DNA from: a virus
Lineage: Duplodnaviria; Heunggongvirae; Uroviricota; Caudoviricetes
Length of the DNA: 6,740 nucleotides
IMG/VR virus record: IMGVR_UViG_2740892212_000008
Direction: 5' to 3' (one strand)
Shown here: positions 1 through 6,740 of the stretch, piece after piece
How the letters are laid out: the number at the start of each line of letters is the position of its first letter
How positions within the stretch are numbered: position 1 is the first letter of the stretch
The notes under the pieces: generated by a model
What the model was told of the DNA's origin: nothing
The model's database searches: none
Seen by the model: the letters and a program-made list of their open reading frames with translations, nothing else
Translations under genes and position numbers: made by a program

Positions 1-9
1 GAGTAACAC

Positions 10-663
10 ATGACCACTATTACCAAAGAACGTATTGAATTGTTCATTAAAAATCCGCTTGAAAACGGGCTTACCCGTGGTGAACAAATGGAACTGGCAC
101 GGATTGCGCTGGCATCGCTGGAAGCAGAGCCGGTGGCAAAGATTATAGCTCATTACCCATTAGGAGTTGACGTAGGCAAACAAAAGTTCGTACAGGCCAT
201 TGGAGAGCTTCCTGACTTTGGCGGATATCTATTTGCCGCCCCTCCAGCGCCGATAGTGCCGGAAGAAATGTATTGGCAGGATGCGCCAGTTGAAGGCAGC
301 AGCAAAGCGGCTGCATACGCTACAGGCTGGAACGATTGCCGCGAAGCCATGCTTCAGTCCGGAAACTTTCGGGAAAATAAAGATTCGTCAACCAATAATT
401 TTCGGAAAATCCCGGAAGCGTCAACCAGCTCTCCGGTAACTCCGGCTCTTCTGCCTGGTGGTTTCACCATTGAGGATGCGAAGGATTTACATGAAGACCT
501 GGTGCGCAGCCACATAAGCCAGGCTTTAAGTAGCGAAAAGATGAAAAAGAAAGATCGCGATGCTGATTTGCGTTGGATCCATGGCGTTATAGTTCAGGCA
601 GCGTGGTTTGTGAAAGCATCACTGGAAGCGTTGCCTGAACTGTCGCAGGAGGTGAATCAATGA
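10..663 (+). CDS. hypothetical prophage protein, 217 aa, function unknown
   Basis: Uninterrupted ORF from ATG 10 to TGA 661-663. No protein family recognised by eye. The stop overlaps the ATG of the next small ORF (ATGA). Confidence 0.6.
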   Translation: MTTITKERIELFIKNPLENGLTRGEQMELARIALASLEAEPVAKIIAHYPLGVDVGKQKFVQAIGELPDFGGYLFAAPPAPIVPEEMYWQDAPVEGSSKAAAYATGWNDCREAMLQSGNFRENKDSSTNNFRKIPEASTSSPVTPALLPGGFTIEDAKDLHEDLVRSHISQALSSEKMKKKDRDADLRWIHGVIVQAAWFVKASLEALPELSQEVNQ

Positions 664-743
664 CCTGGCCTGAGGCATTCACAACGGTAGGAATTGCGAT
701 GGCGGTGACGCTGGTGGTGTATTCGATTTGCCGCTGGGGATAA
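660..743 (+). CDS. small hydrophobic peptide, 27 aa (MTWPEAFTTVGIAMAVTLVVYSICRWG), possibly a membrane peptide
   Basis: ATG 660-662 overlaps the upstream stop, suggesting translational coupling. One predicted transmembrane-like segment. Too short for the ORF track; a chance ORF cannot be excluded. Confidence 0.3.
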   Translation: MTWPEAFTTVGIAMAVTLVVYSICRWG

Positions 744-750
744 AAACGGT

Positions 751-778
751 TTGCGGGAAAAGGAGAGTTAAGTAGAAT
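751..778 (+). promoter_or_regulatory. candidate sigma70 promoter for the hok mRNA
   Basis: -35 TTGCGG (751-756), 16-nt spacer, -10 TAGAAT (773-778). Predicted start near 785, about 113 nt upstream of the mok-like start, which fits hok-family mRNA layout. Confidence 0.35.
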
Positions 779-780
779 TG

Positions 781-796
781 CTGCGGGTGCTTGAGG
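781..796 (+). promoter_or_regulatory. 5' tac-like element of hok mRNA, complementary to the 3' element at 1160-1175
   Basis: The reverse complement of 781-796 (CCTCAAGCACCCGCAG) matches 1160-1175 (CCTCAACGCACCCGCA) with a single-nucleotide bulge. This is the 5'/3' fold-back arrangement typical of hok-family mRNAs. Confidence 0.5.
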
Positions 797-839
797 CTAT
801 CTGTCTCAGGCATGAACACCAAAAGGCAGATAGAGAAAA

Positions 840-906
840 GCCCCAGTTAACATTACGCGTCCGGCAAGACGCTTAACATTAATCTGAGGCCATATCTATG
901 CTCTAC
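840..906 (-). ncRNA. putative Sok-like antisense RNA covering the mok translation-initiation region (boundaries approximate)
   Basis: Expected by analogy with hok/sok loci. A weak minus-strand promoter is present (-35 TTGCCT at plus 941-936, 17-nt spacer, -10 TAACCT at plus 918-913). No clean terminator was found, so this is speculative. Confidence 0.2.
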
Positions 907-1110
907 ACACGTAGGTTAGCCTCTTACGTGCCGAAAGGCAAGGAGAAGCAGGCTATGAAGCAGCAAAAGGCGATGCTTATCGCCCTGATCGTCATCTGTT
1001 TAACCGTCATTGTGACGGCACTGGTAACGAGGAAAGACCTCTGCGAGGTACGACTCCGAACCGGCCAGACGGAGGTCGCTGTCTTCACAGCTTACGAACC
1101 TGAGGAGTAA
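898..1110 (+). CDS. mok-like reading frame: in-frame 19-codon N-terminal extension of hok (70 codons)
   Basis: ATG 898 is in frame with hok and shares its stop, as in chromosomal mokC/hokC and mokB/hokB pairs. GAGG lies 10 nt upstream. Confidence 0.4.
   Translation: MLYTRRLASYVPKGKEKQAMKQQKAMLIALIVICLTVIVTALVTRKDLCEVRLRTGQTEVAVFTAYEPEE
955..1110 (+). CDS. hokD: Hok/Gef family type I toxin, 51 aa, HokD/RelF-like
   Basis: Translation MKQQKAMLIALIVICLTVIVTALVTRKDLCEVRLRTGQTEVAVFTAYEPEE is recognised as Hok/Gef family: one transmembrane segment and the conserved RKDLCEV...TGQTEVAVF core. Stop TAA 1108-1110. Confidence 0.9.
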   Translation: MKQQKAMLIALIVICLTVIVTALVTRKDLCEVRLRTGQTEVAVFTAYEPEE

Positions 1111-1159
1111 GAGACCAGGCGAGGGAGAAATCCCTCGCCACCTCTGATGAGTCAGGCAT

Positions 1160-1175
1160 CCTCAACGCACCCGCA
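1160..1175 (+). promoter_or_regulatory. 3' fbi-like element of hok mRNA, partner of 781-796
   Basis: Complementary to 781-796 (see above). Lies between a 9-bp stem/GAAA-loop hairpin (1118-1139) and the terminator. Confidence 0.5.
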
Positions 1176-1178
1176 CTT

Positions 1179-1205
1179 AACCCGCTTCGGCGGGTTTTGT
1201 TTTTT
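1179..1205 (+). terminator. rho-independent terminator at the end of the hok transcript
   Basis: Stem AACCCGC / GCGGGTT with TTCG loop, followed by TTTTGTTTTTT. Confidence 0.65.
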
Positions 1206-1463
1206 CCTGGCATTCTGGTTTACAATTCGCACGTCAGCCTNNNNNNNNNNNNNNNNNNNNNNNNNNNNNNNNNNNNNNNNNNNNNNNNNNNNNNNNNNNN
1301 NNNNNNNNNNNNNNNNNNNNNNNNNNNNNNNNNNNNACGCGGATACGAGATTAAGAAAGCCCTCAGCCTCGATTATCGTCACTGGATAATCTATGTCAGG
1401 CTCCCTTATTCCGAACGCCCACCGCGCCCATCCCGCACATACCAGCAACGGATCTGGAGGTAA
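1197..1463 (+). CDS. possible small ORF in the position of Qin-prophage rem, interrupted by the N run; start undetermined
   Basis: A frame ends at TAA 1461-1463, two nt before the preferred GTG start of the DUF968 gene. Only the last 42 codons are visible after the N run and their composition is not convincingly coding. Confidence 0.2.
   Translation: MFFPGILVYNSHVSXXXXXXXXXXXXXXXXXXXXXXXXXXXXXXXXXRGYEIKKALSLDYRHWIIYVRLPYSERPPRPSRTYQQRIWR
1241..1336. other. run of 96 N: unresolved or masked sequence
   Basis: Directly visible. Any ORF call crossing it is unverifiable. Confidence 0.95.
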
Positions 1464-1464
1464 C

Positions 1465-2514
1465 GTGCGGATATTACTTCGACCTGTTCTGGTACCGGAA
1501 CTCGGGCTTGTGGTCCTTAGGCCGGGCTGTGAATCCATGCAAGTATTTCATAACCCTCGAGTGCTGGTGGAGCCTGAACCGAAAAGCATGCGCGGTCTGC
1601 CGTCCGGAGTCGTCCCTGCCGTTCGCCAGCCGCTGGCGGAGGATAAATCATTACTGCCATTTTTCAGCGATGAGCGTGTGATTCGTGCTGCTGGCGGCGC
1701 TGGCGCACTGTCTGACTGGCTCCTGCGTCATGTTAAATCCTGCCAGTGGCCTCATGGAGACTATCACCACAGTGAAACCGTCATACATCGTTACGGTACC
1801 GGCGCAATGGTGTTGTGCTGGCACTGCGACAACCAGCTGCGCGACCAGACATCCGAATCACTCGGGCAGCTTGCTCAACAAAATCTGACAGCCTGGATGA
1901 TTGACGTCATACGTCACGCAATAAGTGGTGCACAGGAACGGGAATTATCGCTGGCTGAATTATCCTGGTGGGCGCTCTGCAATCAGGTAGCGGACGCACT
2001 ACCGGAGGCAGTATTACATCGTTCTCTGGGGTTACGCGCGGAAAAAATCCACTCAGTATACCGCGAGAGTGACATCATACCGGGAGAACAGACAGCCATC
2101 AGCATACTGAAGCAGCGCACAAAAAATTTTGCGCCGTTGCCTCACGCCCACCAGCAACAGAACCCACCACAGGAAAAGACGGTGGTCAGCATTGCCGTTG
2201 ATCCGGAGTCACCGGAATCATTCATGAAGCGGCCTAAACGTCGCCGCTGGGTGAATGAGAAATACACGCGCTGGGTAAAGACACAGCCGTGTACATGTTG
2301 TGGTAAGCCAGCAGACGATCCCCATCACCTGATTGGTCACGGTCAGGGCGGAATGGGGACAAAATCTCACGATATTTTCACGCTACCGCTGTGTCGGGAG
2401 CATCACAACGAGCTTCATGCGGATCCGCTGGCGTTCGAAGAAAAGCATGGTTCTCAGGTTGATTTAATTTTTCGTTTTCTTGATCACGCCTTTGCAACTG
2501 GCGTGCTTGGGTAA
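1465..2514 (+). CDS. DUF968-family prophage protein with HNH-like Cys/His motif (YdfU-like)
   Basis: C-terminal CTCCGKPADDPHHLIGHGQGG...LCREHHNELH is recognised as the DUF968 / His-Me-finger-like signature. A second Cys/His cluster (CQWPHGDYHH...CWHCDN) lies upstream. Preferred start is GTG 1465, 4 nt after GGAGG (349 aa); the upstream in-frame ATG 1393 (373 aa) is the alternative. Stop TAA 2512-2514. Confidence 0.7.
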   Translation: MRILLRPVLVPELGLVVLRPGCESMQVFHNPRVLVEPEPKSMRGLPSGVVPAVRQPLAEDKSLLPFFSDERVIRAAGGAGALSDWLLRHVKSCQWPHGDYHHSETVIHRYGTGAMVLCWHCDNQLRDQTSESLGQLAQQNLTAWMIDVIRHAISGAQERELSLAELSWWALCNQVADALPEAVLHRSLGLRAEKIHSVYRESDIIPGEQTAISILKQRTKNFAPLPHAHQQQNPPQEKTVVSIAVDPESPESFMKRPKRRRWVNEKYTRWVKTQPCTCCGKPADDPHHLIGHGQGGMGTKSHDIFTLPLCREHHNELHADPLAFEEKHGSQVDLIFRFLDHAFATGVLG

Positions 2515-2526
2515 AAGAGGTGACTG

Positions 2527-2886
2527 ATGCTCATAGATTTGGTTTTACCTTACCCGCCGACGGTGAACACTTACTGGCGACGCCGTGGCAGCACATATTT
2601 TATCTCGGAGGAGGGAAAGCGTTATCGCCGGGCTGTGGCGCTTATTGTTCGCCAGCAGCGGCTGAAATTAAGCCTGTCCGGAACGCTGGCGATAAAGGTG
2701 ATTGCAGAGCCATCGGATAAGCGTCGTCGCGACCTGGACAACATTCTGAAAGCACCGCTGGATGCGCTGACGCATGCGGGAGTGCTCATTGATGACGAGC
2801 AGTTTGATGAAATCAATATTGTACGTGGTCAGCCAGTATCTGGTGGACGGCTGGGTGTGAAGATTTACAAAATTGAGAGTGAGTGA
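2527..2886 (+). CDS. rusA: RusA-family Holliday junction resolvase
   Basis: 119 aa with the RusA hallmarks PYPPTVNTYW...RRRDLDNILKAPLDAL and a C-terminal GGRL segment. Strong SD GAGGTG 4 nt upstream of ATG 2527. Stop TGA 2884-2886. Confidence 0.9.
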   Translation: MLIDLVLPYPPTVNTYWRRRGSTYFISEEGKRYRRAVALIVRQQRLKLSLSGTLAIKVIAEPSDKRRRDLDNILKAPLDALTHAGVLIDDEQFDEINIVRGQPVSGGRLGVKIYKIESE

Positions 2887-2894
2887 GCGTAAAT

Positions 2895-3446
2895 ATGATA
2901 TATCCGGAAATTACAGGCAAAAGCGGCGAACATTTACGCCTGAACACGCTGGAAGCAGTCTGGATCCAGGGGAAATTACGGATGTGGGGGCGGTGGTCGT
3001 ATATCGGTGGGGGTAAATCCGGAAATATGTTTAACCGGTTACTGGTTTCGAAAAAGCTGACGAAAACAGCAGTTAATGAGGTTTTACGCAGAATGAAGAA
3101 ATCCGGGCTGGAAAAACCGGAACTTGAGGCATTTTTTCGGGATATGACAAGAGGAAAGCAGAAGAGCTGGTTGTCACATTGTACAGACACAGAGGCGTTG
3201 ATTATTGATCGCGTTATCAGTGAGGTGCTTGGGGAATATCCCGGGCTAATCAATGTTCTCCGGCAAAGGTACGAAGGACGGGGAATGAGCAAACTGAACA
3301 TGGCCGAAAGGTTAAATGCAGATCATCCTGATTGGTCGTTGGTTACGTGCAGACGCCGAATTGATCAATGGTTGGGGGTATCTGAATTTATGTTATATGC
3401 CCCCATGCGCATGGCTTTTGTTACAGAGAAAAATGTTGCAAACTGA
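2895..3446 (+). CDS. putative late-gene antiterminator Q
   Basis: Position is diagnostic: directly after rusA and directly before terminator structures and late-region cargo. 183 aa from ATG 2895; the in-frame GTG 2883 overlaps the rusA stop as an alternative start. Family assignment is from context and weak recall only. Confidence 0.6.
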   Translation: MIYPEITGKSGEHLRLNTLEAVWIQGKLRMWGRWSYIGGGKSGNMFNRLLVSKKLTKTAVNEVLRRMKKSGLEKPELEAFFRDMTRGKQKSWLSHCTDTEALIIDRVISEVLGEYPGLINVLRQRYEGRGMSKLNMAERLNADHPDWSLVTCRRRIDQWLGVSEFMLYAPMRMAFVTEKNVAN

Positions 3447-3526
3447 TCAATAAACTGCTTCAATCCGTATAAGCTTCGCAAAGCTGTATCGCGAGGCGAA
3501 ACGCAAGTTTTTTTCGCACAAGGAAG
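3436..3526 (+). promoter_or_regulatory. candidate late promoter (PR'-like) and Q-utilisation region
   Basis: -35-like TTGCAA at 3436-3441 inside the Q 3' end; -10-like hexamers TTCAAT (3459-3464) and TATAAG (3468-3473). Exact promoter not resolved. Region carries nested inverted repeats and a weak hairpin plus T7 at 3496-3514. Confidence 0.3.
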
Positions 3527-3547
3527 CCACCGGAAGGTGGTTTTTTT
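3527..3547 (+). terminator. rho-independent terminator, tR'-like
   Basis: Stem CCACC / GGTGG with GGAA loop, followed by seven T (3541-3547). Confidence 0.6.
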
Positions 3548-3670
3548 GTGTCCGCGATATACAGTAGCGCAATAAATTCGCTGGTGGTTATTAATACCGT
3601 TCTTTCAGCTTGCTGGCTTTTTCGACAAGAGTTATTGGTGTGTCACGTTAACCGGAAAAGGGAAAAAGAC

Positions 3671-3868
3671 ATGCTAAAACAGCAGGATATGACAGAAACC
3701 GCCAGAGTGGTGTTTAATGAATTAAGCGTTACCGAACCGGCGACAGTCGGGGAGATAGCGCAGAATACTTACCTTTCACGCGAACGCTGCCAGTTAATAC
3801 TGACCCAGCTGGTTATGGCGGGTCTGGCAGACTATCAGTTCGGTTGTTACAGACGCCTTCCGCAGTGA
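3671..3868 (+). CDS. small protein, 65 aa, winged-helix-like (PapI/FaeA-like pattern), putative DNA-binding regulator
   Basis: ATG 3671 with AAGGGA 7 nt upstream. The segment TVGEIAQNTYLSRERCQLILTQLVMAGL resembles a helix-turn-helix recognition region. The ORF-track version starts at GTG 3548, next to the terminator T-run, and is less likely. Confidence 0.5.
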   Translation: MLKQQDMTETARVVFNELSVTEPATVGEIAQNTYLSRERCQLILTQLVMAGLADYQFGCYRRLPQ

Positions 3869-3878
3869 AGGCTTTTTT
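3855..3878 (+). terminator. terminator-like hairpin overlapping the small ORF stop codon
   Basis: Stem GCCTTC / GAAGGC with 6-nt loop, followed by TTTTTT. Confidence 0.4.
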
Positions 3879-3895
3879 ATTTGTGGTAAATGGGC

Positions 3896-3926
3896 GGCTG
3901 GTGGGTGTTAGGGGCACCCACCAGCC
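3896..3926. repeat. perfect 12-bp inverted repeat with 7-nt spacer
   Basis: GGCTGGTGGGTG (3896-3907), spacer TTAGGGG, CACCCACCAGCC (3915-3926). No adjacent T-run, so it is an operator or RNA-structure candidate rather than a terminator. Confidence 0.7.
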
Positions 3927-4018
3927 ATCTGCTCATGCGTTGGGTTCACAAGCAAACCTCAGGCCCACTGCTTTGCGCAAAAGCAGAATGAGCCTATCAG
4001 AGACAGGCTTAATGATCC

Positions 4019-5068
4019 ATGCTTAATACTGTAAAAATATCCAGTTGTGAGTTAATCAACGCCGACTGCCTGGAATTTATCCGGTCGTTACCCGAAAATT
4101 CTGTTGACCTGATAGTCACGGACCCGCCGTACTTTAAAGTGAAGCCTGAGGGCTGGGATAACCAGTGGAAGGGCGACGATGATTACCTGAAGTGGCTGGA
4201 CCAGTGTCTGGCGCAGTTCTGGCGGGTGCTGAAACCTGCCGGAAGTCTTTACCTGTTCTGTGGTCATCGCCTGGCATCTGATATCGAAATCATGATGCGT
4301 GAACGCTTCAGTGTGCTGAACCATATTATCTGGGCGAAGCCGTCCGGACGCTGGAACGGATGCAACAAGGAAAGCCTGCGGGCGTATTTCCCCGCCACAG
4401 AGCGCATTCTGTTCGCGGAACATTATCAGGGGCCGTATCGCCCGAAAGATGCCGGGTATGAGGCGAAGGGCAGGGAACTGAAACAGCATGTGATGGCCCA
4501 GCTGATTTCTTACTTTCGTGATGCACGCGCGGCCCTGGGGATAACGGCAAAACAGATTGCAGATGCCACAGGAAAGAAAAACATGGTGTCGCACTGGTTC
4601 AGTGCCAGTCAGTGGCAGCTACCGAACGAAAGCGATTATCTGAAATTACAGTCGCTGTTTGCCCGGGTGGCAGAAGAGAAACATCAGCGGGGAGAACTGG
4701 AAAAGTCCCATTACCAACTGGTCAGCACATACAGTGAGCTGAACCGGCAGTATATGGAACTGCTGAGTGAATATAAAAATTTGCGGAGGTATTTCGGTGT
4801 GACGGTGCAGGTGCCGTACACCGATGTGTGGACGTATAAACCGGTGCAGTACTATCCAGGGAAACATCCGTGCGAAAAACCGGCAGAAATGCTGCAGCAG
4901 ATAATCAGCGCAAGTAGTCGTCCTGGTGATCTGGTTGCGGATTTTTTCATGGGGTCGGGTTCAACGGTAAAAGCGGCGATGGCACTGGGGCGTCGTGCGA
5001 TTGGTGTTGAGCTGGAGACCGGACGTTTTGAGCAGACAGTCAGGGAAGTTCAGGATTTAATCGTTTGA
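4019..5068 (+). CDS. DNA methyltransferase, beta-class amino-MTase (probably N6-adenine), orphan
   Basis: 349 aa with catalytic motif IV DPPY near the N-terminus (SVDLIVTDPPYF) and SAM-binding motif I near the C-terminus (DLVADFFMGSGST). This order is the beta-class arrangement. No restriction-endonuclease-like ORF is adjacent. Confidence 0.9.
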   Translation: MLNTVKISSCELINADCLEFIRSLPENSVDLIVTDPPYFKVKPEGWDNQWKGDDDYLKWLDQCLAQFWRVLKPAGSLYLFCGHRLASDIEIMMRERFSVLNHIIWAKPSGRWNGCNKESLRAYFPATERILFAEHYQGPYRPKDAGYEAKGRELKQHVMAQLISYFRDARAALGITAKQIADATGKKNMVSHWFSASQWQLPNESDYLKLQSLFARVAEEKHQRGELEKSHYQLVSTYSELNRQYMELLSEYKNLRRYFGVTVQVPYTDVWTYKPVQYYPGKHPCEKPAEMLQQIISASSRPGDLVADFFMGSGSTVKAAMALGRRAIGVELETGRFEQTVREVQDLIV

Positions 5069-5117
5069 AACGGATGAGATTGCAGTATTAATTCCGTAAC
5101 GTTATTATTCTGCGCGC

Positions 5118-5193
5118 GGCCCTTTAGCTCAGTGGTGAGAGCGAGCGACTCATAATCGCCAGGTCGCTGGTTCAAATCCAGCAAGGGCCACCA
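5118..5193 (+). tRNA. ileZ: tRNA-Ile2 (anticodon CAU, lysidine type), phage-encoded
   Basis: 76 nt with canonical cloverleaf: acceptor GGCCCUU/AAGGGCC, anticodon loop CUCAUAA, T-loop UUCAAAU, 3' ACCA. Very close to E. coli tRNA-Ile2. Confidence 0.85.
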
Positions 5194-5200
5194 TCACATA

Positions 5201-5277
5201 CCGCCATTATCTCATCAGGAAAGAGCGCCAGCCTTCGAAGCTGGTTGCGCGGAGTTCGGGTCCCCGAAGGCGGTCCA
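5201..5277 (+). tRNA. tRNA-Arg-like (anticodon UCG), possibly degenerate (argN position)
   Basis: Anticodon stem-loop CCAGC-CUUCGAA-GCUGG and a D-loop with A14 and GG are present. Acceptor stem has one mismatch, T-stem one mismatch, and T-loop is UUCGGGU (G where A58 is expected). Confidence 0.45.
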
Positions 5278-5290
5278 TTATCTGTATCCT

Positions 5291-5367
5291 GCGTTGTTAG
5301 CTCAGCCGGACAGAGCAATTGCCTTCTAAGCAATCGGTCACTGGTTCGAATCCAGTACAACGCGCCA
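5291..5367 (+). tRNA. argO: tRNA-Arg (anticodon UCU), phage-encoded
   Basis: 77 nt with canonical cloverleaf: acceptor GCGUUGU/ACAACGC, anticodon loop CUUCUAA, T-loop UUCGAAU, 3' GCCA. Confidence 0.85.
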
Positions 5368-5381
5368 CACTTATTTTCCCT

Positions 5382-5407
5382 GGCTCGCTTTTGCGGGCCT
5401 TTTTTTT
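5382..5407 (+). terminator. rho-independent terminator after the tRNA cluster
   Basis: Stem GGCTCGC / GCGGGCC (7 bp, one G-U) with TTTT loop, followed by eight T (5400-5407). Confidence 0.7.
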
Positions 5408-5604
5408 AAATGTCTCACAATTCAGACGGTTGACAGTTGTCTGTTTTGCGGGGAGTTTGTTAAAAGAAACTGGCATGGTGAATCCCCCTGTGCGGAGGGG
5501 CAATCAGCGAGTAGGTATATGGGATAATCGTGGATTCAGGTGCTGGTACTGAATTCACCGGGAGGCACCCGGCACCATGCAATGGCACATAGCGCCACTC
5601 TCCA

Positions 5605-5628
5605 GCCCCTCTCCGGAGGGGCTTTCTT
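5605..5628 (+). terminator. terminator-like hairpin, plus strand
   Basis: Stem GCCCCTC / GAGGGGC with TCCG loop, followed by TTTCTTAT. Confidence 0.4.
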
Positions 5629-5634
5629 ATGGAC

Positions 5635-5663
5635 AAAAAAAGCCCGCGCAGGGAGACGCGGGC
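5635..5663 (-). terminator. rho-independent terminator, minus strand
   Basis: Plus-strand A7 (5635-5641) then stem GCCCGCG / CGCGGGC with 8-nt loop. Read on the minus strand this is a GC stem followed by seven U. Confidence 0.5.
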
Positions 5664-5704
5664 GGCAAGGAATAAACAACAAAACGTGAAGTAATATTTC
5701 AGCT
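5635..5704 (-). ncRNA. candidate ~70-nt small RNA, minus strand (hypothetical)
   Basis: Minus-strand promoter-like element: -35 TTGCGC (plus 5739-5734), 18-nt spacer, -10 TATTAT (plus 5715-5710). The transcript would carry a GU-rich stretch (GUUUUGUUGUUUAUUCC) and end at the minus-strand terminator. No coding potential. Confidence 0.2.
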
Positions 5705-5856
5705 GGCGAATAATATCCGACAGTAATCACTCTGCGCAATAGCGCGGCCTTTTTCGTATTGCGGGCTGTTGTCTCTCTTCTGCCATTGTCCTGTAACTTC
5801 CGGACTTCAGCCCGCTCCTCATTTTACTCACAATATTATCCCGGCCGGGAGGATTC

Positions 5857-6740
5857 ATGGCATTTAAACACTATGATGTTGTCAGGGCGGCGTCGCCGTC
5901 AGACCTTGCGGAAAAGCTGACACACAAACTGAAAGAGGGCTGGCAGCCATACGGCGGACCGGTTGCCATTACGCCGTACACACTGATGCAGGCGGTGGCT
6001 ATTGAAGGAGAGCCACAGGTCGGCCCTTCATCTGAGCCGGATTGGTACTACGTCATCGTACTGGCCGGGCAGTCCAATGCCATGGCTTACGGTGAAGGGC
6101 TTCCGCTGCCGGATTCATACGATGCTCCGGATCCGCGCATTAAACAGCTGGCGCGCCGCAGTACAGTGACGCCGGGCGGGGCTGCCTGCAGATATAACGA
6201 TATTATTCCGGCTGACCACTGTCTGCATGATGTGCAGGATATGAGTACGCTGAATCATCCGAGGGCTGACCTGAGCAAAGGGCAGTACGGCTGTGTCGGT
6301 CAGGGTTTACATATTGCCAAAAAACTGCTCCCGTATATCCCGAATAACGCGGGGATCCTGCTGGTACCATGCTGTCGTGGTGGTTCGGCATTTACCCAGG
6401 GCGCGGAGGGGACATTCAGCGAGTCCACGGGGGCCAGTCAGGATTCGGCACGCTGGGGGGTGGGCAAGCCGTTATATCAGGATCTGATTTCCCGCACAAA
6501 AGCGGCATTGCAGAAAAATCCCAAAAACGTTCTGCTGGCCGTCTGCTGGATGCAGGGTGAGTTTGACATGAGCGCCGCCACCCACGCACAGCAACCTGCG
6601 CTGTTTACAGCCATGCTGACACAGTTTCGTGCTGACCTCTCCGTGTTTAACGCGCAGTGCCATGGTGGCAGTGCTGCAGATGTGCCGTGGGTTTGTGGTG
6701 ACACGACGTATTACTGGAAAAATACATACGCTACCCAGTA
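5857..6740 (+). CDS. nanS: prophage sialate O-acetylesterase (NanS-p type) with N-terminal DUF1737-like region; 3' end beyond the window
   Basis: ATG 5857 with GGGAGG 4 nt upstream. Frame is open to the window end (294 codons, verified by hand; absent from the ORF track because it lacks a stop). Contains the SGNH/SASA nucleophile block VIVLAGQSNAMAYG. Confidence 0.85.
   Translation, partial: MAFKHYDVVRAASPSDLAEKLTHKLKEGWQPYGGPVAITPYTLMQAVAIEGEPQVGPSSEPDWYYVIVLAGQSNAMAYGEGLPLPDSYDAPDPRIKQLARRSTVTPGGAACRYNDIIPADHCLHDVQDMSTLNHPRADLSKGQYGCVGQGLHIAKKLLPYIPNNAGILLVPCCRGGSAFTQGAEGTFSESTGASQDSARWGVGKPLYQDLISRTKAALQKNPKNVLLAVCWMQGEFDMSAATHAQQPALFTAMLTQFRADLSVFNAQCHGGSAADVPWVCGDTTYYWKNTYATQ

Follow-up and report, generated by a model that had tools for sequence, protein, structure and literature searches.

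A DUF551-family prophage gene without its DUF551 domain and an overlapping 27-codon gene for a putative membrane peptide

Positions 10 to 743 of a 6,740-nt viral DNA (Caudoviricetes; IMG/VR record IMGVR_UViG_2740892212_000008; "the window" hereafter means this whole stretch) probably combine a DUF551-family gene that has lost its domain, ORF217, with a real, autonomous gene for a small membrane protein. ORF217 itself is unremarkable, a decayed representative of a family that is known but uncharacterised. The second gene is a 27-codon ORF that overlaps the end of ORF217. It has a conserved coding frame, a Shine-Dalgarno sequence, a stop/start overlap with the gene before it and a hydrophobic helix, it is independent of its flanking genes, and it occurs in three unrelated types of E. 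coli phage. Judged from these sequence features, it appears to be a real and conserved gene for a small membrane peptide that is absent from the reference annotation.

Genomic setting

The window belongs to a lambdoid prophage of E. coli, of which it represents the replication-distal "nin"/late-regulatory part. Window positions 1-900 are found at 100% identity in several complete E. coli genomes (e.g., O55:H7 DEC5B); as a single full-length piece at ≥98.7% identity, this part is found in only about eight complete genomes. In O55:H7 DEC5B, the gene order is a DUF4014 gene, a hypothetical gene, the ORF217/27-codon locus, hokD, DUF968 (in the window at ORF 1393..2514, Pfam) and RusA, followed by DUF1133 (Q-like), a DNA methyltransferase and three tRNAs. 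The features of the window that are considered here are the following.

10..663, + strand: ORF217, a DUF551-family prophage accessory protein without the DUF551 domain, 217 aa, ATG start
352..459, + strand: low-complexity Ser/Thr/Pro/Asn-rich linker, residues 115-150 of ORF217 (composition, AlphaFold)
620..633, + strand: junction, between 626 and 627, at which the DUF551-coding segment of the 289-aa relatives is absent (alignment with the related prophage L002)
648..652, + strand: GGAGG, Shine-Dalgarno sequence of the 27-codon ORF, within the last codons (QEV) of ORF217
660..743, + strand: 27-codon gene for a putative single-pass hydrophobic peptide, MTWPEAFTTVGIAMAVTLVVYSICRWG (ORF list, conservation, pN/pS)
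785..1110, + strand: hok/sok type I toxin-antitoxin locus, a neighbour outside the module (Pfam HOK_GEF, hokD annotation, Rfam sok)
785-960: sok/5' region (Rfam sok model)
898..1110, + strand: mok (Pfam HOK_GEF match, 1.5e-22)
955..1110, + strand: hokD (genome annotation)
1179-1196: terminator past hok

The preliminary description of this DNA, made from its letters, had placed the pair just upstream of a toxin locus, and the HOK_GEF and sok matches show that this locus is real. It begins about 40 nt 3' of the stop codon of the 27-codon ORF (743). As no terminator was found between 743 and hok, read-through from the 27-codon ORF into hok is possible.

ORF217 lacks the domain that names its family

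ORF217 starts with an ATG (position 10) that is preceded by AAGGAG. The preliminary description could assign its product to no family; however, a homologue search in 5.8 billion proteins revealed that it is an allele, without the DUF551 domain, of a very common prophage protein. This protein, a 289-aa E. coli prophage "DUF551 domain-containing protein", is 97-98% identical to ORF217 over 95% of the query (residues 1-206) and was found on more than 999 contigs, whereas the exact 217-aa form is rare. We compared the window with L002, a related prophage carrying the 289-aa sibling. Nucleotides 1-626 are near-identical; they are followed by a 216-nt in-frame gap in the window, and past the gap the last 11 codons and the 27-codon ORF represent a diverged allele. 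The missing 216 nt correspond to 72 codons and to the Pfam domain PF04448 (DUF551). In the L002 protein, this domain is recognized at residues 220-285 (E = 9.8e-21), whereas neither PF04448 nor any other Pfam model matches ORF217, even at E ≤ 1. Among the loci collected, the tail EALPELSQEVNQ is restricted to the window and to L001 (a 100%-identical E. coli relative of the window), and by the same comparison the DUF551-less form is confined to window-type sequence. ORF217 and the 289-aa form share the same flanking genes (DUF4014, hokD, DUF968, RusA). From the 97-98% identity, the 216-nt gap and the tail, ORF217 is therefore a DUF551-family gene minus its name-giving domain. Apparently, it arose from a very common mosaic accessory protein of prophages by loss of the 72-codon DUF551 domain, and this deletion derivative is rare.

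The automatic annotation of this gene by PGAP is broken, because the 72-codon DUF551 domain is missing: ORF217 is split into a partial pseudogene (10..159) and a CDS (133..663). The latter bears the name "dTDP-6-deoxy-L-hexose 3-O-methyltransferase", which is also attached to one of the 289-aa DUF551 proteins (P0061). No domain search supports this name, and we regard it as spurious.

The mosaic nature of the protein is evident from the 946 clusters (50% identity) that match it by separate stretches (residues 1-45, 1-87, 73-146 and 139-214) in proteins of 67-585 aa. Among 73 relatives, DUF551 is the partner domain in 23, and dATP/dGTP pyrophosphohydrolase, Ead_Ea22 and Lar are present in one each. 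Positions 94-626 of the window are 97.7% identical to a gene of Stx phages (e.g., phiON-2011) that is located in the early-left (ea/exo-xis side) region. Five parts can be distinguished in ORF217: an N-terminal module (residues ~1-45), a region with the motif GWNDCREAML, the S/T/P-rich linker, a helical hairpin (154-206) and the tail ALPELSQEVNQ. The linker had already been noted in the preliminary description at residues ~115-150, and its unusual composition is borne out: S, T, P and N make up 47% of residues 115-150 versus 21% of the whole protein, and residues 120-137 are predicted by AlphaFold at pLDDT below 50.

AlphaFold gave an uninformative model with a shallow alignment (pLDDT 42); with 73 diverse relatives, pLDDT rose to 69 (pTM 0.32), and the predicted structure comprises a helical N-terminal module, a confident segment at 80-117 and the helical hairpin at 154-206, with disordered linkers. 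The homology and structure check that had been proposed for the 217-aa protein thus assigned the family, but the fold searches supplied no functional lead. Foldseek with the ORF217 model found nothing in the PDB with E below 4, and in BFVD it retrieved only uncharacterised phage proteins (best E = 0.0096). The sequence search of the PDB returned noise (E = 1.3). Pfam (including Ead_Ea22, PF13935), NCBIfam and PADLOC gave no match for ORF217, and no PADLOC defence model matched ORF217, the 27-aa peptide or the 289-aa sibling. In PHROGs, ORF217 matches phrog_60, 5117, 3323, 660, 14306 and 12449, all of unknown function and covering separate parts of the protein. There is no membrane-grade segment in ORF217, the maximum Kyte-Doolittle value of 19-residue windows being 1.21. 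Taken together, ORF217 would be a soluble early-region "dark matter" protein that keeps the N-terminal module, the linker, the helical hairpin and the last 11 codons of its family.

The 27-codon ORF has the signature of a coding gene

The junction of the two frames reads ...CAGGAGGTGAATCAATGACC, with the codons CAG GAG GTG AAT CAA TGA. The ATG of the 27-codon ORF (660-662) overlaps the TGA of ORF217 (661-663) in the 4-nt sequence ATGA, and GGAGG is placed 7 nt before the ATG. The overlap and the single hydrophobic helix were both described before and were confirmed here; residues 6-24 of the peptide have a mean Kyte-Doolittle value of 1.98 over 19 residues.

A length of 27 codons alone is not significant, as there are more than 100 mechanical ORFs of ≥20 aa in the window, and PGAP and RefSeq leave this one without annotation. 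The ORF could accordingly be a chance frame in a non-coding spacer between the DUF551 gene and hok. However, of the 104 ORFs that were scored (mechanical ORFs of ≥20 aa without N), it is the only one in which an SD-like 5-mer is combined with a membrane-grade stretch (Kyte-Doolittle ≥1.6). Its conservation was analyzed by scanning IMG/VR with a degenerate DNA pattern that represents codons 1-7, and at least 120 loci matched. Among the matches listed there are approximately 113 copies of the family, with a nucleotide divergence of up to ~25-35%, and 108 of them are intact at exactly 27 codons (53 nucleotide alleles). For codons 8-27, which the pattern leaves unconstrained, pN/pS (Nei-Gojobori) among these matches is 0.40 in frame versus 0.77 and 1.94 in the other frames, and the summed column entropies at codon positions 1, 2 and 3 are 9.5, 5.4 and 16.6, respectively. 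The in-frame pN/pS and the dominance of third-position variation argue for protein-coding selection, although a value of 0.40 is moderate constraint only. With such data, a chance origin of the frame is very hard to believe.

The frame is also preserved where the length is not. Those clear family alleles that differ in length are either still in frame or cut short by a premature stop, and few copies are truncated (one of 20 codons, one of 25 codons and a W3stop in POCJ13). The matches listed encode 35 distinct peptides, in which W3, P4 and A6 are invariant (the N-terminal motif being partly fixed by the pattern) and E5, F7, G11, A13, A15, A17, Y21, I23, C24, R25, W26 and G27 are nearly invariant. 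A divergent allele that was found independently of the pattern (PhiR12_1, MSWPDAIVTLGMVFAAAFVVYSICRWG) has kept W3, P4, G11, Y21 and SICRWG. The alleles listed all carry GGAGG (GGGAG in one variant) ~6-10 nt 5' of the ATG. No divergent paralogues outside the WPEAF class were detected by tblastn of the fetched loci.

The junction, with its SD sequence and ATGA, is the most conserved part of the locus and marks module boundaries, and the ORF is not separated from hok by a terminator. These observations would fit a scenario in which the product is irrelevant and only translation through the junction matters (e.g., to prevent Rho-dependent polarity or to establish transcription into hok), or in which the element serves as a recombination linker. 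But such roles do not explain frame-specific substitutions, a conserved length and the conservation of G11, Y21, C24, R25 and W26, which are located far from the junction, and we find this scenario highly improbable. A protein-coding gene is the preferred interpretation. The general attributes of a small gene, i.e., a conserved frame, start and stop, frame-specific purifying selection and a ribosome-binding site, are all present, and we are fairly sure that the 27-codon ORF is a genuine gene. The possibility that its frame would turn out not to be conserved across related prophages had been raised in the preliminary description; tblastn and the pattern scan show that it is conserved across prophages and phages.

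Distribution and annotation of the 27-codon ORF

By blastn, 1726 of 5426 complete E. coli genomes contain similar sequence, in up to seven places each, and 163 of these places are on plasmids. A tblastn search against 50,697 phage records identified 94 records with the ORF. Among the carriers are the Stx phages 933W, Sakai, Stx2-II, Min27 and BP-4795 and lambdoid isolates, but also the P1-like Punavirus vB_EcoM-813R1 and the virulent Vequintavirinae phage Av-05 (rV5-like). When one genome per GTDB species was searched with a strict pattern, only E. coli, Shigella flexneri and one Escherichia sp. were found, besides two tiny contigs that are probably contaminants. The family is thus abundant but taxonomically narrow, and because of this narrow distribution many of the copies owe their relationship to recent exchange and are not independent.

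In every phage record and genome inspected, the ORF is left unannotated by PGAP/RefSeq. The minimum gene length of Prodigal is 90 nt, and the ORF (84 nt) falls below it; its invisibility would be due to such length limits of gene callers. A few submitters have annotated it, as "bacteriophage protein" or "hypothetical protein". Apparent fusions of the peptide to DUF551 proteins of 121 and 185 aa, of the Rosetta-stone type, proved to be a clustering artefact, and the sequences show no fusion. Similarly, "extended" peptide forms of 43-45 aa are an alternative frame of the DUF551 tail.

In uninduced cultures, early prophage genes are repressed. Two EHEC Ribo-seq/proteomics studies, which used uninduced cultures (PMC5597208, PMC4765031), do not list the peptide in their supplements. 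A full-text literature search found no paper with the peptide, and it is mentioned neither in the hokW-sokW paper nor in the exo-xis modelling review.

The genes on either side of the 27-codon ORF

In every locus examined, the ORF overlaps the stop codon of the preceding gene (ATGA or TGATG), so the overlap that had been noted for the window is a conserved trait. The preceding gene itself is variable. Several unrelated architectures were found, with at least five unrelated C-terminal tails.

Tail ...SVEDVLR
Tail ...WMPLPEPPQEVNQ/RQ, in DUF551 proteins
Tail ...NDLKNIEQKVNQ, in 933W p77
Tail ...MLKKKGMNQ, in phage Av-05
Tail of ORF217, in the window

Identical or near-identical peptide alleles stand behind differing tails, and DUF551-type tails are the commonest upstream context. 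The mobile unit has its left boundary within the final codons of the gene in front of it; that unrelated proteins end in ...VNQ is explained by the start of the mobile unit within their last codons.

The downstream side varies as well. Among the matches listed, the following arrangements were recorded, and others exist too.

37 loci: mok/hok ~154 nt away
20 loci: a 34-aa hydrophobic ORF, then hok
15 loci: a DUF4222-like gene next to xis/int
9 loci: a 77-aa acidic protein, in P1-like elements

In 933W and Sakai Sp5, the ORF is located directly upstream of hokW. When the window is compared with L002, the hok region is nearly identical and the small ORF alleles are only ~75% identical, which implies a recombination breakpoint between the 27-codon ORF and hok.

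These data bear on the idea, put forward in the preliminary description, that a soluble protein and a tiny membrane peptide form a dedicated two-gene module. ORF217 or the DUF551 proteins could, for example, be a soluble factor that the peptide anchors to the membrane or activates there, in a toxin/immunity or superinfection-exclusion system. The universal stop/start overlap and the frequency of DUF551-type tails upstream agree with this, as does the fact that the in-frame deletion in ORF217 has kept the tail and the coupling. However, identical peptide alleles follow VEDVLR, the tail of the 933W p77 type (QEVNR/QKVNQ) and DUF551 tails, and a near-identical allele follows KGMNQ in Av-05. What the upstream genes share is their last 2-7 codons, and these are the peptide's own ribosome-binding site. 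Moreover, the peptide gene is intact although ORF217 has no DUF551 domain. K-12 YfdS/YfdT do without such a peptide, no copy of the small ORF being found after yfdT in the yfdS-yfdT locus of K-12 CPS-53, and PADLOC, Pfam and the PHROG functions gave no match for such a module. A dedicated partnership is therefore improbable, and with the same allele behind at least five unrelated C-termini the two-gene module as first proposed is not supported. We prefer the view of the 27-codon ORF as a gene of its own.

The second part of the earlier idea, a toxin function, can be formulated for the peptide alone: it could be a membrane-damaging toxin or a lysis/holin-like modulator that possibly works together with Hok in killing, lysis timing or abortive infection. 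A peptide of 27 aa with a single, very hydrophobic helix has the right properties for that, and it is retained in a virulent phage. In addition, in 55 of the 112 loci among the matches listed, hok follows within 500 nt on the same strand (spacing 150-400 nt), and the second hydrophobic ORF of 34 aa comes next in 20 of the loci listed. On the other hand, no Hok/Gef or other toxin family was matched in Pfam or NCBIfam. Instead of the antisense/foldback control of type I systems, the ORF has a strong constitutive SD sequence and upstream coupling. No antisense (minus-strand) promoter was found near it, and the Rfam sok element lies outside it, starting 40 nt past its stop codon. The presence in up to seven places per genome also speaks against a toxin. 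Furthermore, hokW-sokW cloned on its own is a working toxin-antitoxin system (PMC8621323). All in all, a toxin or lysis modulator is an unlikely explanation. The toxin or superinfection-exclusion function proposed earlier gained nothing from Pfam, NCBIfam, PHROGs or PADLOC, where no functional match was obtained. As for the proposed link to the toxin locus, the position of hok downstream is correct, but the association is loose, being limited to 55 of 112 loci among the matches listed, with a hokW-sokW system that works alone. Nevertheless, the peptide may have a functional link to hok, which is adjacent in about half of the loci listed.

Proposed role of the peptide

In the reading that we prefer, the 27-codon ORF would encode a single-pass inner-membrane peptide with aromatic belt residues (W3/F7 and Y21/W26), a face of small residues (G11/A13/A15/A17) and the C-terminus R25-W26-G27. 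Its orientation is probably N-out/C-in, a weak assignment that is based on E5 outside and R25 inside. The ribosome-binding site and the start are contained in the last 5-7 codons of whatever gene precedes, and the peptide would be translated as the terminal cistron of the upstream message, through coupling or because ribosomes initiate directly at the strong SD sequence. The ORF and the short junction probably move among phages as a module of their own, without the body of the upstream gene and without the downstream gene.

In the membrane, the peptide would act autonomously by packing its helix against another copy of itself or against a membrane protein of host or phage; it would be neither a dedicated partner of ORF217 nor a component of hok/sok. 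Packing through the G11/A15 and A13/A17 faces, with itself or with a larger membrane protein, is a tentative suggestion that is drawn by analogy with the way in which characterised very small membrane proteins work. The retention of the gene in a virulent phage suggests a role in lytic growth rather than in lysogeny only. The family MxWPEAF...YSICRWG may quite possibly, at close to even chances, be a functional and so far undescribed group of small membrane proteins of phages that is spread as a self-contained cassette in lambdoid, P1-like and rV5-like coliphages. Such a cassette peptide may act on a host or phage membrane target, e.g., Hok, a transporter, a sensor or phage DNA entry.

Genome annotation is known to overlook small membrane proteins. 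The 27-codon gene is common in prophages of pathogenic E. coli, is present in multiple copies and has been carried into a virulent phage and phage-plasmids, which makes it easy to follow up. Should it modulate lysis timing, exclusion or Hok, it would be a further player in the early accessory regions exo-xis/ea and nin, which are poorly understood and have an influence on the induction of Stx prophages. The immediate gain is modest: a missing gene is added to the annotation, and a spurious enzyme name is removed from ORF217.

Comparison with known systems

The closest known relatives of ORF217 are the 289-aa DUF551 proteins (clusters P0006/P0019/P0072; the "PF04448 family protein" AMD43100.1 of phiON-2011), which agree with it in prophage position, in the tail and in the overlapping small ORF; the 72-codon domain after which their family is named is missing from ORF217. 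DUF551 has been described as a portable domain at the C terminus, both in mosaic Ea22 variants and in K-12 YfdS (PMC10834534). Lambda Ea22 and its variants in Stx phages (Ea22_V2 with DUF551), as well as YfdS/YfdT of K-12 CPS-53, are assembled from portable modules like beads on a string, as is ORF217. The N-terminal module of YfdT resembles that of ORF217 (MTTFT...IALVSLEVEP, E = 0.009), and the protein ends in QQEVK. Ea22 itself, which has a pro-lysogenic role, differs from ORF217 in that the latter has no Pfam match to the Ead_Ea22 coiled-coil domain.

The 27-aa peptide is best placed in a new family of its own, so far undescribed but of a known kind; none of the families in Pfam, NCBIfam, PHROGs, Rfam or PADLOC could claim it, the match to phrog_4612 (unknown function) having E = 0.017. 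A tiny ORF with a single helix also occupies the slot between the DUF551 gene and hok in related prophages, where a 34-aa hydrophobic protein is encoded (WP_001278454.1, MSDDISLAMEGALAVVAVVGVYCLVVFLMDRLGN). This protein is absent from the window. It is unrelated to the 27-aa peptide in sequence and, unlike the latter, is annotated in RefSeq and found on ~1000 contigs.

TisB, DinQ and ShoB are type I toxins. The 27-aa peptide shares with them and with Hok/Gef the small size and the single hydrophobic helix. However, it has no HOK_GEF match, neither a mok-type leader nor a sok-type antisense RNA was found for it, and its gene has a strong SD sequence and is located outside the Rfam sok element.

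A similar design is seen in KdpF, MgtS, MgtR, PmrR, AcrZ and CydX; these very small proteins cross the inner membrane once and modulate larger membrane proteins. Among the characterised small membrane regulators, KdpF (TIGR02115) was the best match to the peptide, at 12.5 bits versus a cutoff of 26.85 (E = 0.11), i.e., the sequences are unrelated. Furthermore, the peptide, unlike the KdpF-type proteins, is phage-borne, multi-copy and encoded behind variable upstream genes. What they have in common is a similar size, one transmembrane helix, aromatic interface residues and a small-xxx-small face (G11...A15 in the peptide), and proteins of this type, like the 27-codon gene, are routinely missed by annotation.

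Annotation and plasticity of the ORF217 family

In the RefSeq/PGAP annotation, window positions 10-159 are treated as a partial pseudogene, and the CDS at 133-663 (7133-7663 in L001, the corresponding E. coli O55:H7 DEC5B locus) is labelled 'dTDP-6-deoxy-L-hexose 3-O-methyltransferase' (WP_404852974.1). No domain search supported the methyltransferase assignment for this CDS. The same name is attached to P0061, a 289-aa DUF551 protein, and looks like a propagated mis-annotation. In P0001, a 375-aa relative of ORF217, the middle module and linker (VPEEMYWQDAPVEG...TPALLPGG) are present as an internal tandem duplication, a further sign of the plasticity of this family.

Sequences downstream of hokD

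Window features:
1241-1336, run of 96 N between hokD and the DUF968 gene
5118-5367, three tRNAs (CAT anticodon, Arg-TCG, Arg-TCT), upstream of the STnc100 match
~5531-5720 (equivalent; located in L001 coordinates), STnc100 sRNA (Rfam match, 132 bits)

The counterpart of the N-run in L001, a locus otherwise 99.6-100% identical to the window, is 183 nt long (8241-8423) and overlaps two small annotated hypothetical CDSs; this difference in length indicates that the run is a mask or gap rather than real sequence. This is how tRNAs are usually arranged ahead of late or stx-type cargo. The tRNA with the CAT anticodon is called Met by ARAGORN, whereas RefSeq gives Ile, and on the latter annotation it is presumably lysidine-modified. 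Past about position 5630 the window and L001 diverge.

The small ORF and its junction in other genomes

Loci compared:
L002 (related prophage) 3995-4099, second tiny hydrophobic ORF of 34 aa, MSDDISLAMEGALAVVAVVGVYCLVVFLMDRLGN (WP_001278454.1, about 1000 contigs)
L132 (K-12 prophage CPS-53) 11512-12235, yfdS (DUF551) and yfdT
L134, Xanthomonas pisi contig (431 bp) matching the strict small-ORF pattern
L136, Acinetobacter idrijaensis contig (369 bp) matching the same pattern

L134 and L136 were the only matches to the strict pattern outside Escherichia/Shigella among the species genomes; as these contigs are only a few hundred bases long, they most likely represent E. coli phage DNA contaminating those assemblies. 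In related prophages the 34-aa ORF lies directly 3' of the 27-codon ORF. It is missing from the window, where the insertion point would fall between 743 and 744. Near-repeats of GGGGTAAAAACG / GGGTAAAAACGG lie on either side of the ~150-nt insert carrying it, a layout suggestive of acquisition or loss through recombination at short repeats.

In K-12, the overlap between yfdS and yfdT is a single base. The YfdT protein shares the N-terminal module of ORF217 and ends in QQEVK, and the 3' end of yfdT is overlapped by ypdJ in another frame; the sequence following yfdT (GGTGAAATAATAG) has no start codon at the expected small-ORF position. Some submitters annotate 'extended' small-ORF versions of 43-45 aa, because the small-ORF frame continues upstream as an alternative frame of the DUF551 tail (WMPLPEPPQEV...). 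The N-terminus of phage 933W p77 (L004 2034-2504; MDNSWCVVETVTLDAATRTAAGGE...) is encoded in this same frame, i.e., the small-ORF frame prolonged upstream. The Shine-Dalgarno/ATGA junction seems to be re-used as a mosaic joint.

Follow-up and report, generated by a model that had tools for sequence, protein, structure and literature searches.

Does the region at positions 751-1207 of the window, by which we mean the whole 6,740-nucleotide stretch of phage DNA analysed here, hold merely a toxin gene of the hok family, or the toxin together with its full regulatory apparatus? A first-pass annotation had proposed a complete hok/mok module with a HokD/RelF-like toxin, and the comparisons bore this out; every feature it listed turned up at its given position or only a few bases away. 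We conclude, with a probability of roughly 0.9, that an intact type I toxin-antitoxin locus, a hok/mok/sok of the HokD/HokW subgroup, occupies the region. The Rfam sok model (RF01794) matched positions 785-960 of the plus strand over its full length with 117.1 bits against a gathering score of 59. The Hok protein scored 79.3 bits with Pfam HOK_GEF (cutoff 22) and 49 bits with the NCBIfam Hok models, which is below their curated cutoff of 73, and PHROG 251, 'MokW-like host killing', matched with 114 bits. At the DNA level, window positions 700-1182 are 92.8% identical to mokW/hokW/sokW of the Stx2 phages 933W and Sp5 (VT2-Sakai).

The locus lies in the nin region of a lambdoid E. coli prophage, upstream of the genes for DUF968, RusA and a Q-like antiterminator. 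The prophage neighbours are DUF968, RusA, DUF1133/antiterminator Q, a DNA methylase and three tRNAs. All ORF-supported genes assigned in the window are on the plus strand, and within the hok locus we infer sok as the sole minus-strand transcription unit. Of 5426 complete E. coli genomes, 3767 had a match over 80% or more of the region, with a median of 2 and a maximum of 12 hok copies per genome; the copy of strain D1 is 100% identical and is named hokD in RefSeq. The novelty implied by the first-pass annotation was thus not sustained, as the 92.8% identical 933W/Sp5 locus was annotated in 1999 and its function shown in 2021. Publications already cover the family, the RNA switch, the occurrence in lambdoid prophages and the truncation by relBE in K-12, and thousands of genomes carry the locus as an annotated feature. 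As a discovery it is of little weight: the locus is real and complete but ordinary. Its use is as an element-by-element map of the untruncated hokD arrangement, and for each element we could establish the presence, integrity, conservation and predicted pairing described below.

The hok toxin gene (955-1110, plus strand) encodes 51 amino acids of the HokD type, with the tetranucleotide TACG (1093-1096) within the Tyr47 codon, and is preceded by a Shine-Dalgarno (SD) sequence, AAGGAG at 940-945, read from the sequence. HokD was among the previously characterized toxic controls in 10.1101/2025.08.07.668861. The in-frame mok-like extension that had been suggested corresponds to an ORF of 70 codons (898-1110, plus strand) that shares the frame and the stop codon of hok. 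Its SD, GAGG at 886-889, lies 8 nt upstream of the mok ATG, and its start region is the target of the antisense RNA.

The putative gene for this antisense RNA, Sok, occupies positions 835-906 of the minus strand. In this RNA of about 72 nt, the first 15 nt would form a single-stranded 5' tail that is the complement of the mok start region, followed by a long hairpin and a U run; its predicted fold has an energy of -29.7 kcal/mol (z = -5.26). When SokW of 933W (positions 1636-1706 of that locus, L003) was mapped onto the window it ran from 906 to 836, which coincides with the earlier guess of an antisense RNA on the minus strand at about 840-906. The putative sok promoter (913-941, minus strand) has a -35 box TTGCCT (941-936), a 17-nt spacer and a -10 box TAACCT (918-913), with no difference from 933W/Sp5 in either hexamer or in the spacer. 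In Sp5, mutation of the sok -10 box (primers YO-421/422) abolished the antitoxin effect (PMC8621323). As a separate observation, the segment 890-915, comprising the Sok 5' tail and the mok start, was the most variable Sok-complementary part among HokD/W-type copies, also between copies within one genome. This hints at selection for antitoxins that do not cross-react, a weaker reading than the transcriptional interference considered below.

A putative hok/mok promoter was read from the sequence at 751-778 of the plus strand, with a -35 box TTGCGG (751-756), a 16-nt spacer and a -10 box TAGAAT (773-778). Its aligned counterpart in an R1-type plasmid hok locus, the -10 box TATGAT, is equally far from the +1 G. 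Both promoters, that of hok and that of sok, are weak matches and were missed by a consensus scan of positions 600-1240; they were instead placed by homology to R1 and hokW. The sole match returned by that scan, at 873-902 on the plus strand, was regarded as chance. On the basis of the R1 +1 homology and the -10 spacing, transcription probably starts at G785.

At this position begin both the Rfam sok model and tac (785-796, plus strand; GGGUGCUUGAGG), the 5' end of the hok mRNA. Its counterpart is the fold-back inhibitory element fbi (1160-1172, plus strand; CCUCAA-C-GCACCC), which is complementary to tac with a bulged C at 1166. The first-pass annotation had described a 16-nt element at 781-796 complementary to 1160-1175 with one bulge. 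The bulge stood, while the helix came to 15 bp rather than 16 because base 781 has no partner: positions 782-790 pair with 1167-1175 (9/9), 791-796 pair with 1160-1165, and C1166 is the single bulge. As the transcript probably begins at G785, only the 12 bp between 785-796 and 1160-1172 would lie inside the RNA. When the transcript was folded, as had been proposed, the long-range 5'/3' helix was present in both the minimum free energy (MFE) and the centroid structures of 785-1205 (z = -7.15), with tac/fbi pair probabilities of 0.97-1.00, and forbidding the pairing cost about 12 kcal/mol.

The pairing between tac and fbi is kept through compensatory changes in an alignment of 39 hok loci from several enterobacterial genera. 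For example, the pair 4/411 is U:A in 24 loci and C:G in 12, and loci of Photorhabdus, Pantoea and others have full tac/fbi complementarity with different sequences. The duplexes of single loci were calculated as comparisons of 14 nt with 26 nt, since duplex prediction on long flanks carried the pairing too far to be informative. MAFFT misaligned the second half of the helix in the Photorhabdus clade, which has no bulge, and this accounts for the lower formal pair counts in columns 8, 10 and 12; the per-sequence duplexes showed that the pairing is preserved in this clade despite the alignment register. The reading of the 5'/3' complementarity as a chance inverted repeat or a DNA-level feature, such as a recombination site, with no RNA structure is effectively refuted, for although chance does produce short inverted repeats (541 nt contained seven pairs of 8 nt or more), only 3 of 5000 shuffled 3' UTRs bound the 5' 12-mer as well as the real sequence, fbi is the best plus-strand partner of this 12-mer across the whole 6.7-kb window, the compensatory substitutions extend over the 39 loci, the extension 782-784/1173-1175 outside the predicted transcript is unconserved in other subgroups, and R1 has a homologous arrangement in its tac/fbi stem, which has been defined by experiment (PMC9841398).

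All the boxes expected of a hok leader are present. Conservation of ucb and dcb, for which an alignment to other hok loci had been suggested, was found across the 39 loci. The ucb or anti-SD box (838-844, plus strand; AAGCCCC) is paired with 785-792 in the Rfam consensus structure, which represents the leader in its open form, and its alignment columns 53-59 are invariant and column 60 nearly so. The mok SD on the plus strand (columns 102-105) is likewise invariant in the 39 loci. The dcb (919-923, plus strand; GCCUC) forms an invariant alignment block and pairs in the Rfam consensus structure with GAGGC at 886-890; this SD/dcb stem recurred when the tac/ucb pairing was enforced. In the MFE structure of the full-length RNA, base pairs join G840-C842 to G888-C890 and C844 to G886. 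They take up all mok SD bases except A887, and the ensemble likewise gave the four bases unpaired probabilities of 0, 1, 0 and 0. The closed form, with ucb on the mok SD, is thus the predicted fold of the full-length RNA. For the 3'-truncated RNAs, the open form with tac/ucb pairing lay 2.3-2.9 kcal/mol above the MFE: RNAfold of 785-1158 and of 785-1141 did not return it as the MFE structure, and the mok SD was still paired. The truncated RNA had as its MFE structure the so-called metastable 5' hairpin, and the switch is therefore not claimed as predicted.

Downstream of hok, a hairpin with a 9-bp stem and a GAAA loop was found at 1118-1139 (plus strand) exactly as the first reading of the sequence had it, the stem being a perfect inverted repeat of 1118-1126 and 1131-1139. 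In other loci the stem is kept with base changes on both arms, e.g., GGCGGGGAG / TCCCCGCC. By analogy with the 3' stem-loop of R1 (PMC9841398), this hairpin is expected to be the protective 3' end of a trimmed, translatable mRNA. The terminator also proposed there was recovered by a terminator scan as an intrinsic terminator at 1179-1205 (plus strand), with a 7-bp GC-rich stem and a UUCG loop (1179-1196) and then a U run. Weak Rfam matches of isrK (27.8 bits at 1119-1200, where the gathering score is 50) and of rsmX over the 3' UTR were rejected as below threshold, and the hairpin and the terminator account for both.

How these elements would work together, that is, the transcription and processing of the RNA, the toxicity of its product and the biological role, we infer from homologous systems. 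By homology to R1, the weak constitutive promoter at 751-778 would give rise to a stable mRNA, about 420 nt long, with its start at G785. In the full-length RNA, tac would pair with fbi and ucb would hold the mok SD, and this closed RNA would be neither translated nor bound by the antisense RNA. Slow 3' exonucleolytic trimming would then strip off the terminator and fbi and halt at the 1118-1139 hairpin, after which pairing of tac with ucb would free the translation start of mok. As long as the short-lived Sok (906 to about 835, minus strand) is present, it would bind the mok start region and the duplex would be destroyed. Once Sok has decayed, mok would be translated and, coupled to it, hok, and the 51-amino-acid Hok peptide would damage the inner membrane.

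Judging from hokW-sokW, the most likely role of such a locus would be the release of the toxin when Sok synthesis stops at prophage induction, with the killing of cells that lose the prophage as a possible side effect. For the hokW-sokW of Sp5, the one prophage homologue studied by experiment, the effect found was faster lysis and a doubled phage release after induction, and not abortive infection (PMC8621323). This role may not transfer to the nin-region copy, since hokW sits elsewhere in 933W. The position in the nin region could itself wire the module to induction by transcriptional interference. As the genes are on the plus strand and sok is on the minus strand, antiterminated early rightward transcription towards Q would meet the weak sok promoter head-on; this could shut off Sok, and the stored hok mRNA would then be translated. 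We put this forward as a speculation that is rather improbable. If true, it would explain the induction-triggered action of Hok and supply the step left open in the hokW-sokW study, i.e., the disappearance of SokW on induction.

That the module serves mainly in anti-phage abortive infection or prophage addiction, as the first-pass annotation had considered, appears unlikely. A search of the PADLOC defence-protein library gave no match for Hok at E ≤ 0.01, hok was not enriched beside defence systems in 10.1101/2025.08.07.668861, and the closest studied homologue aids the release of its own carrier phage (PMC8621323).

The locus could also be intact in sequence and physiologically silent, a selfish or decaying passenger that neither kills, defends nor helps lysis, and this we regard as doubtful. 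In its favour, the same genomes often contain copies in decay: K-12 hokD is cut off at 941, one locus lacks tac (L013), a hokC-type locus has lost fbi (L021) and three are frameshifted (L054, L066 and L057). The multiplicity of the copies (median 2, up to 12 per genome) points the same way, as does the inactivity in post-segregational killing assays that Pedersen and Gerdes reportedly found for chromosomal hok loci such as hokA, hokB and hokC (summarised in 10.1101/2025.08.07.668861). Against silence, all regulatory elements and both ORFs of the window locus are intact, the elements are under purifying and compensatory constraint across genera, and the 92.8% identical hokW-sokW gives measurable phenotypes (PMC8621323).

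Among known systems, the closest is hokW-sokW, shown by experiment to be a toxin-antitoxin system of type I, in part dependent on RNase III and Hfq (PMC8621323). It has in common with the window the in-frame mok/hok layout, the position and length of Sok, the sequences of tac and fbi, and the same insertion of 16-18 nt, which makes the Sok hairpin longer than in the Rfam consensus. The two differ at the C-terminus of Hok (FTAYEPEE in the window, FVDYESEK in HokW), at residue 34 (L in the window, I in HokW) and at about seven positions in the Sok 5' tail and mok start (890-910). Downstream of fbi, 933W has unrelated sequence in place of the window's terminator. The positions differ as well: the window copy belongs to the nin region and is read with the early rightward genes, whereas that of 933W occupies the far right end, where its strand is the opposite of that of the late genes.

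The hok/sok (parB) locus of plasmid R1 has the same order of elements, i.e., promoter, tac, ucb, mok SD, Sok target, dcb, hok SD, hok, 3' hairpin, fbi and terminator. The tac is GGGUGCUUGAGG in the window and GGCGCUUGAGG at +1 of R1, and from +1 to the last base of fbi there are 388 nt in the window and 391 nt in the R1-type plasmid copy. The +1 numbering of this copy was checked against G4/C5/T6 and A70/G71/C72 of PMC9841398; it is an R1-type variant and not R1, because its mok SD lies about 4 nt before G105/A106 of that study. The R1 Hok protein is only about 44% identical, a figure given for HokW (PMC8621323). Further differences are the frame of mok, which is that of hok in the window and out of frame in R1 (as read from the R1-type sequence), the longer Sok hairpin of the window, and the carrier, a prophage in the window and a plasmid for R1. 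Activation of the mRNA by slow 3' processing, RNase III cleavage of the Sok duplex and Hok toxicity are established for R1 and partly so for hokW-sokW (PMC9841398, PMC8621323). The chromosomal hokC/gef, hokA, hokB and hokE loci belong to the same family and have the same set of elements, with protein identities of about 80% or lower. The hokC-type loci share tac and fbi with the window, with G-U variants. The chromosomal loci differ in having no insertion in the Sok hairpin, and IS elements or point mutations have disrupted those of K-12, as in the loss of fbi mentioned above.

The comparison with K-12, where hokD lies behind relBE in the Qin prophage, shows what the window copy has retained. 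The two toxins are identical in 50 of 51 residues, with I34L as the sole substitution, and the DNA is 96.6% identical over 941-1204, a stretch that runs from the hok SD through the ORF, the GAAA hairpin and fbi to the terminator, the last being identical. The downstream neighbourhood, with DUF968 (ydfU) and a Q-like antiterminator, is also common to both. Upstream of 941, everything is replaced by relBE in K-12, with the breakpoint just inside the hok SD box. Since the homology begins only at 941, K-12 lacks the hok promoter, tac, ucb, the mok start and sok. The relBE-hokD operon arrangement was not found in the window, which has no relBE and has a full hok leader upstream of 941; the toxin belongs to the same allele group. 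Pedersen and Gerdes reportedly noted a hokD 'rearrangement' in 1999. K-12 hokD is co-transcribed with relBE (PMC3598666), and PMC6379469, citing Ramisetty and Santhosh (2016), describes an ancestral hokD of 70 codons cut to 51 by the integration of relBE. The idea that the window shows the ancestral arrangement is already published, and the breakpoint at 941 is confirmed. The view that K-12 hokD lacks the regulatory elements holds for the 5' half, but not for the GAAA hairpin, fbi and terminator; K-12 hokD still holds an orphan fbi element and the terminator.

The hok/mok/sok locus at 751-1207 was correctly observed in all essentials by the first-pass annotation, since the ORFs, the 5'/3' pairing, the hairpin and the terminator were all found. 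The ORF list contains a 51-codon hok ORF (955-1110) and, in the same frame, a 70-codon ORF (898-1110), in agreement with the claimed mok extension. The repeat finder returned the 9-bp stem of the 1118-1139 hairpin (1118-1126/1131-1139), and the terminator scan placed a GC-rich stem of 7 bp at 1179-1196, with a U run after it. The 5'/3' complementarity with one bulge was also recovered, but not at the proposed length of 16 nt: the repeats 782-790/1167-1175 (9/9) and 791-808/1148-1165 combine to 15 base pairs, 782-796 with 1160-1175, with C1166 bulged and base 781 without a partner.

The long-range pairing was present in the folded mRNA. RNA 785-1205 paired the 5' element tac (785-796) with the 3' fold-back element fbi (1160-1172) in the MFE and centroid structures alike, with pair probabilities of 0.97-1.00, and the fold was far more stable than those of shuffled sequences (z = -7.15). 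Holding fbi unpaired cost approximately 12 kcal/mol. Among 5000 shuffled 3' UTRs, only 3 bound the 5' 12-mer equally well, and the fbi site was its top plus-strand partner across the whole window. Related loci (n = 64) were collected from one genome per species, and the alignment comprised 39 full-length loci from Escherichia, Shigella, Kluyvera, Pseudocitrobacter, Photorhabdus, Pantoea and others. Pair 4/411 was U:A in 24 of these 39 loci and C:G in 12. Sequence by sequence, GGGCGCUUGAGAC was paired with a bulge-less (G)UCUCAAGCGCCC in Photorhabdus loci, GGGCGCUUGAGG with CCUUAAGCGCCC in a Pantoea locus, and GAGGUU with AACCUC in a further locus. The tac/fbi pairing was gone in loci known or seen as decayed, such as the hokC-type copy L021.

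The Rfam sok family RF01794 gave a full-length plus-strand match at 785-960 (117.1 bits, gathering score 59). Because this model extends across the hok SD and ATG, it describes the hok mRNA leader, with Sok inside it on the opposite strand. Its consensus structure pairs tac with the anti-SD box ucb (785-792 with 838-844) and the SD with dcb (GAGGC 886-890 with GCCUC 919-923). Folding of the full-length RNA instead predicts that three of the four mok SD bases (GAGG, 886-889) pair with the ucb box; the closed form, in which ucb holds the mok SD, is the one described for plasmid R1 (PMC9841398). RNA folding without the 3' end put the open form 2.3-2.9 kcal/mol above the MFE, and the MFE structure of this trimmed RNA contained the so-called metastable 5' hairpin. 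The modeled thermodynamics are compatible with a switch and do not by themselves predict switching. Alignment to an R1-type plasmid locus placed the -10 box TAGAAT (773-778) and the +1 G (785) at homologous positions. Numbered from this +1, the plasmid copy has the 5' marks G4/C5/T6 and A70/G71/C72 at their published positions, and its mok SD is placed about 4 nt before the published G105/A106, which makes this copy an R1-type variant. The distance between +1 and the fbi end is 391 nt in the plasmid copy, compared to 388 nt in the window.

An antisense RNA had been guessed on the minus strand at about 840-906, and this agrees with the SokW RNA annotated in phage 933W, which maps onto 906 to 836 on that strand. 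The Sok RNA of the window is predicted to leave its first 15 nt unpaired, as a 5' tail complementary to 892-906 including the mok ATG, and to continue with a long hairpin and then a U run. Judged by sequence, its putative promoter consists of TTGCCT (941-936) and TAACCT (918-913) on the minus strand, 17 nt apart; both hexamers are identical in 933W/Sp5. In Sp5, replacement of exactly this -10 box with primers YO-421/422 abolished protection (PMC8621323). Among 11 HokD/HokW-type loci, 890-915 (Sok 5' tail and mok start) and the tac-hairpin loop 805-830 were the most variable parts of the leader, with a majority-base fraction of about 0.8 versus 0.97-1.0 in the Sok hairpin, and the rest of the leader was 95-100% conserved. 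Three copies within one genome, that of Shigella flexneri SFBU1023 (L004, L006, L011), differ at 890-915. Selection that keeps co-resident Sok RNAs from cross-reacting might account for this variability.

The K-12 HokD protein is identical to the window Hok at 50 out of 51 residues. As stated in the first-pass annotation, hokD follows relB and relE in K-12, in the Qin prophage, and is devoid of the 5' elements; the supposed loss of the 3' elements was not borne out. The DNA homology is confined to 941-1204 (96.6% identity) and, as it starts only at 941, K-12 hokD has no promoter, tac, ucb, mok start or sok, while it keeps the hok SD, the ORF, the GAAA hairpin, an orphan fbi and the terminator. 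Its downstream genes are of the same kind as in the window (DUF968, Q-like). Pedersen and Gerdes (1999) reportedly traced the inactivation of hokD to a major rearrangement. The module has sharp mosaic boundaries: at 941, where K-12 homology begins and relBE replaces the left part, and at about 1176-1182, where 933W homology stops just after fbi and the terminator is replaced. According to a statement in PMC6379469 citing Ramisetty & Santhosh 2016, relBE integration cut a 70-codon ancestral hokD to 51 codons. The hok Tyr47 codon lies within a TACG motif (1093-1096) that almost every aligned locus retains (TTACGAA). TACG is the TadA A-to-I editing motif, and Tyr to Cys recoding has been reported for K-12 hokC, hokD and hokE mRNAs (PMC5630033).

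The 6.7-kb window belongs to a lambdoid Escherichia coli prophage. Predicted-protein family matches identified DUF968 (1393-2514), RusA (2527-2886), DUF1133/antiterminator Q (2895-3446), a DNA methylase (4019-5068) and a DUF1737 plus sialate O-acetylesterase protein starting at 5857. E. coli strain D1 has a prophage 100% identical to 700-1240, in which RefSeq names the small ORF hokD. A run of 96 N (1241-1336) lies just 3' of the hok terminator; from position 9542 of L001 onward, where the identity has ended, the D1 sequence is unlike the window sequence beyond the gap, so the two prophages diverge there. GC-rich hairpins followed by T runs at 3480-3550, including GCCACCGGAAGGTGG with its T run (about 3525-3547) just 3' of the Q-like gene, and at 3855-3880, after a small ORF (3671-3868), may be tR'-type terminators acted on by Q. 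The methyltransferase matched the PADLOC Type II MTase model PDLC03265 over its full length (552.8 bits), and it looks like an orphan phage methylase, as no restriction-enzyme gene adjoins it within the window. ARAGORN found three phage-borne tRNA genes (5118-5367; anticodons CAT, TCG, TCT), the middle one scoring just 33.8 bits with the Rfam tRNA model. RefSeq annotates their D1 homologues as Ile, Arg and Arg, and the first is therefore probably a lysidine-modified tRNA-Ile. Between this cluster and the DUF1737/esterase gene, the sRNA family STnc100 matched strongly over its full length (5444-5634, plus strand, 137.7 bits, gathering score 47), ending in a terminator-like hairpin (5604-5623).

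By analogy with R1 hok/sok, the mRNA would be stable, folded back and inert, and slow 3' trimming, stopping at the 1118-1139 hairpin, would let it refold and expose the mok start. The exposed start would then either be paired by Sok, with degradation of the mRNA, or allow translation of Hok coupled to mok. As to the role of the locus, the studied homologue hokW-sokW promotes host lysis by its own phage (PMC8621323). R1 hok/sok on a multicopy plasmid modestly inhibited T4, as cited in PMC8621323. Chromosomal hok loci failed PSK tests, as summarized in 10.1101/2025.08.07.668861, and Hok matched none of the PADLOC defence models. With low confidence in the order, we favor a helper of induction-linked lysis and/or an addiction module, then a silent passenger, then a dedicated defence system.

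Loci of this kind are widespread. A match to 700-1240 was found in 4959 out of 5426 complete E. coli genomes, with at least 80% covered in 3767 of the 5426, at a median of 2 and a maximum of 12 places per genome. Many co-resident copies among the related loci are decayed, with a deletion in tac (L013), loss of fbi (L021) or a frameshifted or truncated hok ORF (L054, L055, L057, L066). Some near-identical HokD loci come from short contigs or MAGs labeled Veillonella, Xanthomonas, Acinetobacter, Haemophilus and 'Candidatus Scatousia' (L008, L012, L041, L047, L053; 93-100% protein identity), and another from an 'Actinobacillus phage' record (H32, 96.6% DNA identity). For these, contamination with E. 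coli or mis-binning seems likelier than a true host. A 2025-26 preprint catalogued 44,248 Hok homologues, enriched in prophages (10.1101/2025.08.07.668861), and PHROG 251, 'MokW-like host killing', matched with 114 bits. The locus is real and correctly identified, and its kind is common, annotated and experimentally characterized. HokW is toxic and located at the inner membrane (Takada et al. 2021, PMC8621323), and sokW counteracts it, partly via RNase III and Hfq; SokW disappears upon RecA-dependent induction, and deletion of hokW-sokW delayed growth arrest and halved phage release (PMC8621323). The mokW/hokW/sokW genes of 933W, annotated already in its 1999 GenBank record, and those of VT2-Sakai/Sp5 are 92.8% identical to the window locus over 483 nt.

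Follow-up and report, generated by a model that had tools for sequence, protein, structure and literature searches.

The relatives of the protein described here have been classified and annotated more than once. A published classification of the His-Me superfamily assigns DUF968 and DUF1364/YbcO to one group, group 7, names YdfU and notes RusA and Q as neighbours (Jablonska 2017, PMC5714182), and the C-terminus of DUF968 has been described as a zinc-finger HNH motif (Curtis 2014, PMC4118853). Many RefSeq phage records carry the label ‘HNH endonuclease’, as does PHROG 96, and the HNH assignment of the DUF968 C-terminus is therefore already known from both publication and annotation. Nevertheless, ydfU of Escherichia coli K-12 is still listed as ‘Uncharacterized’ (PMC11551758), in agreement with an earlier reading of this locus, made from its sequence alone, that considered the family to be without a defined function. 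Our search of the literature found neither a published nuclease assay of any DUF968 or DUF1364 member nor any biochemistry of YbcO. To this picture we add what is modestly new: a probable zinc site and an apparently novel fold in the N-terminal domain, a settled translation start, and a link to the P1 protein PdcB with its lost catalytic residues.

We analysed a stretch of 6,740 nucleotides of phage DNA, referred to here as the window, in which all features described below lie on the + strand. Frame +1 is open over 1393..2514 with its stop codon at 2512-2514 (ORF list), and the coding sequence at 1465..2514, identified from the ORF list, PGAP, Pfam and PHROG, specifies 349 amino acids plus the stop. 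This sub-ORF, running from GTG 1465 to the stop, is exactly the CDS that PGAP calls in records of 100% identity, in one of which positions 5126..6175 (with PGAP annotation) correspond to window positions 1465..2514. The encoded protein is identical to RefSeq WP_024173616.1, a “DUF968 domain-containing protein”. It scores 252.6 bits against Pfam DUF968 (PF06147), for which the gathering cut-off is 27.8, with profile positions 1-171 falling on residues 160-346 of the 349, and it matches PHROG 96 (‘HNH endonuclease’) from end to end (E=4.5e-172, profile positions 1-333 of 334). The PGAP call and the Pfam score thus bear out the sequence-only reading of a DUF968 protein at 1465-2514. Window positions 1340-2600 are 100% identical to several E. 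coli chromosomes, that of O55:H7 DEC5B among them; of 5426 complete E. coli genomes, 4536 (about 84%) contain related copies, at up to nine places in a single genome, and a tblastn search found the protein in 175 phage records. There is nothing unusual about this copy of YdfU/DUF968, a prophage protein of wide distribution.

The choice of start codon had previously been left ambiguous between GTG 1465 and ATG 1393, and can now be settled in favour of the former. The translation start region (1456..1467, + strand) consists of a GGAGG Shine-Dalgarno sequence at 1456-1460, the TAA of the upstream ORF at 1461-1463 and the GTG at 1465-1467, such that GGAGG sits 4 nt before GTG 1465. The position of the upstream stop, together with GGAGG beside the GTG, suggests that translation from GTG 1465 is coupled to that of the upstream 90-aa ORF. 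Position 1 of the PHROG 96 profile is the residue encoded by GTG 1465, and in the homologues examined, which came from phages of Klebsiella, Edwardsiella, Vibrio and Shigella and from P7, an ATG or GTG without exception occupies the aligned start behind a Shine-Dalgarno-like sequence. In most relatives a stop codon interrupts the in-frame stretch 5' of that start within 1-10 codons, and otherwise the stretch holds no start codon; HannyBb has no counterpart of ATG 1393. Taken together, the ribosome-binding signal with its adjoining upstream stop, the profile start, the conserved ATG or GTG and an upstream stretch that is closed or startless identify GTG 1465 as the start, and ATG 1393 is rejected. 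The internal ATG 1537, preferred by some phage annotators, is ruled out as well, since the first 24 residues read from GTG 1465 show conservation (M1, G14) and AlphaFold2 models them as beta-strands with a pLDDT of 86-94.

The protein contains two Cys/His clusters, both present in the sequence as the sequence-only reading had written them and lying 153-183 residues apart, for which its figure of about 150 residues was fair. A first homologue search returned copies of at least 79% identity only, which were uninformative on conservation; divergent homologues were instead obtained from an exhaustive search of 1.84 billion representative proteins with the N-terminal domain. Among homologues sharing 25-55% identity, each key position of both clusters is either invariant or restricted to exchanges between Cys and His, a degree of conservation beyond chance.

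The C-terminal cluster lies within a His-Me finger (HNH) domain encoded at 2215..2511 (+ strand), which covers positions 71-171 of the Pfam DUF968 model and is composed of a basic N-terminal helix (PK..RW..Y..WVK), the Cys/His motif and C-terminal helices. The motif itself (C276-H318, 2290..2418, + strand) reads C276-TCC...DPHH288...D303...C310-REHH-NELH318, with C276, C279, C310 and H313 as predicted zinc ligands and H287, H288, D303, H314 and H318 as the predicted catalytic set. Its conservation was assessed in 26 divergent homologues that possess the C-terminal domain (25-55% identity). Among the ligand positions, C276 is found in all 26, C279 and C310 in 24 each, and position 313 holds Cys 14 times and His 10 times; D303 is likewise found in 26 of 26, P308 is invariant, and H287, H288, H314 and H318 are each retained in 23. 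The H-N-H pattern proposed from the sequence is consequently upheld for its histidines (23/26) but not for its asparagine: position 315, the Asn in the motif of the window protein, varies between D, N and R, and the invariant residue of that region is D303.

A full-length AlphaFold2 model, built on a 40-sequence alignment (mean pLDDT 84), places DPHH on a strand (285-288), TLPL on a second strand (306-309) and C-x2-H-H-x3-H on a helix (311-319), with pLDDT values of 94-97 across these elements. A hairpin followed by a helix is thus predicted where the HNH hypothesis requires one, and residues 276-318 are predicted, from this modelled secondary structure, to adopt a beta-beta-alpha-metal arrangement. 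Comparison of the C-terminal domain by hhalign gave a probability of 75% against the single sequence of YbcO (PDB 3g27) and of 91.4% (E=8.9e-7, 63 columns) against a 23-member DUF1364/YbcO profile, the alignment being in register at the catalytic His, the G-x-G-T-K...D loop and C-x2-C-H. Sub-threshold Pfam matches to HNHc_6 and RecA_dep_nuc, and matches to several HNH PHROGs, fall over the same C-terminal residues. When the whole two-domain model was compared with the PDB by Foldseek, HNH proteins took ranks 1, 2 and 4-7, although with E-values of 0.77-3.3, none of them significant; the top ranks comprised the I-E HNH Cascade (8yb6), Gme HNH 4h9d (with the best TMt, 0.47), Cap5, IscB and ScoMcrA, and 3g27 was absent from the list for the whole model. 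A single-sequence phmmer search of the PDB yielded no HNH homologue, and sequence searches of the PDB with the whole protein, with each half and with an N-domain profile yielded chance matches to C2H2 zinc fingers and one marginal alignment to the HNH of IscB. The conserved catalytic and zinc-binding positions, the predicted beta-beta-alpha arrangement and the profile homology to YbcO/3g27 support the C-terminal domain as a genuine His-Me finger (HNH) domain, and the suggestion that the last ~90 residues resemble such a nuclease gains substance from the retention of the histidines and from the match to the YbcO profile.

With moderate confidence we favour a model in which the protein is a two-module phage accessory enzyme, whose zinc-braced His-Me finger would cut or nick DNA, whose N-terminal domain would provide recognition, and which would act as a dispensable helper in recombination or replication. 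In the C-terminal module, a CCCH zinc site (C276, C279, C310 and H313) would brace the beta-hairpin and helix, the general base would be H288, where strand 1 ends, a catalytic divalent metal would be held by D303, H314 and H318, and DNA would be contacted by the basic helix that precedes the motif. Most likely, the protein would nick or cleave DNA in a metal-dependent manner, probably with selectivity for structure. The N-terminal 190 residues would form a separate, family-specific domain with a structural zinc, most likely concerned with recognition of a substrate or partner and not an active site, and a flexible linker would connect the two modules. We regard zinc binding and nuclease activity as rather probable; a role in recombination, which the sequence-only reading had raised for a nuclease beside a junction resolvase, is put forward tentatively.

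The position of the gene bears upon when such an enzyme might act. The window is part of a lambdoid prophage late-regulatory region. It opens with an ORF at 10-663 to which no function is assigned (PHROG 60), followed by a hokD/sok type I toxin-antitoxin locus (sok at 785-960 by Rfam, with the Hok ORF ending at 1110) and the 90-aa ORF (1191..1463; PHROG 1212), which is a PGAP CDS in an identical record, ends one base before the GTG and is interrupted within the window by a run of 96 N (1241-1336). Downstream by 13 nt lies rusA, encoding a Holliday junction resolvase (2527..2886; Pfam RusA E=3.5e-16; PGAP), whose stop is overlapped by a DUF1133/Q-like antiterminator gene (2883..3446; DUF1133 E=8.5e-105, Phage_antitermQ E=3.9e-7). 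A small ORF, an N6/N4 DNA methyltransferase gene (4019-5068), three tRNAs (5118-5367) and the sRNA STnc100 (5444-5634) follow, all of these features being on the + strand. The proposal that the family resides next to rusA and Q is accordingly correct for the window, and it extends to other phages: in SfV, KpF5, HannyBb, EPP-1 and the P0218 contigs, as in the window, the gene stands at the end of the early-right block with the late activator directly or almost directly downstream, and this position, with RusA and either Q or Lpa as neighbours, recurs in phages of E. coli, Shigella, Klebsiella and Edwardsiella as well as in P7. Across the phages examined, RusA is close by on either side or absent, and it is not adjacent in HannyBb, P7 or the Vibrio phage Len, so the protein need not have the resolvase as a functional partner. 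Between the window and P7 (fdc), no homology was found for the small ORFs upstream of the gene. The location on the same strand immediately upstream of rusA and Q suggests that the gene would belong with them to a delayed-early (nin-like) transcription unit, in which case the protein would be made during phage DNA replication and recombination.

The same location invites a different explanation, namely that the conserved role of the family is non-catalytic, with the protein serving at the early-to-late switch as a zinc-stabilised factor that binds DNA or protein and might, for instance, modulate how the late activator encoded just downstream (Q for lambdoid phages, Lpa for P1/P7) is expressed or acts, and with the HNH chemistry of lambdoid members being secondary or vestigial. 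The P1/P7 clade is instructive here. P1 PdcB and its P7 counterpart Upf95.7 are full-length homologues of the window protein (the P7 protein matches PHROG 96 at E=1e-128 and DUF968 at E=5e-50), and the gene sits between phd-doc-fdc and lpa, that is, downstream of a toxin-antitoxin module and immediately upstream of a late-gene activator. PdcB and its relatives P0190, P0224 and P0260 have kept the overall architecture and both sets of zinc ligands, those of the N-terminal domain and a Cys4 set in the C-terminal domain, and have lost the four catalytic histidines, with H287, H288, H314 and H318 all replaced. PdcB is, judged by these substitutions, probably nuclease-dead, and the function that is conserved in this clade, at least, cannot be HNH catalysis. 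The placement of a DUF968 gene directly before the late activator in phages that differ widely, and the annotation of an Arsenophonus member as a ‘phage transcriptional regulator’ (as cited in PMC5714182), would fit a regulatory role. Lambdoid members, however, show clear constraint on the catalytic residues (23/26 across 25-50% identity), a pattern that speaks for genuine catalysis in that clade; proximity to Q could be no more than a sign of where the early operon ends; and PdcB proved to be non-essential both by CRISPRi and by insertion (PMC10695390, PMC10067587), the knock-down giving no plaque phenotype. On balance we consider a purely non-catalytic role unlikely and retain the two-module enzyme as our preferred model.

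The N-terminal domain merits separate consideration. It spans residues 1-190 (1465..2034, + strand) and is modelled by AlphaFold2 as an alpha/beta domain with an embedded beta-hairpin plus helix; modelled in isolation, it has a pLDDT of 91.2 and a pTM of 0.73. Because the Pfam DUF968 model begins at residue 160, residues 1-159 belong to no Pfam family, and indeed no Pfam family matched the N-terminal domain in any of 35 members. Foldseek comparison of the isolated domain found no relative in the PDB or BFVD (PDB TM-scores of 0.25 or below, all E > 0.1), nor did sequence and profile searches of the PDB. The family is small, numbering 175 representatives at E<=1e-3 among the 1.84 billion proteins of the exhaustive search, and its carriers, both phage records and contigs, are associated with Enterobacterales and Vibrio hosts; the domain also occurs alone, as PHROG 11007. 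It is followed by a linker (residues 191-250; 2035..2214, + strand) predicted with low confidence (pLDDT 44-70, with segment 223-240 below 50), in which the alignment shows conservation of a short stretch, [KR]-E-[SA]-D-[IL]-x-P, around residues 203-210. An Orf/NinB-like identity for the N-terminal domain (PF05772, PDB 1PC6) was rejected, as no Pfam match was obtained with the protein, with its segments or with the 35 members, and 1PC6 was absent from the Foldseek lists. Apparent fusions of the N-terminal domain to capsid, portal, tail-fibre and tip-J fragments were set aside as clues, being confined to one lineage and representing deletion or assembly chimeras, and 607-aa ORFs joining DUF968 to Q were not accepted as evidence of domain partnership since they look like read-through of adjacent genes. 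It is tempting to speculate that the N-terminal domain is a previously undescribed zinc-binding fold carrying a nuclease-independent function at the early-to-late switch that has been kept from lambdoid phages to P1/P7. This would build on the retention of the modelled domain by P1-like members that lose the catalytic histidines and on the placement of the gene upstream of a late activator, whether Q or Lpa; we nevertheless hold it to be quite unlikely.

The upstream Cys/His cluster is carried by this domain (C93-N123; 1741..1833, + strand), where it reads C93-QWPHGDYHH...C118-WHC-DN123. In 40 family sequences, C93, Q94 and C118 are each present in all 40, D122 in 37 and N123 in 32, whereas position 101 is His in 29 and Cys in 10, and position 121 is Cys in 22 and His in 18. 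A Cys at 101 is always paired with a His at 121, and the ligand combination at 93/101/118/121 is CHCC in 21 sequences, CCCH in 10 and CHCH in 8, accounting for 39 of the 40. The remaining histidines (H97, H102, H108 and H120) vary freely, position 108 being His in only 9 of the 40. In the AlphaFold2 model the cluster lies on hairpin strands 105-110 and 113-118 and the start of helix 119-125, in a treble-clef-like disposition. As the four ligand positions admit Cys or His only and the other histidines are not conserved, the upstream cluster is probably a structural zinc site of C3H/C2H2 type (C93, H101, C118 and C121) and not a second nuclease site, on the evidence of these alignments. The suspicion that it might be a His-rich cluster of the catalytic type, as its sequence in the window seemed to suggest, is thus not supported: the one conserved His position, 101, alternates with Cys, and no similarity of the cluster to HNH proteins or to any known fold emerged from hhalign, from Pfam (35 members) or from Foldseek (PDB and BFVD).

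A subtler version of that idea traces the N-terminal cluster to a YbcO-like (DUF1364) module that has become a degenerate second His-Me finger, so that the protein would be a tandem HNH protein with one dead copy. The cluster is predicted to form a hairpin followed by a helix, and two of its ligands fall where strand meets helix, an arrangement shared with zinc-braced HNH domains; C93-Q94-x6-[H/C]101 has the spacing and the Cys-Gln of C13-Q14-x6-C21 in YbcO, and C118-x2-[C/H]121-D-N parallels C54-x2-C57-H-D. Exactly these residues are paired by hhalign, although without significance, the probabilities of the N-terminal cluster against the C-terminal domain and the YbcO profile being 0.1-1%. 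Comparison by hhalign with the single YbcO sequence was likewise not significant, BLASTP returned nothing, no HNH or DUF1364 Pfam match was found in the 35 members at E<=1, Foldseek of the isolated N-terminal domain did not raise HNH proteins above noise, and the variable position 108 is the very one at which a general base would be expected. A degenerate finger is therefore very unlikely, and a family-specific domain with a structural zinc remains our preferred reading.

The least probable of the explanations weighed here, and one to which we attach very little weight, is a conflict nuclease (for superinfection exclusion, anti-defence or an addiction-like role) borne as a moron near toxin-antitoxin and methyltransferase genes, since the features in its favour, namely a toxin-antitoxin module directly upstream (hokD/sok in the window, phd-doc in P7), DNA methyltransferases nearby in the window, SfV, KpF5 and the P0218 contigs, the frequency of HNH domains among defence effectors (with Cap5 and Cascade-HNH among the weak Foldseek matches) and a strong Rho-dependent terminator reported ahead of ydfU in Qin in a discussion of how toxic prophage genes are silenced (PMC9160355), are countered by the location of the gene in the core early operon of many unrelated phages and not in a variable moron slot, and by the frequency of toxin-antitoxin and methylase genes in nin regions regardless.

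The window gene in itself matters little, being one more copy of a family that publications and annotation resources already recognise as HNH. The practical value of the analysis lies in having fixed the start and in telling the His-Me domain apart from an N-terminal, probably zinc-binding module that Pfam does not model. Furthermore, nature supplies variants that are ‘catalytic-dead’ (P1 PdcB) or ‘zinc-less’, the latter represented by a Vibrio-type clade in which three C-domain zinc ligands are lost and the catalytic set is kept; these provide a set of constructs for a first biochemical test of this y-ome family.

Among known systems, DUF968 proteins of Gram-positive phages, such as Orf20 of the Staphylococcus aureus phage phiETA, have the C-terminal zinc-finger HNH region in common with the window protein, but are reported to carry an N-terminal domain like that of lambda Orf/NinB (PMC4118853), for which the window protein gives no signal by Pfam or Foldseek. 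Its N-terminal domain is its own, restricted to enterobacterial and Vibrio proteins. Lambda Rap (NinG) fills a comparable slot, immediately ahead of Q in the nin region, and is dispensable, although the analogy is functional only: the window protein has no NinG Pfam match and differs from Rap in length and architecture. Rap is regarded as an HNH-type nuclease that acts on D-loops and junctions, and its endonuclease activity on branched DNA has been demonstrated, whereas that of DUF968 is predicted.

YbcO, from prophage DLP12/82 (DUF1364, PF07102; 3g27), has a homologous His-Me core followed by C-terminal helices, as the profile alignment indicates, and shares with the window protein the G-x-G-T-K...D loop and the C-x2-C-H on the helix. 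It is also found beside rusA and Q in lambdoid prophages (PMC5714182). In contrast to the window protein, YbcO is a single domain of 96 residues in which the first pair of ligands is spaced C-x7-C instead of C-x2-C, and it lacks both the 190-aa N-terminal zinc domain and the linker. The closest counterpart is YdfU of the Qin prophage of E. coli K-12, a member of the same family with the same full-length architecture; phage records annotated ydfU share 87% DNA identity with the window gene. Even so, the window protein has His (H313) as the fourth zinc ligand of its C-terminal domain, where 14 of the 26 relatives have Cys. The order hokD, small ORF, ydfU and Q is common to both neighbourhoods, and nothing essential differs between YdfU and the window protein, the window copy having rusA between the DUF968 gene and Q.

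The DUF968 gene (window 1465-2514) lies in a lambdoid prophage block. Directly 5' of it and of the 90-aa ORF that precedes it (1191-1463) are the type I toxin-antitoxin locus hokD/sok, which is complete (785-1110) and recognized by an Rfam sok match of 117 bits and a Pfam Hok/Gef match, and, after this locus, a terminator-like hairpin (1179-1196). The 90-aa ORF is annotated by PGAP as hypothetical protein WP_032175188.1 and belongs to PHROG 1212, of unknown function. It contains a 96-nt run of Ns (1241-1336), the bases of which are legible in an identical record (L001, 4902-4997), where the ORF simply runs on.

Further downstream, in the gap that separates the Q-like gene from the methylase, a 106-aa ORF (3548-3868) matches PHROG 331, also of unknown function (E=5.9e-45); at this place PGAP gives only a shorter CDS of 65 aa in a related record. 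A tRNA cluster followed by the sRNA STnc100 (137.7 bits) occupies 5118-5634, its tRNAs being one with a CAT anticodon, assigned by PGAP as tRNA-Ile, together with Arg-TCG and Arg-TCT. Such a cluster with STnc100, 3' of Q and a methylase, is a typical arrangement in Stx-type lambdoid prophages.

Within the protein itself, the short [KR]-E-[SA]-D-[IL]-x-P motif (aa 203-210; window ~2071-2094) is kept in divergent homologues despite lying in a linker that is otherwise variable and of low confidence; it might serve in docking or packing. Some database proteins join the N-terminal domain to capsid, portal, tail-fibre or tip-J fragments, and others, of 607 aa, join the whole DUF968 protein to antiterminator Q (listed jointly as P0134-P0145, P0161 and P0038-P0040). 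Rather than genuine architectures, these fusions appear to be chimeras arising from prophage decay or assembly, and read-through from one gene into its neighbour.

The family extends to phages P1 and P7, whose PdcB (Upf95.7) is a YdfU family member over its full length, and a common gene order is found there and in the lambdoid prophages: a toxin-antitoxin module, a small ORF, YdfU/PdcB and a late-gene activator. This order reads hokD, 90-aa ORF, DUF968, rusA and Q in the window (898-3446) and phd-doc, fdc, pdcB and lpa in P7 (L008, 1688-4085). The two small ORFs are unrelated, BLASTP between them giving no alignment. PdcB carries other residues in place of the HNH motif's four catalytic histidines and retains both zinc-ligand sets (P7 copy, L008 2501-3544; homologues P0190, P0224 and P0260); judged from sequence, it is probably a naturally occurring catalytic-dead variant. 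It has been reported to be non-essential (PMC10695390, PMC10067587). A Vibrio-type clade (Vibrio phage Len, L011 2495-3502; P0217 and P0225) shows the reverse of the P1 pattern: it retains the H-H-D-H-H catalytic set but lacks C279, C310 and the ligand at position 313, three of the four that bind zinc in the predicted C-domain site.

Follow-up and report, generated by a model that had tools for sequence, protein, structure and literature searches.

A candidate phage 21-type late-gene control cassette downstream of a DUF1133-family Q gene in an Escherichia coli lambdoid prophage

Introduction

The late genes of lambdoid phages are placed under the control of Q antiterminators, as in the pR'/qut/tR' region of phage lambda, in which a constitutive promoter follows the Q gene, the Q site lies between the -35 and -10 elements, a -10-like pause element occupies the start of the transcript and a terminator frees a short RNA in lysogens, Q being required for read-through into the late genes (PMC7547250, complemented by general knowledge). 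It is also established, for StxS, that antiterminated late promoters can yield regulatory short RNAs: this Hfq-binding small RNA results from termination at tR' of Stx phages and represses the translation of stx1 (PMC7547250). For phage 21, the annotated record (OL657228) gives the order -35 (TTGACA), QBEu and QBEd, -10 (AACACT), start (A), SDPE (TAAGCTG) and terminator. QBEu (ATTGAGCA) and QBEd (AATGAGCA) together fill the 17-bp spacer, and the annotated start is the A found one base ahead of TAAGCT and 7 nt past the -10.

Proteins of the DUF1133 family occupy the Q position in many prophages of E. coli, Salmonella, Klebsiella and Enterobacter, among them O157:H7 elements whose late operon includes morons, tRNAs and small RNAs. 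One comparative paper previously labelled DUF1133 as "Q antiterminator (HHPred)" (PMC8136144), while RefSeq still names these proteins after a domain of unknown function.

Here, we report the analysis of a 6,740-nucleotide stretch of viral DNA (hereafter the window; all positions count from its first letter) with regard to the region that follows its DUF1133 gene. From homology and from the layout of the elements, we conclude that positions 3436-3551 probably form the cassette that controls the late genes of a lambdoid prophage, the Q of which belongs to the DUF1133 branch of the Q21 family.

Genomic Context and Identity of the Q Gene

The window belongs to a lambdoid prophage of E. coli, and strain D1, among others, is 100% identical to it across 3300-3900. 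The genes and the boundary that frame the region are the following:

2895-3446, plus strand: Q-type late antiterminator gene of the DUF1133 family, 183 aa (Pfam, PDB profile, BLASTP and RefSeq CDS coordinates)
3570-3580, no strand: mosaic junction, where the Q-promoter-terminator module ends and a module common to Stx phages with other Q genes starts
3671-3868, plus strand: 65-aa winged-helix-like ORF, predicted first gene of the read-through transcript (RefSeq CDS start; weak TrmB match)

The window holds, in this order, hok/sok, a masked N stretch, a DUF968 gene, rusA and the DUF1133 gene, followed by the 65-aa ORF, a DNA methylase gene, three tRNAs, an STnc100-type small RNA and a NanS-like esterase gene. 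In strain D1, holin, lysozyme and lysis genes are located further downstream, within a host prophage in partial decay that contains IS elements and pseudogenes. Given this gene order, the region sits at the usual lambdoid-phage spot for a late promoter and its terminator. When a 156-nt query (3425-3580) was compared with 5426 complete E. coli genomes, copies of the leader and terminator covering at least 80% of the query were present in 619 of them, most being about 92% identical, such as the copy in prophage Sp9 of O157:H7 Sakai, a strain in which copies of the region occur in three places. Regarding the downstream boundary, matches to phages start at query positions 271-281, 303 or 321, which correspond to 3570-3620 of the window. 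Phages with other Q genes share DNA with the window only from there on, and the Q gene, promoter, pause element and terminator thus appear to form one exchangeable module, ending about 25 nt past the terminator U-tract.

The product of the gene at 2895-3446, for which the RefSeq name is just "DUF1133 family protein", scores above the cut-off of two Pfam families, namely PF06576 (DUF1133, 348 bits) and PF06530 (Phage_antitermQ, 30.6 bits for a cut-off of 26). Its sole significant matches in the PDB are the Q21 structures 6P18 and 6JNX (phmmer E of 1e-5 with the single sequence; E of 1e-7 with a 20-sequence profile). Moreover, end-to-end BLASTP against the phage 21 Q protein, a single pairwise comparison, returned 24% identity with an E of 3e-9 and a colinear alignment over residues 14-181. 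An AlphaFold2 model obtained with 24 close homologues had a mean pLDDT of 57, too poor to confirm the fold. On the strength of these similarities, we regard the DUF1133 protein as belonging, distantly, to the Q21 antiterminator family.

Predicted Late Promoter, Candidate Q Site and Putative Pause Element

The original prediction expected Q-dependent antitermination to act downstream of the Q stop codon and left the late promoter and the Q-utilisation site unplaced. Q-dependent late control would indeed act here, and by homology with phage 21 both elements can be placed at 3436-3476, a segment that overlaps the last Q codons and lies upstream of all the features described at first. For this purpose, the region was aligned with the annotated phage 21 late region (OL657228) and with 35 related loci, the set being made of post-Q regions from phages and from 30 genomes of other Enterobacterales (Q identity 48-79%). 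The predicted elements are:

3436-3441, plus strand: -35 of pR', TTGCAA, within the last Q codons (conserved TTG; position of the phage 21 -35 TTGACA)
3442-3458, plus strand: 17-bp spacer, candidate Q-binding element (phage 21 layout)
3442-3449 and 3450-3457, plus strand: putative distal (ACTGATCA) and proximal (ATAAACTG) spacer halves, delimited after phage 21
3456-3464, plus strand: extended -10 of pR', TGcTTCAAT, with TTCAAT at 3459-3464 (family profile; 17 bp from the -35)
3469-3472, plus strand: predicted transcription start shared by the late transcript and the short leader RNA (from the phage 21 rules only)
3470-3476, plus strand: putative sigma-dependent pause element, -10-like, with the hexamer TAAGCT at 3470-3475 (identity with the phage 21 SDPE)

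A common pattern, TTGNNN followed after 17 nt by a hexamer and, 5-7 nt further, by TAnG[C/A]T, is shared by 32 of the 36 loci, which comprise phage 21 itself and loci with Q identities from 48 to 100%. In a column profile built on the 29 unique blocks, information peaks at TTG, at the TG before the first hexamer and at both TTnAAT and TAnGCT. In the last motif, T, A, G, C and T are near-invariant, while the 5-nt gap between the two hexamers carries much less information and its bases vary freely. In the window, the second hexamer is TAAGCT, that is, the first six bases of the annotated phage 21 SDPE, and a -10-like pause element would hence stand at the start of the transcript, as is characteristic of a Q21-type cassette. 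According to the two rules given by phage 21, the start would be A3469 or A3471. With a gap of 5 nt between the -10 and the pause hexamer rather than the 7 nt of phage 21, the pause element would begin at -1 to +2 and not at +2.

The spacer brings further similarities. Several Klebsiella/Enterobacter-type loci carry ATTGAGCA, AATGAGCA or AGTGAGCA right after the -35, and the first two of these strings are exact phage 21 QBE subsites; in Rac-SA53, the sequence runs on as TAAGATGCCGTT, compared with TAAGCTGCCGTT in phage 21. In the window itself, the distal half agrees with ATTGAGCA at 6 of 8 positions, and the proximal half resembles that of most of the family (consensus ~AKAAASTG), most strongly at its 3' TG. 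The two halves agree with each other at 2 of 8 positions and hence, unlike the QBE of phage 21, do not form 8-bp direct repeats. We propose 3442-3458 as a candidate Q-binding element. In view of the layout, the pause hexamer and the QBE subsites found in relatives, the regulatory DNA seems akin to that of phage 21, as does the protein.

A consensus promoter scan gave no match at the pR' region because the TTCAAT hexamer is devoid of the consensus A at position 2. As the same scan also misses the published pR' and terminator of phage 21, its negative result here is uninformative. A mapped late start was also sought in the literature on Rac-SA53 and LT-II, where nothing usable was found.

Another assignment of the two hexamers has to be considered, in which TAAGCT (3470-3475) would be the true -10, with a start at about 3481-3482 and no pause element, the conserved TTG...TGcTTCAAT serving purely for protein binding. 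TAnGCT does keep the key promoter bases T -12, A -11 and T -7, TTCAAT is without the A at -11, and a TGn directly precedes TAnGCT in many Klebsiella-type loci, although it is missing from the window, from Sakai and from loci L004, L023, L030 and L035. However, there is no -35-like hexamer 16-18 bp upstream of TAAGCT, TTGCAA being 28 bp off; the motif TTG-17 bp-TGnTTnAAT is conserved as well as TAnGCT is; and the annotated start of phage 21 lies one base upstream of the very same six bases. We consider this assignment unlikely and retain TTCAAT as the predicted -10 and TAAGCT as the putative pause element.

The Intrinsic Terminator tR'

The read-through decision would be taken at a single element:

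3516-3551, plus strand: tR' intrinsic terminator (fold energies, shuffles, variants and family scan)

The strong terminator described by the original prediction at 3527-3547 (CCACCGGAAGGTGGTTTTTTT) is real and goes beyond chance. Its core stem (3527-3531/3536-3540, loop GGAA, -7.6 kcal/mol) is followed by a U-tract of seven U at 3541-3547, and an A-rich upstream tract can extend the pairing to 16 bp over 3516-3551 (-23.3 kcal/mol). The fold of 3465-3575 has a z of -4.26, with 0 of 200 shuffles folding as well, and the stem is invariant among the variants, including strain A8, whose loop is GTAG instead of GGAA. The consensus scan lists tR' on the minus strand only; on the plus strand, it probably misses the element as it extends the stem through G-T pairs into the T-run.

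Across the family, a stringent scan covered 33 matching loci and, in 26 of these, located a terminator end 59-108 nt past the pause hexamer. A further four have a GC-rich hairpin and a T-run by eye, the phage 21 terminator is annotated in its record and two loci (L002 and L032) are uncertain. The terminator end of the window is at +78, tR' lying about 77 nt past the predicted start. The stem differs by lineage, with CCACC/GGTGG here and CCCGC/GCGGG in most others. As in Q21-type cassettes, an intrinsic terminator is thereby found shortly past the promoter position and ahead of the late genes.

The Predicted Leader RNA

Termination at tR' would release a leader RNA of about 77 nt (3471-3547), for which one further structure is predicted:

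3473-3497, plus strand: 5'-proximal leader RNA hairpin, GCUUCGC/GCGAGGC (-10.6 kcal/mol, z = -2.0)

This hairpin has 7 bp and an 11-nt loop, and its 5' arm begins in the pause element. E. coli-type loci hardly vary over the 28-nt block that follows the pause hexamer (3473-3500). The Klebsiella type has a hairpin of another sequence at the same position (GCUCGG/CUGAGC, z = -2.4 to -3.4), and so does Rac-SA53 (AGAUGC/GCAUCU, z = -2.9), in which the 3' arm has a matching AUC for the GAT variant of the pause hexamer. In six other lineages, per-sequence folds gave no clear hairpin at this position. With RNAalifold, a MAFFT alignment of the leaders yielded no consensus structure owing to misaligned arms, and the leader structures were judged by per-sequence folds and shuffles. 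The hairpin might conceivably act as a 5'-end stabiliser.

Is this RNA a regulator in its own right? Similarly to StxS, it is a predicted short RNA from an antiterminated late promoter of an E. coli prophage, and its predicted shape is compatible with that of StxS: it combines a 5' hairpin and a U-rich linker with a purine tract (AAGGAAG) and a U-tailed terminator. Moreover, its U-rich segment (3503-3515) shows complementarity, with 11 Watson-Crick pairs and one G-U pair over 13 positions, to 3662-3674, where the first downstream gene has its ribosome-binding site and AUG. The leader could therefore repress the translation of that gene in lysogens. The sequence is, however, unrelated to that of StxS, and no Hfq-binding peak is reported at the homologous Sakai locus, where Table S2 of Tree et al. 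2014 lists no Hfq-bound RNA at the leader; this absence neither argues against transcription nor supports it. On balance, an StxS-like regulatory role, as opposed to the leader being a by-product, appears improbable.

The nearest Hfq peak listed in Sakai, EcOnc49, is antisense and lies within the small ORF. Regarding known small RNAs, no Rfam family matched 3436-3670 at E values up to 1. HnrS (EcOnc10-12), a 66-nt multicopy prophage small RNA, had been suspected from the three Sakai copies of the region and from a length that would nearly fit a start at 3481. It was rejected as a candidate, being about 7 kb away on the opposite strand: EcOnc12 maps to 1779522-1779569 on the minus strand in Sp9 (Tree et al. 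2014, Table S2), and the Sakai copy of the region to 1772414-1772541 on the plus strand. The Pas small RNAs were rejected as well, PasA-D being elsewhere in the late region, with PasA and PasC next to the genes for the esterase and the holin, and PasD, which is STnc100-like, immediately ahead of the esterase gene (PasA-D paper).

The Proposed Second Terminator, Inverted Repeat and GTG Start

The original prediction described a more elaborate arrangement, with tandem terminators at 3496-3514 and 3527-3547 enclosed by a helix between 3484-3493 and 3553-3564 that could form an alternative structure. Under such a model, this structure would modulate termination or read-through. The strings on which it was built are all present at these positions (CTGTATCGCG and CGCGATATACAG for the two arms, GCGAAACGCAAGTTTTTTT for the first hairpin), and our reading of them is the following:

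3484-3493, plus strand: left arm of the inverted repeat (invariant; inside the conserved leader block and hairpin)
3496-3514, plus strand: weak hairpin plus T7, not a terminator (local fold)
3553-3564, plus strand: right arm of the inverted repeat (varies without compensation; chance-level duplex)

Tandem terminators require two GC-rich hairpins, each adjoining a U-tract, and only the second one qualifies. The best local hairpin ahead of the T-run at 3508-3514, GCG-AAA-CGC, consists of 3 bp (-2.9 kcal/mol), with 3 nt between its stem and the run, which makes 3496-3514 implausible as a terminator. Within the terminated RNA of 77 nt, this T-run, which is T6 or T7 among the variants, is predicted to pair with the purine-rich 3491-3502 as the 3' arm of a hairpin spanning 3491-3517.

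As for the inverted repeat, it exists (13 nt at 77% ungapped, or 10 of 12 with a 2-nt bulge) and does not stand out as a conserved enclosing helix. It is one of four comparable inverted repeats within 256 nt, and the duplex energy between the left and right flanks is equalled or beaten in 20-23% of dinucleotide shuffles (p ~0.2). The window has CGCGAT in its right arm, where the four remaining aligned variant loci have CGTAAT or CGCAAT (CGCG becoming CGTA in three Sakai-type loci and CGCA in A8); the left arm is invariant and there is hence no compensating change. The altered right arm is that of the commoner E. coli variant. The arm duplex falls accordingly from -11.5 kcal/mol in the window to -5.9 or -7.5 kcal/mol in the variants, and the right arm of the variants takes a different left partner in folds that begin a few bases ahead of the predicted start. 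The conservation of the left arm is explained by its location inside the loop and 3' arm of the 5' leader hairpin, with no need for a long-range partner.

The minimum-energy fold of 3465-3575 (-41.2 kcal/mol) does close with the long-range helix, which is also contained in the centroid of a 230-nt read-through RNA, but the minimum-energy fold of the latter uses the local 5' hairpin instead. Furthermore, the right arm lies past the U-tract and hence cannot affect the termination decision at tR'. A tandem arrangement governed by this helix is thus very unlikely, and most likely both the T7 run at 3508-3514 and the repeat are incidental and unneeded for the proposed mechanism.

Finally, the GTG at 3548-3550, with AGGTGG (3535-3540) 7 nt upstream and an open frame (3548-3868) in phase with the ATG at 3671, could be read as the start of a 106-aa protein whose translation would be controlled by the terminator stem burying its ribosome-binding site, a start that we find scarcely credible since RefSeq uses the ATG equivalent to 3671 in five genomes, a 1-nt deletion breaks the frame between GTG and ATG in NZRM4169, phages with the same gene lose homology upstream of 3570-3620, the sole domain match (Pfam TrmB, E 0.0026, below cut-off) is wholly within the short form, and the GTG, just past the terminator U-tract, is therefore absent from the terminated RNA.

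Proposed Mechanism and Comparison With Known Late Switches

Taken together, the elements probably make up an ordinary late switch of a lambdoid prophage, phage 21-like and with one terminator, in the poorly annotated DUF1133 branch of Q proteins. By analogy with phage 21 and lambda, host sigma-70 RNA polymerase would initiate at the promoter overlapping the end of Q, at about 3469-3472, and sigma would then re-bind the -10-like TAAGCT at 3470-3475, leading to a promoter-proximal pause. Without Q, the polymerase would resume and terminate at tR' (3527-3540 followed by U7), freeing the ~77-nt leader RNA. With Q, the protein would bind the spacer DNA, presumably at the candidate site 3442-3458, load on the paused polymerase and allow it to read through tR' into the small ORF, the methylase gene, the tRNAs, the esterase gene and the lysis genes. 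With the promoter, pause element, candidate Q site and terminator now placed, the expression of late cargo genes in such prophages and the Q specificity of this branch become directly testable.

Among known systems, phage 21 (OL657228; 6P18 and 6JNX) is the closest. The Q proteins are homologous, as seen by profile and end-to-end comparison. In both cases, the promoter position directly follows or overlaps Q and combines a TTG -35 with a 17-bp spacer, which holds the QBE in phage 21, and a weak, non-consensus -10. Both also have the pause hexamer TAAGCT, with a hairpin that begins at its GCU, and an intrinsic terminator that would end a short leader RNA. In addition, the phage 21 QBE subsites occur exactly in loci whose Q proteins are related to that of the window. 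Several features nevertheless set the window apart: its protein, which Pfam places mainly in DUF1133, is no more than a distant relative of phage 21 Q, the -10-to-pause gap is shorter, the TG of an extended -10 is conserved and the spacer halves ACTGATCA and ATAAACTG are no direct repeat. Moreover, phage 21 terminates at its first hairpin, giving an RNA of about 50 nt, whereas no U-tract adjoins the first hairpin of the window's leader, and a separate, second hairpin is predicted to terminate the longer RNA.

With lambda, the similarity is one of logic. The late switch of lambda works in the manner that we propose for the window, yet its Q belongs to an unrelated protein family (PF03589) and its DNA elements differ in sequence. 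The 6S leader RNA of lambda, at 194 nt, is also longer than the one predicted here.

Relationship of the Q gene to the late promoter

Among the related loci collected for comparison, those of the Klebsiella/Enterobacter type (L003 and L018-L038) have the Q stop codon, either TGA or TAA, within TTGAAT or TTAAAT, the first hexamer of the promoter, and therefore the whole -35 element together with the spacer encodes C-terminal residues of Q. In E. coli NZRM4169 (L008), the gene that precedes the same promoter, with its leader and terminator (positions 776-931), encodes an ORF6N-domain protein and is not a DUF1133 Q gene; in this prophage, the late-control cassette has become detached from its Q. 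Regarding host assignment, enterobacterial-type DUF1133 Q genes were also encountered in contigs labelled as Candidatus Nanosynbacter (a MAG), Vagococcus and Actinobacillus phage (L017, L032 and H46, the last being one match among the Q homologues), labels which seem likely to reflect contamination or mislabelling.

Complementarity between the leader and the small ORF

The small ORF located after the late terminator has its ATG, together with its ribosome-binding site, within GAAAAAGACATGC (3662-3674), and the U-rich leader segment GCAAGTTTTTTTC (3503-3515) is complementary to this sequence over 13 nt (85%). A second U-rich stretch (3614-3623), 38 nt upstream of the small-ORF ATG, is complementary to 3662-3671, that is, to the same site. 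Either stretch could have a role in translation of the small ORF, or the pairing could be a chance product of low complexity.

Antisense signal and 3' end of the small ORF

In the O157:H7 Sakai prophage Sp9, an Hfq-binding peak, EcOnc49, is situated antisense inside the homologous small ORF (Tree et al., 2014). Its transferred position and the features of the small-ORF 3' end are as follows:

About 3802-3846, minus strand: equivalent of EcOnc49, transferred from Sakai 1772764-1772808, the position being only approximate because genome versions differ
Within 3855-3925: intrinsic terminator at the small-ORF 3' end (GCCTTC...GAAGGC followed by a T-run)
About 3895-3925: strong GC-rich hairpin after this terminator, with a weak minus-strand Rfam match to P26 (24 bits)

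In the terminator scan, the hairpin of the late terminator tR' also scored as a weak terminator on the minus strand.

Flanking RNA genes

Elsewhere in the window, further RNA loci were identified:

785-1110 and 1113-1340: hok/sok toxin-antitoxin locus (Rfam sok, 117 bits; Pfam Hok), then the isrK-like match and run of N described below
5118-5367: three tRNAs (ARAGORN: CAT, typed as Met; Arg-TCG; Arg-TCT)
5444-5634: STnc100 small RNA, between the tRNAs and an esterase gene (strong Rfam match, 137.7 bits)

After hok/sok, an isrK-like match (1119-1200) is sub-threshold (27.8 bits vs a cut-off of 50); it has a terminator-like hairpin at its end and is followed by a run of 96 N (1241-1336). A 2026 preprint links STnc100 with PasD small RNAs from EPEC. 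In the Sp9 prophage of Sakai, EcOnc28/EcOnc03, a convergent pair bound by Hfq, is located just downstream of the tRNA genes. Finally, the homologue of the CAT tRNA is annotated in RefSeq as an ileZ-like tRNA-Ile, and this set of CAT, Arg-TCG and Arg-TCT tRNAs is typical of Stx-phage late regions.

Follow-up and report, generated by a model that had tools for sequence, protein, structure and literature searches.

A two-gene cassette at the start of a prophage late operon

The window, the whole 6,740-nt stretch of DNA analysed, belongs to a lambdoid prophage of Stx-phage layout, at the beginning of its late operon. The gene order is Q, a tR'-like terminator, a 65-aa ORF, a methyltransferase gene, three tRNA genes directly 3' of the methyltransferase, STnc100 and nanS-p. 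The stretch at 5400-6740 looked odd for its lack of ORFs and is explained by STnc100 and by the start of nanS-p, which runs past the window end. Position and gene order match the Q-antiterminated late operon of lambdoid and Stx phages (pR'-tR' with a short StxS/6S-type transcript; PMC7547250), in which Q is followed by a short terminated transcript, tRNAs, stx or nanS-p and lysis genes, and in which the genes at the operon start are off in lysogens and on via Q read-through (PMC7547250). What sets the window apart is the interval from tR' to the tRNAs, which holds a two-gene cassette that has a conserved leader of its own, plus a second terminator-like hairpin. The small gene and the inverted repeats next to it are part of a widespread prophage cassette made up of a winged-helix gene, a hairpin-rich, untranslated and highly conserved leader and a methyltransferase gene, of which 933W/Sp5-type phages retain just ~100 nt of the methyltransferase gene 3' end. 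Literature searches turned up no account of either the small ORF or the leader.

The conserved cassette is bordered on its left by the tR'-like intrinsic terminator (3527..3547, + strand; CCACCGGAAGGTGG followed by T7), which lies 3' of the Q-like gene. An equivalent terminator lies directly 5' of the cassette in all genera aligned and was also called by the terminator scan in loci L009 and L025; in the window the scan gives this stem on the - strand only, and the + assignment comes from reading the sequence. Homology to other prophages begins at ~3570-3580, and a Chi octamer at 3580..3587 (+ strand), which does not vary among the six loci of alignment A1, lies at the left edge of the block common to E. 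coli prophages. Between this Chi and the small ORF, 25-62 nt 5' of the latter, lies a non-coding block of the form CTTGCTG-N10-CAAGAGTTATTGGTGTGTCAC (3609..3646, + strand), conserved in an alignment of 17 loci from different genera. The block has a promoter-like layout with a poor -10, and a natural deletion in locus L166 joins it to the final 50 nt of the methyltransferase leader.

The small ORF (3671..3868, + strand; ATG 3671, TGA 3866-3868) is a real, conserved coding gene of the narrow, uncharacterised family phrog_331, placed exactly where the preliminary description had put it. Members are annotated as 'hypothetical' or 'TrmB family', the latter being the RefSeq annotation name. Its start is an internal ATG of a listed GTG ORF (3548..3868), with an AAGGG Shine-Dalgarno-like run 8 nt 5' of the ATG. 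A 106-aa reading from GTG 3548 was rejected, since the extension overlaps the non-coding block and the terminator conserved across genera and since the ATG and Shine-Dalgarno run are themselves conserved. Over the final codons and stop of the ORF, the terminator scan reported on the + strand an intrinsic-terminator-like hairpin (3855..3883), also foreseen in the preliminary description; it consists of GCCTTC-CGCAGT-GAAGGC at 3855-3872 followed by TTTTTTATTT, and thus has the G+C-rich stem-loop and immediate U-run of an intrinsic terminator. The homologous terminator was called in L009, and in Enterobacteriaceae the stem is kept via compensatory changes with a variable loop.

The methyltransferase gene (4019..5068, + strand) begins at ATG 4019, downstream of the repeats as first described, and encodes 349 aa with a strong match to Pfam N6_N4_Mtase (153 bits, E 1.4e-44) and the motif order of a beta-class N6-adenine DNA methyltransferase (DPPY at residues 35-38, FFMGSGST near residue 310). 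It is 94% identical to the methyltransferase of phage 1720a-02, which is named very similar to M.EcoGII in a passage of Murray et al. 2018 (PMC5778455). Judged from this intermediary, the domain and the motifs, the enzyme is an orphan methyltransferase of the M.EcoGI/GII family, whose members share with it the length of 349 aa, the beta-class order (DPPY ... FxGxG) and a prophage location in the relevant passages of PMC5778455. According to those passages, M.EcoGI/GII enzymes are sequence-non-specific, silent in lysogens and deleterious if constitutively expressed (Murray et al. 2018, PMC5778455). Context-independent adenine methylation would be expected of the window enzyme from its family membership. 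The same passages state silence and toxicity, give no regulatory mechanism and make no mention of an upstream winged-helix gene or structured leader; in the literature found, this remark is the only published one on the control of M.EcoGII.

Linkage between the small ORF and the methyltransferase is strong and extends over different genera. The two genes adjoin in 22 of 24 loci at species level, in 73 of 74 viral contigs and, where the methyltransferase served as seed, in 75 of 80 loci, which bears out the conservation in related prophages to which the preliminary description had tied its proposal. Among E. coli genomes carrying the ORF region, the methyltransferase is linked in 2005 of 2285. 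Mean identity over the same 11 loci was 88% for the 150-nt leader, compared with 78% in the ORF and 79% in the 5' end of the methyltransferase gene.

The small protein is predicted to be a generic winged helix

The AlphaFold2 model of the 65-aa protein (pLDDT 88.6) has the order H-H-H-beta-beta, that is, the three-helix bundle and beta-hairpin wing that define the winged-helix (MarR/IclR/TrmB-like) superfamily, and the predicted fold is that of a generic winged helix. An hmmscan search against Pfam at E<=1 returned TrmB, MarR_2, DUF7342, DprA_WH, HTH_24, Rrf2 and HTH_Crp_2, with TrmB (PF01978) below threshold (18 bits vs a gathering cutoff of 25.6, E 0.0026). A search of NCBIfam gave no significant match, phmmer, run at E<=10 on the full set of PDB chain sequences, gave YraP as its sole match, and nothing meaningful was matched in the defence-system libraries. 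One face of the recognition helix (Q41, T45, Q46) is invariant, and the N-terminal part of that helix, usually the base reader, is its variable part. The top-ranked fold match was a Z-alpha domain, level with generic winged helices; Z-alpha domains (PKZ, ZBP1, ADAR1, poxvirus E3L) are among the closest known systems. The hallmark of a Z-alpha domain is a conserved Asn/Tyr in helix 3 together with a wing Trp. In a manual alignment an invariant Thr stands in place of the Tyr and a Gln in place of the Asn, and an aromatic residue is kept in the wing. The small protein is probably an accessory of the cassette that modulates by binding nucleic acid.

The preliminary description had noted a weak resemblance to a helix-turn-helix of PapI/FaeA type. 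The winged helix is real, but its resemblances are generic and the kinship found no support in Pfam, PDB-sequence or fold comparisons: FaeA (PF04703) is absent from the Pfam results at E<=1, and the 50-60 best fold matches do not include PapI. Like the PapI/FaeA co-regulators of Dam-dependent phase variation, the protein is a small winged helix of similar size; unlike them, it is not part of a fimbrial operon, its neighbours are a Q-like antiterminator, a methyltransferase and tRNAs, and the pap-type Lrp/GATC location is not found. The adjacent enzyme is moreover not a site-specific Dam, its family being described as sequence-non-specific in passages of PMC5778455, which speaks against the epigenetic phase switch that had been suggested.

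A controller-like element had been suggested as well. Restriction-modification controller (C) proteins are Xre-type (HTH_3) helix-turn-helix dimers that bind C-boxes upstream of the gene encoding them and set when the restriction enzyme is made. The window resembles such systems in having a small DNA-binding-type protein beside a methyltransferase with palindromes nearby. It differs in fold, with a winged helix and no HTH_3 Pfam match for the 65-aa protein, in the absence of a restriction enzyme gene, and in its palindromes, which lie 3' of the small gene and persist without it; the controller model was rejected on fold and on the missing restriction enzyme.

The spacer before the methyltransferase resembles a folded RNA leader

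The most prominent element of the 150-nt spacer is the perfect 12-bp inverted repeat P1 (3896..3926, + strand), pointed out in the preliminary description, with arms GGCTGGTGGGTG (3896-3907) and CACCCACCAGCC (3915-3926) that are 100% complementary and separated by 7 nt. No other perfect repeat in the window has arms of 12 bp or more around a loop of 3-10 nt, and with 0.003 expected per shuffle P1 is far beyond chance. All 29 distinct variants of P1 fold, their lower stems covarying (GGCTGG/CCAGCC, GACTGT/ACAGTC, GACAGT/ACTGTC, GACCGA/TCGGTC) while the apex GTG-TTG(G)TAG-CAC is conserved; the arms come in 10 distinct left and 22 distinct right versions. P1 is enclosed by the helix P0 (3890..3936, + strand), in which ATGGG (3890-3894) pairs with CTCAT (3932-3936). 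Across 79 leaders, 395 of 395 P0 cells were paired (Watson-Crick 318, G.U 77, mismatch 0), with two compensatory changes, and P0 is present in the predicted minimum-energy fold of the window.

Two further helices, P2 and P5, provide an alternative to P0. P2 (3928..3956, + strand) pairs 3928-3937 with 3947-3956, shows double-sided covariation at 4 of 10 pairs (strongest at 102-122, 99-125 and 100-124), overlaps an anti-SD-like GGTTCAC (3943-3949), and is mutually exclusive with P0. P5, formed by GCCCA (3963..3967, + strand) as the alternative partner of (A)TGGGC at 3890-3895, is 99.7% paired, has one compensatory change (in L029), and closes a three-way junction with P1 and P2. Later in the leader, the local hairpin P4 (AGCCT-ATCAGAGAC-AGGCT, 3991..4009, + strand) is predicted on both strands and is less conserved in other genera. 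In certain Providencia-type variants P2 is swapped for a short local hairpin.

The start region of the methyltransferase (4013..4021, + strand) reads TGATCC + ATG in the window and forms invariant (C)TGATCYATG columns in the alignment. UGAUC is complementary to GAUCA of the 16S rRNA 3' end. In the leader it pairs with an upstream G(G/A)UCAC, and this anti-SD:SD helix is 94% paired. Predicted accessibility of the start region was 0.35 vs 0.50 with a shuffled leader and was lower in 22 of 26 loci. The two proposed folds have 86% and 80.5% of their cells paired, compared with at most 51% when the partners are slid, and contain double-sided changes in 12-14 pairs; 0 of 500 shuffles reached the observed values on nearly every measure. 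The predicted + strand fold of the window leader has a z of -3.3. Two ORF readings of the spacer were set aside: a 60-aa ORF across it (3844-4026) has no family match and is interrupted by frame-breaking indels in relatives, and a mini-ORF from ATGGGC (3890) conserves, on inspection, neither length nor sequence. Overall, the repeats resemble a folded RNA leader more closely than they do a protein operator.

Protein operators and Chi sites as alternative readings of the repeats

The preliminary description had envisaged a regulator-operator-methyltransferase module, and the 65-aa protein could be a transcription factor that represses or activates the methyltransferase from the 12-bp repeat and/or a near-palindrome as double-stranded DNA operators. 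Linkage of the two genes is strong, winged helices are typical of DNA-binding regulators, and one face of the recognition helix is fixed. The near-palindrome P3 (3968..3986, + strand), present as first described with 7-bp arms CTGCTTT/AAAGCAG around GCGCA, contains a perfect 10-bp palindrome TTTGCGCAAA at 3972-3981. Its base, GCTT/AAGC, is conserved as outer half-sites would be, and in 35 variants its centre changes yet stays self-complementary (GCGC, AGCGCT, AACGTT, GTGCAC, ACGCGT, GTCGAC, GTAC). An RNA loop needs no such dyad at its very centre, so P3 suggests either a dyad of the DNA itself or templated mutation.

Several observations nevertheless weaken the operator part of the module. The repeats are intact in L163, L170 and L174, all of which lack the small gene, and the small protein is dispensable for their upkeep; conversely, a third group of loci (L176-L190) lacks P2, P5 and P3 entirely and keeps the protein. 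The same protein occurs with different P1 stems (L117 vs L119, L130 vs L132), protein type and P1 type are uncorrelated, leaving protein-operator co-evolution without support, and P1 stems vary freely in a covarying manner around a fixed loop, as a hairpin would. P3 varies in total length from 15 to 17 bp, the part of the recognition helix that usually reads bases is the variable one, and no sigma-70-like promoter for an operator to control was found on either strand of the spacer in three divergent representatives (window, L009, L025). We therefore consider an operator unlikely to be the main function of the repeats. Binding of the 65-aa protein to the region, as DNA or RNA, is possible.

P1 also carries Chi. 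The exact octamer 5'-GCTGGTGG-3' occurs in the 5' arm on the + strand (3897-3904) and in the 3' arm on the - strand (3918-3925), in addition to the site at 3580-3587 (+). The window holds 6 Chi sites vs 0.30 expected; in the species-level loci (139 kb), where 2.1 would be expected on each strand, the + strand holds 125 and the - strand 36. Homology to prophages without the methyltransferase breaks off at ~3908 (~3905-3908 in a first search). The 5' arm of P1 sits in a very Chi-dense region and where mosaic homology is lost, so that the same bases would carry a second, DNA-level constraint. Of 79 leaders, 60 have the same + strand Chi arm, paired with 13 different right arms, and L004 and L005 keep the left arm though the right arm is gone. 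On these grounds the repeat might be mainly a Chi element, on the + strand and in this lineage on the - strand as well, that guards rolling-circle or packaging ends from RecBCD, stimulates recombination and makes the mosaic junction, with the hairpin secondary. However, 18 of 79 leaders keep the hairpin without Chi, both arms having changed (e.g., GACTGTAAAAGTG/CACCTTTACAGTC and GACAGTGAGGATG/CATCCCCACTGTC), the - strand Chi is present in just 15 of 79, and Chi requires no complementary arm, which leaves the conserved stem, the loop and the enclosing P0 unexplained by Chi alone. We regard a mainly Chi-based role as improbable. The overlap of Chi with a structured RNA helix would be a case of one sequence under two constraints, located at a mosaic junction in phage genomes.

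Transcribed strand of the leader

The strand and the RNA ends of the leader are assumed here from the late-operon context, and the strand signal in the substitutions is mixed. P0 and the E. coli-type P1 accept G.U on the + strand only. P2 and the Providencia-type P1 have A.C on the + strand that would be G.U on the - strand, with 180 such cells in P2. Counting G.U vs A.C was therefore rejected as a guide to the transcribed strand, the signals being conflicting; neither strand is statistically decisive because the substitution events that are independent are few.

The structures could instead belong to a - strand antisense RNA, a three-way junction with a terminal short U-run, which would pair with the methyltransferase leader and silence the toxic gene in the style of a type I toxin-antitoxin system. 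P2 is a continuous 9-10 bp helix on the - strand only, the - strand consensus fold is a closed three-way junction and more stable (-64 vs -57 kcal/mol for the + strand), the - strand of the window folds at -72.5 kcal/mol (z -4.1), and the invariant A-run before ATGGG becomes a U-run directly after the closing stem. Against this, every sequence would have an A.C mismatch in the - strand version of P0, a U-run of 3-5 nt after a multi-branch structure is atypical of intrinsic terminators, and the directional substitutions represent few independent events. No - strand sigma-70-like promoter was found in the leader or at the methyltransferase start (window, L009, L025). A search of 3869-4018 against Rfam 15 gave no family match, with P26 sub-threshold on the - strand (24 vs 36 bits, E 0.1). 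We consider an antisense RNA improbable.

Proposed control of the methyltransferase by its leader

We place at about even the chance that a Q-dependent structured mRNA leader gates the methyltransferase, a mechanism that we infer from the arrangement above. In a lysogen, transcription from the late promoter would halt at the tR'-like terminator and, in E. coli-type phages, a second time at the hairpin over the small-ORF stop, so that the methyltransferase would stay off. Upon induction, Q-modified RNA polymerase would pass both terminators. The leader would then set the level of methyltransferase translation through the pairing of the anti-SD-like G(G/A)UCAC with the UGAUC before the AUG, and the anti-SD would be free or not depending on which of the two mutually exclusive folds forms, P0+P1 or the three-way junction of P5, P1 and P2. 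Several observations count against this model, among them the mixed strand signal, the self-complementary centre of P3, the swap of P2 for a short hairpin in certain Providencia-type variants and the lack of P2, P5 and P3 in L176-L190. In addition, Providencia-type loci lack the stop-codon terminator, the start site is accessible in two of 26 leaders (L017 and L026), and the conserved block 5' of the small ORF could act as a promoter, making expression partly Q-independent.

The proposed leader resembles SD-sequestering leaders and riboswitch expression platforms in its mutually exclusive helices and in an anti-SD:SD pairing before the start of a gene for a SAM-dependent enzyme. SAM-III, the SMK box, is an example of such a riboswitch leader. 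The window leader differs in matching no Rfam family, SAM/SAH classes included, and its strand and switching are readings of the sequence. A more specific proposal makes the 150-nt spacer a hitherto undescribed RNA element, riboswitch-like or responsive to a protein, in which competition of P5-P1-P2 with P0-P1 frees or occludes the ribosome-binding site. The partner would be the 65-aa protein, which is of Z-alpha size and would bind in a structure-specific way at the invariant P1 apex or the alternating purine-pyrimidine core of P3, or else a metabolite ligand such as SAM or SAH; to this we assign a low probability, similar to that of the Chi-based role.

M.EcoGII is in wide use for non-specific m6A labelling. 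A conserved leader with a dedicated small protein would explain how an enzyme of this family is kept off in lysogens and released in lytic growth, where it presumably shields progeny DNA from restriction. Around 40% of complete E. coli genomes have relatives of M.EcoGII in their prophages, and in many Shiga-toxin phages such a relative sits in the Q-stx region. Many phages have stx on the transcript that contains the element, so the element's terminator and RNA structure may also affect the expression of the toxin and the tRNAs.

Linkage and prophage context

The preliminary description suggested that a small PapI/FaeA-like regulator, operator repeats and a methyltransferase could form one module, and named co-occurrence of the two genes as a check. 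The small ORF adjoins the methyltransferase gene (4019-5068), about 150 nt away, in four samples. Searches restricted to one genome per species showed adjacency in 22 of 24 loci (Escherichia, Salmonella, Kluyvera, Klebsiella, Citrobacter, Buttiauxella, Mixta, Mangrovibacter, Scandinavium, Enterobacter and Providencia), among which small-protein identity falls to 53%. The two genes also adjoin in 73/74 evaluable IMG/VR contigs and in 75/80 loci found via a Providencia methyltransferase. The ORF region is present in 2285 of 5426 complete E. coli genomes and is joined to the methyltransferase in 2005 of these 2285. Thousands of genomes carry annotations for both genes, and the enzyme family has been characterised; neither the linkage of the genes nor a conserved structured leader with a Chi-bearing helix was found described in Rfam or the literature searched.

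The exceptions take several forms. In some E. coli prophages (L003, 3417-3560; L006, 3298-3440) the small ORF is followed by an unrelated 714-bp 'HTH domain' gene that replaces the methyltransferase; the leader helices P0 and P1 are kept, and the new spacer has a perfect TATAAT. In L005 a large gene of unknown function follows, and in L004 no gene adjoins the small ORF. Three loci (L163, L170, L174) carry the methyltransferase with its full leader directly after tR', the terminator past the Q-like gene, without the small ORF. L166 is a natural deletion of the small ORF and half of the leader; at 1036-1203 the upstream conserved block runs straight into the leader's final ~50 nt, with the small ORF, P0, P1, P2 and half of P3 gone. 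In the Stx2a phage Sakai Sp5 (L191, 1105-1215) the methyltransferase gene is reduced to its last ~100 nt (VKAAMALGRRAIGVELESGRFEQTVREVQNV*). Because this remnant is all that the tR'-to-tRNA stretch holds, phages of the 933W/Sp5 type appear to derive from the cassette by deletion.

The gene layout of the window is that of the Q-stx region of Stx phages, e.g. phiP27, minus stx. It begins with a hok/sok type I toxin-antitoxin locus (785-1110; Rfam sok, 117 bits; Hok-like ORF, 898-1110), followed by a weak, below-threshold isrK-like match (1119-1200, 28 bits) and an adjoining 96-nt masked N-run (1241-1336). Next come a DUF968 gene, RusA, a DUF1133/Q-like antiterminator, a tR'-like terminator (3527-3547), the small ORF and the N6_N4 methyltransferase. 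On the 3' side of the methyltransferase lie genes for tRNA-Met (CAT, annotated Ile), Arg and Arg, and just past them a full-length STnc100 sRNA (5444-5634, Rfam 137.7 bits), in the place where Stx phages have stxAB. The start of nanS-p (SASA family esterase) occupies 5600-6740, which has no listed long ORF because nanS-p runs off the window end. The right end matches E. coli O55:H7 RM12579 at 100% identity, as 5600-6740 also does O111:H2 12A, and 3440-4100 shows 100% identity with E. coli D1. A candidate pR' late promoter over the end of the Q-like gene (3436-3464; TTGCAA, 17 nt, TTCAAT) scored 8 of 12, under the scan threshold; transcripts from it would be short, roughly 75 nt, and stop at the 3527-3547 terminator.

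The small gene and its protein

The small ORF runs from ATG 3671 to TGA 3866-3868 (65 aa), as first described, its ATG being internal to a longer GTG-started ORF. It is a true coding gene: variable sites among 11 species-level homologues number 26/24/54 by codon position, and nucleotide changes in the invariant stretch CQLILTQL are synonymous only. A terminator scan recovered, as terminator-like, the hairpin noted over the stop (GCCTTC-CGCAGT-GAAGGC, 3855-3872, with a T-run, + strand). As for the PapI/FaeA-like helix-turn-helix, the winged-helix fold stood, with an AlphaFold2 model giving a confident H-H-H-beta-beta arrangement (pLDDT 88.6), and the family resemblance did not: there was no FaeA Pfam match, and PapI fell outside the best 50-60 fold matches. 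The closest folds were IclR, MarR, ArsR, SelB and Z-alpha winged helices, with similar scores; winged-helix Pfam families matched weakly and sub-threshold (TrmB, 18 bits vs 25.6). The protein matches phrog_331 (E 1.4e-37), of unknown function, and its family is narrow: a search of 1.84 billion representatives gave 84 clusters at E<=1e-3.

Directly 3' of the tR'-like terminator and 25-62 nt 5' of the small ORF, the non-coding block CTTGCTG-N10-C(C/A)AGAGTTAYNTGTRTGTCAC (3609-3646) is kept across genera. Its spacing is promoter-like (-35 TTGCTG, 17 nt) and its -10 poor (TAYNTG). If it acts as a promoter, it would make up, with the small gene and the terminator, a moron-like unit expressed in the lysogen.

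A conserved leader with covarying helices

The spacer (3869-4018) is the most conserved part of the region: across one shared set of 11 loci its mean identity is 88%, versus 78% for the small ORF and 79% for the opening 300 nt of the methyltransferase gene. Its architecture is fixed across 79 distinct aligned leaders (alignment A3). In helix P0, ATGGG pairs with CYCRT, enclosing P1 (395/395 cells paired); G.U occurs in the + strand sense only, and compensatory changes number two. P1 is the 12-bp inverted repeat already noticed, and its arms (3896-3907/3915-3926) proved 100% complementary, 7 nt apart and the only repeat of their kind in the window (0.003 expected per shuffle). All 29 distinct P1 variants fold, with covariation in the lower stem (GGCTGG/CCAGCC, GACTGT/ACAGTC, GACAGT/ACTGTC, GACCGA/TCGGTC) and a conserved apex, GTG-TTG(G)TAG-CAC; since P1 usually has one internal mismatch or bulge, the perfect 12 bp of the window is an exception. 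P2, with double-sided covariation at 4 of 10 pairs, overlaps P0 and is mutually exclusive with it. In P5, (A)TGGGC takes GCCCA as an alternative partner, completing a three-way junction alongside P1 and P2. P3 is the near-palindrome at 3968-3986, likewise present as described, with 7-bp arms around GCGCA and the perfect palindrome TTTGCGCAAA inside; its 35 variants span 15-17 bp and their centres remain self-complementary.

Invariant CUGAUC, just 5' of the methyltransferase AUG, pairs with an anti-SD-like G(G/A)UCAC in 94% of cells. Canonical GGAGG is absent before this AUG, and UGAUC is complementary to GAUCA of the 16S rRNA 3' end. Pairing in the two proposed folds reached 86% and 80.5%, with slid controls at most 51%. 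Start-region accessibility was 0.35 versus 0.50 with shuffled leaders, and lower in 22/26 loci; the window's own leader had a fold z of -3.3. No Rfam family matched the leader.

Readings of the repeats

We interpret the spacer as a Q-dependent structured mRNA leader upstream of the methyltransferase, a reading to which we give an even chance, given the evidence against operators and the limits on a pure + strand RNA reading. That the repeats are simple operators for the small protein appears unlikely. They are kept where the small gene is lacking (L163, L170, L174), the same small protein occurs with differing P1 stems, and P3 varies in length and is missing in a group that retains the protein. 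Nor did computation find a sigma-70-like promoter on either strand of the leader in three divergent representatives (the window, L009 and L025).

Chi (GCTGGTGG) lies within the 5' arm of P1, and in the window's lineage the 3' arm carries Chi on the opposite strand. The 79 leaders have 10 distinct left versus 22 distinct right arms, and one left arm, GGCTGGTGGGTG, recurs unchanged alongside 13 different right arms; by this comparison the Chi arm is under more constraint than pairing requires. Homology to methyltransferase-less prophages stops at ~3908, right after the Chi arm. That the repeat is primarily a Chi element is improbable, as 18/79 leaders keep the hairpin without Chi, both arms having changed. 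The hairpin survives Chi loss, so Chi is an added constraint and not the explanation of the repeat.

A pure + strand RNA reading is kept short of certainty by four observations: A.C mismatches in P2 and Providencia-type P1 become G.U on the - strand, folding of the - strand is no worse, an RNA loop does not need the fully palindromic P3 centre, and few independent events lie behind the directional substitutions. An antisense reading, on which the two - strand observations bear, we rate as improbable.

Gene order, family assignments, linkage, conservation, covarying helices, Chi content and the lack of promoter-like sites were computed here. Published work gives the enzyme family as non-specific, toxic and silent in lysogens (PMC5778455), and Q gates late-operon genes at tR' (PMC7547250). 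In the mRNA-leader reading, Q-modified polymerase would read through both terminators, the leader would choose between the P0 fold and the P5-P2 fold, and anti-SD/SD pairing would gate methyltransferase translation; the small protein may have a role.

The methyltransferase and Chi content

The methyltransferase (349 aa) has the motif order DPPY ... FxGxG and shares 94% identity with the phage 1720a-02 enzyme. Murray et al. list the latter as very similar to M.EcoGII, which methylates adenine non-specifically, is silent in its lysogen and is harmful or toxic under constitutive expression (PMC5778455). That paper gives no mechanism of regulation. The linked genes and their structured leader make directly testable how a toxic, promiscuous methyltransferase stays silent and then gets released.

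Chi sites lie at 710, 1563, 3580 and 3897 (+) and at 2148 and 3918 (-) of the window, six versus 0.30 expected. The 23 species-level loci L008-L030 (139 kb) contain 125 on the + and 36 on the - strand, with about 2 per strand expected. Across the window and these loci, Chi density is extreme and biased toward the late-transcription strand.

Follow-up and report, generated by a model that had tools for sequence, protein, structure and literature searches.

A methyltransferase (MTase) gene in the late region of a lambdoid phage raises three questions: which enzyme it encodes, which sites that enzyme methylates, and when in the phage cycle it is made. The gene studied here lies in the window (the whole 6,740-nt stretch of DNA that was analysed, taken from the Caudoviricetes record IMGVR_UViG_2740892212_000008). 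From the letters alone it had been predicted to encode an orphan beta-class DNA methyltransferase with a long internal insertion, positioned in the late operon. The explanation that we regard as highly probable is that the gene is an allele of M.EcoGII, encoding a non-specific MTase that would be expressed late in a Q-dependent manner and would serve anti-restriction.

The predicted protein carries the features of an intact beta-class enzyme. The Pfam profile N6_N4_Mtase matched MTase residues 29-340 over its whole length (profile positions 1-219 of 221; E=1.4e-44), indicating that the catalytic motifs are intact and that the match is not due to chance, and the protein was also labelled a DNA methyltransferase by PHROGs and by PADLOC. 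The order of its motifs, with DPPY at the N-terminal end, a target-recognition domain (TRD) in the centre and FxGxG at the C-terminal end, is that of the beta class, and together with the profile match it bears out the class originally assigned. Both motifs were found where they had been placed, at residues ~35-38 and ~310 (Table 1). F310, G312, S313, G314 and S315 of motif I are invariant in 40 aligned homologs, and the conservation of core residues across this set showed no sign of the degenerate catalytic motifs that had been named as counting against the prediction. Assignment to two better-known beta-class groups was rejected: the YhdJ equivalog (NCBIfam NF008572) scored 116.2 bits, in two separate stretches, against a curated cutoff of 292 bits, and the CcrM equivalog (NCBIfam NF050803) scored 73.1 bits against a curated cutoff of 830 bits.

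Table 1. Positions of the MTase gene, its motifs and the neighbouring features in the window; the last two lines give the small ORF in the coordinates of other loci.
Feature	Position	Strand	Evidence and remarks
217-aa phage ORF	10-663	+	No Pfam match; phrog_60 and others, function unknown
Hok/Gef-family type I toxin ORF	898-1110	+	Pfam HOK_GEF E=1.5e-22
Run of 96 N (masked or unresolved bases)	1241-1336		Between the hok-like and DUF968 genes
DUF968/HNH protein	1393-2514		Upstream of RusA and Q
RusA	2527-2886		Upstream of MTase
Q-like late antiterminator	2883-3446	+	DUF1133 E=8.5e-105; Phage_antitermQ E=3.9e-07; phrog_753 'anti-termination protein Q-like' E=2.8e-75
Intrinsic-terminator-like hairpin	3527-3547	+	ccacc-ggaa-ggtgg, then T7; hairpin scan and direct reading
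Conserved 65-aa ORF	3671-3868	+	phrog_331 E=5.9e-45; TrmB E=0.008, below cutoff (weak winged-helix similarity)
Second terminator-like hairpin with T-run	3855-3882	+	Stem 3855-3872, tail TTTTTTATTT; between small ORF and MTase
Beta-class N6/N4 DNA methyltransferase gene (M.EcoGII-type)	4019-5068	+	ATG start, 349 aa plus stop
Motif IV, catalytic DPPY, residues 35-38	4121-4132	+	Invariant in 40 aligned homologs
Predicted HTH-containing TRD, residues 160-237	4496-4729	+	Domain limits from the published AF2 model of M.EcoGII (PMC11551740)
HTH-like stretch LGITAKQIADATGKK, residues 173-187	4535-4579	+	Position in the ORF translation
Motif I, AdoMet-binding FMGSGS (FxGxG), residues 310-315	4946-4963	+	Invariant residues given in the text
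Three tRNA genes: CAT, Arg-TCG, Arg-TCT	5118-5367	+	ARAGORN and RefSeq annotation
CAT tRNA	5118-5193	+	Met (ARAGORN) or Ile (RefSeq)
Terminator-like hairpin with T8	5382-5409	+	3' of the tRNAs
Small ORF in other loci	L002 4620-4850; L003 5272-5469; L004/L005 2653-2850		
Small ORF in other loci, continued	L006 2511-2705; L007 2512-2715; L009 2659-2853		

The two motifs are separated by 271 residues, in agreement with the predicted middle region of ~270 residues, longer than that of compact beta-class enzymes. Enzymes of the beta class carry their target-recognition domain between the catalytic and the AdoMet-binding halves. The nearest solved structures by sequence (M.BceJIV, M.RsrI, CcrM, an N4-cytosine MTase, M.MboIIA and M1.HpyAVI) all belong to this class, and every one of these matches splits into an N-terminal and a C-terminal block. 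In the alignment with M.BceJIV (8urk/9c3u), query residues 8-115 and 269-333 pair with chain residues 31-138 and 196-263, which gives the window MTase ~95 extra residues in the middle. The reading of this region as an internal insertion did not survive comparison with the family. Nearly all of the best 120 cluster representatives are 348-358 aa long; an exhaustive search of representatives at 50% identity returned 305 at E<=1e-30, many of them aligned end to end at 35-50% identity; and in the 81 of these that contain both motifs, motifs IV and I are a median of 259 aa apart. The long middle is probably the standard TRD plus linker of the M.EcoGII family, common to thousands of homologs of ~350 aa and to distant representatives.

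The HTH-like reading of a stretch in the middle region is supported, since this stretch falls inside a domain predicted for M.EcoGII. In the high-confidence AF2 model published for M.EcoGII, residues 1-134 and 260-349 make up the Rossmann core, residues 160-237 form a four-helix-bundle TRD that contains a helix-turn-helix, and a long, highly charged, partly helical linker is present that is missing in M.PflMI (PMC11551740). We built an AF2 model of the window MTase from an alignment of 40 close homologs (74-93% identity). Owing to the shallow alignment its confidence was moderate, with a mean pLDDT of 64.7 and values of about 70-83 in the TRD. Helices were predicted at residues 146-173, 177-184, 190-194, 204-223 and 231-255, where the published model leads one to expect them, with the HTH-like stretch in the region of the second and third, and Pfam HTH_3 gave a sub-threshold match on residues 167-195 (E=0.026). 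The fold matches of this model were beta-class MTases as well: M.BceJIV, the N4-cytosine MTase of the bdelloid rotifer Adineta vaga, CcrM, M.MboIIA and M.RsrI.

The closest characterised enzyme is M.EcoGII from E. coli O104:H4 (C227-11 / 2011C-3493; GenBank EGT69837.1 as cited in PMC11551740), a beta-class enzyme of 349 aa encoded in a prophage and described as 'very similar' to the enzyme of phage 1720a-02 (Murray et al. 2018, PMC5778455). The window protein and M.EcoGII are of equal length and identical at 342 of 349 residues (98%) in a gap-free alignment, and the window protein and the exact M.EcoGII sequence fall in one 90% cluster. The reference sequence was that of Supplementary Table S1 of Ochiai et al. 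2024 (PMC11551740), with which raw BLASTP gave 338/350 identities; three mismatches in the reference (NHHIW, TKVPQ and GRRRAIG), absent from 134 homologs, were corrected as machine-reading errors. Once corrected, the sequence agrees exactly with AFS73976.1, AKE83937.1 and UniProt A0A0E0Y1D5_ECO1C.

M.EcoGII is a non-specific adenine MTase that in vitro can modify as much as 99% of dA (PMC5778455). The original prediction had called the target specificity unknown, a statement overtaken by the 98% identity to an enzyme shown to methylate adenine in any context; the experiments proposed with it, namely cloning and expression, SMRT methylome analysis and restriction-protection assays, were published for M.EcoGII in 2012-2018. 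Its sequence, its length, the order of its motifs and its genomic surroundings place the window gene in the M.EcoGII family, the non-specific beta-class adenine MTases of enterobacterial prophages, and it is already known, as a member of an annotated and experimentally characterised family. Five complete E. coli genomes contain DNA 100% identical to the gene, annotated there as 'DNA-methyltransferase'; the 'DNA methyl transferase' genes of phage 1720a-02 and of many Stx2 phages match its DNA at 93% identity, and the counterpart in phiP27 at 85%. Of 5426 complete E. coli genomes, 1978 carry the gene, at no more than six places per genome, and it is annotated there.

All seven differences from M.EcoGII (in the window allele, E153 for A, Q161 for P, S164 for A, S191 for P, S230 for P, Y232 for H and Q244 for K) lie within residues 153-244, in the TRD and linker and outside the Rossmann core. 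Since the catalytic core is untouched, the window allele is likely active, and its identity to M.EcoGII suggests that its activity would be M.EcoGII-like. Reconstructed ancestors, which are much farther off than the window protein, keep non-site-specific activity. At three of these positions (P161Q, P230S and H232Y) 39 other homologs show no variation; close alleles in other prophages also have S230 and Y232, but not Q161. Relative to the nearest alleles, non-synonymous codon changes outnumber synonymous ones (6 vs 3 and 8 vs 4), all of them located at residues 85-249. Such a pattern in the TRD and linker points to a relaxation of constraint in cryptic prophages or to diversification of the TRD.

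The surroundings of the gene are those of a lambdoid (pro)phage: DUF968, RusA, a Q-like protein, tRNAs and a SASA esterase flank the MTase. The SASA-family esterase gene lies downstream of the tRNAs and runs off the window, and the matching genomes and phages continue with holin, endolysin, Rz and terminase. No REase-like neighbour of the MTase is present in the window, and PADLOC gave no matches for the DUF968/HNH protein, the 217-aa ORF or the ORF at 3548-3868, which encloses the 65-aa ORF, so that the description of the gene as an orphan stands. A Type II restriction-modification system was rejected, there being no adjacent restriction endonuclease gene. The DUF968/HNH protein was considered as a nuclease partner and also rejected: many lambdoid phages have this conserved nin-region gene upstream of Q, it is set apart from the MTase by RusA, Q and the small ORF, and a sequence-non-specific methylase would have no logical cognate REase.

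Other observations concern the composition of the window. It is a mosaic, in which positions 1-5994 are 99.5% identical to the Qin-like prophage of O55:H7 DEC5B and others and O55:H7 RM12579 and O111:H2 12A, in which a SASA-family esterase comes next, match positions 5400-6740 at 100% identity; over the whole window, identity to any one complete genome did not exceed ~92%. The ORFs listed across the run of N are artefacts. The Hok/Gef-family ORF is annotated as hokD in the Qin-like prophage of DEC5B, and the 217-aa ORF bears the RefSeq name 'dTDP-6-deoxy-L-hexose 3-O-methyltransferase' in several genomes, for which no support was found here. The two names given to the CAT tRNA in Table 1 come from ARAGORN, applied to the window, and from the RefSeq entry for an identical gene. 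Together with the two Arg genes, the CAT tRNA makes up an Ile/Arg/Arg array that the matching E. coli prophages (L001, L003 and L005) also have at this place.

The order of elements in the window is Q, hairpin, small ORF, hairpin, MTase and tRNAs. SfV, mEp460, a Pantoea prophage and O55:H7 prophages have the MTase after Q and before holin/endolysin/Rz, and its Q-to-lysis position is the same in the functional phages SfV, mEp460, phiP27 and Stx2 phages. Across the inspected loci, the module sits behind three different Q types. In SfV, terminators are annotated on both sides of the MTase, and an annotated rho-independent terminator stands at the place equivalent to that of the first hairpin downstream of Q in the window, which is a candidate tR'. 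The late-operon position that had been predicted is thus supported: the gene follows a Q-type antiterminator where the late/lysis region begins, the tRNAs come after it, and SfV and mEp460 show synteny. A promoter scan of the + strand from 3300 to 5600 found no sigma-70-like site. By eye, TTGCAA and TTCAAT with a spacing of 17 nt were noticed at 3436-3464, a weak candidate only, and we claim no position for pR'. Synteny and the hairpins suggest that expression of the MTase would be late and Q-dependent. The late-operon synteny fits the reported silence of M.EcoGII in lysogens; expression of M.EcoGII from a plasmid slows growth (PMC5778455).

We propose the following mechanism for the M.EcoGII-type enzyme of the window. 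The Rossmann core (about residues 1-134 and 260-349) would bear the DPPY catalytic and FxGxG AdoMet-binding motifs, and the central ~125 residues would form the HTH four-helix-bundle TRD and the charged helical linker. A large basic surface would bind nucleic acid without reading the bases, so that any flipped adenine could be methylated; this is the published model, in which base-independent binding is attributed to the large basic surface of M.EcoGII as a proposal of the authors (PMC11551740). In the lysogen the gene would be silent, being downstream of Q and behind the terminator-like hairpins. Upon induction, Q-modified RNA polymerase would read through the hairpins, and the MTase would be made late, together with the lysis genes. 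Replicated phage DNA would then be methylated at adenines in any context before packaging, and the proposed benefit is that progeny DNA would be shielded from Type I, II and III restriction systems that are sensitive to adenine methylation. Restriction protection, which the original prediction had also put forward, has been proposed for the M.EcoGII family (PMC5778455, PMC12707154), and we infer an anti-restriction role for the window MTase. In the literature on Stx and lambdoid phages, no in vivo test of this role was found for EcoGII-type enzymes; with respect to induction, that literature gave only methylome surveys, in which homologs from O111 STEC are tabulated as 'nonspecific' and no activity was detected in uninduced cultures.

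The gene could instead be a decaying, weakened or inactive M.EcoGII-type copy in a defective prophage, with an intact ORF and no role in the phage life cycle. The closest genomic context is that in DEC5B, where a cryptic Qin-like prophage (dicB, ydfC, ydfA, hokD) harbours a 100%-identical copy and, downstream of it, numerous genes that are partial or frameshifted. Because this context is decayed, with several pseudogenes, the window allele could be weakened; the three substitutions at otherwise invariant positions and the excess of non-synonymous codon differences from the nearest alleles are in keeping with such decay. However, the ORF is full length, every catalytic-core residue is conserved with all differences outside the Rossmann core, and the exact window protein is recorded on 454 contigs. 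S230 and Y232 also occur in alleles from prophages that keep their lysis genes, and the non-synonymous excess is limited to the TRD, which is the most variable part of the family between functional phages as well (L003 comparison). We consider decay very unlikely.

A main in vivo role other than anti-restriction, such as methylation of RNA or ssDNA or epigenetic control of genes of the phage or the host during lytic growth, appears to us scarcely probable. Single-stranded DNA, DNA:RNA hybrids and RNA are listed among the in vitro substrates of M.EcoGII, but its activity on RNA is ~100-fold below that on DNA (V0 0.12 vs 11.12; Supplementary Table S3, PMC11551740). The tRNA genes and a small putative winged-helix protein adjoin the MTase gene, and full methylation may be costly: transformation of E. 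coli with M.EcoGII-modified plasmid DNA is 4-5 orders of magnitude lower, which sits uneasily with the view that heavy methylation is simply beneficial. Nevertheless, an MTase that lacks sequence specificity cannot mark particular regulatory sites, and both the primary and the review literature favour anti-restriction (PMC5778455, PMC12707154).

The M.EcoGII allele, which as a late, non-specific, anti-restriction enzyme remains our preferred reading, has a frequent companion. A small ORF of 64-77 aa stands ~150 nt upstream of the MTase in eight of the nine places inspected (the window and seven of the eight other loci), and it was found directly upstream of the MTase in L001-L007 and L009. The one exception is a rearranged Erwinia locus (L008), which lacks it. 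The small ORF accompanies the MTase behind three different Q types, including in the functional phages SfV and mEp460, and to judge from this gene order the two look like a conserved two-gene module. In some records the small ORF is named 'TrmB family transcriptional regulator', and no study of the small upstream protein was found in the literature. The 65-aa putative winged-helix protein may be a dedicated partner of the MTase, acting as a controller of its timing or level or as a targeting or limiting factor, and P161Q, P230S and H232Y may make the allele differ from M.EcoGII in the substrates it prefers or in its processivity. The reading that joins these two suggestions we consider unlikely. 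If the 65-aa protein is a partner, 'M.EcoGII' would be a two-gene module and not a lone orphan, and the conserved small ORF may offer a handle on the control of a toxic MTase. For the MTase gene itself there is nothing new: the window allele adds only natural TRD variation to M.EcoGII, which is a commercial reagent for chromatin-accessibility mapping and for protein-DNA/RNA mapping.

Among the known systems, M.EcoGII is the nearest, agreeing with the window MTase in length, in the DPPY-TRD-FxGxG order and in its prophage setting. M.EcoGI belongs to the same family, has the same length and is encoded by a second prophage copy in the same O104:H4 strain, which according to the introduction of the M.EcoGII paper carries two non-specific adenine MTases (PMC5778455); with 333 of 349 residues shared (PMC5778455), it is farther from M.EcoGII than the window protein is. 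M.PflMI, the closest characterised site-specific relative (CCANNNNNTGG; PMC11551740), resembles M.EcoGII in its beta-class core and in the similar HTH-type TRD of its predicted structure, but it is only ~27% identical to M.EcoGII, lacks the highly charged inter-domain linker and is sequence-specific. M.BceJIV, which is the nearest solved structure by sequence and the best Foldseek match, shares the beta-class Rossmann core (blocks at E about 1e-26); unlike the window MTase, it has the shorter stretch between the core blocks described above, is without the M.EcoGII-type TRD and linker, and is sequence-specific. Mom of phage Mu is a functional analogue and not a homolog, an unrelated protein with different chemistry that is not an AdoMet N6-methyltransferase. 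Its parallel with the role proposed here lies in its biology, as a DNA modification of a temperate phage for which silence in the lysogen, toxicity on expression, late production and a presumed anti-restriction role are described (PMC12707154).

Follow-up and report, generated by a model that had tools for sequence, protein, structure and literature searches.

A tRNA operon with a doubtful middle gene

The 6,740-nt stretch of viral DNA analysed here (IMG/VR record IMGVR_UViG_2740892212_000008, referred to below as the window) carries three tRNA genes side by side, and the question raised by this locus is whether the middle one, argN, still encodes a working tRNA. An earlier note on the same DNA had listed three tRNA genes at 5118-5367, the outer two canonical and the middle one decaying or unusual. 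ARAGORN places the three genes at exactly the coordinates proposed, and the Rfam tRNA model (RF00005, gathering score 29 bits) scores them at 72.5, 33.8 and 70.1 bits, none of which is a chance match. The first, ileZ (5118..5193, plus strand; E 6.6e-15), is an intact tRNA-Ile2 with an encoded CCA, whose CAU anticodon is read as an AUA decoder after lysidine modification. The second, argN (5201..5277, plus strand; E 3.1e-4), is a damaged tRNA-Arg(UCG). The third, argO (5291..5367, plus strand; E 3.2e-14), is an intact tRNA-Arg(UCU), a decoder of AGA and AGG, also with an encoded CCA. The window ileZ is identical to that of phage VT2-Sakai and to 105 of the 118 clusters compared below, and the same gene is called tRNA-Ile by PGAP in three RefSeq genomes. 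The window argO is the commonest allele (58/118). Both in score and as the prevailing alleles, the outer two genes are canonical, as had been proposed.

The order Ile2(CAU)-Arg(UCG)-Arg(UCU), the short spacers and the presence of a promoter and terminator of its own identify the cluster as the already known ileZ-argN-argO module, which was reportedly named in the Stx2 phages 933W and VT2-Sakai by Plunkett et al. in 1999 (J Bacteriol 181:1767). The proposal that this is the arrangement of Stx-type lambdoid phages is borne out both by alignment with VT2-Sakai and by the labels ileZ, argN and argO in several matching Stx phage GenBank records. Judged from its layout, 5080-5407 appears to be a self-contained operon, made up of a promoter, ileZ, argN, argO and an intrinsic terminator. 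A putative sigma-70 promoter, assigned by homology (5080..5108, plus strand), consists of TTGCAG (5080-5085), a 17-nt spacer and TATTAT (5103-5108), and a G+C-rich stretch lies between it and the first tRNA. It aligns column for column with a 'putative tRNA promoter' annotated in VT2-Sakai (AP000422), where this element is followed in order by three tRNAs, a terminator and stx2A. Both hexamers are invariant and the spacer is variable in the three aligned sequences; a simple promoter consensus scan of the window did not call the element (8/12 matches). The primary transcription start of these tRNAs has been mapped experimentally in Sakai only (PMC7547250). By homology with the Sakai annotation and this mapped start, we infer that the element acts as a promoter in the window prophage. 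The intrinsic terminator found by a terminator scan (5382..5407, plus strand) reads GGCTCGC-TTTT-GCGGGCC followed by T8, with seven pairs, six of them G-C; it is also conserved in VT2-Sakai, whose annotation places a rho-independent terminator there, just ahead of stx2A.

An alignment of the window, VT2-Sakai and the O157:H16 prophage described below has a mean column identity of 95%. Gene order, promoter hexamers and terminator are the same in the window and VT2-Sakai, as are the spacers apart from a 2-nt indel after ileZ; ileZ is identical, argO differs by one base, and argN differs at 8 of 77 positions. The surroundings differ: in the window, STnc100 and a NanS-p-like esterase come after the module and stxAB is missing, and ahead of the module lies a DNA methylase gene rather than Q-PR'-tR' directly.

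The prophage around the operon

In the lambdoid E. coli prophage to which it belongs, the window represents the late-regulatory region. Its first feature is a hokD-like type I hok/sok toxin-antitoxin module (785-1110), in which a sok RNA (785-960, 117 bits in Rfam) overlaps a 51-aa Hok ORF (955-1110) matching Pfam HOK_GEF. This is followed by genes for a DUF968 protein (1393-2514), RusA (2527-2886), a DUF1133 protein (2883-3446) and an N6/N4 DNA methylase (4019-5068), the tRNA genes, STnc100 (5444-5634, 137.7 bits), and a DUF1737-SASA esterase (sialate O-acetylesterase, NanS-p-like; 5857-6740) that runs off the end of the window. In Stx phages a NanS-p-like esterase is the usual first gene past stx. 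Past the hok module and ahead of the DUF968 gene, 96 positions (1241-1336) are masked as N, and ORFs across this run are meaningless; a weak isrK-like match at 1119-1200 (27.8 bits) is below its gathering score. The DUF1133 protein also passes the Pfam antiterminator-Q model (Phage_antitermQ, 30.5 bits, cut-off 26) and is probably the Q-type antiterminator of the prophage. In UTI89, a different 273-aa 'antitermination protein' is found at this position.

The best matches of the window are E. coli prophages, for example that of O157:H16 strain 98-3133, which aligns over 84% of the window at 99.5% identity. Matches to the region number 311 in the phage collection, most of them from Stx2-converting phages. 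Among GTDB species representatives the tRNA cluster is found only in Escherichia, with the exception of two metagenome bins, one being a 56-kb contig assigned to 'uncultured Collinsella sp.' (L217, UQIB01000015.1) and the other a contig of a 'Proteobacteria bacterium' MAG (L213). Its presence in these two is likely due to binning contamination.

No stx ORF is found in the window. Stx-converting phages carry stxAB directly downstream of the tRNAs, and here STnc100 begins 37 nt past the tRNA terminator. In VT2-Sakai, STnc100 comes after stx2B (locus L122, 5073-5332), with the AsxR anti-sRNA beside it on the opposite strand. Thus, positions 5408-5443 of the window mark the place that stxAB takes in Stx phages, and the window has the Stx-phage layout with stxAB absent. 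STnc100 was also considered as a PR' leader or an equivalent of StxS, and this was rejected because the Sakai copy follows stx2B, not PR' (PMC7547250). Tandem STnc100, in two or three copies, is present at some related loci (L006, L050). Immediately past STnc100, the minus strand has a strong terminator-like hairpin at 5642-5663 (8 pairs, T7), at the site of the AsxR/AgvB anti-sRNAs in EHEC prophages (L122, L025, L218). Rfam gives nothing in this part of the window beyond a 22-bit 'anti-hemB' match; the element may be a divergent anti-sRNA.

Structure and lesions of argN

In the Infernal alignment, argN forms a cloverleaf with an intact anticodon arm (CCAGC CUUCGAA GCUGG), comprising a 5-bp stem and a 7-nt loop with U33 and a purine at 37. 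U8, A14, the G18G19 of the D loop AUCAGGAAA, the G53-C61 pair and CCA at 5275-5277 are also retained, as are A20, C35 and G36. A20, C35 and G36/U36 are known as ArgRS identity nucleotides, and with all three present argN would, on these positions, qualify as a substrate of E. coli ArgRS. With all these parts intact, some charging and decoding may persist.

The remainder of the molecule departs from a normal tRNA. Three of the 21 pairs are non-standard, namely A6.A67 (acceptor stem), U10.C25 (D stem) and A52.C62 (T stem), so that three of the four stems lack a full set of standard pairs. The T loop reads UUCGGGU, with G58 (5259) in place of the near-universal A58, and thus breaks the pattern T54-Psi55-C56-R57-A58, in which T54 and A58 form a reverse-Hoogsteen pair; intact argN alleles have UUCGAGU or UUCAAGU. 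The VT2-Sakai argN is a perfect cloverleaf with the T loop UUCGAGU and scores 54.8 bits in Rfam. The window copy is identical to it at 69 of 77 nt, and four of the eight differences are structural: G10U (5210), G52A (5253), A58G (5259) and U67A (5268). At 33.8 bits it is above the gathering score and far under both its neighbours and intact argN alleles (54.8-58.4 bits). The intact UCG anticodon arm, the T loop UUCGGGU and the acceptor and T-stem mismatches had all been noted before and are seen in the Infernal alignment; the list was incomplete in that the fourth lesion, U10.C25 (G10U) in the D stem, had been overlooked. The same check of 5201-5277 neither turned up another alignment in which the gene scores as a normal tRNA nor failed to find a tRNA there. 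Relative to an intact orthologue these are derived, uncompensated structural losses with observed intermediates, the pattern of a pseudogene. PGAP calls the exact window allele tRNA-Arg, with no pseudogene flag.

A graded series of argN alleles

To place the window allele among its relatives, IMG/VR was scanned with a pattern whose only anchors were the ileZ 3' end and the argO D arm, the middle gene not being used, which together with the window gave 118 analysable clusters. Intact or consensus structures are found for ileZ in 115, for argO in 93 and for argN in only 42 of these 118. By its argN, each cluster was assigned to one of several classes. Class A (47 copies, 55-58 bits in Rfam) is canonical in the T arm and in the 3' strand of the acceptor stem, and class A2 (5 copies, 54 bits) differs by A58G only. 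Class B (27 copies, 43 bits) combines A6.A67, A52.C62 and G58 and includes the window, which adds G10U and thereby drops from 43 to 33.8 bits. In class D (5 copies, 26.4 bits) there are several mismatches. The 30 copies of class C are undetected by Rfam; here the anticodon arm is replaced, the T loop reads GCGGGT and a poly-G run of 5, 6 or 12 is present. Four copies are unclassified. A second scan with a shorter gap added class E, 23 copies (L218 and 22 other IMG/VR loci) that have the anticodon arm deleted and are likewise undetected by Rfam. ARAGORN misses the middle gene in 33/118 clusters. While argN scores fall across the classes, ileZ remains steady at 72.5 bits and argO at 66-71. The earlier reading of argN as a decaying tRNA holds up here: the window carries a derived, damaged allele near the bottom of a graded decay series whose intact members score 54.8-58.4 bits.

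Among 36 distinct 77-nt argN alleles, no pair is changed on both sides, and 7 of the 21 pairs depart only by unpaired cells. In argO, by contrast, a T-stem variant found in 7 copies elsewhere has compensating changes on both sides. In class C loci such as L110, L081 and L055, an unrelated hairpin stands in place of the anticodon arm, and the poly-G run shows slippage. A 7-bp acceptor stem survives in classes C and E despite the lost anticodon arm; in class E, both sides of its pair 7-66 have changed (U-A to C-G), and 2 copies show a C.A intermediate. Other lineages have destroyed argN independently, by replacement (class C) or deletion (class E) of the arm.

The state of argN was also compared with the presence of stx. 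No stx is found downstream of class B clusters in any of the 81 with enough downstream sequence, and all 9 IMG/VR clusters with stx immediately downstream fall into class A, judged by their T arm and 3' acceptor strand; in one of the nine, however, the D and anticodon arms are frame-shifted. With a stricter pattern for the whole gene, in the unbiased first scan, argN is intact in 7/9 stx-linked clusters vs 24/75 others (Fisher p = 0.011). Among 11 stx-linked IMG/VR clusters, one argN is frame-shifted and one has its anticodon switched to UCU, and a fully paired argN cloverleaf is kept in 10. The association of intact argN with stx is a correlation only, confounded by shared ancestry. A Sakai-type argO with G37 for A37 in the anticodon loop (CUUCUGA) is found in 5/12 stx-linked clusters, at L122 (3591-3667) and four other stx2-linked loci, and scores 68.1 bits vs 70.1.

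Class B in E. coli genomes

The exact window allele is rare, being found in 2 of 5,426 complete E. coli genomes (O55:H7 RM12579 and O111:H2 12A), and a 97-nt stretch around it is identical in these two independent genomes. Class B, which is the window allele without G10U, is present in about 825 of the 5,426 (about 15%, counted as the 825 records in the 95-99% identity band), with UTI89, S88, APEC O1, 042 and 55989 among the carriers. The Sakai-type allele is comparable, with 944 records at an identity of at least 95%. Among 50,697 deposited phage genomes the class B allele is not found, and the top identity to the window allele is 90.9%. In non-Stx lambdoid prophages, such as the one next to ompW in UTI89, the class B argN matches the window gene at 76 of 77 positions and is called tRNA-Arg by PGAP. 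It shares A6.A67, A52.C62, G58 and the flanking methylase and tRNA genes, and the window differs in adding G10U.

Within 110 class B copies, further changes in argN are G10U (4 copies, the window counted), G50A (4), CCA to UCA (17), C32U (40) and three singletons, and no pair-restoring change is found among them. Segregating sites number 7 in 55 free argN positions vs 9 substitution sites in 153 positions of ileZ (5) and argO (4); with so few events, their density in argN is not clearly the higher. Additionally, 13 of the 110 copies also have a damaged argO, in which C61A breaks the conserved G53-C61 and C67G breaks the acceptor pair 6-67 in a class B sub-lineage. Decay thus reaches past argN in some class B prophages. 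Decay of argN as a rule of defective prophages was considered and rejected: the prophage of the O157:H16 strain, 99.5% identical to the window, is pseudogene-rich, but the class B prophage of UTI89 looks largely complete.

Folding energies

Stepwise mutation of the nearest intact allele gives predicted cloverleaf energies of -31.3 kcal/mol at the start, -31.3 after A58G, -24.4 after G52A, -20.0 after U67A (class B) and -15.7 after G10U (the window allele), against -28 to about -31 kcal/mol for intact argN. From class B onward the predicted minimum-free-energy (MFE) fold is not a cloverleaf: the T-loop UUCGG pairs with CCGAA in a hairpin that gains pairs through two of the derived mutations. 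For the window allele the MFE is -25.0 kcal/mol, with the cloverleaf about 9 kcal/mol weaker, and the fold is no better than that of its own shuffles (z = -0.27). Selection for the new fold was considered and rejected, because the observed mutations rank 35, 53, 60 and 189 among the 219 single mutants of the intact allele and are not unusual in this respect, and because the MFE weakens at every mutational step. On these predictions, decay would explain the argN mutations better than selection for a new structure.

Codon demand

Per 1000 codons, the window ORFs contain 13.6 AUA, 2.4 AGA, 4.8 AGG, 3.2 CGA and 18.4 CGG. The corresponding values, in the same order, are 4-13, 5-8, 4-6, 4-6 and 10-16 for UTI89 prophage genes, 36.6, 14.6, 4.9, 4.9 and 7.3 for stx2AB, and 3.0, 2.0, 0, 3.0 and 4.9 for five flanking host genes. 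AUA and AGA are abundant in prophage and stx2 genes, and stx2AB is not rich in CGA or CGG. The most likely function of ileZ and argO is to supplement the decoding of AUA and AGA/AGG, codons that are rare in E. coli and enriched in prophage genes. The suggestion that the cluster supplies decoders for rare AUA and AGA codons is thus compatible with the counts; CGA and CGG, the codons of argN, fit less well. CGG is nevertheless enriched 2-3 times in prophage genes (10-18 per 1000), so the demand for argN is not nil.

E. coli reads CGA and CGG with ICG and CCG tRNAs of its own. E. coli K-12 is not known to have a tRNA-Arg with a UCG anticodon, and an intact argN would bring an anticodon new to the host. 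Selection on argN may plausibly have been relaxed because the host ICG and CCG tRNAs already read these codons.

Decay of argN and the alternatives

We consider argN to be a tRNA pseudogene, or a severely crippled tRNA, that descends from a functional tRNA-Arg(UCG) in the operon of a stx-less prophage, and give this reading a probability of about 0.75. It builds on features seen directly: the homology of the gene, the polarity and nature of its lesions, the loss of score and of cloverleaf stability, and the contrast with conserved neighbours. A functional tRNA-Arg(UCG) ancestor would have gained four uncompensated lesions at structurally critical positions, probably beginning with A58G, followed by G52A and U67A, and ending with G10U. 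Four such lesions would leave it a pseudogene or, at most, a badly impaired tRNA. The damaged gene would still be co-transcribed with its neighbours, and it is still annotated as a tRNA. Beyond these structural losses, we infer that argN has lost its decoding function.

It is unlikely, though still worth weighing, that the window argN is instead a working if unusual tRNA-Arg(UCG), which is processed, charged by ArgRS and useful in reading CGA and CGG. Such a tRNA would account for a score above the Rfam threshold, for the ARAGORN and PGAP calls, for the integrity of the anticodon arm, A20, C35, G36 and CCA, for the presence of its parent class B in about 15% of complete E. coli genomes and for the enrichment of CGG in prophage genes. 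However, it has lost A58, G10-C25 and one T-stem pair with no compensation, and the predicted MFE fold, in which the T loop is re-paired, is more stable than its cloverleaf by 9 kcal/mol. Sub-lineages gain damage and none repairs it, the sister classes C and E have plainly lost the gene, and the G10U allele itself is confined to 2/5,426 genomes. Sequencing or assembly error, or a chance tRNA match, is prompted by the low score of the middle gene and by nothing else. An artefact would not recur as an identical 97-nt stretch in two independent complete genomes, nor G10U in 4/110 class B copies (the window counted), and chance would not produce 69/77 nt identity with the VT2-Sakai argN at the same position between the same neighbours; both are ruled out for practical purposes.

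We regard it as improbable that argN no longer decodes but is kept as a processing or spacing signal, an RNase P substrate separating ileZ and argO in the transcript. This would agree with the observation that no IMG/VR cluster fully lacks the middle element (0 at gaps of 1-59 nt between the flanking genes), and with the 7-bp acceptor stem kept in classes C and E, including the compensatory 7-66 change of class E. But the acceptor stem is not generally protected, as class B breaks 6-67 and class D breaks 1-72 and 2-71, and classes B, C and E have a damaged T arm, which together with the acceptor stem makes up the RNase P minihelix. The 7-66 compensation may be older than the class E deletion, and the lack of complete deletions may be due only to recency and to the exact matching demanded by the scan anchors. 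There is a similarly slim chance, more broadly, that argN is not simply dead but a retained tRNA-like RNA, whether an RNase P or processing mark or a low-level or regulatory tRNA-derived RNA. If true, a retained role would explain why outright deletion is never seen and why about 15% of E. coli genomes still carry the gene, and also the compensatory acceptor-stem change in the version without an anticodon. Pseudogenisation remains our preferred reading of the locus.

Relation to known systems

We read the decay of argN as the ordinary pseudogenisation of a phage gene that can be dispensed with, rather than as a new kind of element. The host has rare-codon tRNA genes of its own, ileX/ileY (Ile2, CAU) and argU (Arg, UCU). 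These have the same anticodons as ileZ and argO and presumably the same AUA and AGA/AGG decoding; however, they are single chromosomal genes and not part of a phage operon. Small late-regulatory tRNA clusters, explained by rare-codon supplementation, are also seen in phages SfI, Sf6, ST64T and P21, which carry tRNA-Asn or tRNA-Thr downstream of Q (PMC3636060). They differ from the present cluster in tRNA species and in having no decayed member reported, and no codon bias was found for the SfI tRNA-Asn (PMC3636060).

The Ile-Arg-Arg trio near stx2i is polymorphic, and some strains are annotated there as 'tRNA-pseudo - tRNA-Arg' (PMC13641118). Toxin subtype and alleles differ from those discussed here, and the lesions were not analysed in that report (PMC13641118). 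Polymorphism of the first tRNA-Arg, or 'tRNA-pseudo' variants, are mentioned in passing (PMC2858043; PMC13641118), and a full-text literature search returned only such passing mentions of argN or the trio (PMC2858043, PMC13641118, PMC7547250) and no study of argN function or decay and no systematic decay series.

Implications

In hundreds of E. coli genomes, a structurally crippled argN passes for a normal tRNA-Arg with standard pipelines (ARAGORN, PGAP). As a consequence, counts of phage-supplied tRNAs, and the CGA/CGG decoding capacity inferred from them, are overstated. For the phages themselves, a cluster in which ileZ is near-invariant, argO mostly intact and argN repeatedly destroyed amounts to a natural experiment. 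It suggests that the supply of AUA and AGA/AGG decoders matters to these phages, and that they can do without the UCG tRNA, except in a subset to which the stx-linked clusters belong.

Follow-up and report, generated by a model that had tools for sequence, protein, structure and literature searches.

Introduction

Convergent pairs of small RNA (sRNA) genes have been reported in prophages Sp3, Sp4, Sp5, Sp9, Sp10, Sp11, Sp15 and Sp17 of Escherichia coli O157 Sakai (Tree et al., 2014; PMC4104026). The same study describes the position of AgvB and AsxR within such a pair, maps the primary 5' ends of AgvB, AsxR and EcOnc03 by 5' RACE and demonstrates trans functions for AgvB and AsxR (PMC4104026). 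Among its Hfq-CRAC peaks, EcOnc08 was recovered in 5 of 5 datasets and EcOnc21 in 3 (Table S2), and a review lists EcOnc42, EcOnc21 and EcOnc08 as Hfq-bound RNAs with target 'unknown' (PMC7873438). The STnc100 family, which includes EcOnc05, EcOnc04 and EcOnc27 (sRNA103), has been linked to PasD (Zhu et al., 2026).

Here we analyze the 489-bp gap between a tRNA cluster and nanS-p in a 6,740-nucleotide stretch of a Caudoviricetes genome (IMG/VR record IMGVR_UViG_2740892212_000008), referred to in its entirety as the window. This gap is a pair of convergent Hfq-binding sRNA genes that were catalogued earlier in E. coli O157, as STnc100/EcOnc05 and as EcOnc08/21/42; the feature is real and not new.

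Organization of the gap between argO and nanS-p

The following features define the flanks and the plus-strand half of the gap.

5118–5367, plus strand: ileZ-argN-argO tRNA cluster, left flank
5382–5407, plus strand: intrinsic terminator after argO
5406–5410, no strand: actual cargo (moron/stx) insertion point, empty here
5444–5634, plus strand: STnc100-family sRNA gene (EcOnc05 of Sakai Sp4; PasD-related family)
5604–5630, plus strand: terminator of the STnc100-family RNA
5857–6740, plus strand: 5' part of nanS-p, a SASA-family sialate O-acetylesterase, right flank

The initial annotation, made from the sequence alone, had placed argO to the left and nanS-p to the right of the gap, and both assignments are correct. 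ARAGORN identifies tRNA-Met(cat)/ileZ, tRNA-Arg(tcg) and tRNA-Arg(tct) in 5118–5367, where Rfam also returns tRNA hits and identical copies are annotated as tRNA-Ile/Arg/Arg. In O55:H7 RM12579, the identical copy of the ORF from 5857 carries the annotation SASA-family carbohydrate esterase (nanS-p), and nanS-p has 596 relatives in IMG/VR.

The gap had further been described as an empty site of the kind at which Stx phages carry stxAB. Alignment to Sakai Sp5 confirms the site, since stx2A and stx2B (L004 1608–2848) lie exactly between the counterparts of window positions 5405 and 5411: window 5000–5405 aligns to L004 1148–1554, a block that spans the post-argO terminator and ends at 5405, and window 5411–5501 aligns to L004 2890–2980. 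The moron/stx position does lack cargo, but the gap itself is not empty and holds sRNA genes. The cargo site proper would comprise only ~5406–5410 of the 489 bp, unoccupied here.

Nor is the remainder mere structured spacer, since 191 of the 489 bp are a plus-strand STnc100-family gene. The Rfam search that had been proposed as a check returns STnc100 (RF02076) on the plus strand at 137.7 bits (gathering score 47; E = 3.4e-31; model positions 1–206 of 206), the full model fitting 5444–5634, while the minus-strand RNA has no family match. The published Hfq-CRAC peak of EcOnc05 (Tree et al., 2014; PMC4104026) maps to 5505–5613 on the plus strand, and its Northern probe maps to 5502–5536 with 1 mismatch. 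The 5' end of the gene is uncertain; the Northern band of ~222 nt reported in Sakai (PMC4104026) would place the start near 5410. Its position matches those of EcOnc05 in Sp4 and of EcOnc27, which lies 3' of stx2B, with the difference from EcOnc27 that the window copy directly follows the tRNA terminator and not a toxin gene. An STnc100-type gene with a convergent partner or its own terminator before nanS-p is present in Sakai Sp4, Sp5 and Sp15, and this arrangement recurs upstream of nanS-p in 53 of 57 informative IMG/VR nanS-p loci.

Aligned over 882 bp, the gap shares 99.3% identity with O157 Sakai prophage Sp4. An expressed, Hfq-associated STnc100-type RNA has been published for this Sp4 copy (EcOnc05, ~222 nt) and likewise for copies in EDL933. 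Window position x corresponds to NC_002695.2 position x + 1174301. Published Sakai coordinates were transferred to the current record assuming zero offset for Sp4, with which the probe positions and a peak ending at the U-tail agree.

A terminator scan finds 5 terminator-like sites in 5000–6000, compared with 1.2 ± 1.4 in shuffled sequences, and locates all three terminators that had been annotated. The post-argO terminator consists of a 7-bp stem with 6 GC pairs (5382–5399) followed by T8. The second, initially annotated as a plus-strand hairpin at 5605–5628, is the STnc100-family RNA's own terminator: its 8-bp stem (5604–5623) with a weak tail (TTCTTAT; U-tail UUUCUUAU) matches the 3' hairpin in Rfam's consensus structure. 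The third, on the minus strand, has an 8-bp stem with 7 GC pairs (5663–5642) followed by T7 to 5635. The latter two had been placed 7 nt apart, a count that includes the tails; the convergent stems are separated by 18 nt (5624–5641).

The minus-strand RNA and its proposed promoter

The minus-strand half of the gap contains the following features, of which the hairpin at 5732–5755 (stem 5732–5747) is a fourth terminator-like site absent from the initial list.

5635–5663, minus strand: intrinsic terminator of the minus-strand RNA
5635–5704, minus strand: predicted 70-nt EcOnc08-type sRNA, AGCUGAAAUAUUACUUCACGUUUUGUUGUUUAUUCCUUGCCGCCCGCGUCUCCCUGCGCGGGCUUUUUUU
5710–5739, minus strand: promoter of the minus-strand sRNA, predicted by alignment (-35 TTGCGC, 5739–5734; 18-nt spacer; -10 TATTAT, 5715–5710)
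5715–5800, minus strand: second Hfq-bound region (EcOnc21; homologue EcOnc42 in Sp15), part of a ~271-nt transcript (Tree et al., 2014, Table S2)
5732–5755, plus strand: terminator-like hairpin overlapping the -35 box of the minus-strand promoter

The leftward transcript implied by the minus-strand terminator does exist and binds Hfq. Through the Sp4 copy, the EcOnc08 CRAC peak maps to 5637–5709 on the minus strand and differs from the extent of the predicted short RNA by no more than 5 nt. EcOnc08, EcOnc21 and EcOnc42 (Sakai Sp4 and Sp15) are the same RNA as that of the window, which matches them in sequence (all 300 aligned nt are identical in the Sp4 copy, and 3 positions differ in that of Sp15), in catalogued coordinates and strand (5637–5709 and 5715–5800, minus) and in probe target. 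No sequence-level differences separate the two; the published size is ~271 nt, and a 70-nt primary transcript is our proposal. A full-text search of 8 million papers with the minus-strand RNA sequence returned no match.

The promoter-like element noted initially is present and aligns without gaps to the promoters of AgvB, AsxR and EcOnc03. TTGCGC is invariant, and the -10 box aligns to TAAAAT of the AsxR, AgvB-type and EcOnc03-type loci. Across all EcOnc08-type variants the 18-nt spacing and TATTAT are constant while the spacer sequence varies. A generic promoter scan does not list the element because TTGCGC matches the -35 consensus at only 3 of 6 positions. With the framework TTGCGC, 18 nt, TAWWAT shared with AgvB and AsxR, we infer a start at the sixth nucleotide after the -10 box, near A5704, which would give an RNA of 70 nt; promoter homology and the extent of the CRAC peak both point to this form.

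The predicted 70-nt RNA folds at -17.9 kcal/mol (z = -2.85) into a small 5' hairpin, an unpaired U/G-rich stretch and the terminator, and the consensus structure of the EcOnc08-type variants has the same three elements. A 5' hairpin, an unpaired stretch and a U-tail are the usual layout of Hfq-dependent base-pairing sRNAs. The initial reading of an Hfq-type architecture with a GU-rich stretch before the terminator is in keeping with these models, in which CGUUUUGUUGUUUAUUCCUUGCC is predicted to be unpaired upstream of the 8-bp stem and U7 in the consensus fold. The U/G-rich core and terminator are conserved over 17 distinct EcOnc08-type variants, some of which have different 5' ends. In the terminator 97% of cells are paired across these variants, with one compensatory change (G-C to A-U), a single pair that, given the low diversity of the family, makes covariation support weak. 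The CA-rich stretch pointed out on the plus strand is simply the complement of the minus-strand RNA.

Size of the minus-strand transcript

The published Northern probe AATAATATCCGACAGTAATCACTCTGCGCAATAGC matches window 5709–5743 with 0 mismatches and detected an RNA of ~271 nt (PMC4104026), the only published Northern for the minus-strand RNA. A longer minus-strand transcript therefore also exists, and for a band of this size transcription must begin upstream of the proposed promoter. The sole Northern shows ~271 nt and not the proposed ~70 nt; a start at 5704 would fit the promoter homology and the CRAC peak. Since the probe lies upstream of the predicted start at ~5704, it is blind to a 70-nt RNA and would have missed the short form, which could also arise by processing or make up only a minor fraction.

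The strongest competing explanation is that the ~271-nt RNA is the sole minus-strand transcript, starting in or near the 5' end of nanS-p, ending at the 5663–5635 terminator and acting as a cis-antisense RNA against the ribosome-binding site of nanS-p and against the late transcript; TTGCGC/TATTAT would then go unused and the EcOnc08 peak would reflect no more than Hfq binding at the long RNA's 3' end. The band from a probe upstream of the proposed start speaks for this explanation, as does the second Hfq peak (EcOnc21) at 5715–5800, and with its 3' end at 5635 a 271-nt RNA would have its 5' end near 5905, so that it would span the start codon of nanS-p (5857). However, neither the promoter scan nor inspection reveals a convincing promoter near 5905–5950; the lone scan hit for a long form (ATGCCA, 17 nt, GATAAT at 5863–5835) would yield ~193 nt, and the 273-nt sequence shows no unusual degree of structure (z = -0.70). 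Against a long RNA only stand also the promoter framework common to three sRNAs with mapped primary 5' ends, the invariance of TATTAT and its spacing among variants that differ in the spacer, and the better fit and recovery of the EcOnc08 peak (5 of 5 datasets versus 3 for EcOnc21). We regard the long RNA as the only minus-strand product as unlikely, though a serious contender. As a second product beside the short RNA, it would possibly be antisense across the nanS-p start.

Possible targets

A more specific proposal about function is that the EcOnc08-type RNA is a third cassette of the slot with a function of its own, a primary transcript ~70 nt in length, whose conserved U/G-rich UUUUGUUGUUUAUU, resembling GcvB R1, would target C/A-rich sites in mRNAs (dppA) or in AgvB from co-resident prophages. 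Its support is compositional. The 7-mers UGUUGUU and UUGUUGU of the GcvB R1 seed region also occur in the minus-strand RNA, a resemblance only, as GcvB otherwise has no homology to it. In dppA, perfect complementarity extends to at most 10 nt (AAACAACAAA), at -31 beside the GcvB site, a length equalled in 129 of 2000 shuffles (6.5%). Duplexes with AgvB variants reach p ~0.02–0.08. Duplexes with the dppA and oppA 5' regions are no better than shuffles, the GcvB R1 positive control giving p ~0.02–0.03. The same holds for duplexes with AsxR, EcOnc03, GcvB and the STnc100 partner, and no core-genome sRNA partner emerged. A shared 11-mer suggested mimicry of Spot 42, which was rejected because the match falls mostly outside region III (GUA and GGA mutations, PMC5991649) and the comparison was post hoc. 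Target predictions are all statistically weak, and we consider this proposal a long shot. If true, cassette swaps at the slot would have opposing effects on the GcvB/amino-acid-uptake network of the host.

Alternatively, the hairpins may serve as insulators only, a back-to-back terminator pair blocking stray transcription into or out of the cargo site, the RNAs being by-products that regulate nothing. Such a function would fit the three to four terminators within 380 bp, the lack of a published target for EcOnc08/21/42 and the non-significant target predictions above. Yet there is no upstream minus-strand gene that would need a terminator, nanS-p and the lysis genes being on the plus strand, and both RNAs cross-link to Hfq in vivo (published CRAC). 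The unpaired core is conserved as well as the terminator, AgvB and AsxR act in trans from the same slot, and RIL-seq in EPEC has identified targets of STnc100 relatives (PasD). A purely insulating role appears improbable.

Comparison with AgvB, AsxR and EcOnc03

The initial annotation had raised the possibility that the minus-strand RNA is one of the known prophage anti-sRNAs, which as a copy of AgvB or AsxR would sponge GcvB or FnrS. The layout of the locus invites this comparison. As in the AgvB and AsxR loci, the minus-strand gene is the antisense member of a convergent sRNA pair flanked by the moron site and the conserved downstream ORF, with an STnc100-type partner. Like AgvB, AsxR and EcOnc03, it occupies the slot between cargo site and nanS-p and runs antisense to late transcription. 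Its promoter framework is also theirs, with invariant TTGCGC, an 18-nt spacer and the -10 box in the same columns, and the design is similar, namely a short RNA that varies in its 5' part, is conserved in its 3' part and ends in a strong terminator.

The transcribed sequence, however, is unrelated. Rfam AgvB (RF02702) and AsxR (RF02703) give no match even at E ≤ 10 over 651 nt (5300–5950). The AgvB-family 3' core GTATCTCATGC..TTGCCCGAACCC is not found with up to 3 mismatches, and the conserved ~42-nt 3' region (GUAUCUCAUGC..UUGCCCGAACCCAYUCGGGC) likewise has 0 matches with ≤3 mismatches allowed. Identity of the RNA body to the AgvB/AsxR family is 40–48%. Along the AsxR locus, identity falls from 95.8% upstream of the -35 box to 40–50% from the spacer through the RNA body, and this drop is, as judged by alignment, a sharp mosaic boundary at the -35 box. 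The window RNA is also longer (~70 nt versus 51–60 nt) and ends in a different terminator, and its exposed stretch is GU-rich, compared with a CA-rich mimic of the GcvB target in AgvB and CA-rich or AU-rich stretches in the group. On these sequence comparisons identity with AgvB or AsxR is refuted, and we give such a copy hardly any chance. The minus-strand gene would be a distinct cassette in their slot, with the same promoter framework and a different transcribed body.

Further low-scoring Rfam matches of the minus strand, among them Esr41, OmrA/B and SgrS, reach 13–22 bits, far under their gathering scores, and were put down to chance similarity of the terminator. PasA was also rejected as the minus-strand RNA, as it lies beyond the esterase gene, ~2,170 bp from PasD2.

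Finally, ORFs of 32–67 aa exist in the gap and PGAP places a partial minus-strand 'hypothetical protein' over the STnc100 region (NC_017656), but a small protein encoded by this RM12579 pseudogene fragment or by the 43-aa minus-strand ORF 5858–5727 is scarcely credible: the five gap ORFs have no Pfam match at E ≤ 1, and the 43-aa ORF lacks an upstream Shine-Dalgarno sequence, varies from 6 to 107 aa in related loci, has no ATG in 27 of 90 distinct upstream regions and carries an in-frame stop at codon 18 in the EcOnc03-type locus. The original assessment that the gap has no credible ORF is upheld, and small-protein coding was rejected on the negative Pfam result and this decay.

Discussion

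We favor a model, at a probability of about 0.75, in which an STnc100-family gene faces an EcOnc08-type gene that has its own promoter and acts in trans. The 489-bp gap would represent a conserved convergent sRNA gene pair, or dyad, of lambdoid prophages in pathogenic E. coli, placed between the late-region cargo site and nanS-p. Downstream of the cargo site, the STnc100-family gene (EcOnc05 type) would be transcribed on the plus strand and end at the 5604–5630 terminator. From the opposite side, a sigma-70 promoter at 5739–5710 would start an RNA near A5704 that ends at the 5663–5635 terminator, the predicted product being ~70 nt with a small 5' hairpin, the conserved unpaired U/G-rich stretch and a U7 tail. 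With their own promoters and terminators, both genes of the dyad could be expressed in the lysogen, while late transcription, following the published Stx phage model, would be stopped upstream at tR'. The minus-strand RNA most likely acts in trans through Hfq-mediated base pairing. The promoter shared with AgvB and AsxR makes this a testable gene model (start ~5704, 70 nt).

Among 120 IMG/VR loci with the slot flanks, 64 carry an EcOnc08-type body, 48 an AgvB-family body and 8 another, and 991 of 5426 complete E. coli genomes contain the promoter together with the EcOnc08-type RNA. In one-genome-per-species contigs, the core pattern has 0 hits and the slot pattern occurs only in an Escherichia sp. 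and a probable contaminant. Among the matches listed (12 records), no feature is annotated under the EcOnc08-type RNA, and in the RM12579 copy PGAP annotates neither sRNA gene and calls the partial 'hypothetical protein' pseudogene instead.

For annotation, seemingly 'empty' tRNA-to-nanS-p gaps of prophages hold two sRNA genes. In Stx phages the slot adjoins the genes for Shiga toxin. AgvB and AsxR, the sibling cassettes, rewire sRNA networks of the host and influence its fitness in the bovine gut, and the EcOnc08-type cassette occurs at least as often as they do.

A convergent pair of Hfq-binding RNAs in the argO–nanS-p gap

The window is the late-regulatory region of a lambdoid prophage, with an upstream gene content (annotated from the identical copy in E. 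coli O55:H7 RM12579) of a hok/sok module, a DUF968 gene, rusA, a Q-like gene (DUF1133) and a DNA methyltransferase gene. The 489-bp gap between argO and nanS-p is 100% identical in RM12579 and an O111:H2 strain, and at least 80% of it is found in 975 of 5426 complete E. coli genomes. The initial annotation saw no credible ORF here, and a Pfam search with the five ORFs of the gap gave no match; a 43-aa minus-strand ORF facing the nanS-p start shows no conservation across related loci. A terminator scan of 5000-6000 returned five terminator-like sites (1.2 +/- 1.4 in shuffles), including all three terminators proposed earlier.

Features of the window
785-960, plus strand: sok (Rfam RF01794, 117.1 bits), part of a hok/sok-type toxin-antitoxin module at 785-1110
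5118-5367: ileZ-argN-argO tRNA cluster, downstream of the methyltransferase gene and followed by the 489-bp gap
5382-5399, plus strand: terminator, followed by T8 (scan)
5505-5613, plus strand: EcOnc05 Hfq peak; published Northern ~222 nt (PMC4104026)
5604-5623, plus strand: terminator with a weak tail (scan)
5637-5709, minus strand: EcOnc08 Hfq peak; published Northern ~271 nt (PMC4104026)
5663-5642, minus strand: terminator, followed by T7 (scan)
5715-5800, minus strand: EcOnc21 Hfq peak; published Northern ~271 nt (PMC4104026)
5732-5755, plus strand: terminator-like hairpin CTGCGCAATAGCGCGG (stem 5732-5747), followed by CCTTTTT (scan)
From 5857: nanS-p, SASA-family esterase gene, 3' of the 489-bp gap

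Two genes converge in the gap, each ending in its own terminator, and the feature is already known: Tree et al. (2014) described it as the STnc100/EcOnc05 and EcOnc08/21/42 pair. Convergent Hfq-binding sRNA pairs lie between the moron site and the conserved downstream ORF in the O157 Sakai lambdoid prophages Sp3, Sp4, Sp5, Sp9, Sp10, Sp11, Sp15 and Sp17, and both convergent RNAs bind Hfq (PMC4104026). Over 882 bp the window is 99.3% identical to the Sp4 tRNA-to-ECs1088 region, and the Table S2 entries of PMC4104026 were placed through this alignment (window position x corresponds to NC_002695.2 position x + 1174301). The published EcOnc08 and EcOnc21 peaks fall on the minus strand of the window, so that the leftward RNA deduced in the initial annotation proves to be a catalogued, Hfq-cross-linked RNA. 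Its EcOnc08 peak was called in 5/5 datasets, and the homologous EcOnc42 is located 3' of stx1B in Sp15 (PMC4104026); a 2021 review lists EcOnc08/21/42 as still without known targets (PMC7873438). A full-text literature search found the sequence of this RNA printed in none of the papers covered.

Between the old and current Sakai records the offset at Sp4 is apparently 0, because both Northern probes map in place (EcOnc05, 5502-5536; EcOnc08/21/42, 5709-5743) and the EcOnc08 peak stops precisely at the U-tail of the minus-strand terminator. Elsewhere the tabulated coordinates are presumably offset relative to the current NC_002695.2, by about +142 nt at Sp5 and +135 nt at Sp15. Anyone reusing the coordinate table of Tree et al. 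(2014) should re-map it.

On the plus strand, STnc100 (RF02076) matches 5444-5634 over the full model at 137.7 bits (gathering score 47). The terminator-like hairpin noted earlier on this strand is present and is actually the 3' hairpin of the STnc100 model. STnc100 copies were already known 3' of stx2B (EcOnc27/sRNA103), EDL933 has eleven copies with RNA-seq reads for most and Northern confirmation of STnc100_4, and the family has lately been tied to the EPEC sRNA PasD (Zhu et al., 2026). The PGAP annotation of NC_017656 lists no ncRNA feature in the gap; it places a partial 'hypothetical protein' pseudogene over the STnc100 gene on the wrong strand (6096-6221 of the RM12579 locus, window 5463-5588, minus).

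Proposed promoter and predicted length of the minus-strand RNA

The promoter proposed for the leftward RNA is present on the minus strand as TTGCGC (5739-5734), an 18-nt spacer and TATTAT (5715-5710); a generic scan does not list it because its -35 box agrees with consensus at 3/6 positions. Seven minus-strand sequences (the window, Sp4, Sp15, Sp5 with AsxR, an AgvB-type locus, an EcOnc03-type locus and one variant) were aligned across the interval between the nanS-p start and the STnc100 body. TTGCGC and the 18-nt spacer are invariant in 7/7, and TATTAT shares columns with TAAAAT of the AgvB, AsxR and EcOnc03-type loci, a promoter framework common to the characterised siblings. AgvB and AsxR start (CGAU...) at the 6th nucleotide past the -10 box, mapped as primary 5' ends (PMC4104026). 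In that register transcription would start at A5704 and yield a 70-nt RNA ending at 5635, predicted to form a 5' hairpin and the terminator with a single-stranded U/G-rich stretch between them. The AgvB/AsxR register thus favors both the promoter and the RNA size proposed earlier, and the gene model is good; we put the probability of a primary ~70-nt transcript at roughly 0.6.

The Northern for EcOnc08/21/42 detected ~271 nt (PMC4104026). The proposed promoter lies under its probe (5709-5743), which would therefore miss a 70-nt RNA that begins at 5704. The blot does prove a longer minus-strand transcript through 5709-5743, and the EcOnc21 peak agrees. That this long antisense transcript is the only product seems to us unlikely. 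A 271-nt RNA ending at 5635 would begin at ~5905, inside nanS-p and antisense to its start codon, and no promoter was found near that position; the only promoter-scan match for a long form (5863-5835) would yield ~193 nt. Two nested transcripts, or processing of a long RNA into the short one, are possible.

The plus-strand hairpin at 5732-5755, absent from the initial annotation, includes the -35 box of the minus-strand promoter in its stem and is kept in AgvB/AsxR loci. It might couple plus-strand readthrough to minus-strand promoter activity, or terminate another plus-strand RNA. A long imperfect hairpin on both strands (5760-5815, GCGGGCTG...CAGCCCGC) separates the sRNA promoter from the nanS-p ribosome-binding site; it lies inside the EcOnc21 peak and is retained in AgvB-type loci with both arms changed (GTGGGCTGTAG...CTACAGCCCA).

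A cassette slot shared with AgvB and AsxR

The minus-strand RNA sits in the slot of AgvB and AsxR and is neither: the two Rfam families do not match even at E <= 10, and their conserved 3' core was not found with up to 3 mismatches permitted. From the nanS-p start as far as the -35 box the window is 95.8% identical to the AsxR locus; the figure falls to 50% over the spacer and -10 box and to 40% over the RNA body, a drop that on alignment marks a mosaic boundary at the promoter. An IMG/VR scan with both conserved flanks, TTGCGCAG ... TGCCGGGTGCCTCCCGG, retrieved at least 120 loci; among the matches listed, 64 carry EcOnc08-type bodies, 48 AgvB/AsxR/EcOnc03-type bodies and 8 others, a pattern that identifies the slot, by sequence, as a cassette site. 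The 17 distinct EcOnc08-type variants keep the core CUUCACGUUUUGUUGUUUAUUCCUUGCC and the terminator, with one compensatory G-C to A-U change in a terminator pair, and differ at the 5' end and in the terminator loop.

In a second sample anchored on the nanS-p protein (57 informative loci), 16 are EcOnc08-type, 15 of these with an 'empty' gap of 488-490 bp; 17 are AgvB-family, another 20 contain only STnc100 and have a different terminator, and the remaining 4 are unrelated. Promoter and RNA together occur at 1447 places in 991 of 5426 complete E. coli genomes, with no annotation under the match in the 12 records listed. Searches beyond Escherichia found no credible slot or core match. An AsxR cassette on an 888-bp contig labelled 'Xanthomonas pisi DSM 18956' (NZ_JPLE01000080.1) matches the copy in the Sakai Stx2 phage Sp5 perfectly over 110 nt and is almost certainly E. 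coli/Stx-phage contamination of the assembly. Six IMG/VR loci (L155, L172, L176, L127, L117 and L196) hold, in this slot, other sRNA-like cassettes with the common promoter framework, a strong terminator and bodies unlike AgvB or EcOnc08 (e.g. GCGUUAAUUAAUUGUUCAUAUUGCUUUUCUUCUUGCCAACCGCUCUUCCCGGGGCGGCUUUUUUUU); these appear uncharacterised.

The cargo point

The reading of the gap as an stx-type site is borne out by alignment to Sp5, in a narrower form. Window 5000-5405 aligns to within 53 nt of stx2A and window 5411-5501 from 42 nt past stx2B, placing the cargo point at 5406-5410, directly 3' of the argO terminator. In Sp15 (stx1) homology restarts at 5551 and continues into nanS-p at 98%. 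By these alignments 5411-5856 is a conserved module also present in Stx phages 3' of the toxin genes.

The argO-proximal terminator (5369-5411, plus) weakly matches the 3' end of the STnc100 model (165-206; 15.1 bits, E = 0.76), which may be a leftover of another STnc100-type terminator or chance. Elsewhere, a 70-aa Hok-like ORF (898-1110) overlaps the sok match, and 96 masked or unresolved N (1241-1336) separate the hok/sok module from the DUF968 gene. A plus-strand hairpin CCACCGGAAGGTGG (3527-3540) followed by T8 lies in the stretch 3447-3550, just 3' of the Q-like gene (end 3446); the scan lists only its minus-strand reading. Lambdoid phages place pR'/tR' at this position. In Stx phages it is also the source of StxS, a short RNA that binds Hfq (PMC7547250).

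Possible targets and implications

Both RNAs would be made in the lysogen without relying on Q-dependent late transcription, and the minus-strand RNA would act in trans by base pairing; it would also be fully complementary to the antiterminated late transcript. Two weak leads emerged, a predicted duplex with AgvB (p ~0.02-0.08) and a 10-nt perfect complement at dppA -31 (equalled in 6.5% of shuffles). Predicted duplexes with dppA and oppA gained nothing over shuffles; the GcvB R1 control did. The predicted RNA shares with Spot 42 (nt 40-50) an exact 11-mer UUACUUCACGU (window 5684-5694, minus), as well as GCUGAA(A)UAUU and GCCGCCC; the 11-mer length was reached by 6/5000 shuffles in a comparison picked post hoc, and the match covers only the first few nucleotides of region III.

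The observation that opened this analysis was real in its terminators, promoter-like element and lack of a credible ORF. Our additions are modest. They comprise the precise cargo point, a slot census, the reason why the published probe would miss any short form, and the recognition that the EcOnc08-type gene shares its promoter framework with AgvB and AsxR, whose 5' ends are mapped, and represents a separate cassette in their slot.
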